A DNA stretch of 58,929 nucleotides, taken from contig JAZOPN010000056.1 of assembly GCA_045655565.1 (NCBI GenBank), positions 1 through 58,929 on the forward strand, given 5' to 3'. Within the stretch, counting starts at the first letter, position 1. Each line of letters opens with the position of its first letter. This DNA comes from Eubacteriales bacterium (lineage in GTDB: Bacteria > Bacillota > Clostridia > Oscillospirales > CAG-272). The notes below the pieces were generated by a model. It did not search any database, was not told the DNA's origin, and was given only the letters and a program-made list of their open reading frames with translations. The translations under genes were made by a program, and so were the position numbers. This document shows positions 1 through 58,929 of this stretch, piece after piece.

Positions 1-73
1 CCCAAACCCTTATACAACAGAAAGAGATAACAAATCGGTTAGTATCCGAAATGTTATCTCTTTTTTCTGTCGG

Positions 74-250
74 GCGATATGTTTGCAAGCAAACGCGATA
101 TACTCGCTTTGCTCGTGCGATATATTGTCGCTTCGCTCCAATGCGATATGATATAAATCCCCTCACGCCCCGCAGGGCATATCGCAAGGCGTAGCCTTAT
201 ATCGCTCCCGAAGGGAATATCACAAATCCCCGGGGGGGATTTATATCGCT
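74..250. repeat. Multi-hairpin palindromic intergenic element (REP/MITE-like)
   Basis: Four GCGATAT copies (75-149) followed by four ATATC(G/A)C copies (179-249), separated by short hairpins such as gtttgc-aa-gcaaac, aaggc-gta-gcctt, tccc-gaa-ggga. Confidence 0.7.
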
Positions 251-300
251 GCGTGTTCTCCGTTAAGGATAACACGCTAATCGCCCTTGCACTTTTATAT

Positions 301-771
301 TTAACCAATCGTTACCTTCTTCATCCTCATTGCCATCTTGGGTCTATCGTTGTAATCGGTGGGAATAGATGCTATCTCATCTACAACCTCCATACCGGAT
401 ACAACTCTGCCAAATGCGGCATACTGTCCGTCAAGATGGGGTGCATCCGCGTGCATAATAAAGAACTGCGAGGATGCCGAATTGGGGTCAAATGCGCGCG
501 CCATCGAGATAACACCGCGCTCGTGCTTTAGGTCGTTCTTAACGCCATTAGCCCTGAACTCGCCCTTGATGCGCTCCTTTGCGCCACCCATTCCGTTGCC
601 CTGGGGGTCGCCACCCTGTATCATAAATCCGGGGATTACTCTGTGGAAGATAAGACCGTCATAGAAGCCCTCCTTAACAAGCTTCTCGAAGTTTTTGACC
701 GTGATAGGCGCAACCTCGGGGTAAAGCTCAATCTCAATCCTTCCGCCATTTTCCATCTCAATAATAACCAT
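301..771 (-). CDS. Cyclophilin-type peptidyl-prolyl cis-trans isomerase
   Basis: Motifs FHRVIPGFMIQGGDP, SMAR, SASSQFFI, HLDGQYAAFGRV; ATG at 771 after a GGAGG RBS. Confidence 0.95.
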   Translation of the reverse strand: MVIIEMENGGRIEIELYPEVAPITVKNFEKLVKEGFYDGLIFHRVIPGFMIQGGDPQGNGMGGAKERIKGEFRANGVKNDLKHERGVISMARAFDPNSASSQFFIMHADAPHLDGQYAAFGRVVSGMEVVDEIASIPTDYNDRPKMAMRMKKVTIG

Positions 772-869
772 TTTTCCCTCCATTAGCATAAATGCTGTAT
801 TGTTAGTAATAATCTAATTATATAACTATATTTATTATATCACACAATAAGGGGAAATGGGGGAGAATT

Positions 870-1934
870 ATGGAAAAATTACAAAAATTTTCGTATCTTG
901 TAATATCCATCATCGGTGGCGGTGTGATATTGTTCTTGTTTTTTAGACACCTGTTTCTCCTTATAGCCCCATTCCTTATCGCCTGGTGCATAGCTCTCTT
1001 AACGCGCACACCTGCCTCGCGCCTATGCCGACGCATCAAAATACCCGAGCGCATAATGCGCGTTGTGCTATCTGCCTTGATTGCCATAGCATTCTTAGGT
1101 CTGGTATCGCTTGGAGTGTGGATGCTGATAAAGGAATTATGGCATCTCTTATCCAGCCTCGGTGAGGGCGGAACGCTAAGAGATATCATAGATAAGGTAA
1201 TGTCTGGTGGAATATTTGGCGGTGTATTCGATAGCCTCGGTGACACCGTCGGTGACGCCTTTTATAACTTCCTAATATCCATAGCCGGCTCGCTTGGCAC
1301 CACCGTCACAGGTTGGATATCCGCGATACCACGCGTGCTGCTCTTTATCATAGTCACGGTAATTGCCACCATATATTTTTCGCTCGACCTCGAGAGGGTG
1401 AATAGCGCGGTATTTCGGCTTTTGCCACGCGCGATATATAATTGGCTCGCTACCTTTAAGCGTGGCTTTTTCTCGATAGGGTTAAAATATATTCGCTCCT
1501 ACCTCACCCTGATGCTCATTACCTTTGCCGTCATCCTCTTTGGGCTTGTGCTCCTTGGTCGACCATATTCGCTTCTTGTCGCATTTATTATTGCCTTTCT
1601 CGACCTTTTGCCCGTCATTGGCGTCAGCACCGTGCTTGTGCCGTGGAGCATATACGAGATTGTCTTTGGTGACATGGGTGTTGGCGTCGGACTAATCCTG
1701 CTTCTTATCGTTCATGAGATAGTGAGGCAGATTGCCGAGCCAAAAATAATAGGCGAGAGCCTCGGTGTGCATCCGATAGTAACCCTCGCCGTAATCTATA
1801 TTGGATATTCGCTTTTTGGCTTTGTCGGACTGCTTCTCGTGCCACTCGCCACCGTTTTAATCGACATCAGCCTCGGCAAAGAGGATGCCCCCGACATCAA
1901 GAAGAGCAGTAGTGCCGAGCGAGATAATTCCTAG
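870..1934 (+). CDS. ytvI: Sporulation integral membrane protein YtvI (AI-2E family)
   Basis: 354 aa polytopic protein with DLLPVIG..LVPW, VRQIAEPKIIGESLGVHP. Confidence 0.85.
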   Translation: MEKLQKFSYLVISIIGGGVILFLFFRHLFLLIAPFLIAWCIALLTRTPASRLCRRIKIPERIMRVVLSALIAIAFLGLVSLGVWMLIKELWHLLSSLGEGGTLRDIIDKVMSGGIFGGVFDSLGDTVGDAFYNFLISIAGSLGTTVTGWISAIPRVLLFIIVTVIATIYFSLDLERVNSAVFRLLPRAIYNWLATFKRGFFSIGLKYIRSYLTLMLITFAVILFGLVLLGRPYSLLVAFIIAFLDLLPVIGVSTVLVPWSIYEIVFGDMGVGVGLILLLIVHEIVRQIAEPKIIGESLGVHPIVTLAVIYIGYSLFGFVGLLLVPLATVLIDISLGKEDAPDIKKSSSAERDNS

Positions 1935-2588
1935 CCCCTCGCCCTCGGCAGCCCTCTTTATCACCTCGTATGACGGGTGCTTCGTCACATCACCGACAAA
2001 GTATATATTGCCCACATATACGCCACCGGCACCGCCGATGAAGCCGTATTCGTACGGCGGCAGCATAATACCGCCGTCTTTTATCTCATATACCCTGATA
2101 CCATACTGCAAAAGGAGCTTCGACATACCACGGTCGGCAGTTATAGCCGCCTCGTCGTTAAGCTTTAGGACGGTGCAGGCAGGGTAGCCCTGCTTAGTCC
2201 TGACTACCTCATATCCGTTATTCCTCGCTAAATCCAGCACATAGCCCGATACCGTGTCTGCCTTGCAGAATAGCCTATTACCAAATGACAGACAGTTGAA
2301 TATCGCATCCCTCGGGTATTCAGCCCCGAATAAATCTGCCGTAAAATGAAACCTAGGATGCAAGAGGTCATATATCTCCTGTATCCCGAATGGTGCTTCC
2401 TCAAGGTAATCAGCACTGGTTATATAGTCATCGCCAAGACGGCAGATGAGCATATCCGTGTGCGATGCAAGTGCCACAGGAAGTCTTGAAGAGGGGGGAA
2501 GGGTAATAACCCGAAAGCCACGGAGCATAAGCGCACGCTCACACTCATGGGGTATTCTCTTGTCTACTATCGCGACCTTTATCCTCAT
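1857..2588 (-). CDS. DUF6873-like (GME/pentein fold) protein
   Basis: HTDM, YPRDAIFN, KQGYPACT, ITADRG, YGFIGGAGG, DVGG motifs recalled for this clostridial family. Confidence 0.65.
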   Translation of the reverse strand: MRIKVAIVDKRIPHECERALMLRGFRVITLPPSSRLPVALASHTDMLICRLGDDYITSADYLEEAPFGIQEIYDLLHPRFHFTADLFGAEYPRDAIFNCLSFGNRLFCKADTVSGYVLDLARNNGYEVVRTKQGYPACTVLKLNDEAAITADRGMSKLLLQYGIRVYEIKDGGIMLPPYEYGFIGGAGGVYVGNIYFVGDVTKHPSYEVIKRAAEGEGLGIISLGTTALLDVGGILFAEADVD

Positions 2589-2609
2589 AATACCTCCAAA
2601 AACAATAAC

Positions 2610-2640
2610 AAAAAACTCCGCTGTGTAAGCGGAGCTTTTT
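2610..2640. terminator. Intrinsic terminator downstream of rpmB
   Basis: ctccgct-gtgta-agcggag hairpin with A/T tracts on both sides. Confidence 0.6.
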
Positions 2641-2647
2641 ACGCGTT

Positions 2648-2833
2648 TCAGGCACGCTCTACCTTACCGGAACGAAGGCAACGAGAGCAAACATACACAC
2701 TGGTGCGTGCGCCATCAACAACTGCCTTAACCTTACGGATGTTAGGCTTCCAGGTTCTGTTGGTCTTGCGGTTAGAATGCGAAACGTTGTGACCAAAGGT
2801 AACGCCCTTGCCGCAGATACTACACTTAGCCAT
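2648..2833 (-). CDS. rpmB: 50S ribosomal protein L28 (Cys-containing form)
   Basis: MAKCSICGKG..GHNVSHSNRKTNRTWKPN..CSRCLRSG. Confidence 0.97.
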   Translation of the reverse strand: MAKCSICGKGVTFGHNVSHSNRKTNRTWKPNIRKVKAVVDGARTSVYVCSRCLRSGKVERA

Positions 2834-3030
2834 TTTGACACCTCCAAAATCCGACCCAAAAGGGTCACAATTTATCTAAATTTATTTATTAACATAAATC
2901 AGCAAGCAATATTATAACACACCAATTATCAAAATGCAAGAGGTTTTCTCAAATTTTTGAAATTTATTGCATTTCTACAACCTAGCGGGTAAAATACTTG
3001 ATATGCGGGTTGTTTTACACAAATTCTGTA

Positions 3031-3816
3031 TTATTTGCCGAGCTTCTTGGTCTTTTCATACGCCGAAATAACAGCGTCGGCAACCACGCCGCGCATTCCG
3101 CCTGCCTCAAGCGCTAGCACGCCCTCTATCGTACTGCCGCCGGGAGAGCATACAGCATCCTTAAGCTCGCCCGGATGTCTGCCACTCTCTAGCACCGTCA
3201 CCGCAGCACCGAGCACTGTGCTTGCCGCATATTCCATAGCCTTGTCGCGAGGCAGACCTGCCGCTACGCCACCATCGGCCAGAGCCTCGATGAACATATA
3301 GACGAATGCTGGGCCACAGCCCGAAACAGCCGAGCCGGCATCTATAATTTTTTCGGGTATTCTATCGAGTCTGCCCGAGAACTTCATAAGGTCAAGGAAC
3401 TTCTCGACCTCTACCTCCTCGACCATATCCGAGGTGGTGTAGAGTATCATACCCTTGCCGTATGCCACAGGCGTGTTGGGCATAATTCTAATAACCTTAC
3501 AGGGGCGTCCTAGTGCCGCCTCAATCTTCTCCAGCGAAACACCTGCCGCCATCGAGATTAACACGGTGTTCTTACCAATCATCGGGGATATCTCGCCGAG
3601 CACACCTGCGATGATATTAGGCTTTACACCGAGGAAGACACAGTCGCACTTACAGACATCGGCAAGAGTTACCGCCACACCGTCTATTTCCTCACCGAGA
3701 GCCTTTGCGCGCTCTGTGTCCATATCATATAGACACACCTTAGCATAAGAAACCCTCGCTACGGCACGCGCCAGCGCACCGCCCATATTTCCACACCCGA
3801 TAAATCCGATTTTCAT
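3031..3816 (-). CDS. proC: Pyrroline-5-carboxylate reductase
   Basis: GFIGCGNMG, RIMPNTP, SGCGPAF, VCSPGGSTI. Confidence 0.96.
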   Translation of the reverse strand: MKIGFIGCGNMGGALARAVARVSYAKVCLYDMDTERAKALGEEIDGVAVTLADVCKCDCVFLGVKPNIIAGVLGEISPMIGKNTVLISMAAGVSLEKIEAALGRPCKVIRIMPNTPVAYGKGMILYTTSDMVEEVEVEKFLDLMKFSGRLDRIPEKIIDAGSAVSGCGPAFVYMFIEALADGGVAAGLPRDKAMEYAASTVLGAAVTVLESGRHPGELKDAVCSPGGSTIEGVLALEAGGMRGVVADAVISAYEKTKKLGK

Positions 3817-3826
3817 ATCCTGCTCC

Positions 3827-5086
3827 TTATCTTGTCTGACCTGTACCCTCTATAACATACTTATAGGTGGTAAGCTCACGAATTCCCATAGGCCCTCTTG
3901 CGTGCATCTTCTGGGTAGAAATACCCATCTCGCATCCAAGTCCGAACTCACCTCCGTCGGTAAATCTCGTTGACGCATTCACATACACTGCCGCCGAGTC
4001 CACCGAGTTAACGAAGGCTGTCGCTGCCTCATCACACCTGGTTATAATGCAATCGCTATGGTGCGTAGAATGCTCACCAATATGCGTAATAGCCTCATCT
4101 ACCGAGTCAACGATGCCTACCGCCAGCTTGTAGTCGAGGAACTCTGTGTCGAAGTCCTCGTCTGTCATAGCCACGCCATCAATTATTCTTAAAGCGCGCT
4201 CATCCAGCCTTAATTCGACAGGCACCTGAGCGGCCTTTTGTCTTGCGACAACTAGCCTCTCGTATAGCATCGGTAGAAAAATATCTGCAATAGCACTGTT
4301 TACTAGGCACACCTCTGCCGCGTTACATACCGAGGGGCGCTGTGTCTTTGCGTTTTCAATGATGTCGAGTGCCATATCAATATCAGCACTTTCATCTACA
4401 TATATGTGGCATATACCCGTGCCGGTTTCGATTACAGGCACGATAGCATTCTCAACACAGGCAGAAATCAAGCCCTTGCCGCCTCGTGGTATCAAGAGGT
4501 CGACATAGCCCCTCGCGCGCATAAGTTCGGTAGCACTCGCGCGTGTTGTATCGTCAACCAGCTGCACAGCACATTCGGGTAGCCCTGCACGCTTGGTTCC
4601 GCGCACCAGCGCATCCACGATGGCACGCGCAGAACGATACGCTTCCTTGCCTCCGCGCAGTATGCATACATTTCCACTCTTAAGAGCAAGTGCTGCCGCG
4701 TCGGATGTAACATTCGGTCTGCTCTCATATATGATTGCTACGACACCCATAGGCACAACCGTCTTCTTAATTACAAGACCATTAGGCCGTACCACCGTGT
4801 CTATCACATCACCAAGAGGCGAGGGAAGTGCCATAGCATCGGTAATACCGCGCGCCATCCCAAGAATTCTATCCTCACTTAGGCGTAGACGGTCTATCAT
4901 AACATCGCTGATTTTACCGCGTGCCGCCTCGCAGTCGAGCGCATTTGCCTCTAGTATCTCTGCGCTTGCCGAAACCAGCTCCTCTGCCATATAGGCGAGG
5001 GCTGTGTTTATTTCTTCCTTTGTTACTCCGTTCATCTTAGCCTTAGCGGCTCTTGCATCGCGGAGTATATCCCTAGTTAATTTCAT
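3827..5086 (-). CDS. proA: Gamma-glutamyl phosphate reductase
   Basis: IYESRPNVT, catalytic SVCNA, NASTRFTDGGEFGLG, HARGPMG; start moved to ATG 5086 (MKLTRD). Confidence 0.96.
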   Translation of the reverse strand: MKLTRDILRDARAAKAKMNGVTKEEINTALAYMAEELVSASAEILEANALDCEAARGKISDVMIDRLRLSEDRILGMARGITDAMALPSPLGDVIDTVVRPNGLVIKKTVVPMGVVAIIYESRPNVTSDAAALALKSGNVCILRGGKEAYRSARAIVDALVRGTKRAGLPECAVQLVDDTTRASATELMRARGYVDLLIPRGGKGLISACVENAIVPVIETGTGICHIYVDESADIDMALDIIENAKTQRPSVCNAAEVCLVNSAIADIFLPMLYERLVVARQKAAQVPVELRLDERALRIIDGVAMTDEDFDTEFLDYKLAVGIVDSVDEAITHIGEHSTHHSDCIITRCDEAATAFVNSVDSAAVYVNASTRFTDGGEFGLGCEMGISTQKMHARGPMGIRELTTYKYVIEGTGQTR

Positions 5087-5108
5087 TTTTATCCCCCGTG
5101 GGTTATGA

Positions 5109-5873
5109 CTATTTCGAGTAGAACCTTGTTCCAACCGCCTCACCATCAAGTATCTGATAAAGTCTGTCGGGGTATGCACCGTTTGTAATAATCATATCAC
5201 AACCGCCCTCGTTTGCAATTTTGGCGGCGCGTAGCTTCGTCTGCATACCGCCTGTGCCGAGCATAGAACCTGCCCCCTCACCGAGCGTCATTATCTCGTC
5301 GGTAATCTCTCTTACCTCGGGGATAAGCACAGCATTTGGATTTTTCCTCGGGTCGGCGGTGTATAGCCCCTCGATGTCGGAGAGGAGTACCAACAGGTCT
5401 GCTCCGATACTAGCCGCAATACGCGCGGAGAGCGTGTCGTTGTCACCAAACTCAATCTCCTCGGTTGCCACGGTGTCATTCTCGTTGATAATCGGAATTA
5501 CAGAGAGCTCGAGTAGTTTTTCTATTGTCGCATTGAACTTCGCGTGCCTATCCTCGCATTCAAGGTCAGGTGCTGTCAGGAGTATCTGCGCCACCGTGTG
5601 GTTATGTAGCGCGAATTCCTTGTCATAGATATACATCAGCTCGCACTGACCTACGGCTGCCGCTGCCTGCTTCGCCGCTATCTCGGTGGGCTTCTTCGCC
5701 ATATGCAGCTTTCCGACACCCATACCCACAGCACCTGAGGATACTATAACCACCTCGTTGCCTGCATTCTTCATATCGCTAAGCGCGCGACAGAGCATCT
5801 CAATTCTACGGATGTTTACCGCGCCGTTAGCATATGTAAGAGTAGATGTGCCTATCTTGACAACTATTCTCAT
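5109..5873 (-). CDS. proB: Glutamate 5-kinase (no PUA domain)
   Basis: VVKIGTS, SSGAV, INENDTV, FGDNDTLSA, GTGGMQTK. Confidence 0.96.
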   Translation of the reverse strand: MRIVVKIGTSTLTYANGAVNIRRIEMLCRALSDMKNAGNEVVIVSSGAVGMGVGKLHMAKKPTEIAAKQAAAAVGQCELMYIYDKEFALHNHTVAQILLTAPDLECEDRHAKFNATIEKLLELSVIPIINENDTVATEEIEFGDNDTLSARIAASIGADLLVLLSDIEGLYTADPRKNPNAVLIPEVREITDEIMTLGEGAGSMLGTGGMQTKLRAAKIANEGGCDMIITNGAYPDRLYQILDGEAVGTRFYSK

Positions 5874-6078
5874 AATTAACTCCATTCCGCCGCACAGCGA
5901 CTATCTTAATTTCGTCAGCACTAAAGACGCCTGACGAAAAAACTTTCCACTATAAACCATATTTTAGCATATCAAAAGGCATAATGCAAGAAAAAATATA
6001 TAAAATAATACCTAAAAAAAGATATTTTATGAGAAAAAAGTGAGGAAGCAGAAAAACTTCCCCACAAAATGATACGCA

Positions 6079-7152
6079 TTAAAAAACTTCACCGGCAATA
6101 TTGGTGGTTGCAAACCTTGTGAGTGCAACGCCTGAAAGTCCGAGCGACACACCAACCATAAGCTTGGCATACGCCATCTCGACATTCATATTCAGATATG
6201 TCGGCTTCGCGTGACTATGCAGATCATACATAGTTGAATACTGGTCTTGGTCTAGCCTCGTTGGTGCGACAAACAGCGGAATATCGCATTTCAGACACTT
6301 GTCGGCAAGATAAAGAATTGATAGGGTGGAGTAGTCCTCGTCATCCTCACACCTCTCGGTACATACCGTCCCCGAGTGATAGGTTGTGTGCAGTACCGCC
6401 TTTACACCATCGAGGGATATTCTCGAGTAATCAAGCCCTGTGTACGGATGTATCAGAAGAACATCCGATGACAACCCGGAAATCTTTTCTATATCCACCC
6501 CCGTGTCGAGTTTTCTCTGCTTGCTAGCCTCGCGTGCCCAAGCTTTTGCATCACTATTATCGCCATCGAATGTGACAATAGGCGCACGCTCCGTCACTGC
6601 GCTATGGAAGTCCTCGGAAAATACAGGACACTGCATAATAGACGAGCCGAGGTGCAGATAAATATTGCCATCGCTATTCCTATATGGCACATATACCGCC
6701 GGGCTTATGCCGTCGAGTATAAGCTCTATTGCCATACGGAAGTTGTCGTGAGCATTCGTTAGTGGGTCGCTTGGTGGGCGATTGCCCGATACCAGCATTA
6801 TCGGCACACCCGTGTTATGAAATACGACTGAAAATATCGCCGCAGAAAAGGCGAGCGTGTCGGTGCCGTGCATTACCACAACACCGAGATAGTCCTCTAG
6901 CCTATATGACCTTATATGCTCGATAATTCTCCACAGCTTTTTTGGTGTCATACTCTCGCTTAGCGTTTGATATTCCGGGGGAAATGTCGATATCTCGAGC
7001 ACTTCGTCCGCAAGCGGTGCATAGCACGACGCCCCACCCCTGAAGTTCTCGGCTAAGGAAGAGCGCGAGGCAGCAGAGTTAAGTTCTCTCTTTCCGCCCT
7101 CAGCGCTAGTGCCTATTGTGCCACCGGTATATACCGTTAGAATTTTTTTCAT
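6079..7152 (-). CDS. Asparaginase/glutaminase (AnsA/GatD-like) family protein
   Basis: TGGTIG and HGTDT catalytic-Thr motifs, LSESMTP; lies 18 bp downstream of gatB on the same strand. Confidence 0.85.
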   Translation of the reverse strand: MKKILTVYTGGTIGTSAEGGKRELNSAASRSSLAENFRGGASCYAPLADEVLEISTFPPEYQTLSESMTPKKLWRIIEHIRSYRLEDYLGVVVMHGTDTLAFSAAIFSVVFHNTGVPIMLVSGNRPPSDPLTNAHDNFRMAIELILDGISPAVYVPYRNSDGNIYLHLGSSIMQCPVFSEDFHSAVTERAPIVTFDGDNSDAKAWAREASKQRKLDTGVDIEKISGLSSDVLLIHPYTGLDYSRISLDGVKAVLHTTYHSGTVCTERCEDDEDYSTLSILYLADKCLKCDIPLFVAPTRLDQDQYSTMYDLHSHAKPTYLNMNVEMAYAKLMVGVSLGLSGVALTRFATTNIAGEVF

Positions 7153-7170
7153 AATGACTTGATGACCGGA

Positions 7171-8610
7171 TTATGCTTTGTTGACTTCCTCGATGAGGAT
7201 AGCCCTAAGCGTCTGTGGGTCGCAGTTGCCACGCAGTTCCTTCATACATCTGCCGAAGAGCGACATCAGTGCCTTTTCCTTACCGCCCTTGTAGTCACTG
7301 ACAGCCTTAGGGTCGGAAGCAACAACGGTCTTAACAACCTGCTCTATAAGACCTGTGTCGTTAGATACAACAAATCCGTTTGCCTCGGCATATGCCTTCG
7401 GGTCGATTGTCTTATCGTCAAACATAGCAGAGAGTATCTTCTTGCCGTTAGCACGACCGACAGTACCCTCCAGCACAAGGTTAATAAGCGTACCAAGTGC
7501 CGTACCGTCTATGTCGAGCATATCGGTAGTCATCTGCCTTGAATTCAGCTCCTTCATAACCTCGGAGAGCATCCAGTTAGCAGCATCCTTAGCCTTGCCA
7601 CATACCTTGTATGCATCCTCAAATGTGTCCGAGAGCGCACGGCTCTCGGTTATAAGACCTGCATCATACTCGCTAAGACCAAGCTCGTTGATATATCTTG
7701 CACGCTTAACCTCGGGGAACTCGGGTAAAGACTCGCGAATAGTACCATACCACTCGTCATCAATGACAATAGGCATAATGTTAGGGTCGGGGAAGTAACG
7801 GTAGTCACCGGCAGTTTCCTTGGTTCTCATAGAATAGCTCTTCCCGCGAATATCATCCCAGCGGCGTGTCTCCTGGACGAGCACCTCGCCACTACCCTCA
7901 AGCGCGTCTATATGCCTTGCGGTTTCGTATTCGATAGCGCGAGCAATAGCGGTGAGAGAGTTCATATTTTTCATCTCTGTACGCACACCAAGAGTTTTTG
8001 AGCCTTCGGGACGAACAGAAAGGTTTACATCACAGCGCATCGAGCCCTGCTCCCAACGGCAGTCCGAAACCTTTGCGAAGCGAAGAAGCGAGTGAAGTCT
8101 CTCAAGATATGCGATAACCTCCTCCGCGCTCGATAGGTCGGGCTGGCTAACAATCTCGATGAGGGGAACGCTCGTACGGTTGAAGTCTACGTGTGTTGTA
8201 TCGGGGAGAATATCGTGCACAAGCTTGCCCGCATCCTCCTCCATGTGTATCTGCTTAATTCTAATACTCTTCTTGCCGCTCGATGTCTCAATCTCCACAG
8301 TGCCATTCACCGCAATGGGCGCAAACCACTGTGTTGTCTGATACGCCGAGGGAAGATCGGGATAGTAGTAGCTCTTCTTGTCGAATGTGGTTGTGCGGTT
8401 GATGTGACAATTTAACATCATACCTGCGGTCATACCGAGGTCGACAACCCTCTTGTTGACAATTGGGAGCATACCCGGCATACCACAGCAGGCGGGGCAT
8501 ACGTGCTCGTTGGGGCCACCACCGAACTTAGCCGAGCAGGAGCAGAAAATCTTGGAGTTCGTAGCAAGCTCTACGTGTACCTCAAGACCAATGACGGTTT
8601 CGTATTTCAT
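7171..8610 (-). CDS. gatB: Asp-tRNA(Asn)/Glu-tRNA(Gln) amidotransferase subunit B
   Basis: IGLEVHVEL, KIFC, CPAC, HMEEDAGK, PLIEIVS, RCDVNLS, QETRRWD, DYRYFP. Confidence 0.97.
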   Translation of the reverse strand: MKYETVIGLEVHVELATNSKIFCSCSAKFGGGPNEHVCPACCGMPGMLPIVNKRVVDLGMTAGMMLNCHINRTTTFDKKSYYYPDLPSAYQTTQWFAPIAVNGTVEIETSSGKKSIRIKQIHMEEDAGKLVHDILPDTTHVDFNRTSVPLIEIVSQPDLSSAEEVIAYLERLHSLLRFAKVSDCRWEQGSMRCDVNLSVRPEGSKTLGVRTEMKNMNSLTAIARAIEYETARHIDALEGSGEVLVQETRRWDDIRGKSYSMRTKETAGDYRYFPDPNIMPIVIDDEWYGTIRESLPEFPEVKRARYINELGLSEYDAGLITESRALSDTFEDAYKVCGKAKDAANWMLSEVMKELNSRQMTTDMLDIDGTALGTLINLVLEGTVGRANGKKILSAMFDDKTIDPKAYAEANGFVVSNDTGLIEQVVKTVVASDPKAVSDYKGGKEKALMSLFGRCMKELRGNCDPQTLRAILIEEVNKA

Positions 8611-9803
8611 TATCTCTCTCCCTCCCCGATAATCTTAGCGCACTCAAGCAGTGCCGCATCCGAGAATAGAGGGCCAACCAGAGCAACACCGCCTGCTACC
8701 GCATAGGGCAGACCGCTTATCATCATAGGCGCGACAAACCTATTCTCCTTGTAGGAAATAGCCTCGTCAGCCTTTATGTCATCCTCAGTGTACAAGGTCT
8801 TAGAGCATACGGGAGTAAGAACTGCGTCAAACTCACCGAACACCCCGGCAAATGCCTCTGACACAACGCGCCTTACGCGAAGTGCCTTGTCATAAATAGC
8901 CATATAATTCTCGGTAGACAGCGTGTCAGAGCCGAAGAGAATAGCACACTTTAATAGCTTGCCAAACGCCTCTGTACGGCTACCGGTATATAGCTCGTCG
9001 ATATTGGTGAAGTTGTCGGTGCGATAACCGTACTTCACGCCATCATACTTAGATACATTGTTGCATAGCTCAGCACTCATAAGGATATTCCACGCGCCGT
9101 GCGCTGCCGCGAGTACATCGCAGTCTATCTCGGTGACCTCGACACCACTTGCTATAAGTGCCGCCTTTGCCGCCTCCAGCCTTGCCATAGTATCAGCATC
9201 TGCACCCTCGGTCATAGACTTAATTATAGCCACCTTGCCAACAGGCTTTCTTACCACAGTAGCCGACACACAGGTGTTCTCGTCGTGGCTAGTGCCATCC
9301 TTGCTGTCGTGATGCGCGAGAGTACCAAAGAGGTCAAGACAGGTCTTAGCATCCCTCGCCATAACACCAACGCACTCGCCGGAGCATACAACAGGAACAA
9401 TACCAAATCTCGATACCACGCCATAGGTAGGCTTAAGCGCTACGATACCGGCAAGAGCCGCCGAGCGTGCCATAGCACCGTTGACCTCAACAGCCACAGC
9501 GCCCATAGCCTCGCCACTCGCTACAATCTCTGCCGCAGAGCCTACGAGCACACCATCCTTAATTGCCACACCGTTATACGCGGTCTCACCGACAAGGTCG
9601 ATACCGAACTCGCCGACAGACGACTTGCCACAAATCTTGTAGCCGGCATCGCCAAGCCTTGTTACCACCTCGGCATCAAATAGGCTCATATAGCCATCGA
9701 GCATCCTAGAGCCTGCCGTGGTTGGCATATCCTTAGTAAGGATCATATCATCTAGGACGATGCCATCCTTGACACCGTCGCACTTTACATTATACAGTTT
9801 CAT
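8610..9803 (-). CDS. gatA: GatA homologue, shortened (397 aa) and apparently catalytically inactive
   Basis: Sits between gatC and gatB; keeps KPTYGVVSRFG, YDGVKYGYR, RTEAFG, KALRVRR; amidase triad motifs are degenerate. Confidence 0.85.
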   Translation of the reverse strand: MKLYNVKCDGVKDGIVLDDMILTKDMPTTAGSRMLDGYMSLFDAEVVTRLGDAGYKICGKSSVGEFGIDLVGETAYNGVAIKDGVLVGSAAEIVASGEAMGAVAVEVNGAMARSAALAGIVALKPTYGVVSRFGIVPVVCSGECVGVMARDAKTCLDLFGTLAHHDSKDGTSHDENTCVSATVVRKPVGKVAIIKSMTEGADADTMARLEAAKAALIASGVEVTEIDCDVLAAAHGAWNILMSAELCNNVSKYDGVKYGYRTDNFTNIDELYTGSRTEAFGKLLKCAILFGSDTLSTENYMAIYDKALRVRRVVSEAFAGVFGEFDAVLTPVCSKTLYTEDDIKADEAISYKENRFVAPMMISGLPYAVAGGVALVGPLFSDAALLECAKIIGEGER

Positions 9804-9814
9804 AATACCTCCCA

Positions 9815-10096
9815 TCACTCCACGACACGAGGAACACGCCAATAGCCCTCGTCAGCATCGGGAGCGCCCTTTTGGAGCTCTTCCCTGGTATAGGGCTGTG
9901 ACGCTACATCCTCACGCACGACCGTGAGTATCGGCATAACGTGTACCATCCTCTCTGTGGAGGTGGTGTCTATTTTCTCGAGCCTTGTAAACTCCTTCGC
10001 CCTCTCGCCGAAGAACGCGATAACATCATCCGCCTCGGCATCTGTGAGAGCGAGCTGGTTTAGCGACTCGAGTCTAGCTAAAGCTTCTCTTTCCAT
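9815..10096 (-). CDS. gatC: Amidotransferase subunit C
   Basis: 93 aa, VVREDV and APDADEGYWRVPRVVE C-terminus; operon position. Confidence 0.92.
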   Translation of the reverse strand: MEREALARLESLNQLALTDAEADDVIAFFGERAKEFTRLEKIDTTSTERMVHVMPILTVVREDVASQPYTREELQKGAPDADEGYWRVPRVVE

Positions 10097-10110
10097 AAAA
10101 TTAGCCTTTC

Positions 10111-11886
10111 TTAATCTCTAACCTTTATGTGAACCTCACGAAGCTGCTGCTCGGTAACCTCGCCGGGCGCACCCATCATAAGGTCCTGCGCATTTCCGTT
10201 AAGCGGGAATGCGATAACATCGCGGATGGTCTCCTCCTCTGCGATGAGCATGATCATTCTGTCAACGCCGGGAGCCATACCTGCGTGGGGAGGCGCACCA
10301 TAGGAGAACGCGGTGTAGAGCGCACCGAACTTCGCCTTAACATCCTCCTCGCCATATCCCGCGATCTCGAATGCCTTCTTCATGATCTCGGGGTTGTGGT
10401 TACGAACAGCACCGGAGGAAAGCTCAACACCATTACATACGATGTCATACTGATATGCGAAAATCTCAAGAGGATCCTTGTTAAGAAGCGCATCGAGACC
10501 ACCCTGGGGCATGGAGAATGGATTGTGTGTGAAGTCAATCTTGTTTGTATCGGGGTTAAGCTCATACATCGGGAAGTCGACGATGAAGCAGAACTCGAAG
10601 GAGTCGTTCTTGATGAGGTTAAGCTCATTGCCGAGCCAGGTTCTAATCTGACCTGCGAGCTGGTTTATAACCTTGGGAGTATCGCAGATAAAGAAGAGGG
10701 TTTCGCCATCCTTAATGCCGACAAGCTCGGTTAGCTCTGCCTGCTGCTCGGGGGTGAGGAACTTCGCAATCGGGCCCTTGTACTCGCCACCCTCAAGGGT
10801 GATGTAGCCGATACCGTACGCCATACCGATGCTTCTTGCATATACATCAATAGCCTTCTCGAATGCCTTCTTGCCGTCACCGTCACCATCTCTCTTAACA
10901 AGGTAGTTAGCAACAATACCGCGAACAAGCTTATTCTTGAAGGGGATAGTTCTGCCGTTTATGGTGAGGAAATCACCCTTAGCGAAGAAGTTTGTAAGAT
11001 CCTGGATAAGGAGTGGGTTTCTAAGGTCGGGCTTATCCGAGCCATACTTCAGCATAGCCTCAGCGAAGGAGATGCGTCGGAAAGGAGGCTTAGATACGGT
11101 CTTATTTGAAAACTCGCTGAATGTGTTATAAACCACAGTTTCCGCGACCTCGAATACATCCTCCTGTGTTGCAAACGCCATCTCGAAGTCGAGCTGGTAG
11201 AACTCTCCGGGAGAGCGATCCTGACGCGCATCCTCGTCACGGAAGCAGGGTGCGATCTGGAAATAACGGTCAAAGCCCGAAGCCATCAGAAGCTGCTTAA
11301 ACTGCTGGGGAGCTTGGGGAAGTGCATAGAACTTGCCCTTGTGCTTACGGCTGGGTACAAGATAATCACGCGCACCCTCGGGTGAGGACGCGGTGAGTAT
11401 GGGTGTCTGTATTTCGAGGAAGCCTAGCTCCTCCATCTGACGGCGAAGATAACTGAGTATCTTAGAGCGAAGAACAATATTGTCGTGTATTTTGCGGTTT
11501 CTAAGATCGAGATAACGGTACTTAAGTCTTATCTCCTCGCGAGTGAGGGTAGAAGCATCAATCTCAAAAGGAAGACCGAGCTTACAGGGACCAAGCACCT
11601 CAATCTTATTTGCACGCACCTCGACAAGGCCTGTGTCAAGCTTGGGGTTTACGGTTTCCTCATCTCTCTTGGTTACGACACCCTCGACGAGAACTACGGT
11701 CTCCTTAGCAAGACCTCTTAGCATACTGTCATCCGAGAAAACTATCTGCGTTACGCCATAGTGGTCGCGCAGGTCAACGAAAAGCACGCCTCCGTGGTCG
11801 CGTACAGTCTCCATCCAACCTGTTAGCGTTACGGTCATACCGATATGCTCGAATCTGAGTTCATTACAGTTGTGTGTTCTTAGCAT
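10111..11886 (-). CDS. aspS: Aspartate-tRNA ligase, probably non-discriminating
   Basis: RTHNC, RDHGG, PEGARDY, ALPQAPQQFKQLLM, CFRDED, PPHAGMAPGVDR; linked to gatCAB and an Asn T-box. Confidence 0.95.
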   Translation of the reverse strand: MLRTHNCNELRFEHIGMTVTLTGWMETVRDHGGVLFVDLRDHYGVTQIVFSDDSMLRGLAKETVVLVEGVVTKRDEETVNPKLDTGLVEVRANKIEVLGPCKLGLPFEIDASTLTREEIRLKYRYLDLRNRKIHDNIVLRSKILSYLRRQMEELGFLEIQTPILTASSPEGARDYLVPSRKHKGKFYALPQAPQQFKQLLMASGFDRYFQIAPCFRDEDARQDRSPGEFYQLDFEMAFATQEDVFEVAETVVYNTFSEFSNKTVSKPPFRRISFAEAMLKYGSDKPDLRNPLLIQDLTNFFAKGDFLTINGRTIPFKNKLVRGIVANYLVKRDGDGDGKKAFEKAIDVYARSIGMAYGIGYITLEGGEYKGPIAKFLTPEQQAELTELVGIKDGETLFFICDTPKVINQLAGQIRTWLGNELNLIKNDSFEFCFIVDFPMYELNPDTNKIDFTHNPFSMPQGGLDALLNKDPLEIFAYQYDIVCNGVELSSGAVRNHNPEIMKKAFEIAGYGEEDVKAKFGALYTAFSYGAPPHAGMAPGVDRMIMLIAEEETIRDVIAFPLNGNAQDLMMGAPGEVTEQQLREVHIKVRD

Positions 11887-11989
11887 TGTAAAATACCTCC
11901 GAATTTATCATCAAATTTTATTAACCAAAGTAATTTCCCACAAGCCGACTGACAAGTATATTATGCTCATAGGGTAGAGTAAATAACGG

Positions 11990-12240
11990 ATGAAAAAACA
12001 AAAAGCCCATCATCCCATATATTATGGGACGAAAGGCAAACTTCCGCGATACCACCCAAATTGACCATAAATGGTCCACCTCAATTATGCCGTTACGCGA
12101 CAAGCGTGCGGGTCTAATAACCAAATGGCTTTCTTCCGCAGACTCCGAAGTGTTTTTCTCCAAAGGTACGCTGCTGTCTTACACCAACCGACAGCTCTCT
12201 GCAAGCGGTTTTCCTCGGATACTCGCTTCATCAACGCCAA
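11990..12240 (-). promoter_or_regulatory. T-box riboswitch, Asn (AAC) specifier
   Basis: Minus strand: GAGTA S-turn, AGAGAG and GGTGTAA motifs, specifier AAC (12152-12154), T-box AATTTGGGTGGTATCGCGG (12044-12062), terminator hairpin plus U tract (11992-12037). Confidence 0.92.
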
Positions 12241-12462
12241 TTCACGCATTTATTTTATCACACATTGTAATGGTTGTCAAGATAATTTGAAAATATTTTA
12301 TACTGTATTACTTATATAGCCCGAAAATATTAGGTTATAAAAATAATCACCTTAGTGTATTGTCTAAACTTTGTGTTTTTCGGGTGTCTGCCCTAATTTT
12401 CTTTTTATTATCGTTGCTAATAGTTTTCCTCGCCAAATTCTGGAATTTCGGTGGGTTTATTA

Positions 12463-12612
12463 ATAAATCAAGGCAATGCCTTGTATATCATCAAAACGAA
12501 GTGTTGTATATCATCATTGCGAAAGAAATACAACCTTCGGTTGATGATATGCGCCTGTGGCGATGATATCCAGACCAACGGTCTGATGATATGCCATTGC
12601 TTTCGCAATGGA
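12463..12612. repeat. Multi-hairpin palindromic element downstream of tRNA-Gln
   Basis: TATATCATCA x2 then (TG)ATGATAT x3, separated by short hairpins (caaggc-aat-gccttg, caacc-ttc-ggttg, cagacc-aac-ggtctg, ccattgc-tttc-gcaatgg). Confidence 0.7.
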
Positions 12613-12614
12613 TA

Positions 12615-12657
12615 AACAAAAAGAGAACTTTTGGTAGACAAAAGTTCTCTTTTTGTT
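12615..12657 (-). terminator. Terminator of tRNA-Gln
   Basis: aacaaaaagagaacttttg/caaaagttctctttttgtt perfect inverted repeat abutting the tRNA CCA end. Confidence 0.75.
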
Positions 12658-12731
12658 GGCAGGGGTAGCTGGATTTGAACCAGCGGATAGAGGAGTCAAA
12701 GTCCTGTGCCTTACCGCTTGGCGATACCCCT
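12657..12731 (-). tRNA. tRNA-Gln(UUG)
   Basis: AGGGGTA..TACCCCT-G-CCA acceptor stem, anticodon loop CTTTGAC, T arm GCTGG-TTCAAAT-CCAGC. Confidence 0.95.
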
Positions 12732-13144
12732 ATTTAGTTGAAACACTGCACAAAGTATAGCATAAAAGTTGACGGTTGTCAAGGCAAAATGATAAAAAGG
12801 GGCGGATGATTTATCGGGATAAAATCTTTTTGATTGACAAAGTATTCTCTTTGTGCTATTATCTTTCTAAGAGACTGCACATAGTCATATAAAAGGATGC
12901 CACTATGCCAAGGTATCCTCTACTAATATATTCTCATATTGAGGTAATGTTTTCCGACTTGCACTGATATGCGAGAAAACAACTCGCCTATCCAGTTCTT
13001 GCACCGCTACACCATAGTATTAGCAATACCCGATGGATGGGGCTTGTATTCTATTATCGTGTCTTGTCTCAATAATCGGAAATGTAGTAAAACAAAGATT
13101 TAGTAGCATAATGGTACATATTAATTGTAAAAAAGAGTGAAAGC

Positions 13145-14095
13145 ATGAAACAACTACCTTTAATTAAATTAATAACCTCTATGGTGATATTCGGCACGAT
13201 AGGCTTGTTTGTACGATACATAGAGGCGGAGCGTGGGTTTATAGCCTGCGTGCGTGGTGTAGTCGGGGCACTGTTCCTTATAATCGTGCTCCTGCTCACT
13301 AATAAAAGACCCTCATTTGAGGCGATAAAACGAAATCTACCAATTCTGCTCCTGTCGGGCGTAGCAATAGGCGTAAACTGGATACTCCTCTTCGAGTCAT
13401 ACTCATACACAACCATTGCGACCTCTACATTGTGCTATTATATGGCTCCGGTTTTCGTTATAGTTGCGTCTCCCATAGTCTTAAAGGCAAAAGTCCCCCT
13501 CAAAAAGTGGATATGCGTTATTGTAGCCCTTGTTGGTATGCTATTTGTATCCGGTGTGGTTGACGGCGGTGGTATTAATCCTGATGAAGCAACAGGAATT
13601 CTCTTAGCCCTCGGTGCTGCCGTCCTTTATGCTACGGTTACATTATTAAATAAGAAACTAAAAGACATATCCTCATACGATATGACGATAGTCCAACTCA
13701 TTGTCGCAGGCGTATCGGTATTTCCTTATACACTTTTAGCAGAGAATAACGATCCTGCGTCATTCACATGGCTTCCTATCATTATGCTTTTAGTTGTAGG
13801 AGTAGTTCATACAGGCCTCGCCTACACAATGTTCTTCTCGTCAATCCAGGAATTAAAAACCGAGACTGTTGCCATTTTTAGCTACCTCGACCCAATAGTC
13901 GCGGTTCTTCTCTCGCTCTTCATAGGCGAGACTATGACACCTCTTATGGCGGTAGGTGCAGTGCTAATTATCCTAGCACTTGTAGCCTCCGAGGTTGATT
14001 TAGGAAGAATCTTTAGAAGAAAAATCAATAAAGGATTAGCGCACACAGCAAAACAGGCGATTAGTTCTGATGGGGAGCAATCTCCACATAGCTAA
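13145..14095 (+). CDS. EamA/DMT family transporter
   Basis: About 10 hydrophobic segments in two repeats; YYMAPVFV and SYLDPIVAV motifs. Confidence 0.9.
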   Translation: MKQLPLIKLITSMVIFGTIGLFVRYIEAERGFIACVRGVVGALFLIIVLLLTNKRPSFEAIKRNLPILLLSGVAIGVNWILLFESYSYTTIATSTLCYYMAPVFVIVASPIVLKAKVPLKKWICVIVALVGMLFVSGVVDGGGINPDEATGILLALGAAVLYATVTLLNKKLKDISSYDMTIVQLIVAGVSVFPYTLLAENNDPASFTWLPIIMLLVVGVVHTGLAYTMFFSSIQELKTETVAIFSYLDPIVAVLLSLFIGETMTPLMAVGAVLIILALVASEVDLGRIFRRKINKGLAHTAKQAISSDGEQSPHS

Positions 14096-14176
14096 AAAAC
14101 TAAGTGGTCGGTTTCTGTACGGCGGCTAAAAGGGTGAGATAAACAAAAAACCGACCAGATTTGGTCGGTTTCTGTA

Positions 14177-14261
14177 TGGTGGGGGAAGCTGGATTCGGAC
14201 CAGCGAAGTCGATGACAACAGATTTACAGTCTGCCCCCTTTGGCCGCTCGGGAATTCCCCC
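14177..14261 (-). tRNA. tRNA-Tyr(GUA)
   Basis: GGGGGAA..TTCCCCC-A-CCA, anticodon loop CTGTAAA, long variable arm. Confidence 0.95.
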
Positions 14262-14268
14262 ATATTAC

Positions 14269-14343
14269 TGGAGCTGGTGAACGGAGTCGAACCATCAACC
14301 TGCTGATTACAAATCAGCTGCTCTGCCATTGAGCCACACCAGC
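14269..14343 (-). tRNA. tRNA-Thr(UGU)
   Basis: GCTGGTG..CACCAGC-T-CCA, anticodon loop TTTGTAA, GGTTCGACTCC. Confidence 0.95.
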
Positions 14344-14490
14344 ATTCGAACATTTAGTATTATAGCAGATCAAATCTGATTTGTCAACCCTTTTTAGAAA
14401 ATATTTTTGAGACAAGTAAATCGCTTAATTTTTCCTGCTTAAAATACAATTAAAATGTGTGATTATTAGTCTATAAAATATGGAGCAAAT

Positions 14491-15321
14491 ATGAAAAAGC
14501 TTTCAAGAGTATACATAGAAATAACTAATATATGTAACCGTAATTGTAGTTTTTGTCCCGGAACAAAACGGGAGCGTGCGAGGATGAGCCTCGCCAACTT
14601 CGAGACCATCTGTAATAAACTAAGGGGCGTAACAGATTACCTATATCTACACATAATGGGGGAACCAACAACACACCCGGAACTAATAAGTATGATAAAC
14701 CTCGCGGCAGACCTAGGTTACAAGGTCGCAATCACCACCAATGGCACACTTCTTTCTAATATCGGTGATAGACTATTAGCATCCAAAATTTATAAGGTCA
14801 ATATTTCCGTCCATAGCTTTGAGGAGGGAAGCAACGAGGAATATCACAGGTATGTCGCATCTGTTCTTGATTTTGCCGATAAAGCATCAAGCGCAGGAAT
14901 ACTAACGGTAATTAGGCTATGGAATAGGGGATATGATGAAGGTAGGAATATCAATACTGCCGCCCTTATGCACGAGAAGTTTGGGGAAGCGTGGGTGGAA
15001 AGTGCGAATGGGGCTAGGATACGTCATAGGCTTCACCTTGAATATGGCGATAGGTTTGAATGGCCGGATATCTCAGCAATCGATAGGGGCAATGAGGTCT
15101 ATTGCCACGGCCTTGGTGACCACTTCGGCATCCTCGTCGATGGAAGGGTAGTGCCCTGTTGTCTTGACCGTGAGGGAGAGATAACTCTCGGCAATATTTT
15201 TACCGATGATATACTGGCGGTCTTGGACTCTCGGCGCGCTGCTAAAATGCGTGAGGGCTTTAGGTCGCGATGTGCCACCGAGGAACTTTGCCGAAAATGT
15301 GGCTACGCACGCAGATTTTGA
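14491..15321 (+). CDS. Radical SAM protein with C-terminal SPASM/Twitch-like domain
   Basis: CNRNCSFC, GEP, TTNG; C-terminal CHGL, PCC, CRKC. Confidence 0.9.
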   Translation: MKKLSRVYIEITNICNRNCSFCPGTKRERARMSLANFETICNKLRGVTDYLYLHIMGEPTTHPELISMINLAADLGYKVAITTNGTLLSNIGDRLLASKIYKVNISVHSFEEGSNEEYHRYVASVLDFADKASSAGILTVIRLWNRGYDEGRNINTAALMHEKFGEAWVESANGARIRHRLHLEYGDRFEWPDISAIDRGNEVYCHGLGDHFGILVDGRVVPCCLDREGEITLGNIFTDDILAVLDSRRAAKMREGFRSRCATEELCRKCGYARRF

Positions 15322-15344
15322 TTTAGCCCACACCCGTGTTAAAT

Positions 15345-15375
15345 AAAAGAGGCGAGCAGTTCGCTCGCCTCTTTT
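15345..15375. terminator. Bidirectional intrinsic terminator
   Basis: aaaagaggcgagc-agttc-gctcgcctctttt between convergent genes. Confidence 0.85.
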
Positions 15376-15393
15376 GCGTTTGCTAATAATTAT

Positions 15394-16401
15394 TTACATT
15401 TTAATGTAATTGATATACACATTCCAGTCCTCGCGACTAAGGAAAGCGGAACTACGCCTTGCGTGATAGGATACCGACCTGCTTTGGAAAATGTTTGGCT
15501 CGTTAAAGGCGTCTATTGCGGGTATGCCCTCGTTGCCGAAAAGCTCATATAGACCTGCAAGTCCCTCTATTGCCTTTGCTTGCCCTGCCACATCACACAT
15601 TATATCCTCTATAGCGCCGCCCACCATAATATGCCTCGGCACACATAGCGAGAGAAGCTGTGTCGCATCGGGGTACTTATCCATCATATCTCTAGCCGGT
15701 TTAGTATATCTCCACGGTGCTTCGCTGACGCGCCTGTATATCCTGCTATCATCGTCATCGGTGACTGCATCAATACCCACTCCGCCACCGTTCGAGATAA
15801 TGTACTTTATTCTTTCGTCATAGCCTCCGGCATAAAGAGCAGCTGCACCTAAATGTCCTTGACCGATAACAGCAATCCTGTCCTTTTCTACACAATCCGT
15901 TGTCAGAGCATATTCCAACATTCGTAGCAGTGACCATGCCCATATGGCTATCTTTCCGGGCCTAGAACAGCGCCACCTGCCGCGCGTCAGCCATTTTGCG
16001 CATCCCGAGCGCATATCATCGTTGTCCTCTGCGATCTCTTCTGCCCTAGCGAAGATTATCGCGCATCCGTTGTCAATTATCTCTTCTATGGGTATTATTC
16101 CATCATCCTCGCCTGCCGATATGTGGAGAAATGTCGGATACCTGCCACTGCCGTTTGGCACAACCGATGTCGCAGAAAACGAAAAGTGATCCCTGCCATA
16201 CTCAACCTTAAGTGTGTGTCTTGTTAGTGTCGCTTTACCACCTAGATAACCAACTCTGACATCGCAATTATCCACCGTCAGGTGATCGGGCTTCGGTGGT
16301 ATCTCGCCATAGAGCGCGCACGCAAGCCTCTCATATATCCTCGGTTTTGCCGATATAAATTCTTCCTTTGTGTTGTATAGACATTTACATTGGTTTGCCA
16401 T
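15394..16401 (-). CDS. CE15 (glucuronoyl esterase)-like alpha/beta hydrolase homologue with degenerate active site
   Basis: IWAWSLLRMLEY, IAVIGQGHLG..ALYAGGYDERI, LSREDW resemble CE15; the nucleophile Ser is absent. Confidence 0.7.
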   Translation of the reverse strand: MANQCKCLYNTKEEFISAKPRIYERLACALYGEIPPKPDHLTVDNCDVRVGYLGGKATLTRHTLKVEYGRDHFSFSATSVVPNGSGRYPTFLHISAGEDDGIIPIEEIIDNGCAIIFARAEEIAEDNDDMRSGCAKWLTRGRWRCSRPGKIAIWAWSLLRMLEYALTTDCVEKDRIAVIGQGHLGAAALYAGGYDERIKYIISNGGGVGIDAVTDDDDSRIYRRVSEAPWRYTKPARDMMDKYPDATQLLSLCVPRHIMVGGAIEDIMCDVAGQAKAIEGLAGLYELFGNEGIPAIDAFNEPNIFQSRSVSYHARRSSAFLSREDWNVYINYIKM

Positions 16402-16534
16402 TATCTAAGCCGTCCTATATATGTCGTTTAATTAATTTTACTACCGTATTTGGGAAAAGTCAAGCCCACCCGTGTTGACAAATAAACATCTTAGTGCTAA
16501 AATTGAAGCAAGAACTAGAAAGGAGTTGACCAAT

Positions 16535-17722
16535 ATGCTTTTACCAAAAGGTGCGGTGTTTATCATTGATAGGCTATTTGAGTACGGCGAGAGAGCTGAT
16601 GCCGTCGGCGGTTGCGTTAGAGACCACCTCTTAAATAAGGCGTGCAACGATTATGATATTACCACCTCGGCAACTCCTTGGCGTGTCGAGGAAATCTTCT
16701 CCGACTGCCGTCTTGTTAAGACAGGCATAAAGCACGGCACGGTGACCATAGTCCTTGATGATGGTTCATACGAGGTTACCACCTACCGCAGGGATGGCGA
16801 ATATCTTGACAACCGTCACCCCACATCCGTTACATTTACTGATGAACTCTCCGACGACCTATCCCGCCGTGACTTCACCATAAACGCTATGTGCTATAAT
16901 CCACGCGATGGCTTTACCGACCTGTATGGTGGCAGAGATGACCTTGCGCGCGGTGTTATTCGTACCGTTGGCAACCCGATACAACGCTTTACCGAGGACG
17001 CCCTGCGTATTATGCGTGCTATTCGCTTCGCCTCGACGCTTGACTTCCTGCTGGATGAGCAAACCGAAAGAGCAACTCACGCTCTCGCACAACTTCTTAT
17101 GAAAATAAGTAGAGAGCGCATCTATGTTGAGTGGTATAAACTGCTCTCGGGTAAGGGGGCATATCGCATCCTCACATCATATCGCGATGTGATTGCAATA
17201 GCAATCCCCGAATTATCTAATCTTTGCCTGCCTGATGAGGCACGCTTTGAAAAGGCGGATTACTTAACACGCCTCCTATCCATATTCTATCTCTCGACCT
17301 CTACGCCAAAGGCGTCCTATTCCTCGGCTATGCGTTCGCTCAAAACCGATAACGCCATTCGCACACTTGGCGAGACCGCCCTTGAGCATTATACTTCAAG
17401 ACCGATATCCACCGAGAGTGAGGCGCTTCGCCTATTGTCTATATGCGGCGATGTTGCCAGCGAGGCGCTTGTTCGCCTCGGAATACTTCTCGGAGACTAT
17501 GACGATAGCACTCTTGTGACGCTTCAGCGCGCTATAAAGTCTAACAGACCTTACAGGATTTCCCACCTAGCCATAGACGGTAATGACCTGGCATCCCTCG
17601 GCTTTCGCGGTAGGGAAATAGGCGAGATGCTTACAGCACTTCTTGACCGAGTAATCTTTTGCGAATGCGAGAACTCTAAAGATGCGCTCATCACCTGTGC
17701 CAAGATGATGCGCTATGAATAA
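16535..17722 (+). CDS. cca: CCA tRNA nucleotidyltransferase
   Basis: VGGCVRD, DYD, TGIKHGTVT, EVTTYR, RRDFTINA, EDALRIMRAIRF. Confidence 0.9.
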   Translation: MLLPKGAVFIIDRLFEYGERADAVGGCVRDHLLNKACNDYDITTSATPWRVEEIFSDCRLVKTGIKHGTVTIVLDDGSYEVTTYRRDGEYLDNRHPTSVTFTDELSDDLSRRDFTINAMCYNPRDGFTDLYGGRDDLARGVIRTVGNPIQRFTEDALRIMRAIRFASTLDFLLDEQTERATHALAQLLMKISRERIYVEWYKLLSGKGAYRILTSYRDVIAIAIPELSNLCLPDEARFEKADYLTRLLSIFYLSTSTPKASYSSAMRSLKTDNAIRTLGETALEHYTSRPISTESEALRLLSICGDVASEALVRLGILLGDYDDSTLVTLQRAIKSNRPYRISHLAIDGNDLASLGFRGREIGEMLTALLDRVIFCECENSKDALITCAKMMRYE

Positions 17723-17758
17723 ACTGTTAGTGGGCAACACGCCCATAGCAGGAGAATT

Positions 17759-18460
17759 ATGCGAAAATACTATATACATTTACCGTTGGGTACTCTTGCA
17801 TTCGTGGTATTGGAAGATTGCCCAACATCTTTTTTTGAGATAGTCGATATTCCGACGCTCGTCCTCTCGCCGACACCCGGGGCAGACTTTCGCCTGACTA
17901 ACCTTGTGCCACACGGGACGACCGTATCCTACCTCGACACAATTGCCGCCCTCACCTATCACTTCTCAACCATCTGCGGTATGCCGAGGCATAGCCTAGA
18001 TATCATCACCGACTATGGCACAATAGAAGTCCCTGAGCAGTCCTATTCGGGTGAAATTAGGGTAGCACTTCCTCGGGCAAAAAGAGTATTCACGAGGGAG
18101 GTCGACCTGCTCGGCGGTATATCAGAGCCCGTCATCACCGTCACCGAATATACAACAAGTCGAATTATCGAGAATGTCGAGCGTCTCTCGCGCGAGCTTC
18201 TCGCTCGCCTCAGAATAATTGACGGACTTCCAAACGCAGATAGGGCAATCAGCTACAAGCATACCGAGCGCGGGTATGAGATAGTAACAACCGATAAGCT
18301 TCCCAATGCGGATAGCGTAAGTCCGCTTGTCAGGCTTCTGTCCGAGCGCGGTATTACAGGCACGGTAACAACGCTCGTAGAGAATAGGAAAATGCACTTT
18401 TCTATATCGAATAACTTGACACCATATGCCGTCTATGCTGACCTCGCGCATACAGCGTAA
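17759..18460 (+). CDS. Hypothetical protein, weak resemblance to the DapF/PhzF fold
   Basis: GGAG RBS, 233 aa; PGADFRL and IITDYGTIEV segments recall DapF; no catalytic CGNG motif. Confidence 0.5.
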   Translation: MRKYYIHLPLGTLAFVVLEDCPTSFFEIVDIPTLVLSPTPGADFRLTNLVPHGTTVSYLDTIAALTYHFSTICGMPRHSLDIITDYGTIEVPEQSYSGEIRVALPRAKRVFTREVDLLGGISEPVITVTEYTTSRIIENVERLSRELLARLRIIDGLPNADRAISYKHTERGYEIVTTDKLPNADSVSPLVRLLSERGITGTVTTLVENRKMHFSISNNLTPYAVYADLAHTA

Positions 18461-18534
18461 ATACTTGACATATTCTTTTTGGTATGTTAGAATACCACTA
18501 TGAATGATTTGCCACTCGGCAGAAAGGAGTGCGT

Positions 18535-20280
18535 ATGGCTTTTGATGCTTATATGATGCGCTCGGTGCTCGATGAGTTTAGAAGCGAGTTTCCCGACGCT
18601 AAGATAGAAAAGGTGCTTCAGCCTCAGAACGATGAGATTGATATGGTTATTAAGTCAGGTAGGCACCAGCGCCGCCTCGTCTTTAATGTCGGGCCTAACG
18701 CCCCCAGACTGCAATTATCCGACACAGCAAAGGAAAATCCCCTAAAAGCACCAATGCTATGTATGCTTCTTCGTAAGTATTTCACAGGTGCGAGAATAAC
18801 AGGCGTAACCCAGCTTGGCATGGATAGAATAGCCGATTTTACCGTCGCGTGCTATGATGATATGGGCTTCCCAACCACCAAGCACATCATCTGCGAGATA
18901 ATGGGCAAATATGCAAACCTCGTTATTACGGATGGCGAGATGAAGGTGCTATCCGCGATGAAGATTATCGACTTTGCCGCCAGCACTATCCGTCAGGTGC
19001 TACCCGGGCTAAAATACCAAATTCCCGCTATGCAACAGAAGCGCGACCTGCTTAAAGAGTGCAAGGATGAGTTCCTTCTTGCCTTATCCGAGTTTCCCCC
19101 CGAGCGCACAGGCGAGAAATTTATCACGATGACCTATTCGGGCATCGCAACGCAGATAGCCCACGAGATAGTCTACCGCGCTACGGGTGCCATAGACATT
19201 CCGGTTTATATGATTGACCCCGATTGCCTGTGGACGGTCTTTTCTTCGTGGCAGGGGTTGCTTAAGTCGCACGACTATAACCCAACCGTTGCAGTAGATA
19301 AAACGGGCAGGCCGATTGATTATTCCTATATGGATATCACCTACCTCGGTGACGCAGTAACAGTACAGCACTTCGAGAGCATATCCACTATGCTCGATGA
19401 ATACTTTCGCGAGAGGGACAGGCTCGAGCGCATACATCAGCGCGCCCACGACCTTGTTACCCTAATTTCCAACGCTAAGGCACGCACCGAGCGCAAGCTC
19501 GCGATACAGCGCGAGGCCCTTAGAGAAAGTGCAAAGGGTGAGGAATATAAAAGATACGGAGACCTTATCACCGCGAGTATTTATATGCTGGAGCGCGGTA
19601 TGTCCTCATTCACCACCGTTGACTACTATGACGAGAATTGCCCGACGGTTGAAGTCCCGCTTGATACAAGGCTATCTCCCAGTGCTAACGCCCAGAGGAT
19701 GTATAAGCTCTATAACAAGGCGAAAAAAGCACGCGAGGTGCTCACCGAGCAGATACAGATTTGGGAGAGAGAACTAGAGTACCTGGATAGTGTAGAGACA
19801 TTCCTCGGCAAGGCGGAGTGCGAGGATGACCTAATTGAAATCCGTGATGAACTCTATCGTTCCGGATATGCCTCAAGACTTCGGGGTTACAAACCGCCAA
19901 AGGCGATAAAGCCTCGTCCGATGCGCTTTGTGACCTCGGGTGGCTACCCTCTCATCGTCGGGCGCAACAATGTCGAGAACGACATCATCACCTTTAAGAT
20001 GGCAGAGAAGTGTGACATTTGGTTTCACACTAAGGGTGTGCCCGGCTCCCATGTTATAATGCAGACGGGTGGCGAGGAGCCGAGCGAACGCGACTACACC
20101 GAGGCAGCCGCCATAGCCGCCCACTACTCTAAGGCTACGGGGGATCTCGTTGCGGTAGACTATACCGCAGTCAAGAACATCAAGAAGCCACAGGGTGCGA
20201 AGCCGGGCTTCGTCATATACAAAACAAACTACACGGCATATGTTAGACCTATGTCGGGAGAGGAGCTGGCAGATGGTTGA
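18535..20280 (+). CDS. rqcH: Ribosome quality control protein RqcH (NFACT/FbpA)
   Basis: MAFD, APMLCMLLRK, DRI, EIMGKYAN, NAQRMYKLYNK, GRNN..ND, WFH...PGSHV, KPGFVIY. Confidence 0.93.
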   Translation: MAFDAYMMRSVLDEFRSEFPDAKIEKVLQPQNDEIDMVIKSGRHQRRLVFNVGPNAPRLQLSDTAKENPLKAPMLCMLLRKYFTGARITGVTQLGMDRIADFTVACYDDMGFPTTKHIICEIMGKYANLVITDGEMKVLSAMKIIDFAASTIRQVLPGLKYQIPAMQQKRDLLKECKDEFLLALSEFPPERTGEKFITMTYSGIATQIAHEIVYRATGAIDIPVYMIDPDCLWTVFSSWQGLLKSHDYNPTVAVDKTGRPIDYSYMDITYLGDAVTVQHFESISTMLDEYFRERDRLERIHQRAHDLVTLISNAKARTERKLAIQREALRESAKGEEYKRYGDLITASIYMLERGMSSFTTVDYYDENCPTVEVPLDTRLSPSANAQRMYKLYNKAKKAREVLTEQIQIWERELEYLDSVETFLGKAECEDDLIEIRDELYRSGYASRLRGYKPPKAIKPRPMRFVTSGGYPLIVGRNNVENDIITFKMAEKCDIWFHTKGVPGSHVIMQTGGEEPSERDYTEAAAIAAHYSKATGDLVAVDYTAVKNIKKPQGAKPGFVIYKTNYTAYVRPMSGEELADG

Positions 20281-20851
20281 TTTGGTTGGACTTCATAAGC
20301 ACTTTTTACTAGAGCACTTAGCACCGGGTGATGTTGCCGTGGACTTTACAATGGGCAACGGAAATGATACGCTGTTTCTTTCGCGTACAGTTGGTGAGGA
20401 CGGGAGAGTGTATGCCTTCGATATACAAGAGGAGGCACTAACCTCAACGCGCGCCCATCTAGAGGAGTGTGATGCACCGAAGAATTACACCCTTATATGC
20501 GCCTCGCACCACAGAGTGAGGGAATTTGTCAAAGAACCTATTAAGGCTGGCATATTCAATCTTGGATATCTTCCGCGCAGCGGAAAGAAGAGCATCACTA
20601 CTATGCGAGAGACCACATTTCCTGCGGTAGAGGCTGCGCTGGAGTTGCTTCTTCCCGATGGTGTGCTCATCGTCGCAATATATCCGGGCCACGAGGAGGG
20701 CGCGCTCGAAGGGGATATGCTAAGAGATTATTTTAAGACCTTGTCGCGCTTCCGAATTTGCGCCTCTGAGTTTCATATTCTTAATTCCCCGATCTCTCCA
20801 TACTTCTTCCTCTTAGAGAAAAGCCCAAAAGCCAAGTATGGCGAGATTTAG
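20273..20851 (+). CDS. Class I SAM methyltransferase (YtqB/MnmM family)
   Basis: VDFTMGNGNDT, AFDIQ, FNLGYLP, IYPGHEEG; start overlaps the rqcH stop. Confidence 0.85.
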   Translation: MVDLVGLHKHFLLEHLAPGDVAVDFTMGNGNDTLFLSRTVGEDGRVYAFDIQEEALTSTRAHLEECDAPKNYTLICASHHRVREFVKEPIKAGIFNLGYLPRSGKKSITTMRETTFPAVEAALELLLPDGVLIVAIYPGHEEGALEGDMLRDYFKTLSRFRICASEFHILNSPISPYFFLLEKSPKAKYGEI

Positions 20852-21147
20852 TTGATATATTTGAAAAGAATAGAAAGCAGGACTGTTGTAAGCTGTGTAA
20901 AAGAGTGTTGTCACGCCACAAAGCTTTTACATTTTTACTAAATTAAAGTGGAAAATATAATCTCTCTACATACAGTGCCTATGCTGTCTGTATATAGTGA
21001 CAACATCAAATAATACCGAAGAAGAATAACAAAAACGGCAGAACGAACGGTATGTGCTCTTAAGGACAGTTTTTGGAATTTAATAGAATACGTTACCTAC
21101 CGACAGGAAAAGGACAGAGAATTTTGTGTTCTCTGTCTTTTCGTTAT

Positions 21148-21355
21148 ATAAAAAAGGTGCGCAACCGAAGCCACGCACCGAAAAACGCAAACTCCAATTG
21201 TCGCCAAACAAAACCAACTTCACGGATAAACACCAAATGCAAGTCAGCGGAGCAAGCGTTTTTGCCTGAATTAATCTGACTCGCAAAAATAGGTATAAGC
21301 CCCCCTACAAAAATAGGACGTTTATCCTCAAAAGTTATTTGGTTTTGTTTGGCAT
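21148..21355 (-). ncRNA. Candidate structured ncRNA (~205 nt)
   Basis: Promoter TTTACA-17-TATAAT upstream, 13-bp terminal helix, further internal helices, terminator ggtgcg..cgcacc-T6. Confidence 0.55.
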
Positions 21356-21359
21356 CTTT

Positions 21360-21388
21360 ATTATACCAGGATTTTTTCGGTTTGTAAA
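21360..21388 (-). promoter_or_regulatory. Sigma-A-type promoter
   Basis: TTTACA (21388-21383), 17 nt spacer, TATAAT (21365-21360). Confidence 0.6.
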
Positions 21389-21662
21389 TATATTTCTTGT
21401 TTTTTCAAATTGCTTTCCGGGAGGTAGTAAAAAGCCTCCCTTTACGCAAAGGAGCCTTTTTTGTGTTCATCTATGACTTATCAATTTTCCTGGCAAGTAC
21501 TGCATTTGTGTCCACAAATGCAAAATACGGCATACCTCTTTCGAGATATACCGTATTTTTACAAAACTGTCCTTTAGAGTGACGCTCTAATGGTTCTGCC
21601 ACTTTTGTGTAATATAAGTAAAAATGTCAAGAATATAAAAGGTCACAAAGACAACCGGAAGA

Positions 21663-22481
21663 TTACTCGAAGAAACCGTTGAGCCTAAGCCACGCGACCA
21701 TCTCGCCCGGCCAGGAGCGCATATATTCACGCCCGGCAAATCTCTCTTCGTTAACAAGGCCAATTCCGTGGCTGCCATAGGGATAAATATGGCACTCGTG
21801 TGATACACCAAGCTCGTTTAGCTTCATAGCATATCTGTATGTATTAGCGACATCGACAACCGCGTCAGCCTGGCAGTGCCACATGAAGCACGGTGGCGCG
21901 TCCTTGTCGGCAATAAGCCTCGGGGTTATAGTTCTCCACTCGCCGATACTGTCGCCGAGCAGATTTCTATATGAGCCTATATGACCCTCGAGGTCTAGTA
22001 CGGGATAGCAGAGTATTTGTGCATTCGGGATCGGGTCAATATTATCTATATCATCTACACCTTCGCCTTCTATCTCGCTGCGGTAAGTAGACACCAGTGC
22101 CGCCAGATGTCCACCGGCAGAAGAACCCATTACTGCAACACGGGTGGGGTCTATTCCGAATTTTTCAGCATTTGCACGCACAAATCTTACACCACGTCTA
22201 GCATCTAAAAGTTCTGCGGGGAAGTTGTATGGCCTAACACGGTAATCAACAACAAATGCATCCATACCACACTCATTGAGATATAGCGCGTAGCCCTCGC
22301 CCTCATGCTTCGCCCTGTGGCTGTAACCACCACCCGGATATATGACAACGGTGCCACGCGTCGTCTTTTTTTCGGCAGGGTAGTAGCATATTGTAGGCTC
22401 TACATTAGGATAACAGTCCTCCGGTACTTCGGGTAACATTAGCGGTGTTTTGCCCGCTTCCCACAAATTAAATCTTTCCAT
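21663..22481 (-). CDS. Alpha/beta hydrolase (esterase)
   Basis: PGGGY oxyanion motif, GSSAGG nucleophile, D..V and HGIG triad residues. Confidence 0.9.
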   Translation of the reverse strand: MERFNLWEAGKTPLMLPEVPEDCYPNVEPTICYYPAEKKTTRGTVVIYPGGGYSHRAKHEGEGYALYLNECGMDAFVVDYRVRPYNFPAELLDARRGVRFVRANAEKFGIDPTRVAVMGSSAGGHLAALVSTYRSEIEGEGVDDIDNIDPIPNAQILCYPVLDLEGHIGSYRNLLGDSIGEWRTITPRLIADKDAPPCFMWHCQADAVVDVANTYRYAMKLNELGVSHECHIYPYGSHGIGLVNEERFAGREYMRSWPGEMVAWLRLNGFFE

Positions 22482-22497
22482 AATAATTCCTTTCGTT

Positions 22498-23247
22498 TTA
22501 TGCGTTCTTCTCCTCGACCATTAGTCTGGCATCAAGTATGCGCCTTTTAACAGCCGAGATTATTAGGTATGTAATAATAAGGTACACCAGTGCAACCAGG
22601 TAATCTATAAATATTGTAACAAGCTCACCGGTACGGTAGCTTGAACCGTGCTCGATAAAGAATGTAATCGTGTTAATTGTCAGTATTACACAGCGTCTAA
22701 CAAAGGCGAGCAAAGCCATACTGCCAAGTAGCATTCCACACCCCTCTGTGACATTCATCGTGTCGTGCCTCGGCATTGCCTCCAAGAGATAATCGAGCGC
22801 ATCTCCTGCCTTTCTCCGACTTAAATACAGAACCAATAGAGCAACACCGAAGAATAGGACACCCTCAGTATAGGATAGTAGCGAGAAGCCTATCGAGGTC
22901 AGAAACGAGAAGAATATTGATTCGAGAGAGTCAAATCCCATATTGTAAATGTAGTACATATAGTACCATGGCAGGTAGTAGAATATCCTCGAGAGCGACA
23001 CAAGCGCACCAAAGAAGAATGCACGCTTAAACCCACGGTATGCAAGCATAATAAGCATTAGCGCACCGACAATGGCCGGTATCATAAATTCAAAGCCTTC
23101 GGTTAGATAATACCTAATAACACCGAGAACATCACCGACACCGTTTCCTTGGAAGATGTATTCAATATGATAGAGTGCGTATTCAAAGACGCCTAATATA
23201 GACAGCCAAATTATGCACTTTTTGAGTAGACCATCTGTCTTTAGCAT
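22498..23247 (-). CDS. Hypothetical membrane protein
   Basis: 249 aa, about 6 hydrophobic segments, GGAGG RBS. Confidence 0.7.
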   Translation of the reverse strand: MLKTDGLLKKCIIWLSILGVFEYALYHIEYIFQGNGVGDVLGVIRYYLTEGFEFMIPAIVGALMLIMLAYRGFKRAFFFGALVSLSRIFYYLPWYYMYYIYNMGFDSLESIFFSFLTSIGFSLLSYTEGVLFFGVALLVLYLSRRKAGDALDYLLEAMPRHDTMNVTEGCGMLLGSMALLAFVRRCVILTINTITFFIEHGSSYRTGELVTIFIDYLVALVYLIITYLIISAVKRRILDARLMVEEKNA

Positions 23248-23415
23248 AACATCCTCCCGATAGTTTTATAAAGCAATTCTAGCACATCCGGTCTCTTAAA
23301 TCAAGTTTTATCGCAAAATTAACCAAAAAACCTTTTATAACAATAGTTAAGCCGTAAGAGAAAGGCGCATTTGTGAATAAATTGTAAATTTTCAATAACT
23401 GCGGTAAAGTATTTG

Positions 23416-23550
23416 TTGACATACGATAAATAATATGTTAATATAAATCTCGTGCGCAAGAGCGCAAAAAAAATACACACACAGCGGGGGTGTCGATTGC
23501 CGGTGCTCCAAGAGTCGCAGTCGAGTGGCCGCTGTGGTGGAAAAACCAAG
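23416..23550 (+). promoter_or_regulatory. rpsB promoter and structured S2 leader
   Basis: TTGACA-17-TAATAT with extended TG; leader CACACACAGCGG..GCCGGTGC..CCGCTGTGGTGG with pairing ends. Confidence 0.6.
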
Positions 23551-23562
23551 GAGGAACATAAA

Positions 23563-24303
23563 ATGTTCGAAATTACAATCAAGCAGTTGCTTGAGGCAGG
23601 CGTTCACTTCGGTCACCCGACCAAGAAGTGGAACCCGAAGATGGCAGAGTACATCTTCACCCAGAGAAACGGTATTCATATCGTTGATCTTCAGAAGACC
23701 GTCAAGAAGTTCGAGGAGGCTTACAACTTTGTAGCTGAGCTCGCAGCACAGGGCGGCACCATTCTCTTCGTAGGTACAAAGAAGCAGGCAGCCGAGACCG
23801 TAAGAGAAGAGGCAACCAGATGCGGTATGTACTACACCAATGTTCGTTGGCCCGGTGGTATGCTTACCAACTTCCAGACCATTCGCAGATCCATCAAGCG
23901 TCTTAAGGAGCTTGAGAAGATGCAGGCAGACGGCACCTTCGACCTTCTTCCTAAGAAGGAAGTTGCTAAGCTCATCAAGGAGATGGAGGATCTTGAGAAG
24001 TCCTACGGCGGTATCAAGGAGATGGAAAGACTTCCCGATTGCGTATTCATCGTAGATACTCGCAAGGAGAAGATCGCTGTTGCAGAGGCTAAGAAGCTTG
24101 GCATTCCCGTAGTTGCTATCGTTGATACCAACTGTGATCCTGATGATGCTGATTACATCATCCCCGGTAACGATGACGCTATTCGCGCTATCAAGCTTAT
24201 TGCAGGCGCACTTGCTGATGCAGTTGTCGCTGCACACGGTGGTGTTGAGGAGGCTCCCGTAGAGGAGACCGAGGCAGTAGCCGAGGAAGTAGTTTCTGAG
24301 TAA
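23563..24303 (+). CDS. rpsB: 30S ribosomal protein S2
   Basis: [39 protein letters not shown]. Confidence 0.98.
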
Positions 24304-24325
24304 TTAGGATAAAGGAGAAAGAAAA

Positions 24326-25246
24326 ATGGCAGAGATTAGTGCAAAGCTCGTTGCCGAGCTTAGAAAGCAGACCGGCTGCGGTATGATGGACTGTAAGAAC
24401 GCTCTCAAGGATGCTAACGGTGACTTTGAGGCAGCAGTTAAGATTCTTCGCGAGAAGGGTATGGCAGCCAGCGCTAAGAAGGCTGACAGAATCGCGGCTG
24501 AGGGCCTTGTTGACATTATGACTATTGATGGCGTTACCGCAATGGTTGAGGTTAACTCCGAGACAGACTTCGTTGCTAAGAACGCTATTTTCCAGGAGTT
24601 CGTTAAGACCGTACTTAAGACCATCATCGCAGTTAAGCCTCAGAATGTTGAGGAGCTGCTTCTGGCAAATGTTGCTGATGGCGAGGGTACAATCGCAGAG
24701 GCACTTACCGAGCACACCTACAAGATCGGTGAGAAGCTTTCTATCCGTCGCTTCGTTATCGTTGAGGGCGTTGTTTCTACCTACATTCACGGTCTTGGCA
24801 CTACCGGTGTTATTATCAACTTCGACACCGATGTAGCTGACAAGGACGGCTTCGCAGAGTGTGCGAAGAACGTTGCGCTTCAGGTTGCAGCTATGACCGT
24901 TTCTTACCTTGACAGAGCTTCTGTTCCCGCTTCGGTTATCGAGGAGGAGAAGGCTATTCTTCTTAAGCAGATGGAACAGGATCCCAAGATGTCCGGCAAG
25001 CCCGAGCAGGTGCTTATTAAGATCGTTGAGGGTAAGCTTGGTAAGTTCTACGAGAACAACTGCCTTCTTGAGCAGGCATATGTTAAGGATGACTCCCTTA
25101 CCGTTGGCAAGTATGTTGCCGGCGTAGCTAAGGATCTCGGTGGCTCTATCAAGGTTATCGGCTTTGTTCGTTTTGACAAGGGCGAGGGAATTGAGAAGAG
25201 AGAGGATGATCTTGCAGCCGAGGTTGCTAAGATGGTTCAGGGCTAA
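24326..25246 (+). CDS. tsf: Elongation factor Ts
   Basis: LRKQTGCGMMDCKNAL, EVNSETDFVA, GEGIEK. Confidence 0.98.
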   Translation: MAEISAKLVAELRKQTGCGMMDCKNALKDANGDFEAAVKILREKGMAASAKKADRIAAEGLVDIMTIDGVTAMVEVNSETDFVAKNAIFQEFVKTVLKTIIAVKPQNVEELLLANVADGEGTIAEALTEHTYKIGEKLSIRRFVIVEGVVSTYIHGLGTTGVIINFDTDVADKDGFAECAKNVALQVAAMTVSYLDRASVPASVIEEEKAILLKQMEQDPKMSGKPEQVLIKIVEGKLGKFYENNCLLEQAYVKDDSLTVGKYVAGVAKDLGGSIKVIGFVRFDKGEGIEKREDDLAAEVAKMVQG

Positions 25247-25268
25247 TAAATTTTAGCGCTAAGTTTAA

Positions 25269-25666
25269 TGCGCTCCGTCTCGCAGTACCTTTGTACAGCG
25301 TCGCGGGGCGCATTTTCCTTATCATCTAAAATTTATAGAGCCCTGAAAAAGACCCGAGGCTTAGGTAGGGCAGCAGTCCTCTTGTTGTGCTTCGTTAAGC
25401 ACACATCCCACTCATACAAAAATAGGCTCAAATACTTGCGCTTCGTCTCGCAGTACCTTTGTACAGCGTCGCGGGGCGCATTTTCCTTATCATCTAAAAT
25501 TTATAGAGCTCTGAAAAAGACTCGAGGCTTAGGTAGGGCAGTCCTCTCGTTGTGCTTCGTTAAGTATACATCCTTATCGCACCAAAATACAATCTAAATA
25601 CTTGCGCTTCGTCTCGCAGTACCTTTGTACAGCGTCGCGGAGTGCATTTTCCTTATGATCTAAAAT
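25269..25666. repeat. Tandem repeat, units of 168 and 166 bp plus a partial third copy
   Basis: Unit starts at 25269, 25437 and 25603, each opening with the hairpin tgcgct(c/t)cgtctcgcagtacctttgtacagcgtcgcgg. Confidence 0.9.
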
Positions 25667-25789
25667 CCTTAGTGAGATAGCAGCTTTTCTCTTGTTATAT
25701 ACGCCGACATCTATCGCATGTAATGATAAACTCTTTTATTCTGTAAAAAGAAATAGTTGCATATAGTTGACATAAAGGAGTTTATATAT

Positions 25790-27310
25790 ATGAACAATAG
25801 AAGAAAGTTTTTCTTTAATGGCATATTGATGAGTATAGTCGGGATTGCCCTGCGTACCGTGGGACTGATATTTGGTGCGTATATTTCACGCACAGTCGGT
25901 GCTGAGGGCGTAGGTTTGAATACTCTTATCAGCACTATCTATTCATTCGCCCTAACCTTTGCCACCTCGGGCATCAGTCTCACCACAACACGCCTTGTGG
26001 CAGGGCATATAGGTGAGGGGAGTGAAGAAAGGATGGGAGCAACGCTGCGCGGTGCATTTGCTTATTCGCTGGCATTTAGTGGCACAGGCACGCTTCTGCT
26101 CGCTGTTCTATCCGGATTTCTTGCGACATCGGTTATATGCGATATTCGCGCGCTTTTTCCGTTGCAGATACTCTCACTCTCGCTTGTTCCATCGGCACTT
26201 TTGGGTGTTTTCTCGGGCTATTTTGTAGGCACAAAGCGCGTAGTCGCAAACGCTATAATCCAGGTGTTTGGTCAGGCATTTCGCATAATTTTGACTATCT
26301 ATCTCCTATCCACCCTTGTTACGGATGGCGTCGGGGAGGCGGTAGGTGCATTATGCATAGGCTCTACCATCACAGATTTTCTAATATTTATTGTTGCACT
26401 TGTGGTATTCTTGCTAGACCGCCATATTCATAAAAGCAAGAAGCCCGAGTCATCCGGCATCTCATTTCGCCCCGTTGCAGGAGTTGCGCTACCGCTCGCC
26501 ATCTCTGCCTATATTCGTTCGGCACTTCTTTCGCTCGAGCACGCCTTGATACCTCGCAGGCTTGAGGCACACGGAGAGGATAAGAGCACAGCCCTATCAT
26601 CATTCGGCACAATGCACGGCATGGCACTGTCTATGGTGCTATATCCGATGTCACCCCTATCCTCATTCTCGGGACTGCTTGTCCCCGAGTTTGCCGAGGC
26701 TGAGGCGGCAGGCGAGCGTGTGCGTGCCTCGCGCATAGCAAAAGAGGCAATATCCGCAACTCTCGCATACGCTATTATGACCGCAGTGATACTTCTTATC
26801 TTTTCAGAGGAGCTGGGTTATACAGTATATGCCTCTTATGAGGCCGGGCACTTCATATCAATCCTCGCCATGGTTGTTCCAATAATGTACCTTGATCACG
26901 TCGTCGACTCTATGCTAAAGGGCATAGGAGAGCAGGTGTATTCTATGTGGGTTAATATAGCCGACTCAACTCTGTCCGTCCTGCTCGTGGTAATTCTGTT
27001 GCCTATATACGGTATATCCGGTTATGCCATAGTTATAATAGTTATGGAACTGTTTAACTTCGCTATGTCCTACCTGCGCCTTAGACATAGGATGCCTATA
27101 ACGATAGACCTTTTCCGTGCAATAATAATCCCCGCTATCTCTGCCTTAGCAGCTGCGGTGCTTGTACGCACGCTTTTTGTAAGGCTCGGCACATCTGCCG
27201 GCGTCATGCCGCTTATTATGCAACTCGTTTTTTCTGTCTCGGTATTCATCGGAGCAAGAATTGTTCTATCTTCTTTGTATTCGACTTTCATAGAGAGGAG
27301 AAAGAGATGA
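25790..27310 (+). CDS. spoVB: Stage V sporulation protein B-like flippase (MOP superfamily)
   Basis: Polytopic; GAEGVGL, MALSMVLYP, LLVPEFAE, MYLDHVVDSMLKGIGEQ. Confidence 0.75.
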   Translation: MNNRRKFFFNGILMSIVGIALRTVGLIFGAYISRTVGAEGVGLNTLISTIYSFALTFATSGISLTTTRLVAGHIGEGSEERMGATLRGAFAYSLAFSGTGTLLLAVLSGFLATSVICDIRALFPLQILSLSLVPSALLGVFSGYFVGTKRVVANAIIQVFGQAFRIILTIYLLSTLVTDGVGEAVGALCIGSTITDFLIFIVALVVFLLDRHIHKSKKPESSGISFRPVAGVALPLAISAYIRSALLSLEHALIPRRLEAHGEDKSTALSSFGTMHGMALSMVLYPMSPLSSFSGLLVPEFAEAEAAGERVRASRIAKEAISATLAYAIMTAVILLIFSEELGYTVYASYEAGHFISILAMVVPIMYLDHVVDSMLKGIGEQVYSMWVNIADSTLSVLLVVILLPIYGISGYAIVIIVMELFNFAMSYLRLRHRMPITIDLFRAIIIPAISALAAAVLVRTLFVRLGTSAGVMPLIMQLVFSVSVFIGARIVLSSLYSTFIERRKR

Positions 27311-27336
27311 GATGCAGTCACCCACATCTCACCCCT

Positions 27337-28047
27337 TTACACTAACGCACTCGCCAGCATCATGATTATAAATCCGAGAATAAATACGACCGTTGCTCGC
27401 CTAGACCCCATTGACTGGCTCTCGGGTATCATATCACCGATTATTACCGCCAGCATTGTTCCTCCGGCGAAGCTAAGGACGAACGGAAGCACTGCAACAG
27501 ATATACTTACTGCGAAATACCCGATAAATGTACCGATTACCTCCGCAACACCACCCGCCAGCGCATATATAAATGTGCGCCATCTCGGCACACCTGCCCC
27601 AAGCATTGGCGTTATTACTATCATACCCTCGGGTAGGTTGTGGAGCGCAATTCCAATAACCACCCCCATAGCATCACCGCTCTCACCGCCAAAGGCTACT
27701 CCTGCTGCAATCCCCTCGGGGAGATTGTGTATTGCTATCGCAATGGCAAAGAGAATTGCTCCGACCTCACCATCCTGCTTTGATAGCGGGATATACCGCT
27801 CTACTATGTAGAGCACCAACACTCCGAGAATAACACCGAGGATAGCCAACGGTATTCTCTCGTCGGGGCTATCAGCATAGGAAGGTATTATCAGCCCGGA
27901 TATTGCCGCCATCAGCATAATGCCCGCACTAAGCGCGGTTATATAAGAGGAATACCTCTCGCATAGACCTCGGAGTAGGAAGCCTAGCACAGCACCCACC
28001 ACAGTCGCGCCACCTACGCCAAGCGCGGTCAGTAATATCATTTCCAT
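27337..28047 (-). CDS. ZIP family metal transporter
   Basis: Two HNLPEG motifs, FAGGTML, MIPES. Confidence 0.92.
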   Translation of the reverse strand: MEMILLTALGVGGATVVGAVLGFLLRGLCERYSSYITALSAGIMLMAAISGLIIPSYADSPDERIPLAILGVILGVLVLYIVERYIPLSKQDGEVGAILFAIAIAIHNLPEGIAAGVAFGGESGDAMGVVIGIALHNLPEGMIVITPMLGAGVPRWRTFIYALAGGVAEVIGTFIGYFAVSISVAVLPFVLSFAGGTMLAVIIGDMIPESQSMGSRRATVVFILGFIIMMLASALV

Positions 28048-28146
28048 TGTTTTGTAATTCCTCTCTTGCTAAACAGAAAGGACTGCCTAAGTGTTTTTAG
28101 ACAGTCCTTACTATATTATATGTAAAAGCAGGCGTGCGCGCGATGA

Positions 28147-29421
28147 TTAATCCTCATCATTTTCCTCATCATCTAACTCGGGCTTGATGGCGATATGTAG
28201 TTTTTCGAGCCTCCTGCCCTCAACCTCGACTACCTTTGCGCTAAGCCTTGCGGTCTCGAAGCTGTCGCCCTCCTCGGCAAGTCTGCCGAGAATGTACATA
28301 ACCCAACCATTGACGGTGAGCGCGTCCATCTCCTCATCTACCTCAAGCTCGATGTCCAACTCGTCGAGTATCTTGTCAAGGTTCGCGTTACCCGATACTA
28401 TGTACTCATAATCGGAAATCTTCTCGATTTCCTGCACAATCTCGTCGTGCTCATCCCATATCTCGCCTACTATCTCCTCGATGATGTCCTCGAGAGTTAC
28501 GATGCCTGCGGTAGAACCATACTCGTCTATTACAACAGCCATATGCATCTGCTTTTTCTGTAATTCGCGCAATAGGTCGGAAATCTTCTGTGTCTTCGGC
28601 ACATATATAACAGGCTTAATAATCTCGGAAAGAGAGGCGTTTTCCCTAAATGTTAGTGCGTAGAAGTCCTTGTAGTATATAAGACCCGTGATGTTGTCGA
28701 TATCACCCTCATATACAGGAATACGAGAGTAGCCCGTCTCAGAGAACACCTCGTACATATCGTCACGCGATACAGTATTAGCAACTGCGGTAATATCGAT
28801 ACGAGGTGTGAATATCTCGCTGACCTCAAGCTCGTTGAACTCGATAGCACTCTTAATCAGCGTGCCCTCATCCTCATCAATACCACCGTCCTCCTCGGCC
28901 TCCTCGATTATCGAGATTAGCTCATCCTCGGTCATACCCTTGTCATCGTTATTCTTGAAGATTTTGCCGAGAAGCCTTTGTAGCCCGCGGAATATGATGC
29001 TGATAGGGTATAATAAATATCTAAGTAAATTGATTATCGGAGCAGAGAACATAGAGAACTTCTCGGGGAACTGCTTAGCAAGCGACTTCGGCACAATCTC
29101 GCCAAAGGTGAGTACAACCAGCGTCATAATAACAGTGGAAAGTGTGGTGCTCAAGCCCGGGTCGTTGATGATAATAATACCGAATACCACCGTCGCCAGA
29201 GATGACGCGAGAATATTAACTATGTTATTACCTATTAAAATTGTGGATATCAGTGTGTCATAATCGTCGGATAGCTTAATTACGAGGGCTGCGCGCTTGT
29301 TGCCATCCTCTGCGGCATTTTTCATTCTAATCCTGTTGAAGGTGGAGAATGCCGTCTCGGTAGCGGAGAAGTACGCAGACATAATCACGCAAAAGACGAT
29401 AATGATAAGCATAATTTCCAT
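28147..29421 (-). CDS. HlyC/CorC (CNNM-CBS-CorC) family transporter
   Basis: FSATETA, ILIGNNIVN, FGEIVPKSLA, YSRIPVY, DEYGSTAGIVTLEDIIEEIVGEIWDEHD. Confidence 0.93.
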   Translation of the reverse strand: MEIMLIIIVFCVIMSAYFSATETAFSTFNRIRMKNAAEDGNKRAALVIKLSDDYDTLISTILIGNNIVNILASSLATVVFGIIIINDPGLSTTLSTVIMTLVVLTFGEIVPKSLAKQFPEKFSMFSAPIINLLRYLLYPISIIFRGLQRLLGKIFKNNDDKGMTEDELISIIEEAEEDGGIDEDEGTLIKSAIEFNELEVSEIFTPRIDITAVANTVSRDDMYEVFSETGYSRIPVYEGDIDNITGLIYYKDFYALTFRENASLSEIIKPVIYVPKTQKISDLLRELQKKQMHMAVVIDEYGSTAGIVTLEDIIEEIVGEIWDEHDEIVQEIEKISDYEYIVSGNANLDKILDELDIELEVDEEMDALTVNGWVMYILGRLAEEGDSFETARLSAKVVEVEGRRLEKLHIAIKPELDDEENDED

Positions 29422-29545
29422 ATTTGTTTTTTTGTTTTTCTTGGTTTTCCTGCTTTCTCAGGAAACTTAAAGCCTTTCTTTCTTTTTTAAAATTTTTTCA
29501 CTATGTGAAAATTGATTATTGTTTGTGATTTTAGGTTCTGACAGC

Positions 29546-29590
29546 AAAAAAAGGCGTAGCCATACCGAAAAACCGATGTGGCTATGCCTA
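29546..29590 (-). terminator. Intrinsic terminator inside the corC leader
   Basis: Minus strand AGGCATAGCCA..TGGCTACGCC followed by T7. Confidence 0.75.
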
Positions 29591-29592
29591 TT

Positions 29593-29643
29593 TTATATCA
29601 TAAAATAATTATCGTGACAAGTGTCCCCGTCGCCGTCGTCCAT
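29593..29643 (-). CDS. Putative 16-aa leader peptide MDDGDGDTCHDNYFMI
   Basis: GGAGG RBS 5 nt before the ATG; stop codon abuts the terminator hairpin; below the ORF-track size cutoff. Confidence 0.6.
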   Translation of the reverse strand: MDDGDGDTCHDNYFMI

Positions 29644-29696
29644 TATATCCTCCAAAAAGCTGCACCATTCTAAAGTAACGGTGTCATACGCTAAGT

Positions 29697-29725
29697 ATTG
29701 TAGCATACTAATTGTGTTTTGTCAA
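29697..29725 (-). promoter_or_regulatory. Sigma-A promoter for the corC leader
   Basis: TTGACA, 17 nt spacer, TG-C-TACAAT (extended -10). Confidence 0.75.
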
Positions 29726-29908
29726 GACATTTAGCATTTTTAACTCCGAAAACGCGCTCTACTATAATTTAGATGTCGAAAATAAATTTTTAAGGAGATT
29801 TATTTACCGTTAAATCTATCTATGTATCCGTTTTATCCATTGACTTTTAATTCTAATAGTAGTATATTATTCATTATAGGAAATTATTACAAACAAAAAA
29901 GGGGTAAT

Positions 29909-30391
29909 ATGGAATTCCGTTCTTGTTCATTTACAGGTCACAGAAAAATTGAGCCAAACCATAGAAAAATCAAAGAGCGAATTGATGCTGGTATAGCCTA
30001 TGTTTATGAGCGTGGCTGTCGTGACTTTTATGTCGGTGGTGCTATCGGCTTTGATACCATAGTGGCACAGGAGTTGCTACTATTTCGTATGTCGCACCCG
30101 GATATCACATTTAACCTTGTCCTGCCCTGCCGTAATCAGACAGAGGCGTGGAGTGATAGACAGCGCGAAATGTATGACTACCTACTTTCTCACGCTGACA
30201 CCATCGAATATATAGCCGATGAATATTACGACGGTTGTATGCGCGAGCGAAATGCCTGCCTCGTTAGAAGATGCGATGTCCTTATTGCGTATGTAGGCCA
30301 CGGAAGAAGCGGTGCCTCCCAAACTATGAAGATGGCAGAACGCGCCGGCAAAACAATCTATAATATATATAACTCGTGCGATAATATATAA
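29909..30391 (+). CDS. YpsA/DUF1273 SLOG family protein
   Basis: SFTGHR, GGAIGFD, CMRERN, SGASQT. Confidence 0.85.
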   Translation: MEFRSCSFTGHRKIEPNHRKIKERIDAGIAYVYERGCRDFYVGGAIGFDTIVAQELLLFRMSHPDITFNLVLPCRNQTEAWSDRQREMYDYLLSHADTIEYIADEYYDGCMRERNACLVRRCDVLIAYVGHGRSGASQTMKMAERAGKTIYNIYNSCDNI

Positions 30392-30706
30392 TATATGCGT
30401 GTGATATTGATATAATGTAGAAAACTCGTTTCAGCACCGTAATATAGACAATTACCGGGAATAGAGCATATTTCTTTATTAATATTTTGGGGCGGATTTT
30501 TTACCGCCCTTTTCTATTACGGCAAACTTAAGCACATAAGGATAAAACTCAAAGAAATTCGAATATGTATAAAAAATATGTCCCTTAAATATAATTTACT
30601 ATAAAATTTTTTGTCCTACTAAAGTAGGACATGTCGAAAAATTCATAAATAAAGATAGCCGCCAAAAACTTTTTTGAAAATTCTTTAACTTTTTTTGAAA
30701 AACCTA

Positions 30707-30782
30707 TTGACAAAGCATTTTAGGTGGTGTATAATGGTGTCACTTCAGTAAGTTAAAGTGTTAAAGCGTTAACACGATAAAG
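30707..30782 (+). promoter_or_regulatory. Consensus sigma-A promoter and downstream 8-bp tandem operator-like repeats
   Basis: TTGACA-17-TATAAT (30707-30735); ttaaagtg ttaaagcg ttaacacg ataaag (30753-30782). Confidence 0.7.
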
Positions 30783-30801
30783 AAAGGTTAGGAAAACTAA
30801 A

Positions 30802-31602
30802 ATGAAAAAAATCGTATCACTTCTTCTTGTTGCTGTTCTTGCAGCATTCTCAATCTTTGCGTTTGCATCTTGTGCTCCCAAAGAAAAGCTTACCTGTGGA
30901 GTTACCATATTCCCCGGTATGAACGAGCAGGATGAAAATGGAAACTGGATCGGATTTGAGTCCGAATTTGCTATGGCTGTTGCTGAGAAGCTTGGTATGG
31001 AGGCCGAGTTCCAGATTATTGAATGGTCCCAGAAGTACAACGAAGTTAACTCCGGCGCAATTGATTGCATTTGGAACGGCTTCACCGCTAACTCTTATGA
31101 CGATGGACAGAAGAGGTCTGACCTCGTAGATTTCTCTTACGGCTATATGCTTAACCAGCAGTGTGTAGTAGTAAAGGCAGAGAACGAGGCACAGTACACC
31201 TCTGAGGCTTCTCTTGCAGGTAAGTCGGCTTGTGCAGAGGCAGGTAGCGCAGGTGAGTCCTACGCACAGTCCGTTAATGCATCCGAGGTTATCGGTGCTA
31301 CCGCACAGATTGATGCTTTCAGAGAGGTTGACTCCGGCGCAGTTGATTTCATCGTTGTCGATGTTGTTCTTGCTAAGAATATGCTTGAGAGCGAGGGTAG
31401 CCAGTACACCGGTCTTTCCATCGTAGATGCTATTGAGCTTGAGTCTGAGATCTATGCAATTGGATTTAAGAAGGGTAGCGAGCTTACCGCTAAGGTTAAT
31501 GCAGCTATCAAGGAGCTTGAAGAGGATGGTACTCTTGAGACACTCGCTAAGAAGTACGGCTTCGAGAACGTGCTTCAGATTACCGAGAACATCGAGTATT
31601 AA
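30802..31602 (+). CDS. Polar amino-acid ABC transporter substrate-binding lipoprotein
   Basis: Lipobox FASC, GFESE, IDCIWNGFT, YAIGFKKG. Confidence 0.92.
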   Translation: MKKIVSLLLVAVLAAFSIFAFASCAPKEKLTCGVTIFPGMNEQDENGNWIGFESEFAMAVAEKLGMEAEFQIIEWSQKYNEVNSGAIDCIWNGFTANSYDDGQKRSDLVDFSYGYMLNQQCVVVKAENEAQYTSEASLAGKSACAEAGSAGESYAQSVNASEVIGATAQIDAFREVDSGAVDFIVVDVVLAKNMLESEGSQYTGLSIVDAIELESEIYAIGFKKGSELTAKVNAAIKELEEDGTLETLAKKYGFENVLQITENIEY

Positions 31603-31625
31603 TAAGATAAACAAAGGAATTGAAT

Positions 31626-32270
31626 ATGGGGTTTTGGAAAGTTACGCTTGCCTTAATGGGCGGACTTTGGAACACCTGCCAGATATTTGCGCTAACACTA
31701 GTGTTAGCGCTTCCTTTGGGTTTGGTGATATCCTTCGGTTCTATGTCGAAATTTAAGCCACTGTCGCTAGTGGTAAAAACATTTGTTTGGATAATAAGAG
31801 GCGTGCCTCTTATGCTACAGGTTATTATAGTATTCTATGTTCCGGGTATGTTGTTAGGAAAGCCTTTGGTTTCTAGGTTCCTCTCGGTAATTCTCGCATT
31901 TGTAATAAACTATGCTTGCTATTTTTCTGAGATATTCCGTGGTGGTATAGAGGGAATACCTCAGGGACAGTATGAAGCGGGGAAAGTGCTAGGTATGACT
32001 AAGACGGAGGTGTTCTTCAAGGTCGTGTTGATGCAGGTAGTTAAGAGGATTCTTGCTCCTATTTCTAACGAAGTTATAACTCTTGTCAAGGATACTGCTC
32101 TCGCCAGAGTAATTATGGTAGTCGAAATAATAAAAGCGGCAGAGAATTTTGCTGCGCGCGGTCTTATGTGGCCACTGTTCTACACTGCAGTATTTTATCT
32201 AATATTTGTCGGTATTCTCACCCTGGTGTTCGGCTATTTTGAGAAAAAGCTTAGCTATTATAAGGCATAA
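31626..32270 (+). CDS. Amino-acid ABC transporter permease
   Basis: RGVPLMLQ, YFSEIFRGGI, GQYEAG, LVKDTAL. Confidence 0.93.
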   Translation: MGFWKVTLALMGGLWNTCQIFALTLVLALPLGLVISFGSMSKFKPLSLVVKTFVWIIRGVPLMLQVIIVFYVPGMLLGKPLVSRFLSVILAFVINYACYFSEIFRGGIEGIPQGQYEAGKVLGMTKTEVFFKVVLMQVVKRILAPISNEVITLVKDTALARVIMVVEIIKAAENFAARGLMWPLFYTAVFYLIFVGILTLVFGYFEKKLSYYKA

Positions 32271-32282
32271 GCGGAGGGTACT

Positions 32283-33083
32283 ATGGTAGTTTTAGAAGTA
32301 AAAAACATTTGTAAATCCTTCGGTGACACCGAGGTTTTGAAGGGCGTTTCCTTTACCCTCGATGCCGGTGAGGTTCTGTCTATTATCGGCTCTTCGGGTG
32401 GTGGTAAGACAACGCTTTTACGCTGTCTAAACTTCCTTGAGCTGCCCGATGCGGGCGAAATTTGGGTTGCCGGTGAGAGAGTATTTTATGTAGATGAAGA
32501 AACGGGTAAGCCTGTTGTAGCACCCAATGTCCAGGAGAGAATGGGACTTGTATTCCAGCAGTTTAACCTATTCCCGCAGTATAGTGTAAAGGAAAACCTT
32601 ACCCTCGCGCCCATCCTACACGCAAAGAGACAGGATAAAAAGAGCTTTAAGGAAAATAAGCGTGAGATATTAGCCAAGATAGGTGATAGGGCGGATGATA
32701 TGCTTTCTATGGTTGGTCTATCCGAGAAGGCGGATAGTTACCCCTGCTTCCTCTCCGGCGGTCAGCAGCAGCGTGTTGCAATAGCACGCGCGCTTATGCT
32801 ATCCCCTGAGGTTCTATGCTTCGATGAGCCGACCTCATCTCTTGACCCCGAGCTTACCGACGAGGTGCTCTCGGTTATCAAGAACCTAAAGTCTAGCGAG
32901 CGTGCTATGATAGTTGTTACTCACGAGCTTGATTTTGCGCGTGGTGTATCAGATAAGGTTATCTTTATGGCGGGTGGCGTTATCGCCGAGATGGGCACTC
33001 CCGATCAGGTGCTCTTGCACCCCGAGACCGAAGCTGCGCAAGCATTCCTCAAGATAGGTGCTGACACATCCGAAGATAATTAA
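32283..33083 (+). CDS. Amino-acid ABC transporter ATP-binding protein
   Basis: GSSGGGKT, LSGGQQQRVAIARAL, FDEPTSSLDP, VTHE. Confidence 0.95.
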   Translation: MVVLEVKNICKSFGDTEVLKGVSFTLDAGEVLSIIGSSGGGKTTLLRCLNFLELPDAGEIWVAGERVFYVDEETGKPVVAPNVQERMGLVFQQFNLFPQYSVKENLTLAPILHAKRQDKKSFKENKREILAKIGDRADDMLSMVGLSEKADSYPCFLSGGQQQRVAIARALMLSPEVLCFDEPTSSLDPELTDEVLSVIKNLKSSERAMIVVTHELDFARGVSDKVIFMAGGVIAEMGTPDQVLLHPETEAAQAFLKIGADTSEDN

Positions 33084-33362
33084 ATCGCAATAAAATACAA
33101 AGAACAACACAGGAAATTAACGCCTAAAACTGTAAAGTATTATTTACAAAAATAGGCGTTTTTCTTATTTGCGAAAATGTTAAATTGTGGCAAAAAAATT
33201 CTAAAAATCTCGCATTTCCTTGATACTTTTACAACGCAATATTTTTTCTTTTGCCATCGCAACACTTGACAAGCAGTCAAATGTGTGCTAGAATAAAGAA
33301 AAATGGTGATTTCATCAACCCAAATAATTTCTGAGAGGAGGTTTCTTCGACAGGTGGACATT

Positions 33363-34070
33363 ATGACTTTGTTTTATTCAATAATAAATGCCGGCTTTTC
33401 CTTTGAGGAACTAATTTCTATCATATCCACATTCGTCCTCGGCATTTTTGCTGATCCGAATGTTGTGGCTATTCGCGATATGATATATCAGACGCTTGTT
33501 CCCGTTATGACATATGTACCATTCGTATTTCTTGCGATATACATAATTATGGCGATCTTTGGTAAGAAGCTATTTTCGGTTATCCGCTTTGTACTGTTCT
33601 TTGCCGCAGGCTTCCTACTCGGTGTGCATCTTCTTTCGCCCATCATTCTTCAGGTTATGGACTTTATTCCGCCGCTTGTTATCGGCATAGTTGTCGGCGT
33701 TGTGGCGTCCGTCCTTTCTAAGTTCCTATACTACATTGTCTTTGCTGTGGCGGTTGGATATACTATGTATGTTCTTTCGTTTAAGACGATACCCGATAAT
33801 TTTATGACGCCCGAGGGCGGTAAGTATTGGGTTGCACTTGCAATCGCCGTGGTGGTCGTTATTATTGCATTCCTGCTTCGCAAGTTCATCGAGATGCTCG
33901 GTACATCTCTTCTTGCAGGTTGGGGTATTGCCGAGACTATTCGCGTGTGGTGGGACTTCACTGACCTCGAGATATTTGGTGGGGTAGAGTGGATTGGTGT
34001 TGTCGGTTTAATTGTAATCGTCGGCATTCTCGGATTTGTCATTCAGTTCAAGACAAGAGAGCGTTACTAA
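33363..34070 (+). CDS. Hypothetical polytopic membrane protein
   Basis: About 7 hydrophobic segments; no recognised motif. Confidence 0.7.
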   Translation: MTLFYSIINAGFSFEELISIISTFVLGIFADPNVVAIRDMIYQTLVPVMTYVPFVFLAIYIIMAIFGKKLFSVIRFVLFFAAGFLLGVHLLSPIILQVMDFIPPLVIGIVVGVVASVLSKFLYYIVFAVAVGYTMYVLSFKTIPDNFMTPEGGKYWVALAIAVVVVIIAFLLRKFIEMLGTSLLAGWGIAETIRVWWDFTDLEIFGGVEWIGVVGLIVIVGILGFVIQFKTRERY

Positions 34071-34207
34071 TACCATATTCTGCGGTGCTTTTTTGGCACC
34101 GCAGTTTTTTTGATAAAAAATTTCGTAATAGAAAATCTGTCTTGACATTTACATAAATATATTGTAAAATATAAATAAAAAATGCGCGTGTCGCGCGCGG
34201 AGGTGCC

Positions 34208-35047
34208 ATGGAAGAATCAAGAGTCTTAGAACTAAAGCGACTAGCCAACAACATTCGTATCAGTATCATCGAGGGCGTGTATAATGCCAAGTGCGGTCAT
34301 CCGGGTGGCTCTCTATCTATCACAGATATACTTACATATCTGTACTTTGAGGAGATGCGGGTCAGGACAGATGATACCGCTTGGGATGATAGAGACCGCT
34401 TTGTCCTGTCTAAGGGACATACTGCTCCCGCACTTTATGCCACGCTTGCTGAGCGTGGGTTCTTCTCTAAGGAGGAGATTAAGACCCTGCGTAAGACCAA
34501 CTCTCGTCTTCAGGGGCACCCCGATATGAAGTCGGTGCCCGGCGTTGATATGTCGACAGGCTCGCTCGGTCTTGGCTTTTCTGCTGCCTGTGGCATGGCT
34601 CTTTCCGGCAAGGTAAATGGGAAGGACTATCGAGTTTACTGTGTTATCGGTGATGGCGAGAGCGAGGAGGGACAGGTTTGGGAGGCTGCTATGTTTGCCT
34701 CGCACTACAAGCTTGATAACCTAGTCTGTATTCTTGACCTCAACGGATTGCAGATAGACGGCCCGATAACCGAGGTTATGAACCCGACACCCCACGATGA
34801 GAAGTTCCGCGCATTCGGCTGGCACGTCATCACTATAGATGCTCATAATTTCCATGATATTGAGACTGCATTCCGTGAGGCTAGAGCCACTAAGGGACAG
34901 CCAACGGTGATTATTGCAAAGTCGATTAAGGGTAAGGGCGTATCATATATGGAGGGCGCGTGCGAGTGGCACGGTCAGGCACCTAAAGAAGATTTGTATA
35001 AGGTTGCGATTGACGACCTTATGAAGATTAGTGAAGAGCTTAAGTGA
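34208..35047 (+). CDS. Transketolase, N-terminal subunit
   Basis: GHPGGSLS, DRFVLSKGH, LQGHP, STGSLG, GDGE TPP motif. Confidence 0.95.
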   Translation: MEESRVLELKRLANNIRISIIEGVYNAKCGHPGGSLSITDILTYLYFEEMRVRTDDTAWDDRDRFVLSKGHTAPALYATLAERGFFSKEEIKTLRKTNSRLQGHPDMKSVPGVDMSTGSLGLGFSAACGMALSGKVNGKDYRVYCVIGDGESEEGQVWEAAMFASHYKLDNLVCILDLNGLQIDGPITEVMNPTPHDEKFRAFGWHVITIDAHNFHDIETAFREARATKGQPTVIIAKSIKGKGVSYMEGACEWHGQAPKEDLYKVAIDDLMKISEELK

Positions 35048-35057
35048 GGTGAGTGTG

Positions 35058-36005
35058 ATGACTGATAAGAAAGCAACTAGAGAGAGCTACGGTGCAGCAC
35101 TCGTGGCTCTTGCAGAAAAATATGATTTCCTTGTTTTTGATGCCGATCTTGCAGCGGCAACCAAGACAGGCACGTTCAAAAAGAAGTATCCGGAGCGTTT
35201 CTTTGATTGCGGTATAGCAGAAGGTAATATGATGTGTGTTGCTGCCGGTGTCGCATCGACAGGCACACCTGTATTCGCTTCCTCGTTCGCTATGTTTGCA
35301 TCGGGAAGAGCCTTTGAGCAGGTGCGCAACTGTATTGGTTACCCCAGACTAAATGTTAAGATTGGTGCAACCCACGCGGGTATCACAGTCGGTGAGGATG
35401 GCGCGACACATCAGTGCAATGAGGATATGGCGCTTATGCGTACTATTCCCGGTATGACGGTTATCTGTCCTGCCGATGATACCGAGGCATACGCGGCAAC
35501 CGAGGCTGCGCTTAATATAAACGGCCCCGTATATCTTAGATTTGGCAGATACGCCGTTCCGAGCATTATGACTGAGAATATTCCTGATTATAAGTTCGAG
35601 GTTGGTCGTGGCGTTGAATTTAACCGTGGCACAGATGTGACTATTATCGCGACAGGCTATATGGTGCACCTCGCACTTGAGGCAAGGCAGACTCTTGCTG
35701 AAGAGGGCATCTCAGCAGGTGTCGTGAATATACATACTGTAAAGCCGATTGATAAGGAGCTTATCGAGCTCGTTGCCAGAGAGACGGGAGCTATCGTCAC
35801 CGCAGAGGAGCACACCGTTATCGGCGGTCTTGGCTCGGCAGTCGCAGATGTTGTTTCATCCACTTACCCTGTTCCTGTTGTCAAAGTTGGTGTTGAGGAC
35901 TGCTTTGGTAGAAGTGGTCAGGTCCCGGAGCTGCTTGAGATGTACGGTTTGACCGCAGATAATATTGTAAGTGCTGCGCGTCGCGCAATTTCGCTTAAAA
36001 GATAA
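35058..36005 (+). CDS. Transketolase, C-terminal subunit
   Basis: GIAEGNM, RAFEQVRN, GEDGATHQ, GPVYLR, EEH..GGLG. Confidence 0.95.
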   Translation: MTDKKATRESYGAALVALAEKYDFLVFDADLAAATKTGTFKKKYPERFFDCGIAEGNMMCVAAGVASTGTPVFASSFAMFASGRAFEQVRNCIGYPRLNVKIGATHAGITVGEDGATHQCNEDMALMRTIPGMTVICPADDTEAYAATEAALNINGPVYLRFGRYAVPSIMTENIPDYKFEVGRGVEFNRGTDVTIIATGYMVHLALEARQTLAEEGISAGVVNIHTVKPIDKELIELVARETGAIVTAEEHTVIGGLGSAVADVVSSTYPVPVVKVGVEDCFGRSGQVPELLEMYGLTADNIVSAARRAISLKR

Positions 36006-36032
36006 TAGCAATCCTAGTGTTGGGGGTATTAT

Positions 36033-36731
36033 ATGAAACGAATTCTTTTGAAACTCTCGGGCGAGGCACTCGCCAATGATTCAGGACAGATTTATGACAA
36101 CTCCTTTGTAGACCGCGTTGCTATGGCGCTAAAGAGGTGTGCAGATGACGGCTACGAGATTGCTGTTGTTGTCGGCGCGGGAAATATCTGGCGTGGCAGA
36201 CAGGGTGGCGAGATGGACCGCGTGGCAGCCGACCGTATGGGTATGCTCGCAACGGTGATAAACGCCATTTGCCTAAAGGACGCGATTGAGCGTGCAGGTG
36301 CCCCCGCCACGGCAATGACCTCTGTGCCTATGGCTCCATTTGCCGAGCCTTATTCTGCCGAGGCAGCGGTTGCTCATCTTGAGGCAGGTAAGGTTGTTGT
36401 GTTTGGCGCAGGACTTGGTATTCCGTTCCTATCCACTGATACCACCGGCGCAGTAAGAGCGGCGGAGATAGGTGCAGATGCTATGTTTATGGCTAAGAAT
36501 ATAGACTATATCTACACCGCAGACCCCAGGGTAGACCCTACCGCGAAGAAGCTTGAGCGCATTAAGGCATCGGAGGTTCTCGCTATGAACCTTAAGGCGA
36601 TAGATGCTACCGCTACGGCATTTTGCCTCTCTACCGGTATGCCTATTCATGTGTTCGGACTTAAGGATCCCGATGATATTATTAAGGCGGTTCACGGTGA
36701 GCTTGTAGGCACCGTTATCACAGCAGAATAA
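36033..36731 (+). CDS. pyrH: UMP kinase
   Basis: RILLKLSGEAL, GNIWRG, DRMGMLATVIN, STDT. Confidence 0.95.
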   Translation: MKRILLKLSGEALANDSGQIYDNSFVDRVAMALKRCADDGYEIAVVVGAGNIWRGRQGGEMDRVAADRMGMLATVINAICLKDAIERAGAPATAMTSVPMAPFAEPYSAEAAVAHLEAGKVVVFGAGLGIPFLSTDTTGAVRAAEIGADAMFMAKNIDYIYTADPRVDPTAKKLERIKASEVLAMNLKAIDATATAFCLSTGMPIHVFGLKDPDDIIKAVHGELVGTVITAE

Positions 36732-36757
36732 ATTGCACTTGTATAAGGAGAAGATAT

Positions 36758-37312
36758 ATGAAACTCGATACCAGAGATTTTGAGACCAGAATGAAAAAGA
36801 GCGTTTCCGCATATAACGAGAACCTCTCCACTATTAGAGCGGGTAGGGCTAACCCCGACGTTCTCAAGAGAATAACGGTGGATTACTACGGCTCGCCCAC
36901 ACCTATCTCGACCATTGCGGAGATTAAGGTTGTTGACGCGCGAACTATTGTTATCACTGCTTGGGATAAGTCGATTATGAAGGGCATTGAGAAGGCTATT
37001 CTCACCTCCGACCTCGGCATAAACCCCCAGAACGATGGCAGCGCTATCCGTCTTTCGTTCCCCCCTATGACCGAGGAACGCCGTCGTGAGCTGTCTAAGC
37101 AGATTTCCAAGATGGGTGAGGATGCTAAGGTTGCTATCCGTAACATACGTCGTGATGCCACCGATGCCATCAAGGCCGCTAAGAAGAATTCCGAGATGAC
37201 CGAGGATGAGGCTAAGTCCAGCGAGAAGGCTGTTCAGGAGCTAACCGATAGATACATTAAGGAGATTGATGCAGTTACCGCCTCTAAGACGAAAGAGATT
37301 ATGGAGATCTAA
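36758..37312 (+). CDS. frr: Ribosome recycling factor
   Basis: IRAGRANP, YYGSPTP, LGINPQNDG, TEERRREL, VAIRNIRRD. Confidence 0.98.
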   Translation: MKLDTRDFETRMKKSVSAYNENLSTIRAGRANPDVLKRITVDYYGSPTPISTIAEIKVVDARTIVITAWDKSIMKGIEKAILTSDLGINPQNDGSAIRLSFPPMTEERRRELSKQISKMGEDAKVAIRNIRRDATDAIKAAKKNSEMTEDEAKSSEKAVQELTDRYIKEIDAVTASKTKEIMEI

Positions 37313-37316
37313 CTCC

Positions 37317-38045
37317 ATGGCGGCAAAAAAAATAGAATTACCCAAGGTTGACGCGAGGCTTAATTCTATCGGCATTATTATGGATGGTAACGGTAGATGG
37401 GCTAAGCGCAGGCTCTTGCCGCGTAGCGCAGGCCATGTTGCAGGTGCTAAGATAATTCAGCCTATTCTCGAGGATCTTCGCGAGATGGGCATCCATTATG
37501 TAACCCTCTACGCCTTTTCCACAGAAAACTGGAACAGGCCCAAGGATGAGGTCGATGGTCTTATGGAGTTAATATATAAGTATCTCGATGAGGTAGTAGT
37601 TGCCAAGGTTAAGAGTGACCACGACTTTTGTATGCGCTTCCTCGGTGATAAGTCACGCCTCTCGGAGAAGCTTAGAAACAAGTGCATCGAGATCGAACAG
37701 ATGGCTGAGGGGAGAAAGTTTGTCTGCAACCTCGCCTTAAATTACGGCGGCAGAGACGAGATAGTCCACGCGGTAAACGAGGCGATAAGAGAGGGATGCA
37801 ACCCTGTTACGGCAGAGGATATATCCCGCCATCTATATACCTCGGCATCTCCCGACCCCGACCTAATTATTAGAACGGGCGGAGAGTGCAGGGTGTCGAA
37901 CTTCTTGCTCTGGCAGGGGGCGTACTCGGAGCTTCACATCACCGATACACTTTGGCCGGACTTTGGGCGAGCTGATATAGTTCGCGCGGTCGAGGACTTC
38001 TACTCCAGAGACCGCCGCTTTGGCGCAATAAACGTAGATAAATAA
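37317..38045 (+). CDS. uppS: Undecaprenyl diphosphate synthase
   Basis: IMDGNGRWA, AFSTENWNRP, NYGGRDEI, IRTGGECRVSNFLLWQ. Confidence 0.97.
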   Translation: MAAKKIELPKVDARLNSIGIIMDGNGRWAKRRLLPRSAGHVAGAKIIQPILEDLREMGIHYVTLYAFSTENWNRPKDEVDGLMELIYKYLDEVVVAKVKSDHDFCMRFLGDKSRLSEKLRNKCIEIEQMAEGRKFVCNLALNYGGRDEIVHAVNEAIREGCNPVTAEDISRHLYTSASPDPDLIIRTGGECRVSNFLLWQGAYSELHITDTLWPDFGRADIVRAVEDFYSRDRRFGAINVDK

Positions 38046-38099
38046 ACTATTAAGCGATATTTTCGTGTTGTAGCACATTTGTGTGAAGAAAGGTTATCA

Positions 38100-38942
38100 A
38101 TGAAGGTTAGATTGCTTACTGCCCTTGTTATGGCAGTGCTTGGCGTACCGATACTTATTTTCTCGGAGCTTATAACATTCTCAATAGCCGCAGGCCTATT
38201 ATGCCTCTGTTGCGTGTGGGAGATGCTTCGAGTTATGGGGCTATCTAAAAAACATTCGGTCTCTGTGCCGTCATATCTTGTTGCCTTGGCACTTCCGTTC
38301 TTCGGGCATAAGATATTCTTTGGCACGAGTGAGCAACTGAATTATATATTGGTTGTGGCGATAGTTATGTTTATTCTCTTGATTTACTTTAACTTCGTTG
38401 CAGTGTTCTCACACGGTGCCATCACCGCATCCGATGCTAGCCATACCTTTGCTACGCTATTCTATATTATAGCATCCTTCGTCGGCATCGTTGTGCTAAG
38501 ATATATGGATTATGGTAACATCATATACCTTATGGTATTCCTTGTTGCTTGGGTTTCGGACGGTGCTGCGTACTTCGTCGGCACATTCTTAGGCAGGCAT
38601 AAGCTCGCGCCTCACATCAGCCCGAAGAAGACTGTTGAAGGCTCGATTGGCGGTGTAGTGTTTGCGACAATTGCTTGTATTGTATTCGGCGTTATCGTTT
38701 CGTATATGCATCCGGAGCTTAAGCCAAATTACATCACCCTCGCCATAATCGGTGCTATCCTATCGGTTATTGCACAGCTTGGCGACCTTTGGGCTTCTCT
38801 TATCAAGAGAGAGTATGGCGTTAAGGATTACAGCAACATTTTACCTGGACACGGTGGAATATTTGATAGGTTTGACTCTGTTCTCGCAATATGCGTGCCT
38901 ATGATGATAGCCTGCTTCGTATTCAACCCGTTCGGTATTTGA
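38100..38942 (+). CDS. cdsA: Phosphatidate cytidylyltransferase
   Basis: ISPKKTVEG, GDLWASLIKR..VKD, PGHGGIFDRFDS. Confidence 0.96.
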   Translation: MKVRLLTALVMAVLGVPILIFSELITFSIAAGLLCLCCVWEMLRVMGLSKKHSVSVPSYLVALALPFFGHKIFFGTSEQLNYILVVAIVMFILLIYFNFVAVFSHGAITASDASHTFATLFYIIASFVGIVVLRYMDYGNIIYLMVFLVAWVSDGAAYFVGTFLGRHKLAPHISPKKTVEGSIGGVVFATIACIVFGVIVSYMHPELKPNYITLAIIGAILSVIAQLGDLWASLIKREYGVKDYSNILPGHGGIFDRFDSVLAICVPMMIACFVFNPFGI

Positions 38943-39053
38943 TTTAAGAAGCTTATCTTAGTGCGTGAGATTATCGCGCCTACAAAAAACCGTCGCGGAA
39001 TAATTACTGCGACGGTTTTTCAACCAAACCAATGATTTAGGAGGTGCGAATAT

Positions 39054-40208
39054 ATGCCTAAAAGCATTGCCATATTGGGCGCGACAGGCTCGGTGGGTAC
39101 ACAGGCACTGGACGTTGCCAGAGCTAGAGGTTATCGCGTTGACCTGGTCACGGGTGGCAGAAATGTTCTGCTTATGGAGAATATTTGTCGCGAGTTTAGA
39201 CCGCGATATCTCGCTATGGCTGACATTAATTTGGCACATGACCTCGCTATTCGTATATCAGATACTGATACTAAGGTGCTGTGCGGCTCTGAGGGTATTA
39301 TTGAGGCGATAGGACTTACCGATGCCGAGACGGTAGTCAATTCTATACTCGGTGAGGCGGGACTTCTTCCGACCCTCGCAGTTATAGATAGCGGCAAGAG
39401 GCTTGCCCTTGCTAACAAGGAGTCGCTTGTTATAGCAGGTCACATCGTGACAGAGCGGCTTAAGGCTAAGGGCGGAGAACTCATCCCCGTAGATAGCGAG
39501 CATTCTGCAATATTTCAGTCACTTAAGGCAGGCAGGCGCGAGGAGATACGCCGTATTATACTCACGGCATCCGGTGGCCCATTCTTCGGCAAAAGTCGTG
39601 AGGAGCTATCGCGCGTAACCCTAAGTGACACCTTAGCGCACCCAACATGGAAAATGGGACGAAAGATTACCGTCGATTCGGCAACACTAATGAATAAGGG
39701 CTTTGAGGTTATCGAGGCGGTACATCTCTTTGGCACATCCCCCGAGATGGTGGAGGTTGTTGTGCACAGGGAAAGCATACTTCATTCCGCAGTTGAATAT
39801 ATTGATAGCACGATAATAGGCGAGATGTCGGTGCCTGATATGCGTATGTGCGTGCAATACGCGGTAGATTACCCCGACAGATGCCACGGTGCAGCCGTCC
39901 CCCTCGACCTTTTTAGCGTTGGCTCATTAACCTTTGCACGCCCCGACTATGAGGCGTTCCCCCTGCTCGCTCTTGCAACACGCTCGATGTCTGATGGCGG
40001 TGCTATGCCCGCGGTTGTTAACGCCGCCGATGAGGTCGCGGTCGAAGCATTCCTAAACGGGAAAATCGGCTTTATGGATATATCCGACACGGTGCTGGAA
40101 ACCTATTCCGTGATGAGTTATGCCTCGTCGGTTGTTGATTTGGATGGCATAATCAGTGCGGACAGAGAGGCTCGCAGGATAGCTAAGAGCATAATAGATA
40201 GTAATTGA
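39054..40208 (+). CDS. dxr: 1-deoxy-D-xylulose 5-phosphate reductoisomerase
   Basis: LGATGSVG, LANKESLV, PVDSEHSA, TASGGPF, HPTWKMG. Confidence 0.97.
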   Translation: MPKSIAILGATGSVGTQALDVARARGYRVDLVTGGRNVLLMENICREFRPRYLAMADINLAHDLAIRISDTDTKVLCGSEGIIEAIGLTDAETVVNSILGEAGLLPTLAVIDSGKRLALANKESLVIAGHIVTERLKAKGGELIPVDSEHSAIFQSLKAGRREEIRRIILTASGGPFFGKSREELSRVTLSDTLAHPTWKMGRKITVDSATLMNKGFEVIEAVHLFGTSPEMVEVVVHRESILHSAVEYIDSTIIGEMSVPDMRMCVQYAVDYPDRCHGAAVPLDLFSVGSLTFARPDYEAFPLLALATRSMSDGGAMPAVVNAADEVAVEAFLNGKIGFMDISDTVLETYSVMSYASSVVDLDGIISADREARRIAKSIIDSN

Positions 40209-40229
40209 TTTAGTTTCGGAGAGAATTTG

Positions 40230-41294
40230 ATGAACACAGCGATAACCATAATTGTATCAATATTAGTCTTCGGCTTTTTGATTTTTATTCACGAGTTTGG
40301 ACACTATATAACCGCACGGCTCTTTAAGGTTTCCATAACCGAGTTTTCAATAGGTATGGGGCCATCCCTCGTTACTTATGAGTCAAAGCGCAGCGGTATA
40401 ATATACAAGTTGGCGATGTTCCCGATAGGCGGCTATGTTGCTATGGTCGGTGAGGACGAGGAAACAGACGACCCCAACGCATTCAATAAAAAACCCGCGT
40501 GGCAGCGCTTTATAATCACCGCTGCGGGCGCACTTGTTAATATCCTGTTTGGGTTCTTGGCTATGCTACTCATCGTCGGCATAATGAAAATCGGCGGCAC
40601 AACCGTCGGGCAGTTTGTGACAGATGAGGATATAAGTTCAGCATATGAGGATGTAGATATTTCCTATCGCTCCTCTGACAAGTTGATGATTGGGGATGTT
40701 ATAACTAAGGTGAATGGCAAAACCGTACTTCTTGCCGACGAGTTGTCCTACGAGATTATGCGTAACGGTAATGAGCCGGTTAATATAACAGTCGTCCGCG
40801 GTGGTGAGACGGTCGAATTATACGATGTCGTATTTCCTCGTATTAATGACCAGGGACAGAAGTTTGGCTTGATGGACTTCAGGGTCTATAAAATAGATAA
40901 GGGTATCGGTAACTTCTTCTCGATAGCCTTCCGCAAAACAGTGCTTGTGCTCCGTATGTGTTGGGAGTCTATTTACGACCTTATCACAGGCAGATATACC
41001 GTTGCGGCAATTTCCGGCCCCGTCGGTATATCAGGCGCGATAGGTGATGCGGTAGCGGCAGGCTTTGCTTCCGTGCTTAATATCGTTGTTATAATCAGCA
41101 TTAACTTAGGATTTATGAACCTGCTTCCTATCCCTGCGCTTGACGGTGGTAGGCTGCTCGCGGTTCTTATAGAAATGATAACAAGGAAGAAAATACCCGC
41201 TAAGATTGAGGCAGCTATAAACGGTGTAGGTCTTGCGGTATTGCTCCTTCTGTCGGTTGTCATTATGATAAAGGACATTTTTACGCTGTTTTAG
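40230..41294 (+). CDS. rseP: RIP metalloprotease RseP (M50)
   Basis: HEFGH, FSIGMGP, PDZ-like region, NLLPIPALDGG. Confidence 0.95.
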   Translation: MNTAITIIVSILVFGFLIFIHEFGHYITARLFKVSITEFSIGMGPSLVTYESKRSGIIYKLAMFPIGGYVAMVGEDEETDDPNAFNKKPAWQRFIITAAGALVNILFGFLAMLLIVGIMKIGGTTVGQFVTDEDISSAYEDVDISYRSSDKLMIGDVITKVNGKTVLLADELSYEIMRNGNEPVNITVVRGGETVELYDVVFPRINDQGQKFGLMDFRVYKIDKGIGNFFSIAFRKTVLVLRMCWESIYDLITGRYTVAAISGPVGISGAIGDAVAAGFASVLNIVVIISINLGFMNLLPIPALDGGRLLAVLIEMITRKKIPAKIEAAINGVGLAVLLLLSVVIMIKDIFTLF

Positions 41295-41310
41295 AGAGGA
41301 GTATTCGGGT

Positions 41311-42384
41311 ATGAGTGAGAGAAGATATAGTCGCGCCGTTAAGGTGGGGAATATGGTGATAGGTGGCACAGCCCCAATAACCGTTCAGTCTATGACCAAT
41401 ACCGACACTCACGATATGGATGCTACCTACTCACAGGTGATGCGCCTTGTAGAGGCAGGGTGTGATATTGTACGCATTACCGCCCCCGACCTTGATAGCA
41501 TCAAGACCTTTGAATATATTAAGGCTCGGGGTGTAGAAATCCCCCTTGTCGCGGATATACACTTCAACCATAAAATAGCCATAGCCGCGGCAGAGAGCGG
41601 AGTGGATAAGATACGCATCAACCCCGGCAACATAGGCTCTGACGAGAATGTAAGAGAGGTTGTTTTGGCGTGTAAGAGGTATAATGTGCCTATTCGTATA
41701 GGCGTGAATTCCGGCTCGCTCGAGAAGCATATTTTAGCGAAATACGGCGCCCCGACCCCCGAGGCACTTGTAGAGAGCGCGCTCTATCACGCATCACTTC
41801 TTGAGAAATTCGACTTTAGAGATATAGTTATCTCGGTTAAGGCGTCCTCTGCTATGGGGATGATAGAGGCGAATCGCCTGCTTGCCGAGAGATGCGACTA
41901 CCCCTTACACCTGGGCGTTACCGAGGCTGGCGGTGGCACATCTGCCGCCGTAAAGTCCAGCGTCGGCATAGGCGCGCTTCTCGCCCTAGGAATAGGTGAC
42001 ACAATAAGAGTGTCCCTGACCGATGACCCGACCGAGGAAATATCATTAGCAAGAGAGATACTCTCGTCTCTCGGGCTAAACCCGAAACCCAAAATGGACA
42101 TAATCTCCTGCCCGACCTGTGGCAGGACAAAGATAAACCTAATACCGATGCTCTCGGAGTTTAAGCGTCGCGCCAAGGAGGAGGGCTTCGATAGCCTGCC
42201 TATCAAGGTCGCGCTTATGGGCTGTGTTGTCAATGGCCCCGGCGAGGCCCGCGAGTGCGATGTCGGTATTGCAGGCGGAGTAGGTGAGGGACTTCTCTTT
42301 AAGCGTGGAGAGATAATTAGAAAACTTAAAGAGGACGAGCTGGTAGAAGCCCTTATTGAAGAAATCCGCCAAATGATGGCATAA
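41311..42384 (+). CDS. ispG: HMBPP synthase
   Basis: VQSMTNT, PLVADIHF, RINPGN, LHLGVTEAG, CPTCGR, GCVVNGPGE. Confidence 0.97.
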   Translation: MSERRYSRAVKVGNMVIGGTAPITVQSMTNTDTHDMDATYSQVMRLVEAGCDIVRITAPDLDSIKTFEYIKARGVEIPLVADIHFNHKIAIAAAESGVDKIRINPGNIGSDENVREVVLACKRYNVPIRIGVNSGSLEKHILAKYGAPTPEALVESALYHASLLEKFDFRDIVISVKASSAMGMIEANRLLAERCDYPLHLGVTEAGGGTSAAVKSSVGIGALLALGIGDTIRVSLTDDPTEEISLAREILSSLGLNPKPKMDIISCPTCGRTKINLIPMLSEFKRRAKEEGFDSLPIKVALMGCVVNGPGEARECDVGIAGGVGEGLLFKRGEIIRKLKEDELVEALIEEIRQMMA

Positions 42385-42405
42385 GACACCAAGAAAGGAC
42401 GAGTA

Positions 42406-45400
42406 ATGGCAGAGAAAAGTTTCTTCGATGTCTTTAAGAGATATCAACCAACAAAAGAAAAAAGAGACCTACTTCTTCGCGCTAGAGATGCGAAGTTTAG
42501 ATATATAAAAGAGCCACTTCTTAAGATGGAGGTTGAGTTAACCTTTGACGCTCATGAGGACGCTGAGTTATTATATGAGATTGCTGATGAGTGTCGCGAA
42601 CTGTATTCTGCCTCATCATTTATAATAATGCCGCATTTTCCTGCAAACACATTTGATATATCTCGCTTTGATGAGATTACATATGAGGGCGCAAGGTGCG
42701 GTGCTATCACGCAGGGCTTCTTCTCCGGTGCGAGTTACCGCGAGTGCGCTGACGAGATACATATTGAGATACCGTTTCTTGAAGAGGGAATAGCATTCCT
42801 AGAGAGCGCACACACCCAAGAAATACTATCAAATATACTCGCCAGCCGTTATGGTATCAAGCGTAAAATCGTCATTACCACCTCGGCTAACTGCGATGAA
42901 TACAGGCGCGAGATGGAGGCGCGTCGCGCCGAAATACTTATCGAGGCGGAGCGTGAGCAAAAGGACAACGCTATGCGTGATGCCGAGCTTGCCGCTAAGC
43001 GTCGCGAGGAGGAGGCGAGAGCCGCCGATCCACACTATGACTTTGAGGAAAAAGTGGGACTATCCCCTCTCGCAGGTCAAAACCGTAAGATAGACAGCAC
43101 CACCTTTAAGATGGGTGCTACGACCTATGACACATCCGCCCCCACCCATATATACGGTGAGGACTTCGCTATATCTGACCCCACACCCCTCTCCGCGCTT
43201 GAGACAACCGCGGGTATGCTTGTCTACCTCGGCACAGTTTACTCGGTAGAGATTAAGGAGAGACGACAGGGCGATAGGTTCAATATTACTCTGGGAATAT
43301 CCGATGGCGCTTGTGGTGCTACTCTTAGAAAGAGTGTGCTTCCCGATGATATTGATTGGGCTAAGGGAATTAAGTCGGGTATGCATATTGCCGTTATGGG
43401 CAGGATGAGGCGAGATAGGTTTGATAACGAGCCGTTTATCGACATCAAGTCTATTATGAAGATAGGCGTATTCCATAGGACGGATGATGCTCCAAGAAAG
43501 CGCGTAGAGCTTCATTTGCATACCAATATGTCACAGATGGATGCCATCATTACCCCCGGCGAGCTGGTTGATACCGCTATCCGTTGGGGACACAAGGCAA
43601 TTGCCGTTACCGACCACGGTAATGTGCAGTCATTCCCCGAGGTTATGCTCGCGGTTGAAGCGGCAGAAAAGGCAGGCAAAGGCCCCTTAAAGATACTCTA
43701 CGGTATGGAGGCGTATTTCGTTAACGATACCGCTAAGTGTATCTTTGGTATGAATTATCCCGCTTTCGAGGACGAGATGATTGTTTTCGACCTTGAGACC
43801 ACAGGTCTATCCAATAAGGTATGCAAGATAATCGAGATAGGTGCTGTAAAGATAAAGGGTGGAGAGATACTCGATACATTTAATATTTTTGTCGACCCGG
43901 AGGAGCCTATCCCCGAGCATATAACAGAACTAACATCCATCACCGATGAGATGGTCGCGGGCGCACCAAAAGAGGGGGAGGCGGTTAGGGCATTTCTCGA
44001 TTTTGCAGGCGACCGTATGCTTATTGCGCATAACGCGAGCTTCGATGCAGGCTTCATCCGTGTTGCCGCGCATCGAAACGGCTTGGAGTTTAATAACACC
44101 TACCTAGACACAGTCGGACTATCTAGATATGTCAACCCCGAACTCAAAAAGCATAAACTTGATATTTTGGCAGAGCACTATAAACTGGAGGACTTCCATC
44201 ACCATAGGGCATCCGATGACGCTACCACCCTTGCCAGAGTATTCTTCGTTATGCTTGACAGGCTTAAGAGCGAGGGCATAGCAAACTTTGCGGGAGTTGT
44301 CAGCGCGATGAGCGAGAACACCGACCCACTGAAGTTGAAGTGCTACCATATGGTGATATTCGCGAAAAATCTAGAGGGCTTAAAGAACCTATATAAGCTC
44401 ATATCCTTTAGTTATCTCGATTATTATAGCCGTTTCCCCCGCATTCCCAAGACCGTTCTTGAGGATTATCGAGAGGGACTTATTATTGGCTCTGCCTGCG
44501 AGGCGGGCGAATTATATCGCGCTATAATTGATGGCAGGAGCCAGCAGGAGATTGAGGAGATTGCCTCGTTCTATGACTACTTAGAAATTCAGCCCATCTG
44601 CAATAACCGATTCCTTATTGATGACGATAAGTGCGAGAGCATCAACTCGGATGAGGATATAATGGCGGTTAACAGGCAGATATACGAGCTAGGTAAAAAA
44701 CTCGGCAAGCCGGTCTGCGCTACCTGTGATGCCCACTTCATTAACGAAGAGGACGAGATATATAGGCGCATACTTCTAGCAGGTATGAAGTTTAGTGATG
44801 CGGACAAGCCCACTCCCATTTGGCTAAGAAACACAGAGGAAATGCTCAGAGAGTTCGCATATCTCGGCGACGAGATTGCCGAGGAGGTTGTTATCGACAA
44901 CCCGAATAAAATCGCAGATATGTGCGAGGTGATACGCCCCATTCCCAAGGGCAGATACGAGCCTGACCTACCGGGTGCTAAGGAAGAATTAACAGAGTCC
45001 TGCTGGCGTCGCGCCCACGAGTGGTATGGTGATAACCTGCCCGAGATAGTAGAGAAGCGTCTTGAGCGAGAGCTCACCTCAATAATCAACAATGGCTTTG
45101 CTGTGCTTTATATGATAGCGGTAAAACTGGTTGCCTACTCCGAGTCCCTCGGATATCTTGTCGGCTCTCGTGGCTCGGTTGGCTCGTCATTCGTTGCTAC
45201 GATGTCGGGTATATCGGAGGTTAACCCCCTCCCGCCGCATTACAGGTGCTTAAAGTGCCGTTACAGCGAATTCTTCACCGATGGCTCGGTCGGCTCGGGC
45301 TTCGATCTTCCCGATAAGAAGTGCCCCGTCTGTGGCGAGCTTATGTATCAGGACGGACACGATATCCCGTTTGAAACCTTCCTCGGCTTCAATGGTGATA

Positions 45401-46830
45401 AATCACCCGATATAGACCTTAACTTTTCGGGTGATGTCCAGGGTATGGTGCATAAGTACACCGAGGAGCTGTTCGGTAAGGGTCATGTGTTCCGTGCCGG
45501 TACTACCACAGGCCTTGCAGATAAGACTGCCTGGGGTTATATCAATAAGTATCTTGAGGAGAGGCAGATTAAGATACCTAAGGCAGAGATTGGTCATATG
45601 GTTACCCGTATTATGGGTATCAAGAAAACCACCGGTCAGCATCCGGGCGGTATTATATTTGTCCCGACGGAGTATGAAATATATGACTTTACGCCTGTTC
45701 AGCACCCTGCCGATGACCCGAAGTCGGATACAGTTACAACTCACTTCCAGTTCACCTATCTTCACGATACCATCCTGAAGCTTGATGAGCTTGGACACGA
45801 TATTCCAACAAAGTATAAGATGCTTGAGAATTATACAGGCACAAGCGTCCTTGATGTTAAGATGAACGATAGGGCAGTCTATGAACTCTTCGCATCTACA
45901 AAACCCCTAAATATTAGGCCAGAGGATATAGGCGGATGCCTGCTCGGTACATATGGCATACCCGAGATGGGTACTAGATTTATCCAGCAGGTTCTTCTTG
46001 ACGCTAAGCCGAAGAACTTTGCCGACCTGGTACAGATATCAGGACTGACCCACGGCACCGATGTATGGCTGGGTAATGCTCAGGAGCTTATCAAGAAAGA
46101 GGTTTGCACGATATCCGAGGTTGTCGGTACGCGTGACGGTATAATGATATACCTTATTCAGCACGGTATAGATAATAAGACCTCATTTGATATAATGGAG
46201 GCGGTAAGAAAGGGAAAGGGACTTAAGCCCGAGTGGGAGAAGATAATGCTTGAGCACGATGTGCCCGAGTGGTATCTTTGGTCCTGTAAGAAGATTAAGT
46301 ACATGTTCCCGAAAGCACACGCCGCAGCCTATGATATGTCTGCTATACGCCTCGGCTGGTACAAGATTTACTACCCGATGCAGTTCTATGCCGCATTCCT
46401 AACGGTTGCACCGGGCGGCTTCGATGCCGAGATTGTCGGTCGGGGCTACAATGGTGTTAGTGCAGTGATAAAAGAAATAGAAGATAAGGGTAATGAGGCA
46501 ACCGCTAAGGAAAATCAGCAGCTCACCACCCTATATCTTGTAAGAGAGGCTATGGCGCGAGGAGTAGTATTCCTCGGTGTCGACCTCTATAAGTCGGATG
46601 CGCGCGCATTCCTACCCGAGGACGGCAAAATTCGTATGCCCTTTAACGCCCTACCTGACCTCGGCGACACCGCCGCAGAAAGAATAATTGAGGCGAGAGC
46701 TGATGGCGAGATTTACTCTATCGAGGACCTACGACTTAGGACGGGAATATCTAAGGCGATAATCGAAATTCTTCGTCGAAATCATGTCCTTGATAACCTG
46801 ACAGAGACTAACCAGCTGTCGTTCTTCTAA
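42406..46830 (+). CDS. polC: DNA polymerase III PolC-type
   Basis: PHP ELHLHT/TDHG, exonuclease DLETTG/HNASFD/HRASDD, PDIDLNF, TTGQHPGG, YMFPKAHAAAY. Confidence 0.98.
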   Translation: MAEKSFFDVFKRYQPTKEKRDLLLRARDAKFRYIKEPLLKMEVELTFDAHEDAELLYEIADECRELYSASSFIIMPHFPANTFDISRFDEITYEGARCGAITQGFFSGASYRECADEIHIEIPFLEEGIAFLESAHTQEILSNILASRYGIKRKIVITTSANCDEYRREMEARRAEILIEAEREQKDNAMRDAELAAKRREEEARAADPHYDFEEKVGLSPLAGQNRKIDSTTFKMGATTYDTSAPTHIYGEDFAISDPTPLSALETTAGMLVYLGTVYSVEIKERRQGDRFNITLGISDGACGATLRKSVLPDDIDWAKGIKSGMHIAVMGRMRRDRFDNEPFIDIKSIMKIGVFHRTDDAPRKRVELHLHTNMSQMDAIITPGELVDTAIRWGHKAIAVTDHGNVQSFPEVMLAVEAAEKAGKGPLKILYGMEAYFVNDTAKCIFGMNYPAFEDEMIVFDLETTGLSNKVCKIIEIGAVKIKGGEILDTFNIFVDPEEPIPEHITELTSITDEMVAGAPKEGEAVRAFLDFAGDRMLIAHNASFDAGFIRVAAHRNGLEFNNTYLDTVGLSRYVNPELKKHKLDILAEHYKLEDFHHHRASDDATTLARVFFVMLDRLKSEGIANFAGVVSAMSENTDPLKLKCYHMVIFAKNLEGLKNLYKLISFSYLDYYSRFPRIPKTVLEDYREGLIIGSACEAGELYRAIIDGRSQQEIEEIASFYDYLEIQPICNNRFLIDDDKCESINSDEDIMAVNRQIYELGKKLGKPVCATCDAHFINEEDEIYRRILLAGMKFSDADKPTPIWLRNTEEMLREFAYLGDEIAEEVVIDNPNKIADMCEVIRPIPKGRYEPDLPGAKEELTESCWRRAHEWYGDNLPEIVEKRLERELTSIINNGFAVLYMIAVKLVAYSESLGYLVGSRGSVGSSFVATMSGISEVNPLPPHYRCLKCRYSEFFTDGSVGSGFDLPDKKCPVCGELMYQDGHDIPFETFLGFNGDKSPDIDLNFSGDVQGMVHKYTEELFGKGHVFRAGTTTGLADKTAWGYINKYLEERQIKIPKAEIGHMVTRIMGIKKTTGQHPGGIIFVPTEYEIYDFTPVQHPADDPKSDTVTTHFQFTYLHDTILKLDELGHDIPTKYKMLENYTGTSVLDVKMNDRAVYELFASTKPLNIRPEDIGGCLLGTYGIPEMGTRFIQQVLLDAKPKNFADLVQISGLTHGTDVWLGNAQELIKKEVCTISEVVGTRDGIMIYLIQHGIDNKTSFDIMEAVRKGKGLKPEWEKIMLEHDVPEWYLWSCKKIKYMFPKAHAAAYDMSAIRLGWYKIYYPMQFYAAFLTVAPGGFDAEIVGRGYNGVSAVIKEIEDKGNEATAKENQQLTTLYLVREAMARGVVFLGVDLYKSDARAFLPEDGKIRMPFNALPDLGDTAAERIIEARADGEIYSIEDLRLRTGISKAIIEILRRNHVLDNLTETNQLSFF

Positions 46831-46887
46831 TACGATAAATTTACACGCCTATACACTTGTGGCTATTTATGTAAATAACTATTTACG

Positions 46888-47202
46888 CTATGTTATGAAC
46901 AATAATAGCCCGAGTAGTATGGCGCATTCCTTATCACCATCTTTTGATAGGAGTAAGAAAAGCACTGCCGCAATTATCAGCAATTCCTCGCCACCTATTT
47001 TGAAGCCACGCAGGAAATCCTTGCCGAGCAGCGTGCGTAGTCCCCGTGGTAGTATTGAGGACGCACCGCCAACAGGAGTGCTGTCGCACATCTTGGCATC
47101 TTCATTTTCCATATCAGTCTCGCGTGTATCATCGAGTAGCGTTCCTCTATAACCGCTTGGTATTTGAACGGTTTCTGTATCCTGATAATCTCGTGTGTAC
47201 AT
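46888..47202 (-). CDS. Small hypothetical protein with C-terminal hydrophobic hairpin
   Basis: 104 aa, GEELLIIAAVLFLL..D...ILLGLLLF; coupled to the upstream gene. Confidence 0.7.
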   Translation of the reverse strand: MYTRDYQDTETVQIPSGYRGTLLDDTRETDMENEDAKMCDSTPVGGASSILPRGLRTLLGKDFLRGFKIGGEELLIIAAVLFLLLSKDGDKECAILLGLLLFIT

Positions 47203-47513
47203 CAGCCCTTATCTCCTGTCATTTCGAGTATATCGAGTATGCTCATCATAGTGTCGACGGCACGCGCCCTCTCGGGTGATAGATAGGCCTTCATTGCGCC
47301 GAGCAGCTTTGCTCTTTGCTCGTGTCGTCTGCCAACCCTTGGTACTTTTATTTCTATGCTTGCAGGCTCTGTCTTTTCTGTATCCTCTTGGCTTTTTGGC
47401 GTTTCTGCATCTTGCGGCATCTCGCCCTTTGCCATCTCGGATATCTCCTCGACGAGCCTTGGGTTGCTCATTATCATACTTATCACGCGGCTAAGGTCAG
47501 GAGTATCGGCCAT
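47202..47513 (-). CDS. Small hypothetical protein
   Basis: RAKLLGAMKAYLSPERARAVD C-terminal motif; overlapping start/stop codons. Confidence 0.7.
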   Translation of the reverse strand: MADTPDLSRVISMIMSNPRLVEEISEMAKGEMPQDAETPKSQEDTEKTEPASIEIKVPRVGRRHEQRAKLLGAMKAYLSPERARAVDTMMSILDILEMTGDKG

Positions 47514-47737
47514 CACTTATTCCTCCGTCTATATTCGTTAACCAGCCGCATCGCGTCACTGAGGCTTATACCTCCGCCACCGGATACGGCCTCTCGCATT
47601 TTTTCTATTTCGCTATGTGGCGGAGTTTGCTCGGGTAGGTTCAGACCGTGTTTTGCGGCGATCCCCCTGACCTCGCGCCATAACTCCTCATCACTTAGGG
47701 CGCATAATGCCCTAAGCCCCTCAAGATTGATTTTCAA
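47513..47737 (-). CDS. Small hypothetical protein
   Basis: TTG start after AAGGAG, 74 aa. Confidence 0.6.
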   Translation of the reverse strand: MKINLEGLRALCALSDEELWREVRGIAAKHGLNLPEQTPPHSEIEKMREAVSGGGGISLSDAMRLVNEYRRRNK

Positions 47738-47799
47738 TTTACTTATCTCCTTTCACATTTTTTACCATTTTATGCAGAAAGGAAAGAAAGGTTAATTAT

Positions 47800-49860
47800 A
47801 TGAATATGCCCCCTCCCCGTCACTTTAAGCCACCGACAGATGGCTTAGAAAAGCCTAAGAGGCTTAAAGATATTCCGCGCTATTGGCTACGCCGCGCGTC
47901 GGGATTTTTCTCAAGGCTTTGGTATATAGTAGGACTTGTTTGGCAGTCTGCGCCACTTATGCTGTTTGTGATGGCATTCCTATGCCTGGCGGATGGCGTT
48001 TTGCCTGTTGTTGGTGCTTACATATCTCGCGACCTGTTGAATGGGATATCAGAGCTTATCATAGGGCGTGCGAATGGCACACTGTCTAATGATATCTGGC
48101 AGGCTCTCTCTCCGCTTATCTTTGTGTTTGTTATGAACTTGGTTTACCTCTTCTTCAAGAAGGCACTCGGTAAAATCAATACTATGGTAACAGGCATATC
48201 GGGTGAGCTTGTCGTCAACCATATCAAGATGATGATAATAAAGAAGTCAAGAGATATCGACCTGCGCTCCTTTGACCGACCAGAGTTTTATGAGAAACTG
48301 GAGAATGCAAATCGCGAGGCATCGATGCGCCCGATTAGCATACTAAACGCTACATTTAATGTCATCAGCGCGGTTATTAGTGCCGTTTCTTTCATAGTTG
48401 TGCTTGCAGGTCTCAGCCCCTTCGCACCGTTAATTATAATTGCCGCCGCTATCCCCGGTGCCGCTGTCAATTTTGTTTTCCGCAACCGTAACTTCCGCTA
48501 CATACGCTTCCATTCTCGTGAGCGTCGCGCGATGAACTACTATTCCGGTCTTATGGTAAACAAGGATAGGGCAAAGGAAATCAGAATTCTCGGTCTTGCA
48601 GACACCTTCATTGATAGATATAAAAGGGAGTTTAGCAAGTATTATAAGGGACTTAAGGGGCTTATCCTCAAGGAGGGCGGCTCACAGATTTTAGTCAGCC
48701 TTGTATCCACTGCTGTAAACTGCGTGCTATTCATATATATTGCTTATAATGTCATCTTTGAGGGCGGTCTTATAGGTGATTATTCGCTCTATTCCGGCGC
48801 GCTCACCTCTATCGGCAGCTATATGACAACGCTTCTTGCCGCCACAGCCACCATTTACGAGGGCACACTCTTCATAGACAATATGATTGACTTTATGAAT
48901 GAAGAGGTTAAGATCGTTCCCAGCATCACCGAGCCTCGCCTGCCTGAGCGTGGCACAGCACATACTATTGAGCTTCGCGGTGTGTCCTTTGCCTATCCCG
49001 GCACAGACCGCTTTGTTCTTAAGGACATTAACCTAACCCTTAACCCTGCAGAGTCGGTTGTACTCGTAGGACTTAATGGCGCGGGAAAAACCACTCTTAT
49101 CAAGCTTATAACAAGGCTCTATGACCCCACAGAGGGCGTCATCCTGCTTGACGGTCACGATATTCGCGAATATGACACAAAGGCGCTTTACGATATGTTT
49201 GGCATCATCTTCCAGGACTTCGGACAGTATGCCGAGACTGCAGGTGAGAATATACGCTTCGGTGATGTTAGCCGAGAGTATAACGCCATAGAGATTGAAC
49301 GCGCAGCCGAAGAGGGAAGCGCCGACGACTTCATCAAGAAACTACCCCGCGGTTACGATACCCCCCTTACGAGAATGTTTGAGGATGATGGTATAGAACT
49401 ATCCGGCGGACAGTGGCAGAAGCTCTCTGTATCCCGAGCGTTCTTCAAGAGGTCGGATATACTCATACTTGACGAGCCGACAGCCTCTCTTGATCCTGTG
49501 GCAGAGCAGGAGGTGTTCAACCAGTTTGAAGAACTCTCTCGCGATAGAATAAGCATCTTCGTATCCCACAGGCTATCAAGTGCTGTCAGTGCCTCGAAAA
49601 TAGTCGTTATCGACGGTGGCGCTATTGCCGAGGTAGGTAATCACGAGGAACTTATGCGTCTGCACGGTAAGTATTTTGCCCTCTTCTCAACGCAGGCAGA
49701 ACGCTATACAGGCATCGACTACAATGACCCGAATAGCGAGTATGCTCGCCGATTTATGGAAGAGCGTCACGATGCCCTCGGCACGTATAAGACTCGCCAC
49801 GACGGGAATCACGAGGAGCATCACCAAGAGCCCCGCGACGATAGCTTCTCCGGAGCATAA
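47800..49860 (+). CDS. ABC exporter, fused permease/ATP-binding protein
   Basis: N-terminal TM domain, GLNGAGKT, LSGGQWQK, LDEPTASLD, SHRLS. Confidence 0.93.
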   Translation: MNMPPPRHFKPPTDGLEKPKRLKDIPRYWLRRASGFFSRLWYIVGLVWQSAPLMLFVMAFLCLADGVLPVVGAYISRDLLNGISELIIGRANGTLSNDIWQALSPLIFVFVMNLVYLFFKKALGKINTMVTGISGELVVNHIKMMIIKKSRDIDLRSFDRPEFYEKLENANREASMRPISILNATFNVISAVISAVSFIVVLAGLSPFAPLIIIAAAIPGAAVNFVFRNRNFRYIRFHSRERRAMNYYSGLMVNKDRAKEIRILGLADTFIDRYKREFSKYYKGLKGLILKEGGSQILVSLVSTAVNCVLFIYIAYNVIFEGGLIGDYSLYSGALTSIGSYMTTLLAATATIYEGTLFIDNMIDFMNEEVKIVPSITEPRLPERGTAHTIELRGVSFAYPGTDRFVLKDINLTLNPAESVVLVGLNGAGKTTLIKLITRLYDPTEGVILLDGHDIREYDTKALYDMFGIIFQDFGQYAETAGENIRFGDVSREYNAIEIERAAEEGSADDFIKKLPRGYDTPLTRMFEDDGIELSGGQWQKLSVSRAFFKRSDILILDEPTASLDPVAEQEVFNQFEELSRDRISIFVSHRLSSAVSASKIVVIDGGAIAEVGNHEELMRLHGKYFALFSTQAERYTGIDYNDPNSEYARRFMEERHDALGTYKTRHDGNHEEHHQEPRDDSFSGA

Positions 49861-49883
49861 ACTGACCGTTACGGTTAAAACAG

Positions 49884-49920
49884 AAAAAATGCAGAATCCA
49901 GCTTGGATTCTGCATTTTTT
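49884..49920. terminator. Bidirectional intrinsic terminator
   Basis: aaaaaatgcagaatcca-gct-tggattctgcatttttt. Confidence 0.85.
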
Positions 49921-49944
49921 AATAATACTTTGTCGAAATGCGTC

Positions 49945-51864
49945 TTACGCCGCTACACTATCATTCACAGAATATGGTATTCCAATAGCGAGCTTGCGAA
50001 GCACCGATGCAATGCTCTCAAGCATTCCCTCGTCGAAGGGCGAGTGTAGCCCTGCCGCCTTAAGATGCTCGGTGAAGCTTCTGTCCTCGGTAGCACCTGC
50101 CACCAGGGTCTTATATACGCTAAGTCCTGCACCCTTCTCATTTTCCTCCAGCGAATATATCTCGATGGCAGGAATTATGGATGTCACATAGGACTGCACA
50201 TACATAGGCGAGACGAACATGTGCGGAACAAGTACATAATGAATACTGTTAAACTCAACCTTCTCATATGGCGTAACCTGCACGAGGGGAGAGCCTGTTA
50301 TTACTGTGGCTGCCTCGGAAACAAGCTCATTGAGTCTCTCGACTGAAATCTCGTCGTATGGTAGCGCATACGCCAAATGCTCGAACAATGAATATATGCT
50401 CTGGTAAATTATCGTGTTTAGCGCGTTGTAAACATAATAATAGCGCATATACTGGTAGCCAGTGCTAAGGGTGTCCTTCAGCATATTCAGCGTCATAAAT
50501 TCGAGAGCCTGGCTCGATACCTCGCAAAGTTCTAAGGAGTTATTGGCATTATAATTGATATACGCATCATAGAAGTGACCGAACTCGTGCGATACACTGC
50601 TAAAATCAGTTATATTTCCGTTAATTGTGGCAAACAAGAACGGTGAGGAATTGGAATCAAGATAGGCTGTAAACGCTCCCTCAAACCTTGTGCTTGACCG
50701 TCCTGAAATATCATACAGCCGATGCTGAAGCATATAGGAATATGCCTCAAGAAGCCCCTCGTCAGCATTGCTATATACACTGTATAGCGTGTTAATTAGC
50801 TTTGTCCTGCCGAGCGCATCGGGCTTATTCTTCTTATCAAGGAGGTAATCATGTAACACGTTAAGCAGTTCCTTATATATACCGAATACAGTGCCATTAA
50901 TATGACCAAAGAAGTTTGTCATGTCATCGATACTATACTCATAACCCATCTCGTCATACATAAACTCGGCATATGATGAGAGTCCTAGCTGGTCGGCAAT
51001 TTCCTTGCGCTTTTTGAGTAAATCAACATAGACATTCCCGGTCTTTTCTCTCGCGGTAGCATTGTAAACATAATCATACACCGTAGCGCGCTGAAGAAAC
51101 TCCCTGGAGTCATATTTCTTTGCGGCCGCCTCGATAAGCTCATCGTATGTGCCGCTCTCGCCATACATCTCTACATACAGCACAAGTGTTGCTGTCGAGA
51201 TATCGTTGTACTCTGCGACAAGCGCGGCTTCCTCTCCCATAAGACCAACCACGACATCGGTGTATATTCCACCATCTTTATACTCGTCTATATCATAGCC
51301 GAAATAGTCGTTTTCATACTTCTCGATGAAGCTTGAATTTGCCGCCGCGACGATCAGCTCCTCTACCGCCTGTGCCACGCTGGAGCGTGCAACAGAGAGA
51401 TCCTCATATTCCTTAGCCCACCTCTCGTCTGCGGAATTTTGATAACTGCCAATCTCTGCCATAGTCGACATAGTCTTGAACTCTGTGTACGACTCTTCTA
51501 GCGAGCGTATAAGCTCTATTGCGGAATTAACCTTATCCTCGGTGTCTGCCGTCTTAACAGCTTCCTTCGCAGCCGCAAAATCTGCGCGTAGCTCATCTAC
51601 ATCAGGCCTCTTGTAGGTTAACTTGTCGTAGTCCACAGTGCCGCGCTCATAGTCCTTGTATGTCGGAACAACTATCGTGCTTATCTCGGGGGATGGGCTT
51701 GTACCCTCGTTATCCTCCTCATCATCCTTTGTTGTGTCATCGTTATCACCATCACCGCCCGGATTTATAGGTGGTACATAATCCGTATCAAGACAGGATA
51801 CTAAGGTGAAAGCAGTAGACGCAAGTATAATGAGCATTAGAAATAATGCTATAATTCTTTTCAA
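49945..51864 (-). CDS. M3-family (oligoendopeptidase F-like) metallopeptidase lipoprotein
   Basis: Lipobox LVSC, HEFGH zinc motif, EVSSQALE third ligand, PMYVQSY. Confidence 0.75.
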   Translation of the reverse strand: MKRIIALFLMLIILASTAFTLVSCLDTDYVPPINPGGDGDNDDTTKDDEEDNEGTSPSPEISTIVVPTYKDYERGTVDYDKLTYKRPDVDELRADFAAAKEAVKTADTEDKVNSAIELIRSLEESYTEFKTMSTMAEIGSYQNSADERWAKEYEDLSVARSSVAQAVEELIVAAANSSFIEKYENDYFGYDIDEYKDGGIYTDVVVGLMGEEAALVAEYNDISTATLVLYVEMYGESGTYDELIEAAAKKYDSREFLQRATVYDYVYNATAREKTGNVYVDLLKKRKEIADQLGLSSYAEFMYDEMGYEYSIDDMTNFFGHINGTVFGIYKELLNVLHDYLLDKKNKPDALGRTKLINTLYSVYSNADEGLLEAYSYMLQHRLYDISGRSSTRFEGAFTAYLDSNSSPFLFATINGNITDFSSVSHEFGHFYDAYINYNANNSLELCEVSSQALEFMTLNMLKDTLSTGYQYMRYYYVYNALNTIIYQSIYSLFEHLAYALPYDEISVERLNELVSEAATVITGSPLVQVTPYEKVEFNSIHYVLVPHMFVSPMYVQSYVTSIIPAIEIYSLEENEKGAGLSVYKTLVAGATEDRSFTEHLKAAGLHSPFDEGMLESIASVLRKLAIGIPYSVNDSVAA

Positions 51865-52014
51865 TACAACCTCCGATGGGTTTATAAATATATTCTACAA
51901 CTCTATTTTACAACGGACGCACTAAATCATCAAGGAATAATAAATTAAAAAAATATAAATAATATGTGAATAAGGTAAAGGCGCGTGACCGTAGCCCGCG
52001 CCTTTACAATTCGG

Positions 52015-52971
52015 TTACATTTGTATACCAAGACCTGCCGCACCTATGATACCGGCATCATTTCCGAGCGTAGCCTTTAGTATTTTTGTCTTTACCGCAT
52101 TGCGCTTAGTGTATTGCTCCTTGTCTACCAGTTCTCTAAGTGGCTTTATAAGATAATCGCCCTCGCCGGAAATACCGCCACCGATTAGCAGTATTTCGGG
52201 TTGGAATATGTTGATCATATTCGTGACACCAATAGCAAGATAGGAGATGTATTCGTCGACAACCCTCTGTGCCTCGACATCACCCTCGCGGCAGAGCGAG
52301 AACGCGGTCCTGCCGGAAACGCTGTCAACCTCCAACATACGAGAGGGAATACCCTTGATCTTGAGTTCGTTAATTCTCTCTTTTGTGAGATTTACAAGGC
52401 CGGTAGCCGACGAATAGGTTTCCCAGCATCCACGCCTGCCACAGCCGCATAGTCTACCGCCCGCCACAATAACGGTATGTCCAAGCTCTGCCCCGGAGAA
52501 GTTTAGACCACCGGAAAAGATTTTGCCATCGAGTATAACTCCGCCACCTACACCGGTGCCGAGTGTAATCATAATCGACGAGCGTGTACCACGCGCCGCG
52601 CCGACAAGCGATTCGCCTAGTGCCGCTGCATTCGCATCATTTGCGACGAGCACCTGCCGTACGGGTAGAAGTTCCTTGAACTTAGCCGATAAGGGATATT
52701 CAATAAACGGTAGATTCGGCGCGTATTCTACTATGCCGGCCTCGGGGTTTACAGTACCGGGTGCTGTCACACCGATATACTCAATATCAGCGAGTGCAAG
52801 ACTGTTTTTTTCTACTAGCTCGCGGCAGATATCCACCATCTGTCTGACAATACCATCGGCATCAGCACCTCTGTCTGTCGGACGAGAAATTTTGTCAACC
52901 ATATTTAGCCCCTCGTCGCACAGTCCAACCGCTATGTTAGTGCCACCGAGGTCAATCCCTAAAGTATACAT
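52015..52971 (-). CDS. ROK family sugar kinase (glucokinase-like)
   Basis: GIDLGGT, NDANAAALGE, GTGVGGG, ELGH, CGCGRRGCWE. Confidence 0.93.
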   Translation of the reverse strand: MYTLGIDLGGTNIAVGLCDEGLNMVDKISRPTDRGADADGIVRQMVDICRELVEKNSLALADIEYIGVTAPGTVNPEAGIVEYAPNLPFIEYPLSAKFKELLPVRQVLVANDANAAALGESLVGAARGTRSSIMITLGTGVGGGVILDGKIFSGGLNFSGAELGHTVIVAGGRLCGCGRRGCWETYSSATGLVNLTKERINELKIKGIPSRMLEVDSVSGRTAFSLCREGDVEAQRVVDEYISYLAIGVTNMINIFQPEILLIGGGISGEGDYLIKPLRELVDKEQYTKRNAVKTKILKATLGNDAGIIGAAGLGIQM

Positions 52972-53291
52972 CAATACCTCCAAAATAAAGAAACGCTATT
53001 CTCTCATCGTATTGCGGAGGGAAGATTTTCCCTCGCTATTTGATTATAGAATAATTGCTCACTGTTTGTCAAGGGGAAAAGACGTATCTAGCACAAAATA
53101 ATAGTTTAGTCGCCAAGAGCGCAATTATGCGCACACGCACGTTCACAAAAAATTAACAATATGCCATCTGCAAAGTTGTCGACCCCTATTGCAAAATTCA
53201 CTAAAATGGTATACAATAATCTGGGAAATAAAATGTGGGGGGGAAAATGGCGAGAAATAGCCGTCAACCCCGACTAAAAAGGAAGATAAAA

Positions 53292-54470
53292 ATGGCAAGA
53301 TTTGTTTATGCTGATAATGCCGCTACAACCCCCGTATCACGCGAGGTTATTGAGGCTATGACACCGGCATTCGAGACCGCTTGGGGCAACCCGTCAAGCC
53401 AGCATCAGAAGGGTTATGAAGCAAAAGAGTTGCTCGATGATGCTAGGGATAGGATTGCTGCTGCACTCGGATGTACGGCTAAGGAGTTATATTTCACATC
53501 CTGTGGCACAGAGTCTGATAACTGGGCTATCAAGGGTGCGGCTTACAAAATGAAGAAAAAGGGTAGAACACATATTGTTACTACCAAGATTGAGCACCAC
53601 GCGGTGCTGAATACCTGCGCCGCGCTTGAGCGTGACGGCTTCACCGTTACCTATGTTGGTGTTGATACGGATGGAATAGTCGACCTAGAGGAGCTTCGTT
53701 CTGCGGTTACCGAGAATACCGGGCTTGTTGCGGTTATGTATGCCAACAATGAGATTGGTACTATTCAGCCCATACCCGAGATTGCCGAGATTGCTCACGC
53801 TAAGGGAGCATTGATGTTTACCGACGCTGTGCAGGCGGTTGGTGCTGTTGATATTAACCTTGCCGAGCTTAAGGTTGATATGCTTGCGCTCTCGGGTCAT
53901 AAGCTTCACGCACCTAAGGGTATTGGAATGCTGTTTATTCGTCGTGGCGTGTTTATCAACAACCTTGTTGACGGTGGCGGACAGGAGAGCCGTAAGAGAG
54001 GTGGAACAGAGAATATCCCCTACATTCTCGGCCTTGCTCGTGCGATAGAGGTTGCTAAGGCTAAACTTCCCGAACTCGACCGCGTCCGTGCTATGCGTGA
54101 TAGGCTCATAGCCGAGCTTACCAAGATACCCTACTCTAAGCTTAACGGTCATCCGACCAAAAGACTGCCCGGCAATGTAAATATCGGCTTTGAGTGTATA
54201 GAGGGAGAGAGCATTCTTATGTGGCTTGATATGGCCGGTATCTGTGCATCGACAGGCTCTGCTTGCTCATCTGCATCTCTTGACCCATCGCATGTACTTC
54301 TGGCAATTGGCGTACCCCACGAGAAAGCACACGGTTCGGTTAGATTGTCGATATCTCACGATACGACCGATGAGGATATAGATTATATCATTAAGACACT
54401 GCCCCCCATCGTTGATAGGCTTCGTAAGATGAGCCCTCTTTGGGAAGAAATAGAAAAAGCGAACAAGTAA
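53292..54470 (+). CDS. nifS: Cysteine desulfurase (NifS/IscS)
   Basis: DNAATT, GNPSS, SGHKLHAPKG, STGSACSS. Confidence 0.95.
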   Translation: MARFVYADNAATTPVSREVIEAMTPAFETAWGNPSSQHQKGYEAKELLDDARDRIAAALGCTAKELYFTSCGTESDNWAIKGAAYKMKKKGRTHIVTTKIEHHAVLNTCAALERDGFTVTYVGVDTDGIVDLEELRSAVTENTGLVAVMYANNEIGTIQPIPEIAEIAHAKGALMFTDAVQAVGAVDINLAELKVDMLALSGHKLHAPKGIGMLFIRRGVFINNLVDGGGQESRKRGGTENIPYILGLARAIEVAKAKLPELDRVRAMRDRLIAELTKIPYSKLNGHPTKRLPGNVNIGFECIEGESILMWLDMAGICASTGSACSSASLDPSHVLLAIGVPHEKAHGSVRLSISHDTTDEDIDYIIKTLPPIVDRLRKMSPLWEEIEKANK

Positions 54471-54485
54471 GGAAGGAATAAAGAT

Positions 54486-54911
54486 ATGCAGTATAGTGAA
54501 AAGGTAATGGACCATTTCACCAATCCCAGAAATGTTGGTGAGATTGAGGATGCCGACGGAGTCGGAGTGGTAGGTAATGCTAAGTGCGGCGATATAATGA
54601 AGATTTATCTCAAGATAAGCGATGACGGTGTTATCACCGATTGCAAGTTTAAGACCTTTGGTTGCGGTGCAGCGATAGCAACCTCGTCTATGGCGACCGA
54701 GCTTATCAAGGGACATACAATCGAGGAGGCTCTAACTCTTACCAACAGCGTGGTTGTAGAGGCCCTTGAGGGGCTTCCCCCCGTAAAGGTGCATTGTTCC
54801 GTCCTCGCAGAAGAGGCGGTAAAGAATGCAATAGCTGATTACTACACCAAAATCGGCAAGCCGATAGACTTTGAGGTTGACTCCCTCAACCACGAGGAGG
54901 ATGACGACTAA
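54486..54911 (+). CDS. nifU: Fe-S scaffold NifU/IscU
   Basis: YSEKVMDHF, CGD, FGCG, PVKVHCS. Confidence 0.95.
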   Translation: MQYSEKVMDHFTNPRNVGEIEDADGVGVVGNAKCGDIMKIYLKISDDGVITDCKFKTFGCGAAIATSSMATELIKGHTIEEALTLTNSVVVEALEGLPPVKVHCSVLAEEAVKNAIADYYTKIGKPIDFEVDSLNHEEDDD

Positions 54912-55144
54912 ATCGGTGAATTTTGCTACTAAATCGGTGAATTTTGCATCTAACGCACGAATGTCACCAAACTAGGCGTAGGTAACTACGCCGTCGGGTT
55001 CCATTCCTGTGTTATATGCTAAAATTCCCACAGTTTAAGGTGTTGCTTTGCATCTGGTGCACGAATGTCACCAAACTAGGCGTAGGCAACTACGCCGTCG
55101 GGTTCCATTCCTGTGTTATATGCAGTAGTTCCCACAATTTTAGG
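54907..55144. repeat. Nested tandem repeats: 20-bp x2, then two ~98-bp copies 104 bp apart
   Basis: actaaatcggtgaattttgc at 54907 and 54928; long units at 54943 and 55047, each with hairpin ggcgtag-g(t/c)aa-ctacgcc. Confidence 0.9.
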
Positions 55145-55263
55145 ATTAATTTCGCGACTAAATAACGATTATAGGGCTGTGCTTTTGGCACAGCCTTTTC
55201 GGAAAAAAGAGGTACGATTTGTAACAAAAGAAGGGAGAATCCCGGGGGGGTGTCGAGAAAACT

Positions 55264-56301
55264 ATGAAAATACTACTTGGTATGAGCGGCGGATTAGACA
55301 GTACATATGCCGCTAAAAAGCTTAAAGATATGGGTCACGAGGTCGAGGGCGCAATTCTCGTGATGCACGAGCACACAGATGTGGATTCTGCAAAGAGTGC
55401 TGCCACAACCTTAGGCATTCCCCTTCATATAATTGACTGCAAAGAACTTTTCAAAGAAAAAGTAAAAATACCATTTGCAAAAGATTATGCTTGCGGTAGG
55501 ACGCCCAACCCGTGTATTATCTGTAACCCCGAGGTAAAATTCTTTGCTTTGACCGAATATGCCAGACTTCACGGTTTCGACAGAATAGCAACAGGGCATT
55601 ATGCCAAAATTGTTGAATATTGTACCGAGGAAGGGACTCGTATGTTGATAGCGCGCCCGAAGGACAAGGCTAAGGATCAGACATATATGTTATATAGACT
55701 TCCGCAAAATATCCTTAATATATTATTGCTACCTCTCTCTGATGAAGTTAAATCGACCATAAGAGATACAATAAGGGGATCGGATATATCGGAGTTTGAT
55801 CGTCCTGATAGTCAGGAAATATGCTTTTTACCGGACCAAGACTATGCACCTTATGTTGAAAGCGTAATGGGAGAGGCGAAAATAGGCAATTTCATTAATA
55901 ATAATGGGGAAATTCTTGGAGAGCATAAGGGAATAATCCATTACACTATCGGACAGCGCAAGGGACTAGGCATAGCGCTCGGACAAAGAGCATTTGTCAC
56001 AGAAATTAATTCAATAGATAATACTGTGACGCTTGATACTTCGCCAAAATATACCAAAATCATAAAACTTACAGATGTAGTATATAACATACCTATGGTA
56101 GCAAACGCTTCAACTGCCAGATATGATGTAAAGGTAAGATATTTGTCATCTCCTACAAGTGCGAGCGTCACAATTTATTTGAATGGCACAGCAGATGTGA
56201 TACTAGATGGTAGTGTCAAGTCGGTAACGCCGGGACAATCCTGCGTATTTTACGATGGCGATGTGGTTGTCGGTGGCGGTATAATCCAATCATGTGAATA
56301 A
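55264..56301 (+). CDS. mnmA: tRNA 2-thiouridine synthase
   Basis: MSGGLDS, TPNPCIICN, ATGHY, KDQTYML, DSQEICF, YTIGQRKG, TPGQ. Confidence 0.96.
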   Translation: MKILLGMSGGLDSTYAAKKLKDMGHEVEGAILVMHEHTDVDSAKSAATTLGIPLHIIDCKELFKEKVKIPFAKDYACGRTPNPCIICNPEVKFFALTEYARLHGFDRIATGHYAKIVEYCTEEGTRMLIARPKDKAKDQTYMLYRLPQNILNILLLPLSDEVKSTIRDTIRGSDISEFDRPDSQEICFLPDQDYAPYVESVMGEAKIGNFINNNGEILGEHKGIIHYTIGQRKGLGIALGQRAFVTEINSIDNTVTLDTSPKYTKIIKLTDVVYNIPMVANASTARYDVKVRYLSSPTSASVTIYLNGTADVILDGSVKSVTPGQSCVFYDGDVVVGGGIIQSCE

Positions 56302-57005
56302 GGCAAAATATATGAAAATTAATAAAGCCGATGGAAACCAAGCTAAAATGTAACTAATTTGTAAATAATTATTTTTTGATTTATGCGCGAGCGAGTAGAA
56401 GAACTCTCTCGCGCCTCTTTATTTCTTGCAATAGTGCCTGTAAAATCACAATTATATATAAATAAAACTTGTAAAATTACATGTAAAATAGTGAAAATAG
56501 CAATAATTTATACGCTTTTGTGAGATCAGATTTGTATGGTAGGATGTAGAAAAAGCGCGAGAAAATTTGTGCATAACTGACAAAAAACAGCCGGTTATTC
56601 ATAAAAACGCAAAAAAATGCAAAATCCCCAAAATGGTAAACAGTATTTACTTTATTTTTTTGAACGGTCAAAAAATAGTAATATTGCCGAAAAAATAAAG
56701 TAAACAAAATTTACTTTTCGTCATAATTGACATAATTCAAGAGCTAATACTGCAAACAATTATTTACAATCTTAATTTTCAATCGAAAAAAAGTCTACAA
56801 ATTTACATTTTTACACCTGCGCTCACAAATATTTATTATCTTGACTTTTATTGGCACCTATGATAAAATTATTGCGTACAATATGTTTCCATACACTTGC
56901 GATGCCATCGCCTTGATGCCTCACCACGAGCACAGGTATCACGGCGATGCTATCGCAAACTTGCGAAACCTTGTTAGTGCAAAATTATTTTGGAGGAATT
57001 CAGAA

Positions 57006-58767
57006 ATGAAGAACAAGTGGTTTCAGAAAGTTGTGTGCATGATACTTTCTGTCACAATGCTGCTTGGTGCGCTTGGTTTCTCAACCTCTGCTGCATCGCT
57101 GAAGGAAGATCCTAACGAGAAGTATCCTTATAGCGTGCCCTCTCTTGAGGATATGCAGTCATTGGTTGGTACTCTAAGCTACGCCGAGTACATTGCTAAC
57201 TACGGTAATATTGCTGCCGGTCCTTACACCCTGACGGTGCCCAACATTACCAAACCTTTGACTAAGACAAACGCAGACATCATCGTTTCGTCTCTCAGTC
57301 AGCATGTTCAGGCAGCTAAAAAGGAGGATGCCAGCGCGTGGGTAAACTTCGGTGATGCTAATTATGCCGAGACTATTTACCTACCCTCGACAGGTTCTGC
57401 TACCTGGGCTATCGAGGTTTCCGAGAGTGAAGCCGGTCTTTACTATCTTAAGCTCGAATATTACAGCTGTAACACTGATGAGAGTAGCGTAAGCCCAATT
57501 GAGCGTGGGCTTCTCATTGATGGTAAGGTCGTGTTTGATGAGGTTGCTTCCATCACTCTCGATAAGACTTGGTCATACGAAAATATAGTCGTTGACGGCC
57601 CTGTTGATACCGATGAGGAAGATGATTATTCCGTCGACTATAACCCGGTCTCCGGCAGTAACATGTATACCAAGACAGTTACGGTTATCAAGGACGGCAA
57701 GAAGACAACTACCACATACACGCTCTCTCAGGATATCATTGGTAACTCAATGTCACCGGGATCCAGTGCATTCCAGTCTTGGAATACATACTTCGTTCAG
57801 GATGCTACCGGTTATCATTCCGGTTATCTTGCATTCTACCTCACCGAGGGCCCTCACCAGATTACCCTTGAGGCAGAGCGTGATCCTGTAATTCTTAAGT
57901 CTATCGAGTTTGTTCCCGCAGTTGAGGCTGACTCTGAGCTTACCTATGAAGAGTATCTTGCACAGCATGCGGATAAGACTGCTCCTAATGGCGGCGAGAC
58001 CATCAAGATTGAGGCGGAGTTCCCCGATATGTCTTCCGACTCATCGGTTGCTCCCTCTAATGATAATACCTCCCCTGTTAACTCTCCTGCTAACGCCGGT
58101 GCTCAAATTTACAACGTAATAGGCGAGACCGGTTTCAGCACAGTAGGGCAGTGGGCAGCTTATAAGTTCCAGGTTACCGAGTCAGGCTTCTACAACTTCG
58201 CTATGAGGTTTAAGCAGAACAACCTGCAGGGTATGTTCGTCTGCCGTACCTTGAAGCTTGCAGGCGGTGAATACGGTCTTGATGACGGTACACCTACCGT
58301 TCCCTTTATAGAGGCTAACAACGCGCGCTTTGGCTACGTTGACGGCTGGCAGAGCACATTCGTCTCCGACGGCGAGAATGAGCCCTTCGAGCTTTATTTC
58401 GAGGAGGGCGTTGAGTATACTCTTTACCTTGAGTGCTCGCTTGGTTCTCTTAAGAAGTATATTCAGATTGCCGAGGAGGCTCTTAATGTAGTTAACTCTG
58501 CATACCTTCGTATTATTCAGCTTACAGGTACTGATCCTGATGAGTACAATGATTCCTACGATTTCATGGCTATTATGCCCGATGCTCTTATCTCTATTCT
58601 TGAGCAGGCAGTAGCGCTTGAGAGAGCACATAAGGAGCTGATGGATATCTGCGGCACGAATGGTGCACACATTGCGCAGCTGGAGACCATCTACAAGCTC
58701 TTCAATACCGCTGCTTCCGATAAGGGGCGTAATATAGCAGCTAACCTCTCAACCCTTAAGTCCTACC
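57006..58767 (+). CDS. Large secreted protein, probably the N-terminal part of a carbohydrate ABC-transporter extracellular solute-binding protein; truncated
   Basis: GGAGG RBS, signal peptide, beta-rich modules (IEAE, GQWAAYKF, GFYNFAMRFKQ, LRIIQLTGTDPD); runs into adapter sequence. Confidence 0.65.
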
Positions 58768-58929
58768 AAGTCGGATCGTAGCCATGTCGTTCTGTGAGCC
58801 AAGGAGTTGCCCTTAACCCTGTCTTCCTAAGACCGCTTGGCCTCCGACTTATCTACAAGCTCTTCAATACCGCTGCTTCCGATAAGGGGCGTAATATAGC
58901 AGCTAACCTCTCAACCCTTAAGTCCTACC
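58768..58929. other. MGI/BGISEQ adapter plus barcode plus duplicated insert (assembly artefact)
   Basis: AAGTCGGATCGTAGCCATGTCGTTCTGTGAGCCAAGGAGTTG, 10-nt barcode, TGTCTTCCTAAGACCGCTTGGCCTCCGACTT; 58851-58929 repeats 58689-58767. Confidence 0.95.

Follow-up and report, generated by a model that had tools for sequence, protein, structure and literature searches.

A triad-less GatA in a predicted asparagine T-box operon of gut and rumen Clostridia and its linkage to an atypical asparaginase-fold protein

To our knowledge, exactly two enzyme architectures are known for the indirect pathway to Asn-tRNA(Asn), GatCAB and GatDE. In the bacterial GatCAB complex, ammonia is made from glutamine by the GatA subunit. 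The genes of such a complex are reportedly arranged in Clostridium acetobutylicum as aspS-gatC-gatA-gatB behind an Asn-specific T-box, with a second AspRS elsewhere in the genome, and that operon is said to encode a catalytically normal GatA and to contain no asparaginase-fold gene (Saad et al. 2012). The locus considered here shares with that operon the Asn T-box ahead of aspS-gatC-gatA-gatB in Clostridia and a second AspRS elsewhere. Archaeal GatDE represents the known pairing of an asparaginase-fold glutaminase with a tRNA-dependent kinase (PMC2330236), and it is this logic, an asparaginase-fold protein next to a kinase of the GatB/GatE type, that the present locus appears to share. In the open-access and bioRxiv papers searched, no description was found of a GatA without its triad or of a bacterial gatCAB operon that includes an asparaginase gene.

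The operon lies on the minus strand of the window, i.e. the whole stretch of 58,929 nucleotides that was analysed, and comprises a promoter-like site, an Asn (AAC) T-box, aspS, gatC, pseudo-gatA, gatB, asnL and a terminator-like hairpin, where AsnL is the label given in this analysis to the asparaginase-fold protein of the last gene. The gene order and single-strand arrangement of the original prediction were confirmed, as were its intergenic gaps of 14 nt (aspS-gatC), 11 nt (gatC-gatA), -1 nt (gatA-gatB, the gatB start overlapping the pseudo-gatA stop by 1 nt) and 18 nt (gatB-asnL). The T-box leader (12010..12243) is recognized by the Rfam model RF00230 over its full length (1-219) at positions 12243..12022, with 124.6 bits (gathering score 93) and an E-value of 3e-27, and ends in a terminator hairpin (12032..12010) followed by a T-run. 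Its specifier loop reads GAA-A-AAC-A, which gives AAC, an Asn codon, as the specifier, and GAA[A/G]AACAC is unchanged in all six aligned T-boxes, namely that of the window operon and those of five related operons; the covariance-model score, the codon and the terminator hairpin all fit a T-box of the predicted Asn class. Nine nucleotides upstream of it lies the promoter-like site (12252..12280), TTGACA-17 nt-TAAAAT with a TG extension, which is a consensus match only, with 11 of 12 positions matching, the best in the region.

The sequence features of the window locus suggest that asnL belongs to one transcription unit with gatB: a search of the 18-nt gap between the two for a terminator-like site revealed none, and an intrinsic-terminator-like hairpin with a 10-bp stem and a T-run (6040..6065) is placed 14 nt past the AsnL stop. 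No Shine-Dalgarno sequence was seen ahead of asnL, as had already been remarked in the original prediction. All five open reading frames are intact, and the operon is 71-74% identical to that of genome G370, with flanking genes 66-72% identical to those of congeners, values compatible with, and not decisive for, a recent horizontal arrival of the operon in this genus.

The aspS gene (10111..11886) encodes a bacterial-type aspartyl-tRNA synthetase of 591 aa with PF00152, PF01336 and GAD domains (NF001750, 758 bits against a cut-off of 443), which is presumed to be a non-discriminating copy charging tRNA(Asn), while gatC (9815..10096; PF02686) encodes a protein of 93 aa that scores 61.1 bits with TIGR00135 against a cut-off of 47.1. 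The gatB product (7171..8610), a kinase/transamidase subunit of 479 aa, proved as intact as predicted, with both the GatB_N (PF02934, 378 bits) and GatB_Yqey (PF02637, 116 bits) domains present and NF004012 at 588 bits against 338. The likeness to bacterial GatCAB includes GatC and GatB above the NCBIfam cut-offs, a GatA-fold subunit in the order gatC-gatA-gatB, and an operon that adjoins aspS; it extends to the U1-A72 pair of the relatives' tRNA(Asn), the tRNA(Asn)-GUU genes with this pair flanking the cluster at three related loci (L038, L039 and L047).

The difference from GatCAB lies in GatA itself. The protein of the window (8610..9803), 397 aa with an amidase fold, is read from an ATG behind GGGAGG, the longest open reading frame beginning with TTG at 9842, and reaches 229 bits with TIGR00132 against a cut-off of 481. 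Mapping on the S. aureus GatA (2df4), and also on 4wj3, places D18, L86 and A110 at the positions of K79, S154 and S178, so that all three residues of the Ser-cisSer-Lys triad are replaced, which bears out the predicted loss of the catalytic motifs; the Lys of an "LTKD" segment was considered as a retained catalytic Lys and rejected, K79 aligning with D18 in both structures. Residues R358 and D425 of canonical GatA, which we take to be glutamine-binding, are changed to A and N, and some 60 N-terminal residues are missing. The loss of the catalytic motifs recurs across the group: when the GatA homologues from 80 AsnL loci are restricted to those of 300 aa or more, 43 of the 44 lack GGSSGG and GGSIR, with LxxA.. 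replacing GGSSGG and D[VL]NGx[PV]RRAA replacing SDTGGSIRQPA in the same 43. An alignment of 21 sequences has 52 invariant columns and a mean column identity of 62%, the 46 dead GatA sequences form a single clade in a quick IQ-TREE run (SH-aLRT 99), and the AF2 model has a pLDDT of 90. Pseudo-GatA is thus a conserved pseudo-enzyme clade under purifying conservation and not a product of decay, a natural example of a pseudo-enzyme kept inside an essential translation complex. The proposal that GatA survives as a scaffold fits this picture of a dead yet conserved subunit in an operon that must still work. Since pseudo-GatA cannot hydrolyse glutamine, the amide nitrogen must come from elsewhere, which raises the testable question of its origin; the two options offered in the original prediction, the asparaginase-fold enzyme or free ammonia, remain the right frame for it.

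The distribution of the dead type was surveyed in 401 genomes of the order, at least 90% complete, with the window's own genome (72.7% complete) counted among them. It occurs in 22 of the 401, i.e. about 5% of the sampled genomes, from at least seven GTDB families, scoring at least 472 bits where canonical GatAs score at most 314. Alternative routes were then sought in the 21 carriers that are 90-98% complete, leaving the window's genome aside. AsnRS was found in none of the 21 at E<=1e-40, with the control search over the cut-off in six known genomes, and GatA was over its cut-off in none; a canonical GatA, split over two contigs, is present only in G002, the other 20 having no other GatA, and GlnRS is over the cut-off in 19, which together answers the proposed check for asnS, glnS and a second gatA. 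With no AsnRS and, G002 apart, no other GatA in these near-complete relatives of the 72.7%-complete window genome, the pseudo-GatA complex is the only route to Asn-tRNA(Asn) found in them and, as GlnRS is present, it differs from the usual GatCAB in being needed only for Asn. An entire clade of Clostridia from gut and rumen appears to run the indirect pathway with a GatA dead for glutamine hydrolysis and with AsnRS not found. Across the 71 contigs of the window's genome, aragorn called 26 tRNAs, none of them for Asn or Asp.

AsnL (6079..7152) is a protein of 357 aa with an atypical type-I-asparaginase fold, of which PF00710 recognizes the N-terminal domain only. Its AF2 model (pLDDT 95.4) retrieves type-I asparaginases as the top Foldseek matches with TM scores of 0.66-0.72 (about 0.70 to 4r8k, 4q0m, 1wls and 2p2d). 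With the type-I L-asparaginases of E. coli (AnsA), Pyrococcus and guinea-pig it shares the two-domain fold, the TGGT and HGTDT motifs and the substrate Ser: T12, the nucleophile of TGGTI, T97 and D98 of HGTDT, and S65 are all retained, and T12, T97 (at least 90%) and D98 vary little or not at all across the family, a pattern that recurs in 92 sequences, two N-terminally truncated calls excepted. To this extent the original description of the last gene as asparaginase-like, with both motifs present, stands; it missed, however, that the Thr-Asp-Lys triad has lost its catalytic Lys: Q174, conserved in at least 90% of the family, stands where GatD (VRK) and the T. sibiricus asparaginase (TSK) have that residue. 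AsnL further differs from the type-I enzymes in a new invariant YHSGT motif where the C-domain usually has a Y-G-x-G-G segment, and in a TIGR00519 score of 79.8 bits against a cut-off of 260.5. The flexible-loop stretch after TGGTI carries no conserved Tyr in the family, a residue that presumably has a role in asparaginases. Because the Lys is replaced by Gln family-wide, classical hydrolase activity cannot be assumed for AsnL, and both this exchange and the missing loop Tyr count against AsnL as an ammonia source. Automated pipelines would label pseudo-GatA and AsnL as "gatA" and "asparaginase", and any metabolic model relying on such labels would be in error.

The best PDB sequence match of AsnL is the GatD structure 1zq1, with E-values of 7e-12 (single sequence) and 1e-26 (profile), yet GatD appears only at Foldseek ranks 38-40, the structure being nearer to type-I asparaginases; the GatD models NF003217 and TIGR02153 give 72.8 and 71.3 bits against 310 and 324; and the GatD N-terminal domain is lacking, the alignment starting at GatD residue 95. 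Orthology to GatD is ruled out on these grounds, and the term "GatD-like" used for the last gene was too strong. The locus also departs from GatDE in having no GatE (158 and 116 bits with the GatE models, against 456 and 320), the kinase being GatB; in the Gln at the catalytic Lys; in the substrate, which would be Asp-tRNA(Asn) here and is Glu-tRNA(Gln) for GatDE; and in the GatA-fold subunit that is kept. AsnL proteins form a group of their own, with 823 representatives at E<=1e-30.

The association of this family with the operon is, as had been proposed for testing, borne out by both synteny and co-occurrence. In 54 of the 68 loci of the narrow AsnL clade, asnL shares the locus with aspS or gat genes, and six gene orders are seen: AsnL then aspS (18 loci), gatB then AsnL (15 loci, four of them with 2 nt between the two genes), AsnL divergent from aspS (12), AsnL convergent with gatB (6), AsnL then gatC (2) and aspS then AsnL (1). 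Of the 22 dead-GatA genomes, 12 carry a strong AsnL match (>300 bits), as against none of the 379 others, and for matches of any strength at E<=1e-25 the counts are 20 of 22 vs 11 of 379. The dead type was also found elsewhere in the genome in 14 of another 32 AsnL carriers whose examined locus has no GatA.

On the reading that is put forward here tentatively, its probability falling a little short of even, the operon would serve an Asn-T-box-controlled, tRNA-dependent formation of Asn, with pseudo-GatA as a structural component and AsnL as the most likely source of ammonia. AspRS would load Asp on tRNA(Asn), which GatB would phosphorylate and then amidate, with GatC and the dead GatA kept as its structural partners, while AsnL would release ammonia from Asn or Gln by means of the retained Thr nucleophile and pass it to GatB, possibly via the remnant GatA pocket and tunnel. 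AsnL would accordingly have to be catalytically active, to supply the ammonia, to contact the complex and to use Asn or Gln as the amide donor, all of which we infer. A complex prediction for the pair pseudo-GatA and AsnL, with GatB left out (0.00 vs a mark of 0.32), gave no answer and speaks neither for nor against a contact. The net effect would be a bacterial system in which the architecture of GatCAB is combined with the logic of GatDE. The earlier objection to an asparaginase, namely that it would work against a cell starved of Asn, is a weak one, given that a T-box senses the charging of tRNA(Asn) rather than free Asn; direct loading of free Asn is impossible for a cell that lacks AsnRS, so that breaking Asn down to Asp and NH3 would supply both pathway steps. 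A further-reaching form of the proposal, which we regard as possible and on balance somewhat doubtful, would make this a third tRNA-dependent amidotransferase architecture, namely an Asn-specialised GatC/pseudo-GatA/GatB with AsnL (Thr-Asp-Gln, YHSGT) as the ammonia donor and GatA as scaffold, tunnel or both. The Asn specialisation would then have arisen after GlnRS took over Gln, and the Lys-to-Gln change might slow deacylation and so couple acyl-enzyme turnover to transamidation. As its sequence sets AsnL apart from GatD orthologues, its recruitment would then have converged on GatDE logic. If true, this would assign a first function to the large unannotated asparaginase-like family of 823 cluster representatives, and it would show how the source of ammonia can be exchanged in a complex that tunnels it.

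It has to be noted that several observations count against AsnL as the ammonia source, most of them being accommodated by an explanation that we hold to be unlikely, in which GatC/pseudo-GatA/GatB would take up free gut or rumen ammonia, which would enter through the vacated GatA pocket or reach GatB directly, and AsnL would be a metabolic accessory and not a subunit, for example in the salvage of exogenous Asn to Asp (for AspRS) and NH3. Amidotransferases can use added ammonium in vitro, and each of the source records is labelled as a gut or rumen MAG. Two of the 22 dead-GatA genomes have no AsnL match at all, G263, which is 93% complete, and G002; that G002, which lacks GlnRS, alone carries a further, canonical GatA speaks, however, for AsnL as the replacement. 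Seven further ones hold just a distant AsnL class (119-187 bits) that is not gat-linked. The neighbourhood of that distant class was considered as a source of information and rejected, its ten neighbours being MatE, DAPDH, AraC, TIR, Toprim, a TPP enzyme and unknowns. Conversely, at seven loci (L012, L015, L016, L020, L056, L063 and L071, from genomes without a completeness figure) a narrow-clade AsnL is found where the only GatA is canonical, one of them (L012) having aspS then AsnL and no gatCAB. To judge by gene position, AsnL lies outside the T-box transcription unit in 36 of the 68 loci (18 upstream, 12 divergent and 6 convergent), with a T-box between AsnL and aspS in the three of the 18 upstream loci that were scanned (L028, L036 and L038), and the shared Asn T-box control suggested for the asparaginase gene consequently fails as a general rule. 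AsnL is also the fastest-evolving of the five genes, its median identity of 37% comparing with 50% for pseudo-GatA and 65% for GatB. Against the use of free ammonia stand the adjacency of AsnL and the operon, which is very strong and withstands rearrangement, the confinement of its strong matches to dead-GatA genomes, and the consideration that a simple catabolic asparaginase would be expected to retain its catalytic Lys.

That same exchange of Lys for Gln throughout the family, together with the invariant YHSGT in place of the usual G-x-G segment of the C-domain, could alternatively mean that AsnL makes no ammonia for GatB and is a non-hydrolytic or otherwise catalytic partner on the aminoacyl-tRNA side, whose task might be to bind one of the two aminoacyl-tRNAs, Asp-tRNA(Asn) or Asn-tRNA(Asn), to proofread it, or to lend stability to a transamidosome that includes AspRS. 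AsnL adjoins aspS in 31 loci and gatB in 21, its occurrence behind aspS where gatCAB is absent (L012) would fit, and so would a fusion to a tRNA editing domain in P0224, which is however one cluster representative and a predicted gene call. The invariant nucleophile Thr, HGTDT and substrate-binding Ser speak instead for small-molecule Asn/Gln chemistry, and we know of no asparaginase-fold protein that acts on tRNA; such a role is improbable. A degenerating relic, with Asn-tRNA(Asn) made by an undetected AsnRS or by a GatA missed in incomplete MAGs, could be imagined from the 72.7% completeness of the window's genome, from its four congeners, in which AsnRS is present and GatB absent, and from data that come entirely from MAGs, and is very improbable in view of the 0 of 21 result for AsnRS in genomes of 90-98% completeness with its working control, the intact reading frames, T-box, promoter-like site and terminator, and the strong conservation of pseudo-GatA as one old clade across several families.

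As for the wider asparaginase-like family, an AsnL-type domain is found fused to a PfkB kinase in P0121 and P0122 and to an AlaX-like aminoacyl-tRNA editing domain in P0224. These fusions, taken as leads only, would fit a module that works with kinases or aminoacyl-tRNA.

The operon lies on the minus strand of the window and begins with a promoter-like site (TTGACA-17-TAAAAT, 11/12 consensus matches; 12280..12252) just 5' of a full-length T-box leader (12243..12022; Rfam, 124.6 bits against a gathering score of 93) and its terminator hairpin (12032..12010). These are followed by aspS (11886..10111), gatC (10096..9815), a GatA homologue (9803..8610), gatB (8610..7171) and asnL (7152..6079), which encodes the asparaginase-fold protein AsnL, with a terminator-like 10-bp hairpin and T-run 3' of it (6065..6040). 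AspRS, GatC and GatB score over their curated cut-offs, and the GatA homologue reaches 229 bits against the TIGR00132 cut-off of 481. The intergenic gaps of the original prediction (14, 11, -1 and 18 nt) were reproduced exactly, and its remark that no clear RBS precedes the last gene agrees with our seeing no Shine-Dalgarno sequence 5' of asnL in the window; a scan of the window sequence likewise revealed no terminator-like site between gatB and asnL. Aligned to the model, the specifier loop has the sequence GAA-A-AAC-A, which makes the specifier the Asn codon AAC with the usual purine after it, and GAA[A/G]AACAC is invariant in all six leaders aligned, from this operon and five related ones. 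In this respect the operon resembles that of Clostridium acetobutylicum, where Saad et al. in 2012 reportedly found an Asn T-box ahead of aspS-gatCAB. A tRNA-Gln(TTG) gene (12657-12731, minus strand) is located ~380 nt upstream of the promoter-like site, with tRNA-Tyr(GTA) and tRNA-Thr(TGT) genes (14177-14261 and 14269-14343, minus strand) further upstream, and two overlapping ORFs directly 3' of the operon terminator (3827-5885, minus strand) are by eye proB-like (258 aa) and proA-like (450 aa from a GTG start).

The GatA homologue is a conserved pseudo-enzyme (pseudo-GatA), dead but not decaying. The predicted loss of its catalytic motifs extends to the whole triad, as K79, S154 and S178 (S. 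aureus 2df4 numbering) are replaced by D18, L86 and A110 in residue-by-residue alignments to solved GatAs; the Lys of 'LTKD', considered as the catalytic Lys, was ruled out, being six positions downstream of K79. Residues Y309, R358 and D425 of S. aureus GatA, which we take to be its Gln-binding set, align with W, A and N, and the protein's first residue corresponds to about position 63-78 in the solved GatAs; its AlphaFold2 model is confident (pLDDT 90.0). Of the GatA homologues in 80 loci fetched with the AsnL profile, 44 are >=300 aa long; GGSSGG and GGSIR are absent from 43 of these, in which D[VL]NGx[PV]RRAA is the conserved replacement motif, the exception being a second, canonical copy in locus L074. 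An alignment of 21 dead homologues retains 52 invariant columns at 62% mean column identity, and a quick maximum-likelihood tree separates 10 live sequences from a single clade (SH-aLRT 99) of 46 dead ones, with just one change of the dead/live label on the tree.

The distribution of pseudo-GatA was followed in the window's genome and 400 others of its GTDB order, sampled at >=90% completeness (401 in all), where scores against a dead-GatA profile are bimodal, with 22 genomes, including the window's, at 472-629 bits and canonical GatAs at <=314. One genome, G245, stands alone at 384 bits; its GatA homologue falls on a long branch between the dead and live groups, has half-degraded motifs (ISGGAAAAV, DSDGSSRR) with the Ser retained at the nucleophile position, and may represent a transitional state. 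It is encoded inside an aspS-gatC-gatA-gatB operon (locus L102, G245:C3, about 5334-6404), in a genome with a further, canonical GatA, a GlnRS and no AsnL match.

None of the 21 dead-type genomes besides the window's has an AsnRS at E<=1e-40 (the control was over the cut-off in six known genomes) or a GatA over the TIGR00132 cut-off; a second, canonical GatA, split across two contig ends, occurs only in G002. GlnRS is over the cut-off in 19 of the 21, so these lineages would make Gln-tRNA directly; G283 has a GlnRS fragment at a contig end, and in G002, the sole one with a canonical GatA, no GlnRS was found. A search of 23 genomes (the 21, G245 and the window's) put AsnB over the cut-off in 12. 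Judging from the genes found, Asn-tRNA(Asn) in the dead-GatA lineages can only be made by way of AspRS and GatC/pseudo-GatA/GatB. In three relatives a tRNA(Asn)-GUU gene is immediately beside the AsnL/gat cluster (L038 6857-6932, L039 778-853, L047 7714-7789), and the two sequences read (L038 and L047) carry U1-A72, G73 and an encoded CCA. The U1-A72 pair is an element recognised by GatCAB. It is reported, in a passage of PMC4206432, for tRNA(Asn) of all 15 GatCAB-encoding genomes listed there.

AsnL itself matches only the N-terminal asparaginase domain of Pfam, and scores 79.8 bits against a type-I asparaginase cut-off of 260.5 and 72.8 bits against a GatD cut-off of 310. Its AF2 model is excellent (pLDDT 95.4), and Foldseek places type-I asparaginases at the top (TM about 0.70) and GatD at ranks 38-40. 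Of the GatD/asparaginase-like enzyme originally predicted, the asparaginase fold thus holds and the GatD identity does not; AsnL begins at the asparaginase core, GatD residue 95, and therefore lacks the N-terminal domain of GatD. The nucleophile Thr (TGGT), HGTDT, both already recognized in the prediction, and the substrate Ser are retained in sequence and profile alignments and shared with type-I asparaginases, whereas the Lys of the Thr-Asp-Lys triad, a position at which AsnL also departs from GatD, is replaced by Q174 (conserved in >=90% of the family), and the usual Y-G-x-G-G segment of the C-domain by an invariant YHSGT. The Lys is present in none of 92 family sequences: the gat-linked clade has Q there, and in a more distant clade (25-32% identity) the residue varies. 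With 823 cluster representatives at E<=1e-30 the family is a large one, and its source names, where given, are 'asparaginase' or 'hypothetical protein'.

Of 80 AsnL loci fetched, 68 were retained after dropping 12 with a match of <32.5% identity or <300 aa, and in 54 of these the fetched flanks include aspS or gat genes. Six arrangements occur: AsnL is 5' of aspS in the same orientation (18 loci), after gatB (15; the gap is 3048 nt in one locus and otherwise 2-73 nt, with four loci at 2 nt), divergent from aspS (12), convergent with gatB (6), followed by gatC (2), or after aspS without gatCAB (one, L012). The flanks of another nine loci are too short for a verdict, and five with >=5 kb on both sides show no gat gene. 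Across the 401 genomes, AsnL matches >300 bits occur in 12 of 22 dead-GatA genomes vs 0 of 379 others, sharing a contig with the operon in 11 of the 12 (a further copy, split and linked, comes from G293), and any match at E<=1e-25 in 20 of 22 vs 11 of 379, so that the synteny and co-occurrence implied by the original prediction are recovered. Because the adjacency survives so much rearrangement, it constitutes strong evidence for a shared function of AsnL and the operon that does not require co-transcription. A T-box precedes aspS in five of nine relatives scanned, lying between AsnL and aspS in all three scanned loci with AsnL upstream of aspS (L028, L036, L038); none of the nine has one upstream of a separately placed AsnL.

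Several observations speak against a strict partnership. Two dead-GatA genomes (G263 and G002) give no AsnL match, and seven have only the distant class of AsnL-like homologues, unlinked and with unrelated neighbours. Among 32 AsnL genomes without GatA in the fetched locus, 14 have the dead type elsewhere, 13 have canonical GatA only and in five none was found; seven of the 13, genomes of unstated completeness, have an AsnL of the close, gat-linked clade. AsnL also evolves faster than its operon neighbours, the median identities to the window in 38 five-gene loci being 72% for AspS, 65% for GatB, 50% for pseudo-GatA, 48% for GatC and 37% for AsnL. TIR-domain proteins (ThsB_TIR / TIR_2) adjoining distant AsnL-like genes in two genomes (L106 5330-8275, L108 4719-5729) are probably unrelated defence genes.

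In each of the two known amidotransferases, as described in a passage of PMC2330236, a hydrolase subunit feeds ammonia by a tunnel; GatCAB has an amidase for this and GatDE an asparaginase homologue. The kinase site of GatB would need ammonia here too, and since GatA is dead it would come either from AsnL or from free ammonia. We tentatively favour AsnL as the supplier, at slightly less than even confidence, because of its synteny and co-occurrence, the nucleophile and substrate residues that it keeps, and GatDE as a precedent. The main objection is the Lys-to-Gln change; according to a title cited in PMC2330236, E. coli asparaginase with the Thr-89-Val mutation carries a covalently bound intermediate, which suggests that acylation may release ammonia without the second triad. 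Slow deacylation could, speculatively, even act as a coupling device. As donor, Asn is as plausible as Gln, and the original preference for a glutaminase over an Asn-destroying enzyme is not upheld: what the T-box senses is uncharged tRNA(Asn), and where AsnRS is lacking free Asn cannot be loaded, so conversion of Asn to Asp and NH3 would supply AspRS as well as GatB. The main rival, in which the complex directly uses the free ammonia of an ammonia-rich gut and AsnL is a linked salvage enzyme, we consider less likely than supply by AsnL. A role of AsnL on the aminoacyl-tRNA side, to which its frequent position next to aspS and a single AsnL-AlaX-like fusion point, appears improbable.

That fusion, P0224 (813 aa, a predicted gene call), joins an AsnL-type domain to an AlaX-like domain composed of a tRNA-synt_2c end and tRNA_SAD, with HxxxH and CxxxH motifs. 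Fusions of AsnL-type domains bearing the Q-C and YHSGT motifs to a PfkB-family kinase (two clusters, P0121 and P0122; 707 and 684 aa, predicted gene calls) are leads, as is P0123 (781 aa), which combines GatB_N (partial, 93 bits), GatB_Yqey (110 bits) and a full asparaginase domain (89 bits); its key motifs look degenerate (QGGAMCG in place of TGGTIG, and the His of GatB 'LEVHVEL' lost), and it may be a relic or a variant form of a partnership between GatB and an asparaginase.

Full-text searches of open-access and bioRxiv literature turned up no account of a GatA without its triad, nor of a bacterial gat operon that includes an asparaginase-fold gene. Lacking the GatA triad, the system is not GatCAB in the strict sense, nor is it a member of GatDE, and it is filed here as a new variant of tRNA-dependent amidotransferase.

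In the window's own MAG, where asnS, glnS and a second gatA had been in question, there is one GatA-like gene and one GatB, and neither GlnRS nor AsnRS is over its cut-off, at a completeness (72.7%) that does not establish the absence of AsnRS from the organism. AsnRS is present and GatB absent in its four congeners (98-99% complete), so the operon is patchy within the genus. The window's genome also encodes a second, archaeal-type AspRS of 428 aa (G000 contig C42 6154-7386; L002 1489-2775, minus strand) matching NF003483 'aspartate--tRNA(Asn) ligase' (425 bits vs 353), and similar AspRS ORFs of 432-441 aa occur in three of the four congeners. At the start of the window, a Gut-1 RNA (RF01706) match (174-251, minus strand; 52 bits against a gathering score of 50) falls in a stretch of which pieces recur at several contig ends of the congener G219.

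Follow-up and report, generated by a model that had tools for sequence, protein, structure and literature searches.

A gatA' operon with an asparaginase-family gene

The window, meaning the whole 58,929-nt stretch of DNA analysed here, carries on its minus strand a unit in the order T-box(Asn)-aspS-gatC-gatA'-gatB-ansL, followed by a terminator-like hairpin. We call the fourth element gatA' as it encodes a GatA paralogue without the catalytic triad, and the last gene ansL. The features are:

12252-12280, minus strand: promoter-like site (TTGACA, 17 nt, TAAAAT) with TG ahead of the second hexamer
12022-12243, minus strand: T-box leader (RF00230), specifier AAC (Asn)
12010-12032, minus strand: T-box terminator stem, a terminator-like site
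10111-11886, minus strand: aspS, bacterial-type aspartyl-tRNA synthetase, 591 aa
9815-10096, minus strand: gatC, 93 aa (TIGR00135 and PF02686)
8610-9803, minus strand: gatA', 397 aa, triad-less GatA paralogue with a short N-terminus
7171-8610, minus strand: gatB, 479 aa, full length including the YqeY tail
6079-7152, minus strand: ansL, 357 aa, divergent asparaginase-family protein, starting 18 nt past gatB
6040-6065, minus strand: terminator-like hairpin, 10-bp stem and then TTTTTTCTCA, end of the unit

The promoter-like site, assigned by consensus match only, agrees at 11 of 12 positions and ranks top of the 19 sites in the region. The leader scored 124.6 bits against RF00230 (gathering score 93) with 219/219 model positions matched. 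Its specifier loop has eight unpaired bases, GAA-A-AAC-A; the AAC specifier was invariant in 7/7 aligned T-box leaders and the preceding base was variable. The aspS product scored 758 bits against NF001750 (cut-off 443) and showed the Pfam domains tRNA-synt_2, OB fold and GAD. GatC reached 61.1 bits against TIGR00135 (cut-off 47.1), and GatB reached 518.6 bits against TIGR00133 (cut-off 314.8) and 588 against NF004012 (cut-off 338), with matches to PF02934 and PF02637. In the window ansL lies inside the unit, with gatB on one side and the terminator on the other. The original prediction, which concerned gatA' only, had described an intact ORF with a good ribosome-binding site and coupling to gatB. 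This is what we find: 397 aa from the ATG with 0 internal stops, GGGAGG 5-6 nt before an ATG that lies 12 nt past the gatC stop, and a stop codon overlapping the gatB start as TAATG.

GatA' has kept the GatA fold and lost the active site

GatA' was aligned with HMMER to the solved chains 4wj3_A, 3al0_A and 2gi3_A, and with MAFFT to six canonical GatA sequences found in related genomes. Both alignments reproduced the substitutions originally proposed, namely the catalytic Lys to Asp (aIKDN to vLDDM), loss of the cis-Ser loop (GGSSGGSAA to DGVLVGSAA), the nucleophile Ser to Ala (GSDTGGSIRQPA to AVEVNGAMARSA), and loss of the Gln-binding Arg (EVKRRI to LLKCAI) and Asp (MYxxD to SYKEN). The motifs said to be retained, KPTYGVVSRFG and YDGVKYGYR, are present, and the missing ~60 N-terminal residues are reflected in a TIGR00132 match that covers model positions 63-425 of 466. 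In 10.1101/733030, the residues that bind Gln in S. aureus GatA are named as Y309, R358 and D425; offsets in five canonical sequences served to check the numbering of K79, S154, S178, Y309, R358 and D425. The window GatA' has Asp/Leu/Ala at the K79/S154/S178 columns and Trp/Ala/Asn at the Y309/R358/D425 columns.

GatA' scored 229.4 bits against TIGR00132, under the cut-off of 481.1; other members of its family scored 223-279 bits. It matched the amidase signature family PF01425 at 166.9 bits (gathering 27), with the GGSSGG signature itself absent. An AlphaFold2 model (pLDDT 92.6) had 2df4_A as its best solved match, with a TMq of 0.91 and an rmsd of 2.3 Å. The ORF is a GatA homologue with the GatA fold and the usual gene position between gatC and gatB, without the triad and without the Gln-binding Tyr, Arg and Asp.

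The GatA' family is under purifying selection

We aligned 65 GatA' family members against 26 full-length GatA. The Lys column held Asp in 63/65, and the S154 column held no Ser (0/65) and Leu in 55. Arg was found in 0/65 at R358 and Asp in 0/65 at D425. The nucleophile column was mixed (Ala 34, Ser 15, Thr 14, Tyr 2). Several pocket positions have been re-fixed: K79 to Asp (97%), G176 to Asn (100%), Q181 to Arg (100%), Y309 to Trp (97%) and S319 to Asn (100%), with an invariant Cys at 318 and an invariant Glu at 424. In window numbering the re-fixed residues are Asp18, Asn108, Arg113, Trp238, Cys247, Asn248 and Glu353. The sublineage of the window has the further changes D106 to Glu and R112 to Ala, shared with relatives at 70-81% identity. 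Across both the family and canonical GatA, 47 positions are invariant. GatB likewise has eight family-specific re-fixed positions, including Thr75, Lys78, Tyr82 and Thr93.

The family is monophyletic, with 65/65 members beneath one node (support 0.96). The dN/dS of gatA', the check suggested with the original prediction, was 0.06-0.13 in 10/10 close pairs within the family, which speaks against decay; the window's own relatives at 70-81% are protein sequences only. The identical pairs gave 0.02-0.10 for gatB and 0.02-0.06 for aspS. A metagenome scan returned no DNA above 61% identity (7 loci). The nearest four relatives (70-81% identity) are all intact, and a uniform length of 378-406 aa recurs in at least 120 database clusters, whose identity is 56-81%. 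Two carriers have a damaged gene: in G011 (the same as L088) a TAG interrupts the frame where the invariant Lys257 should be encoded, and L109 has a frameshift. Overall, gatA' is not decaying and is under purifying selection. Monophyly, dN/dS, the intact closest relatives and the T-box(Asn) operon context together point to a gene selected for in a non-catalytic role and not to a decaying one, as originally proposed. The narrower part of that proposal, a purely structural role, may not stand as worded, since several old active-site positions have been re-fixed rather than left free to vary.

Sampled carriers of gatA' lack AsnRS

The operon context is conserved across the family. gatB follows gatA' in 58/58 loci, aspS stands ahead in 53/58 (three of the remaining five are at a contig end), and a T-box was found in 6/9 further loci tested. 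We drew 300 genomes evenly from the order and scored them for AsnRS, gatA and ansL. Fifteen carried gatA', across 8 GTDB families, and the system is also present in some Eggerthellaceae. The record titles of carriers name gut, rumen and faecal MAGs. AsnRS was found in none of the 15 carriers in this sample, compared to its absence from 38/285 non-carriers. Within the genus, 4/24 species lack AsnRS and all four are gatA' carriers; gatA and gatB have been lost from the majority of its species. GlnRS was present in 4/4 other carriers tested, AsnA in 0/5 and AsnB in 2/5. Most carriers have neither AsnRS nor canonical gatA. The operon gatB scores 510-530 bits, like canonical GatB.

In the window's own genome, AsnRS, GlnRS and a second gatA were not found, which is weak evidence as this genome is only 72.7% complete; ARAGORN returned 26 tRNAs from the same incomplete assembly, with no tRNAAsn among them. 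A 428-aa class II synthetase of this genome (C42) was considered as a hidden AsnRS and rejected, being an archaeal-type AspRS (NF003483, 425 bits, cut-off 353).

Since all 15 carriers lack AsnRS, the GatC-GatA'-GatB complex would be their route to Asn-tRNAAsn. The system has the marks of a GatCAB-type Asp-tRNAAsn amidotransferase, with intact GatB and GatC, aspS in the operon and no AsnRS found in the 15 sampled carriers. The T-box(Asn) operon appears to be the only such route in carriers that lack both AsnRS and canonical gatA.

An asparaginase-family gene tracks gatA'

Asparaginase was the top Pfam family beside the gatA' operon (7/50 downstream and 5/46 upstream ORFs; other families at most 3) and is its only recurrent neighbour. 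An ansL homologue lay within 7 kb of 15/58 GatA' family loci compared to 0/21 other gatA loci. In the order sample, ansL was present in 12/15 carriers, in 5/38 AsnRS-less genomes with canonical GatA and in 1/247 genomes with AsnRS (Fisher p = 7e-6 and 9e-15, with the qualification that relatedness makes the genomes non-independent). Of the three carriers without ansL, two hold canonical gatA. A further 43 carrier species have no ansL at the locus, and in 29 of them it is encoded elsewhere in the genome. Among the remaining 14, ten hold canonical gatA and/or AsnRS, and two more have an ordinary, Lys-bearing asparaginase in divergent orientation upstream of aspS. In the carriers G356 and G365, whose completeness is not known, no asparaginase, AsnRS or canonical gatA was detected. 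ansL was also missing from the carriers G313 (88% complete) and G018 (91% complete).

The position of ansL varies. It lies upstream of aspS at three loci (L048, L050 and L053); at L050, the only one of these that was scanned, it is upstream of the T-box and hence outside the regulated unit. The occurrence of ansL in five AsnRS-less genomes with canonical GatA suggests that its link to gatA' may in part reflect Asn salvage rather than ammonia supply. The original prediction had missed the probable replacement for the lost glutaminase, namely the gene at 6079-7152 that tracks GatA' across genomes.

AnsL has a type I asparaginase fold

AnsL scored 82.1 bits against PF00710 (gathering 22.5), matching the N-terminal domain only; the C-terminal PF17763 was unmatched. 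It fell under the cut-off of TIGR00519 (79.8 bits; cut-off 260.5) and under those of the GatD models TIGR02153 and NF003217 (71.3 and 72.8 bits; cut-offs 324 and 310). Its model (pLDDT 92.9) has a type I asparaginase fold, with a TM of 0.70 to 5dnc, 4q0m and 2him. G10-G11-T12, S65-E66, H95-G96-T97-D98 and Y258-H259 are invariant in 23/23 members, so that the nucleophile Thr of GGT and the Thr-Asp pair of HGTD are both in place. At the canonical Lys column, operon-linked copies carry Gln and those encoded outside the operon carry Gly, in contrast to ordinary asparaginases of related genomes, which hold Lys. Activity of AnsL is therefore not assured, as the Lys of the asparaginase Thr-Lys-Asp triad is missing.

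The best sequence match among solved chains was GatD 1zq1 (E = 7e-12). Membership of the GatD family was rejected; the GatD fold ranked 36th, after type I asparaginases, the scores were below the GatD cut-offs and the N-terminal GatD domain was absent. An ESM Atlas search returned Bacillota clusters only, labelled as asparaginase N-terminal domain proteins. A search of longer proteins found no fusion of AnsL to GatA or GatB, which is weak evidence; the two fusions it did find were both PfkB-kinase/asparaginase proteins. Complex prediction for GatA' (64-row alignment) and AnsL (23-row alignment), run with no controls, scored 0.00, 0.41 and 0.10 where the mark was 0.32, which speaks neither way on binding.

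A proposed role for GatA' and its alternatives

From the loss of the triad and of Gln binding, the purifying selection, the T-box operon, the AsnRS complementarity, and the co-occurrence and adjacency of ansL, we infer a scaffold role for GatA', an activity for AnsL and a place for AnsL as ammonia source. We favour, with moderate confidence, a reading in which GatA' is a scaffold in a working Asp-tRNAAsn amidotransferase that receives its ammonia from AnsL and/or from the surroundings. Uncharged tRNAAsn would switch the unit on through the T-box, AspRS would charge tRNAAsn with Asp, and GatB would activate the Asp with ATP and then amidate it. GatC would belt GatA' to GatB, and GatA', no longer hydrolysing glutamine, would be retained as a partner for GatB assembly. 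AnsL would make ammonia from Asn or Gln in place of the lost glutaminase, with ambient ammonia as a possible additional source. More tentatively, AnsL may dock on the remodelled face of GatA' and feed Asn-derived ammonia through a retained GatA-GatB tunnel, in a four-part GatC-GatA'-GatB-AnsL assembly convergent with GatDE. If so, the system would be an ATP-driven stand-in for AsnRS, in which cleavage of free Asn yields Asp and NH3 and both are built back into Asn on tRNAAsn, and the re-fixed residues of GatA' (the seven listed above) and of GatB would mark a new ammonia entry and path.

The complex might instead run only on NH3/NH4+ from the gut or rumen, both rich in ammonia, with AnsL a salvage enzyme untied to the dead GatA and converting to Asp the free Asn for which a cell without AsnRS has no use. 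We give this an appreciable but minor chance. According to PMC4027206, NH4Cl replaces glutamine for a trimeric amidotransferase and a loosened GatA site raised that activity. By their record titles, the carriers come from gut, rumen and faecal material. A few carriers do without ansL, the gene also occurs in 5/38 AsnRS-less genomes with canonical GatA, and it can sit upstream of aspS and even before the T-box. Against this, among genomes equally devoid of AsnRS, ansL accompanies GatA' much more often than it accompanies canonical GatA (12/15 compared to 5/38), 10 of the 14 ansL-less carriers are backed up by canonical gatA or AsnRS, and in the window ansL is within the T-box(Asn) unit. A live GatA', with a new active site built from the re-fixed pocket residues and ammonia drawn from some amide donor, is improbable. 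Several canonical-invariant pocket positions are indeed re-fixed rather than free, and Cys 318 and Glu 424 are invariant, but the alignment shows no conserved Ser-Ser-Lys or Cys-His set, the nucleophile column is mixed and the window sublineage has gone on to change D106 and R112. Such an enzyme would also leave the tight link to an outside amidohydrolase gene unexplained.

It is less probable still that the complex has left tRNA amidation, for instance to act in regulation, to bind Asp-tRNAAsn or to compete with a canonical GatCAB. The GatA look-alike Tse8 is described as able to replace GatA and harm the transamidosome (10.1101/733030), and canonical gatA does accompany gatA' in 6/14 ansL-less carriers checked and in G026 and G292. 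However, most carriers hold neither AsnRS nor canonical gatA, gatB scores remain canonical-like, and the unit has an Asn-specific T-box and its own aspS. Neutral decay, with a young pseudogene left open by chance, could draw on the sub-cut-off TIGR00132 score, the loss of gatA and gatB from most species of the genus, and the one stop codon and one frameshift among relatives. The evidence on selection and distribution contradicts it, namely the dN/dS values, the 47 shared invariant positions, the clusters of uniform length and a monophyletic family found in 8 GTDB families within the order, and we regard its probability as very low.

Textbook tRNA-dependent amidotransferases are of two kinds that differ in the glutaminase, which is of the amidase type in GatCAB and of the asparaginase type in archaeal GatDE. 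If the scaffold reading of GatA' is true, this operon is a third arrangement, in which GatB keeps a dead GatA and obtains ammonia from elsewhere, most likely from an asparaginase-family protein. In carriers without AsnRS and canonical gatA it would apparently be the sole way to decode Asn codons, and at 15/300 genomes the system is not rare in these gut and rumen Clostridia. GatA' would give a natural example of a pseudoenzyme retained for its part in assembly, as well as a handle on how ammonia enters GatB. Where a name is given among the records our searches returned, GatA' is a 'hypothetical protein' and AnsL an 'asparaginase' or 'hypothetical protein', so metabolic reconstructions may wrongly score carriers as unable to make Asn-tRNAAsn.

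Comparison with known systems

A search of openly accessible titles and abstracts found no report of a dead GatA or of an asparaginase-linked GatB. A related operon is reportedly that of Clostridium acetobutylicum, in which a T-box(Asn) is said to control an aspS-gatCAB unit for Asn-tRNAAsn. The clostridial Asn-specific leader before aspS-gatCAB is common to both; in contrast, the C. acetobutylicum GatA is said to be normal and its operon to have no asparaginase gene. AtzE, an active amidase of s-triazine breakdown, is not known to have a GatB partner. Its complex AtzE-AtzG (6c62_A, titled a vestigial protein complex in the PDB) ranked 26th among the fold matches of GatA' and, going by that entry, resembles our case in that a GatA-like protein and a small GatC-like one stay together in a role other than the standard one.

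The bacterial GatCAB complexes (2df4, 3h0l, 4wj3 and 3al0) share with the window the three genes in their order, GatC and GatB above the NCBIfam cut-offs and the GatA fold (TMq 0.88-0.91 for GatA'), and the Asn transamidosome 4wj3 also has AspRS as a partner. GatA' differs from their GatA in its shortened N-terminus (~60 residues missing) and in the loss of both the Ser-cisSer-Lys triad and Y309/R358/D425, and the operon GatB differs in its eight family-specific positions. With the triad and Y309/R358/D425 missing, GatA' cannot be the GatCAB glutaminase as described in PMC2330236.

Two other systems bear on a GatA that supplies no ammonia. The yeast mitochondrial GatFAB, a trimeric amidotransferase, was supplied with 20 mM NH4Cl instead of glutamine (PMC4027206), which indicates that the B-subunit reaction can run on free ammonia with the glutaminase step bypassed. 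That was a laboratory condition with an intact GatA, whereas in GatA' the loss has arisen in nature and become fixed. The GatA-like Tse8, which Pseudomonas aeruginosa delivers by type VI secretion, is described in 10.1101/733030 as a protein of the amidase-signature family without glutaminase activity, and is proposed there to take GatA's place with GatB and GatC. Unlike GatA', Tse8 keeps the triad, is delivered as a toxin and lowers the supply of Asn-tRNAAsn; GatA' is the cell's own operon-encoded subunit.

Archaeal GatDE combines a GatB/GatE-type tRNA-dependent kinase/amidase with an asparaginase-family ammonia source, as outlined in PMC2330236. The likeness is the pairing of a GatB/GatE-type enzyme with an asparaginase-family protein, a pairing that is putative for AnsL. 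AnsL differs from GatD in having no N-terminal GatD domain, its TGGT starting at residue 9 of 357, and no triad Lys. Instead of GatE, its putative partner is a GatB accompanied by GatC and GatA'.

Loss of the glutaminase site in GatA'

The GatA-like protein of the window (GatA') was aligned with three solved GatA chains and with six canonical GatA of related genomes, and the S. aureus residue numbering was verified by offset in five canonical sequences. The original prediction held that the catalytic triad and the glutamine-binding residues are replaced, and the alignments bear this out: Lys79 is Asp, the GGSSGG loop is gone, the nucleophile Ser178 is Ala, Arg358 is Ala and Asp425 is Asn. Tyr309 is also replaced, by Trp. 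The roles of these residues are taken from the available text of 10.1101/733030 and PMC2330236. The match to TIGR00132 (229 bits; cut-off 481) begins at position 63 and ends at 425, in agreement with the predicted absence of ~60 N-terminal residues. Despite these losses, a GatA fold is predicted (AlphaFold2 pLDDT 92.6), the best solved match being S. aureus GatA (2df4_A, TMq 0.91).

gatA' as a conserved family

A family set of 65 members was assembled, to which GTDB relatives contributed 8 and loci of species-representative genomes 57. The thresholds between family and non-family were set at score gaps judged from the search listings. A tree that also included 26 full-length GatA placed all 65 under one node (support 0.96) on a stem of 0.41 substitutions/site. 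The Lys79 column is Asp in 63/65 members, the S154 column is Ser in none, and Arg358 and Asp425 are kept in none; the nucleophile column holds Ala (34), Ser (15), Thr (14) or Tyr (2). The old pocket has been partly re-fixed, with G176 replaced by Asn and Q181 by Arg in 65/65, Y309 by Trp in 97% and S319 by Asn in 100%, and with Cys318 invariant. The family and canonical GatA have 47 invariant positions in common, and 57 canonical-invariant positions have an altered consensus in the family.

Selection rather than decay had been proposed from the intact reading frame, the ribosome-binding site, the coupling to gatB and retained GatA motifs. Besides the monophyly of the family, this is supported by Nei-Gojobori dN/dS values for the ten closest pairs, all among other family members (gatA' 0.06-0.13, gatB 0.02-0.10, aspS 0.02-0.06). 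The four nearest relatives of the window GatA' (70-81% identity) are intact and share the same particular segment variant. A large protein search returned at least 120 clusters of 378-406 aa with 56-100% identity to GatA'; the few source names given among them read 'hypothetical protein'. Disrupted copies also occur. An in-frame TAG stands at the invariant Lys257 codon in gatA' of G011, a species of the genus whose genome lacks AsnRS (L012:1450-2655; same split in locus L088), and one Eggerthellaceae copy has a frameshift (L109:6809-8184); these are either sequencing errors or real losses. Judged by these sequence comparisons, gatA' is a conserved family and not a wreck.

Near-outgroup GatA copies

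The GatA copies that branch closest to the family are full-length and have already lost Lys79 (node supports 0.988 and 1.0). The copy of a termite-gut MAG (L102:6776-8194) has Glu at Lys79 and is fully degenerate. Those of Caldicoprobacter oshimai DSM 21659 (L108:6767-8236) and UBA3930 (L114:6743-8236) combine Lys79 to Glu with Gln181 to Arg and retain Ser178, Arg358 and Asp425. These three copies look like intermediate stages, one of them in a cultured strain. C. oshimai has a fully canonical gatA in addition; in UBA3930 the Glu-bearing copy is the only gatA, and AsnRS was not found there. Together, these outgroups suggest that activity was lost stepwise in a duplicated, Asn-dedicated gatA copy.

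Operon layout and regulation

In the window, gatA' belongs to a single compact unit on the minus strand, running from 12280 to 6040.

Features of the gatA' unit, in order of transcription
Near 12280, minus strand: promoter-like site at the start of the unit (sequence match)
Upstream of aspS, minus strand: T-box leader (RF00230, 124.6 bits, gathering score 93)
10111-11886, minus strand: aspS
9815-10096, minus strand: gatC
8610-9803, minus strand: gatA', the GatA-like ORF
7171-8610, minus strand: gatB
6079-7152, minus strand: ansL, an asparaginase-family ORF
Near 6040, minus strand: hairpin followed by a T-run, at the end of the unit

The gatC stop and the gatA' start are 12 nt apart, and both the ribosome-binding site and the coupling to gatB that had been predicted are present, as GGGAGG ahead of gatA' and as a TAATG overlap between the gatA' end and the gatB start. 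The T-box specifier loop reads GAA-N-AAC-A, in which AAC (Asn) is invariant in 7/7 aligned leaders and the preceding base is variable; the specifier codon position is our interpretation, from the Rfam consensus structure and the usual T-box architecture. A T-box was found in six of nine other gatA' loci scanned.

Directly downstream of the terminator, and separate from the unit, lies a proline-synthesis set (3031-5885, minus strand) comprising an amino-acid kinase, an aldehyde dehydrogenase-family protein and a pyrroline-5-carboxylate reductase. Upstream of the T-box, on the same strand, are tRNA-Gln(UUG) (12657-12731), tRNA-Tyr (14177-14261) and tRNA-Thr (14269-14343). A Gut-1 RNA (RF01706) is matched at 174-251 (minus strand; 52 bits, gathering score 50).

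Conserved neighbours and changes in GatB

Across 58 family loci, gatB follows gatA' in every one and aspS lies ahead of it in 53; three of the other five end at a contig edge. A separate gatC was not seen in one large subgroup, where an aspS ORF of ~700 aa directly precedes gatA'. In loci of this type (L062-L096, many Acutalibacteraceae-type) aspS and gatC are apparently fused; the one such ORF tested (L068:4771-6987) gave an end-to-end match to the bifunctional AspRS/GatC model NF009460, with a score of 458 bits (cut-off 1379).

Eight positions of GatB have been re-fixed, and in the window they are Met65, Thr75, Lys78, Tyr82, Thr93, Ser147, His233 and Asn277. In 14 GatB with canonical partners each is conserved to 90% or more, and in 53 GatB of gatA' operons each holds another residue, at 94-100%. 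Several of them lie in the motif FDRKNYFYPDLPK. The re-fixing may reflect co-adaptation to a dead partner or a new ammonia path. The context of gatA' says that it encodes a putative component of a working Asn-tRNAAsn machine.

MAGs of goat- and deer-gut Eggerthellaceae (Actinomycetota) also have gatA' operons (L061, L067, L109), which suggests that the operon was transferred from Clostridia. In the two Eggerthellaceae genomes checked (G336, G340), a canonical gatA is present beside the gatA' operon.

Carriers and AsnRS

AsnRS scored over the cut-off in 20 of 24 other species of the genus. The four without it (G006, G011, G016, G017) all have gatA'-gatB, and G018 has both. Among 300 genomes drawn evenly from the order, each at least 85% complete, gatA' was found in 15, at 368-694 bits versus 275 or less for canonical GatA. 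AsnRS was found in none of these 15 and was missing from 38 of the other 285, the genomes missing it being picked by hand from the listing. GlnRS was found in 4/4 other carriers tested, so the complex is not needed there for Gln-tRNAGln. Among five carriers examined, AsnA was found in none and AsnB in two. In the genome of the window (G000, 72.7% complete), neither GlnRS nor a second gatA was found, and tRNAAsn was absent among just 26 tRNAs of the whole MAG.

A 428-aa synthetase of this genome (G000:C42:6142-7428; L129:243-1529, minus strand), considered as a possible AsnRS, proved to be an archaeal-type AspRS (NF003483, 425 bits). It is the second AspRS of the genome, and almost every species of the genus has a similar gene, whether or not it has AsnRS.

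AnsL and its distribution

AnsL is predicted to adopt the fold of a type I asparaginase (TM 0.70; model pLDDT 92.9) and scores far below the cut-offs for the type I asparaginase and GatD models. All 23 aligned members retain the nucleophile Thr of GGT12 as well as the pair Thr97-Asp98. At the triad position that is Lys in ordinary asparaginases of related genomes, operon-linked copies have Gln and copies elsewhere Gly; His167 and a YHSGT motif are family-specific. We infer that AnsL is active although it lacks the triad Lys. Two relatives of 35-36% identity, P0241 (707 aa) and P0242 (684 aa), are fusions with a carbohydrate kinase domain of PfkB type.

Asparaginase was the commonest Pfam family directly flanking the operon (7/50 downstream and 5/46 upstream ORFs), every other family being seen three times or fewer. 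Of the gatA' family loci, 15/58 have an ansL homologue no further than 7 kb away, versus 0/21 other gatA loci, and its placement varies: after gatB, before aspS, convergent or divergent. In the order sample, where the ansL family scored 193-451 bits versus 122 or less for other asparaginases, it was present in 12/15 gatA' carriers, 5/38 AsnRS-less genomes with canonical GatA and 1/247 genomes with AsnRS (Fisher p = 7e-6 and 9e-15, related genomes not being independent). The 12 positive carriers are spread over seven GTDB families; of the ansL-less ones, G026 and G292 have a canonical gatA and G313 is 88% complete.

Forty-three further carrier species have no ansL in the locus, and 29 of them have it elsewhere in the genome. 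Among the other 14, six have a canonical gatA and five have AsnRS, one genome having both, and in G334 and G339 an ordinary asparaginase that has the Lys lies upstream of aspS in divergent orientation. In G356 and G365, ansL, canonical gatA, AsnRS and an ordinary asparaginase at aspS were all not found. G365 has two gatA' copies (G365:C135:15310-16482 and G365:C93:100-1251), with AsnRS, canonical gatA and asparaginase undetected.

A proposed ammonia route

The kinase/amidase site of GatB requires ammonia, which GatA' would no longer be able to produce. The association of ansL with gatA' is strongest where gatA' is the sole GatA and weaker where canonical GatA or AsnRS is present, and in one sublineage an ordinary asparaginase stands at the genomic place of ansL. 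These comparisons of gene distribution favour AnsL as the most likely replacement source of ammonia. Such a route would be economical: free Asn would be useless for translation in a cell without AsnRS, and its splitting would yield Asp and NH3, exactly both substrates of the indirect route. The ansL of the window would be induced by uncharged tRNAAsn, and AnsL would either just raise local ammonia or dock and channel it. A literature search, largely of open-access main texts, returned no description of such a system. PMC4027206 describes a trimeric amidotransferase that functions on 20 mM NH4Cl, with the glutaminase step bypassed.
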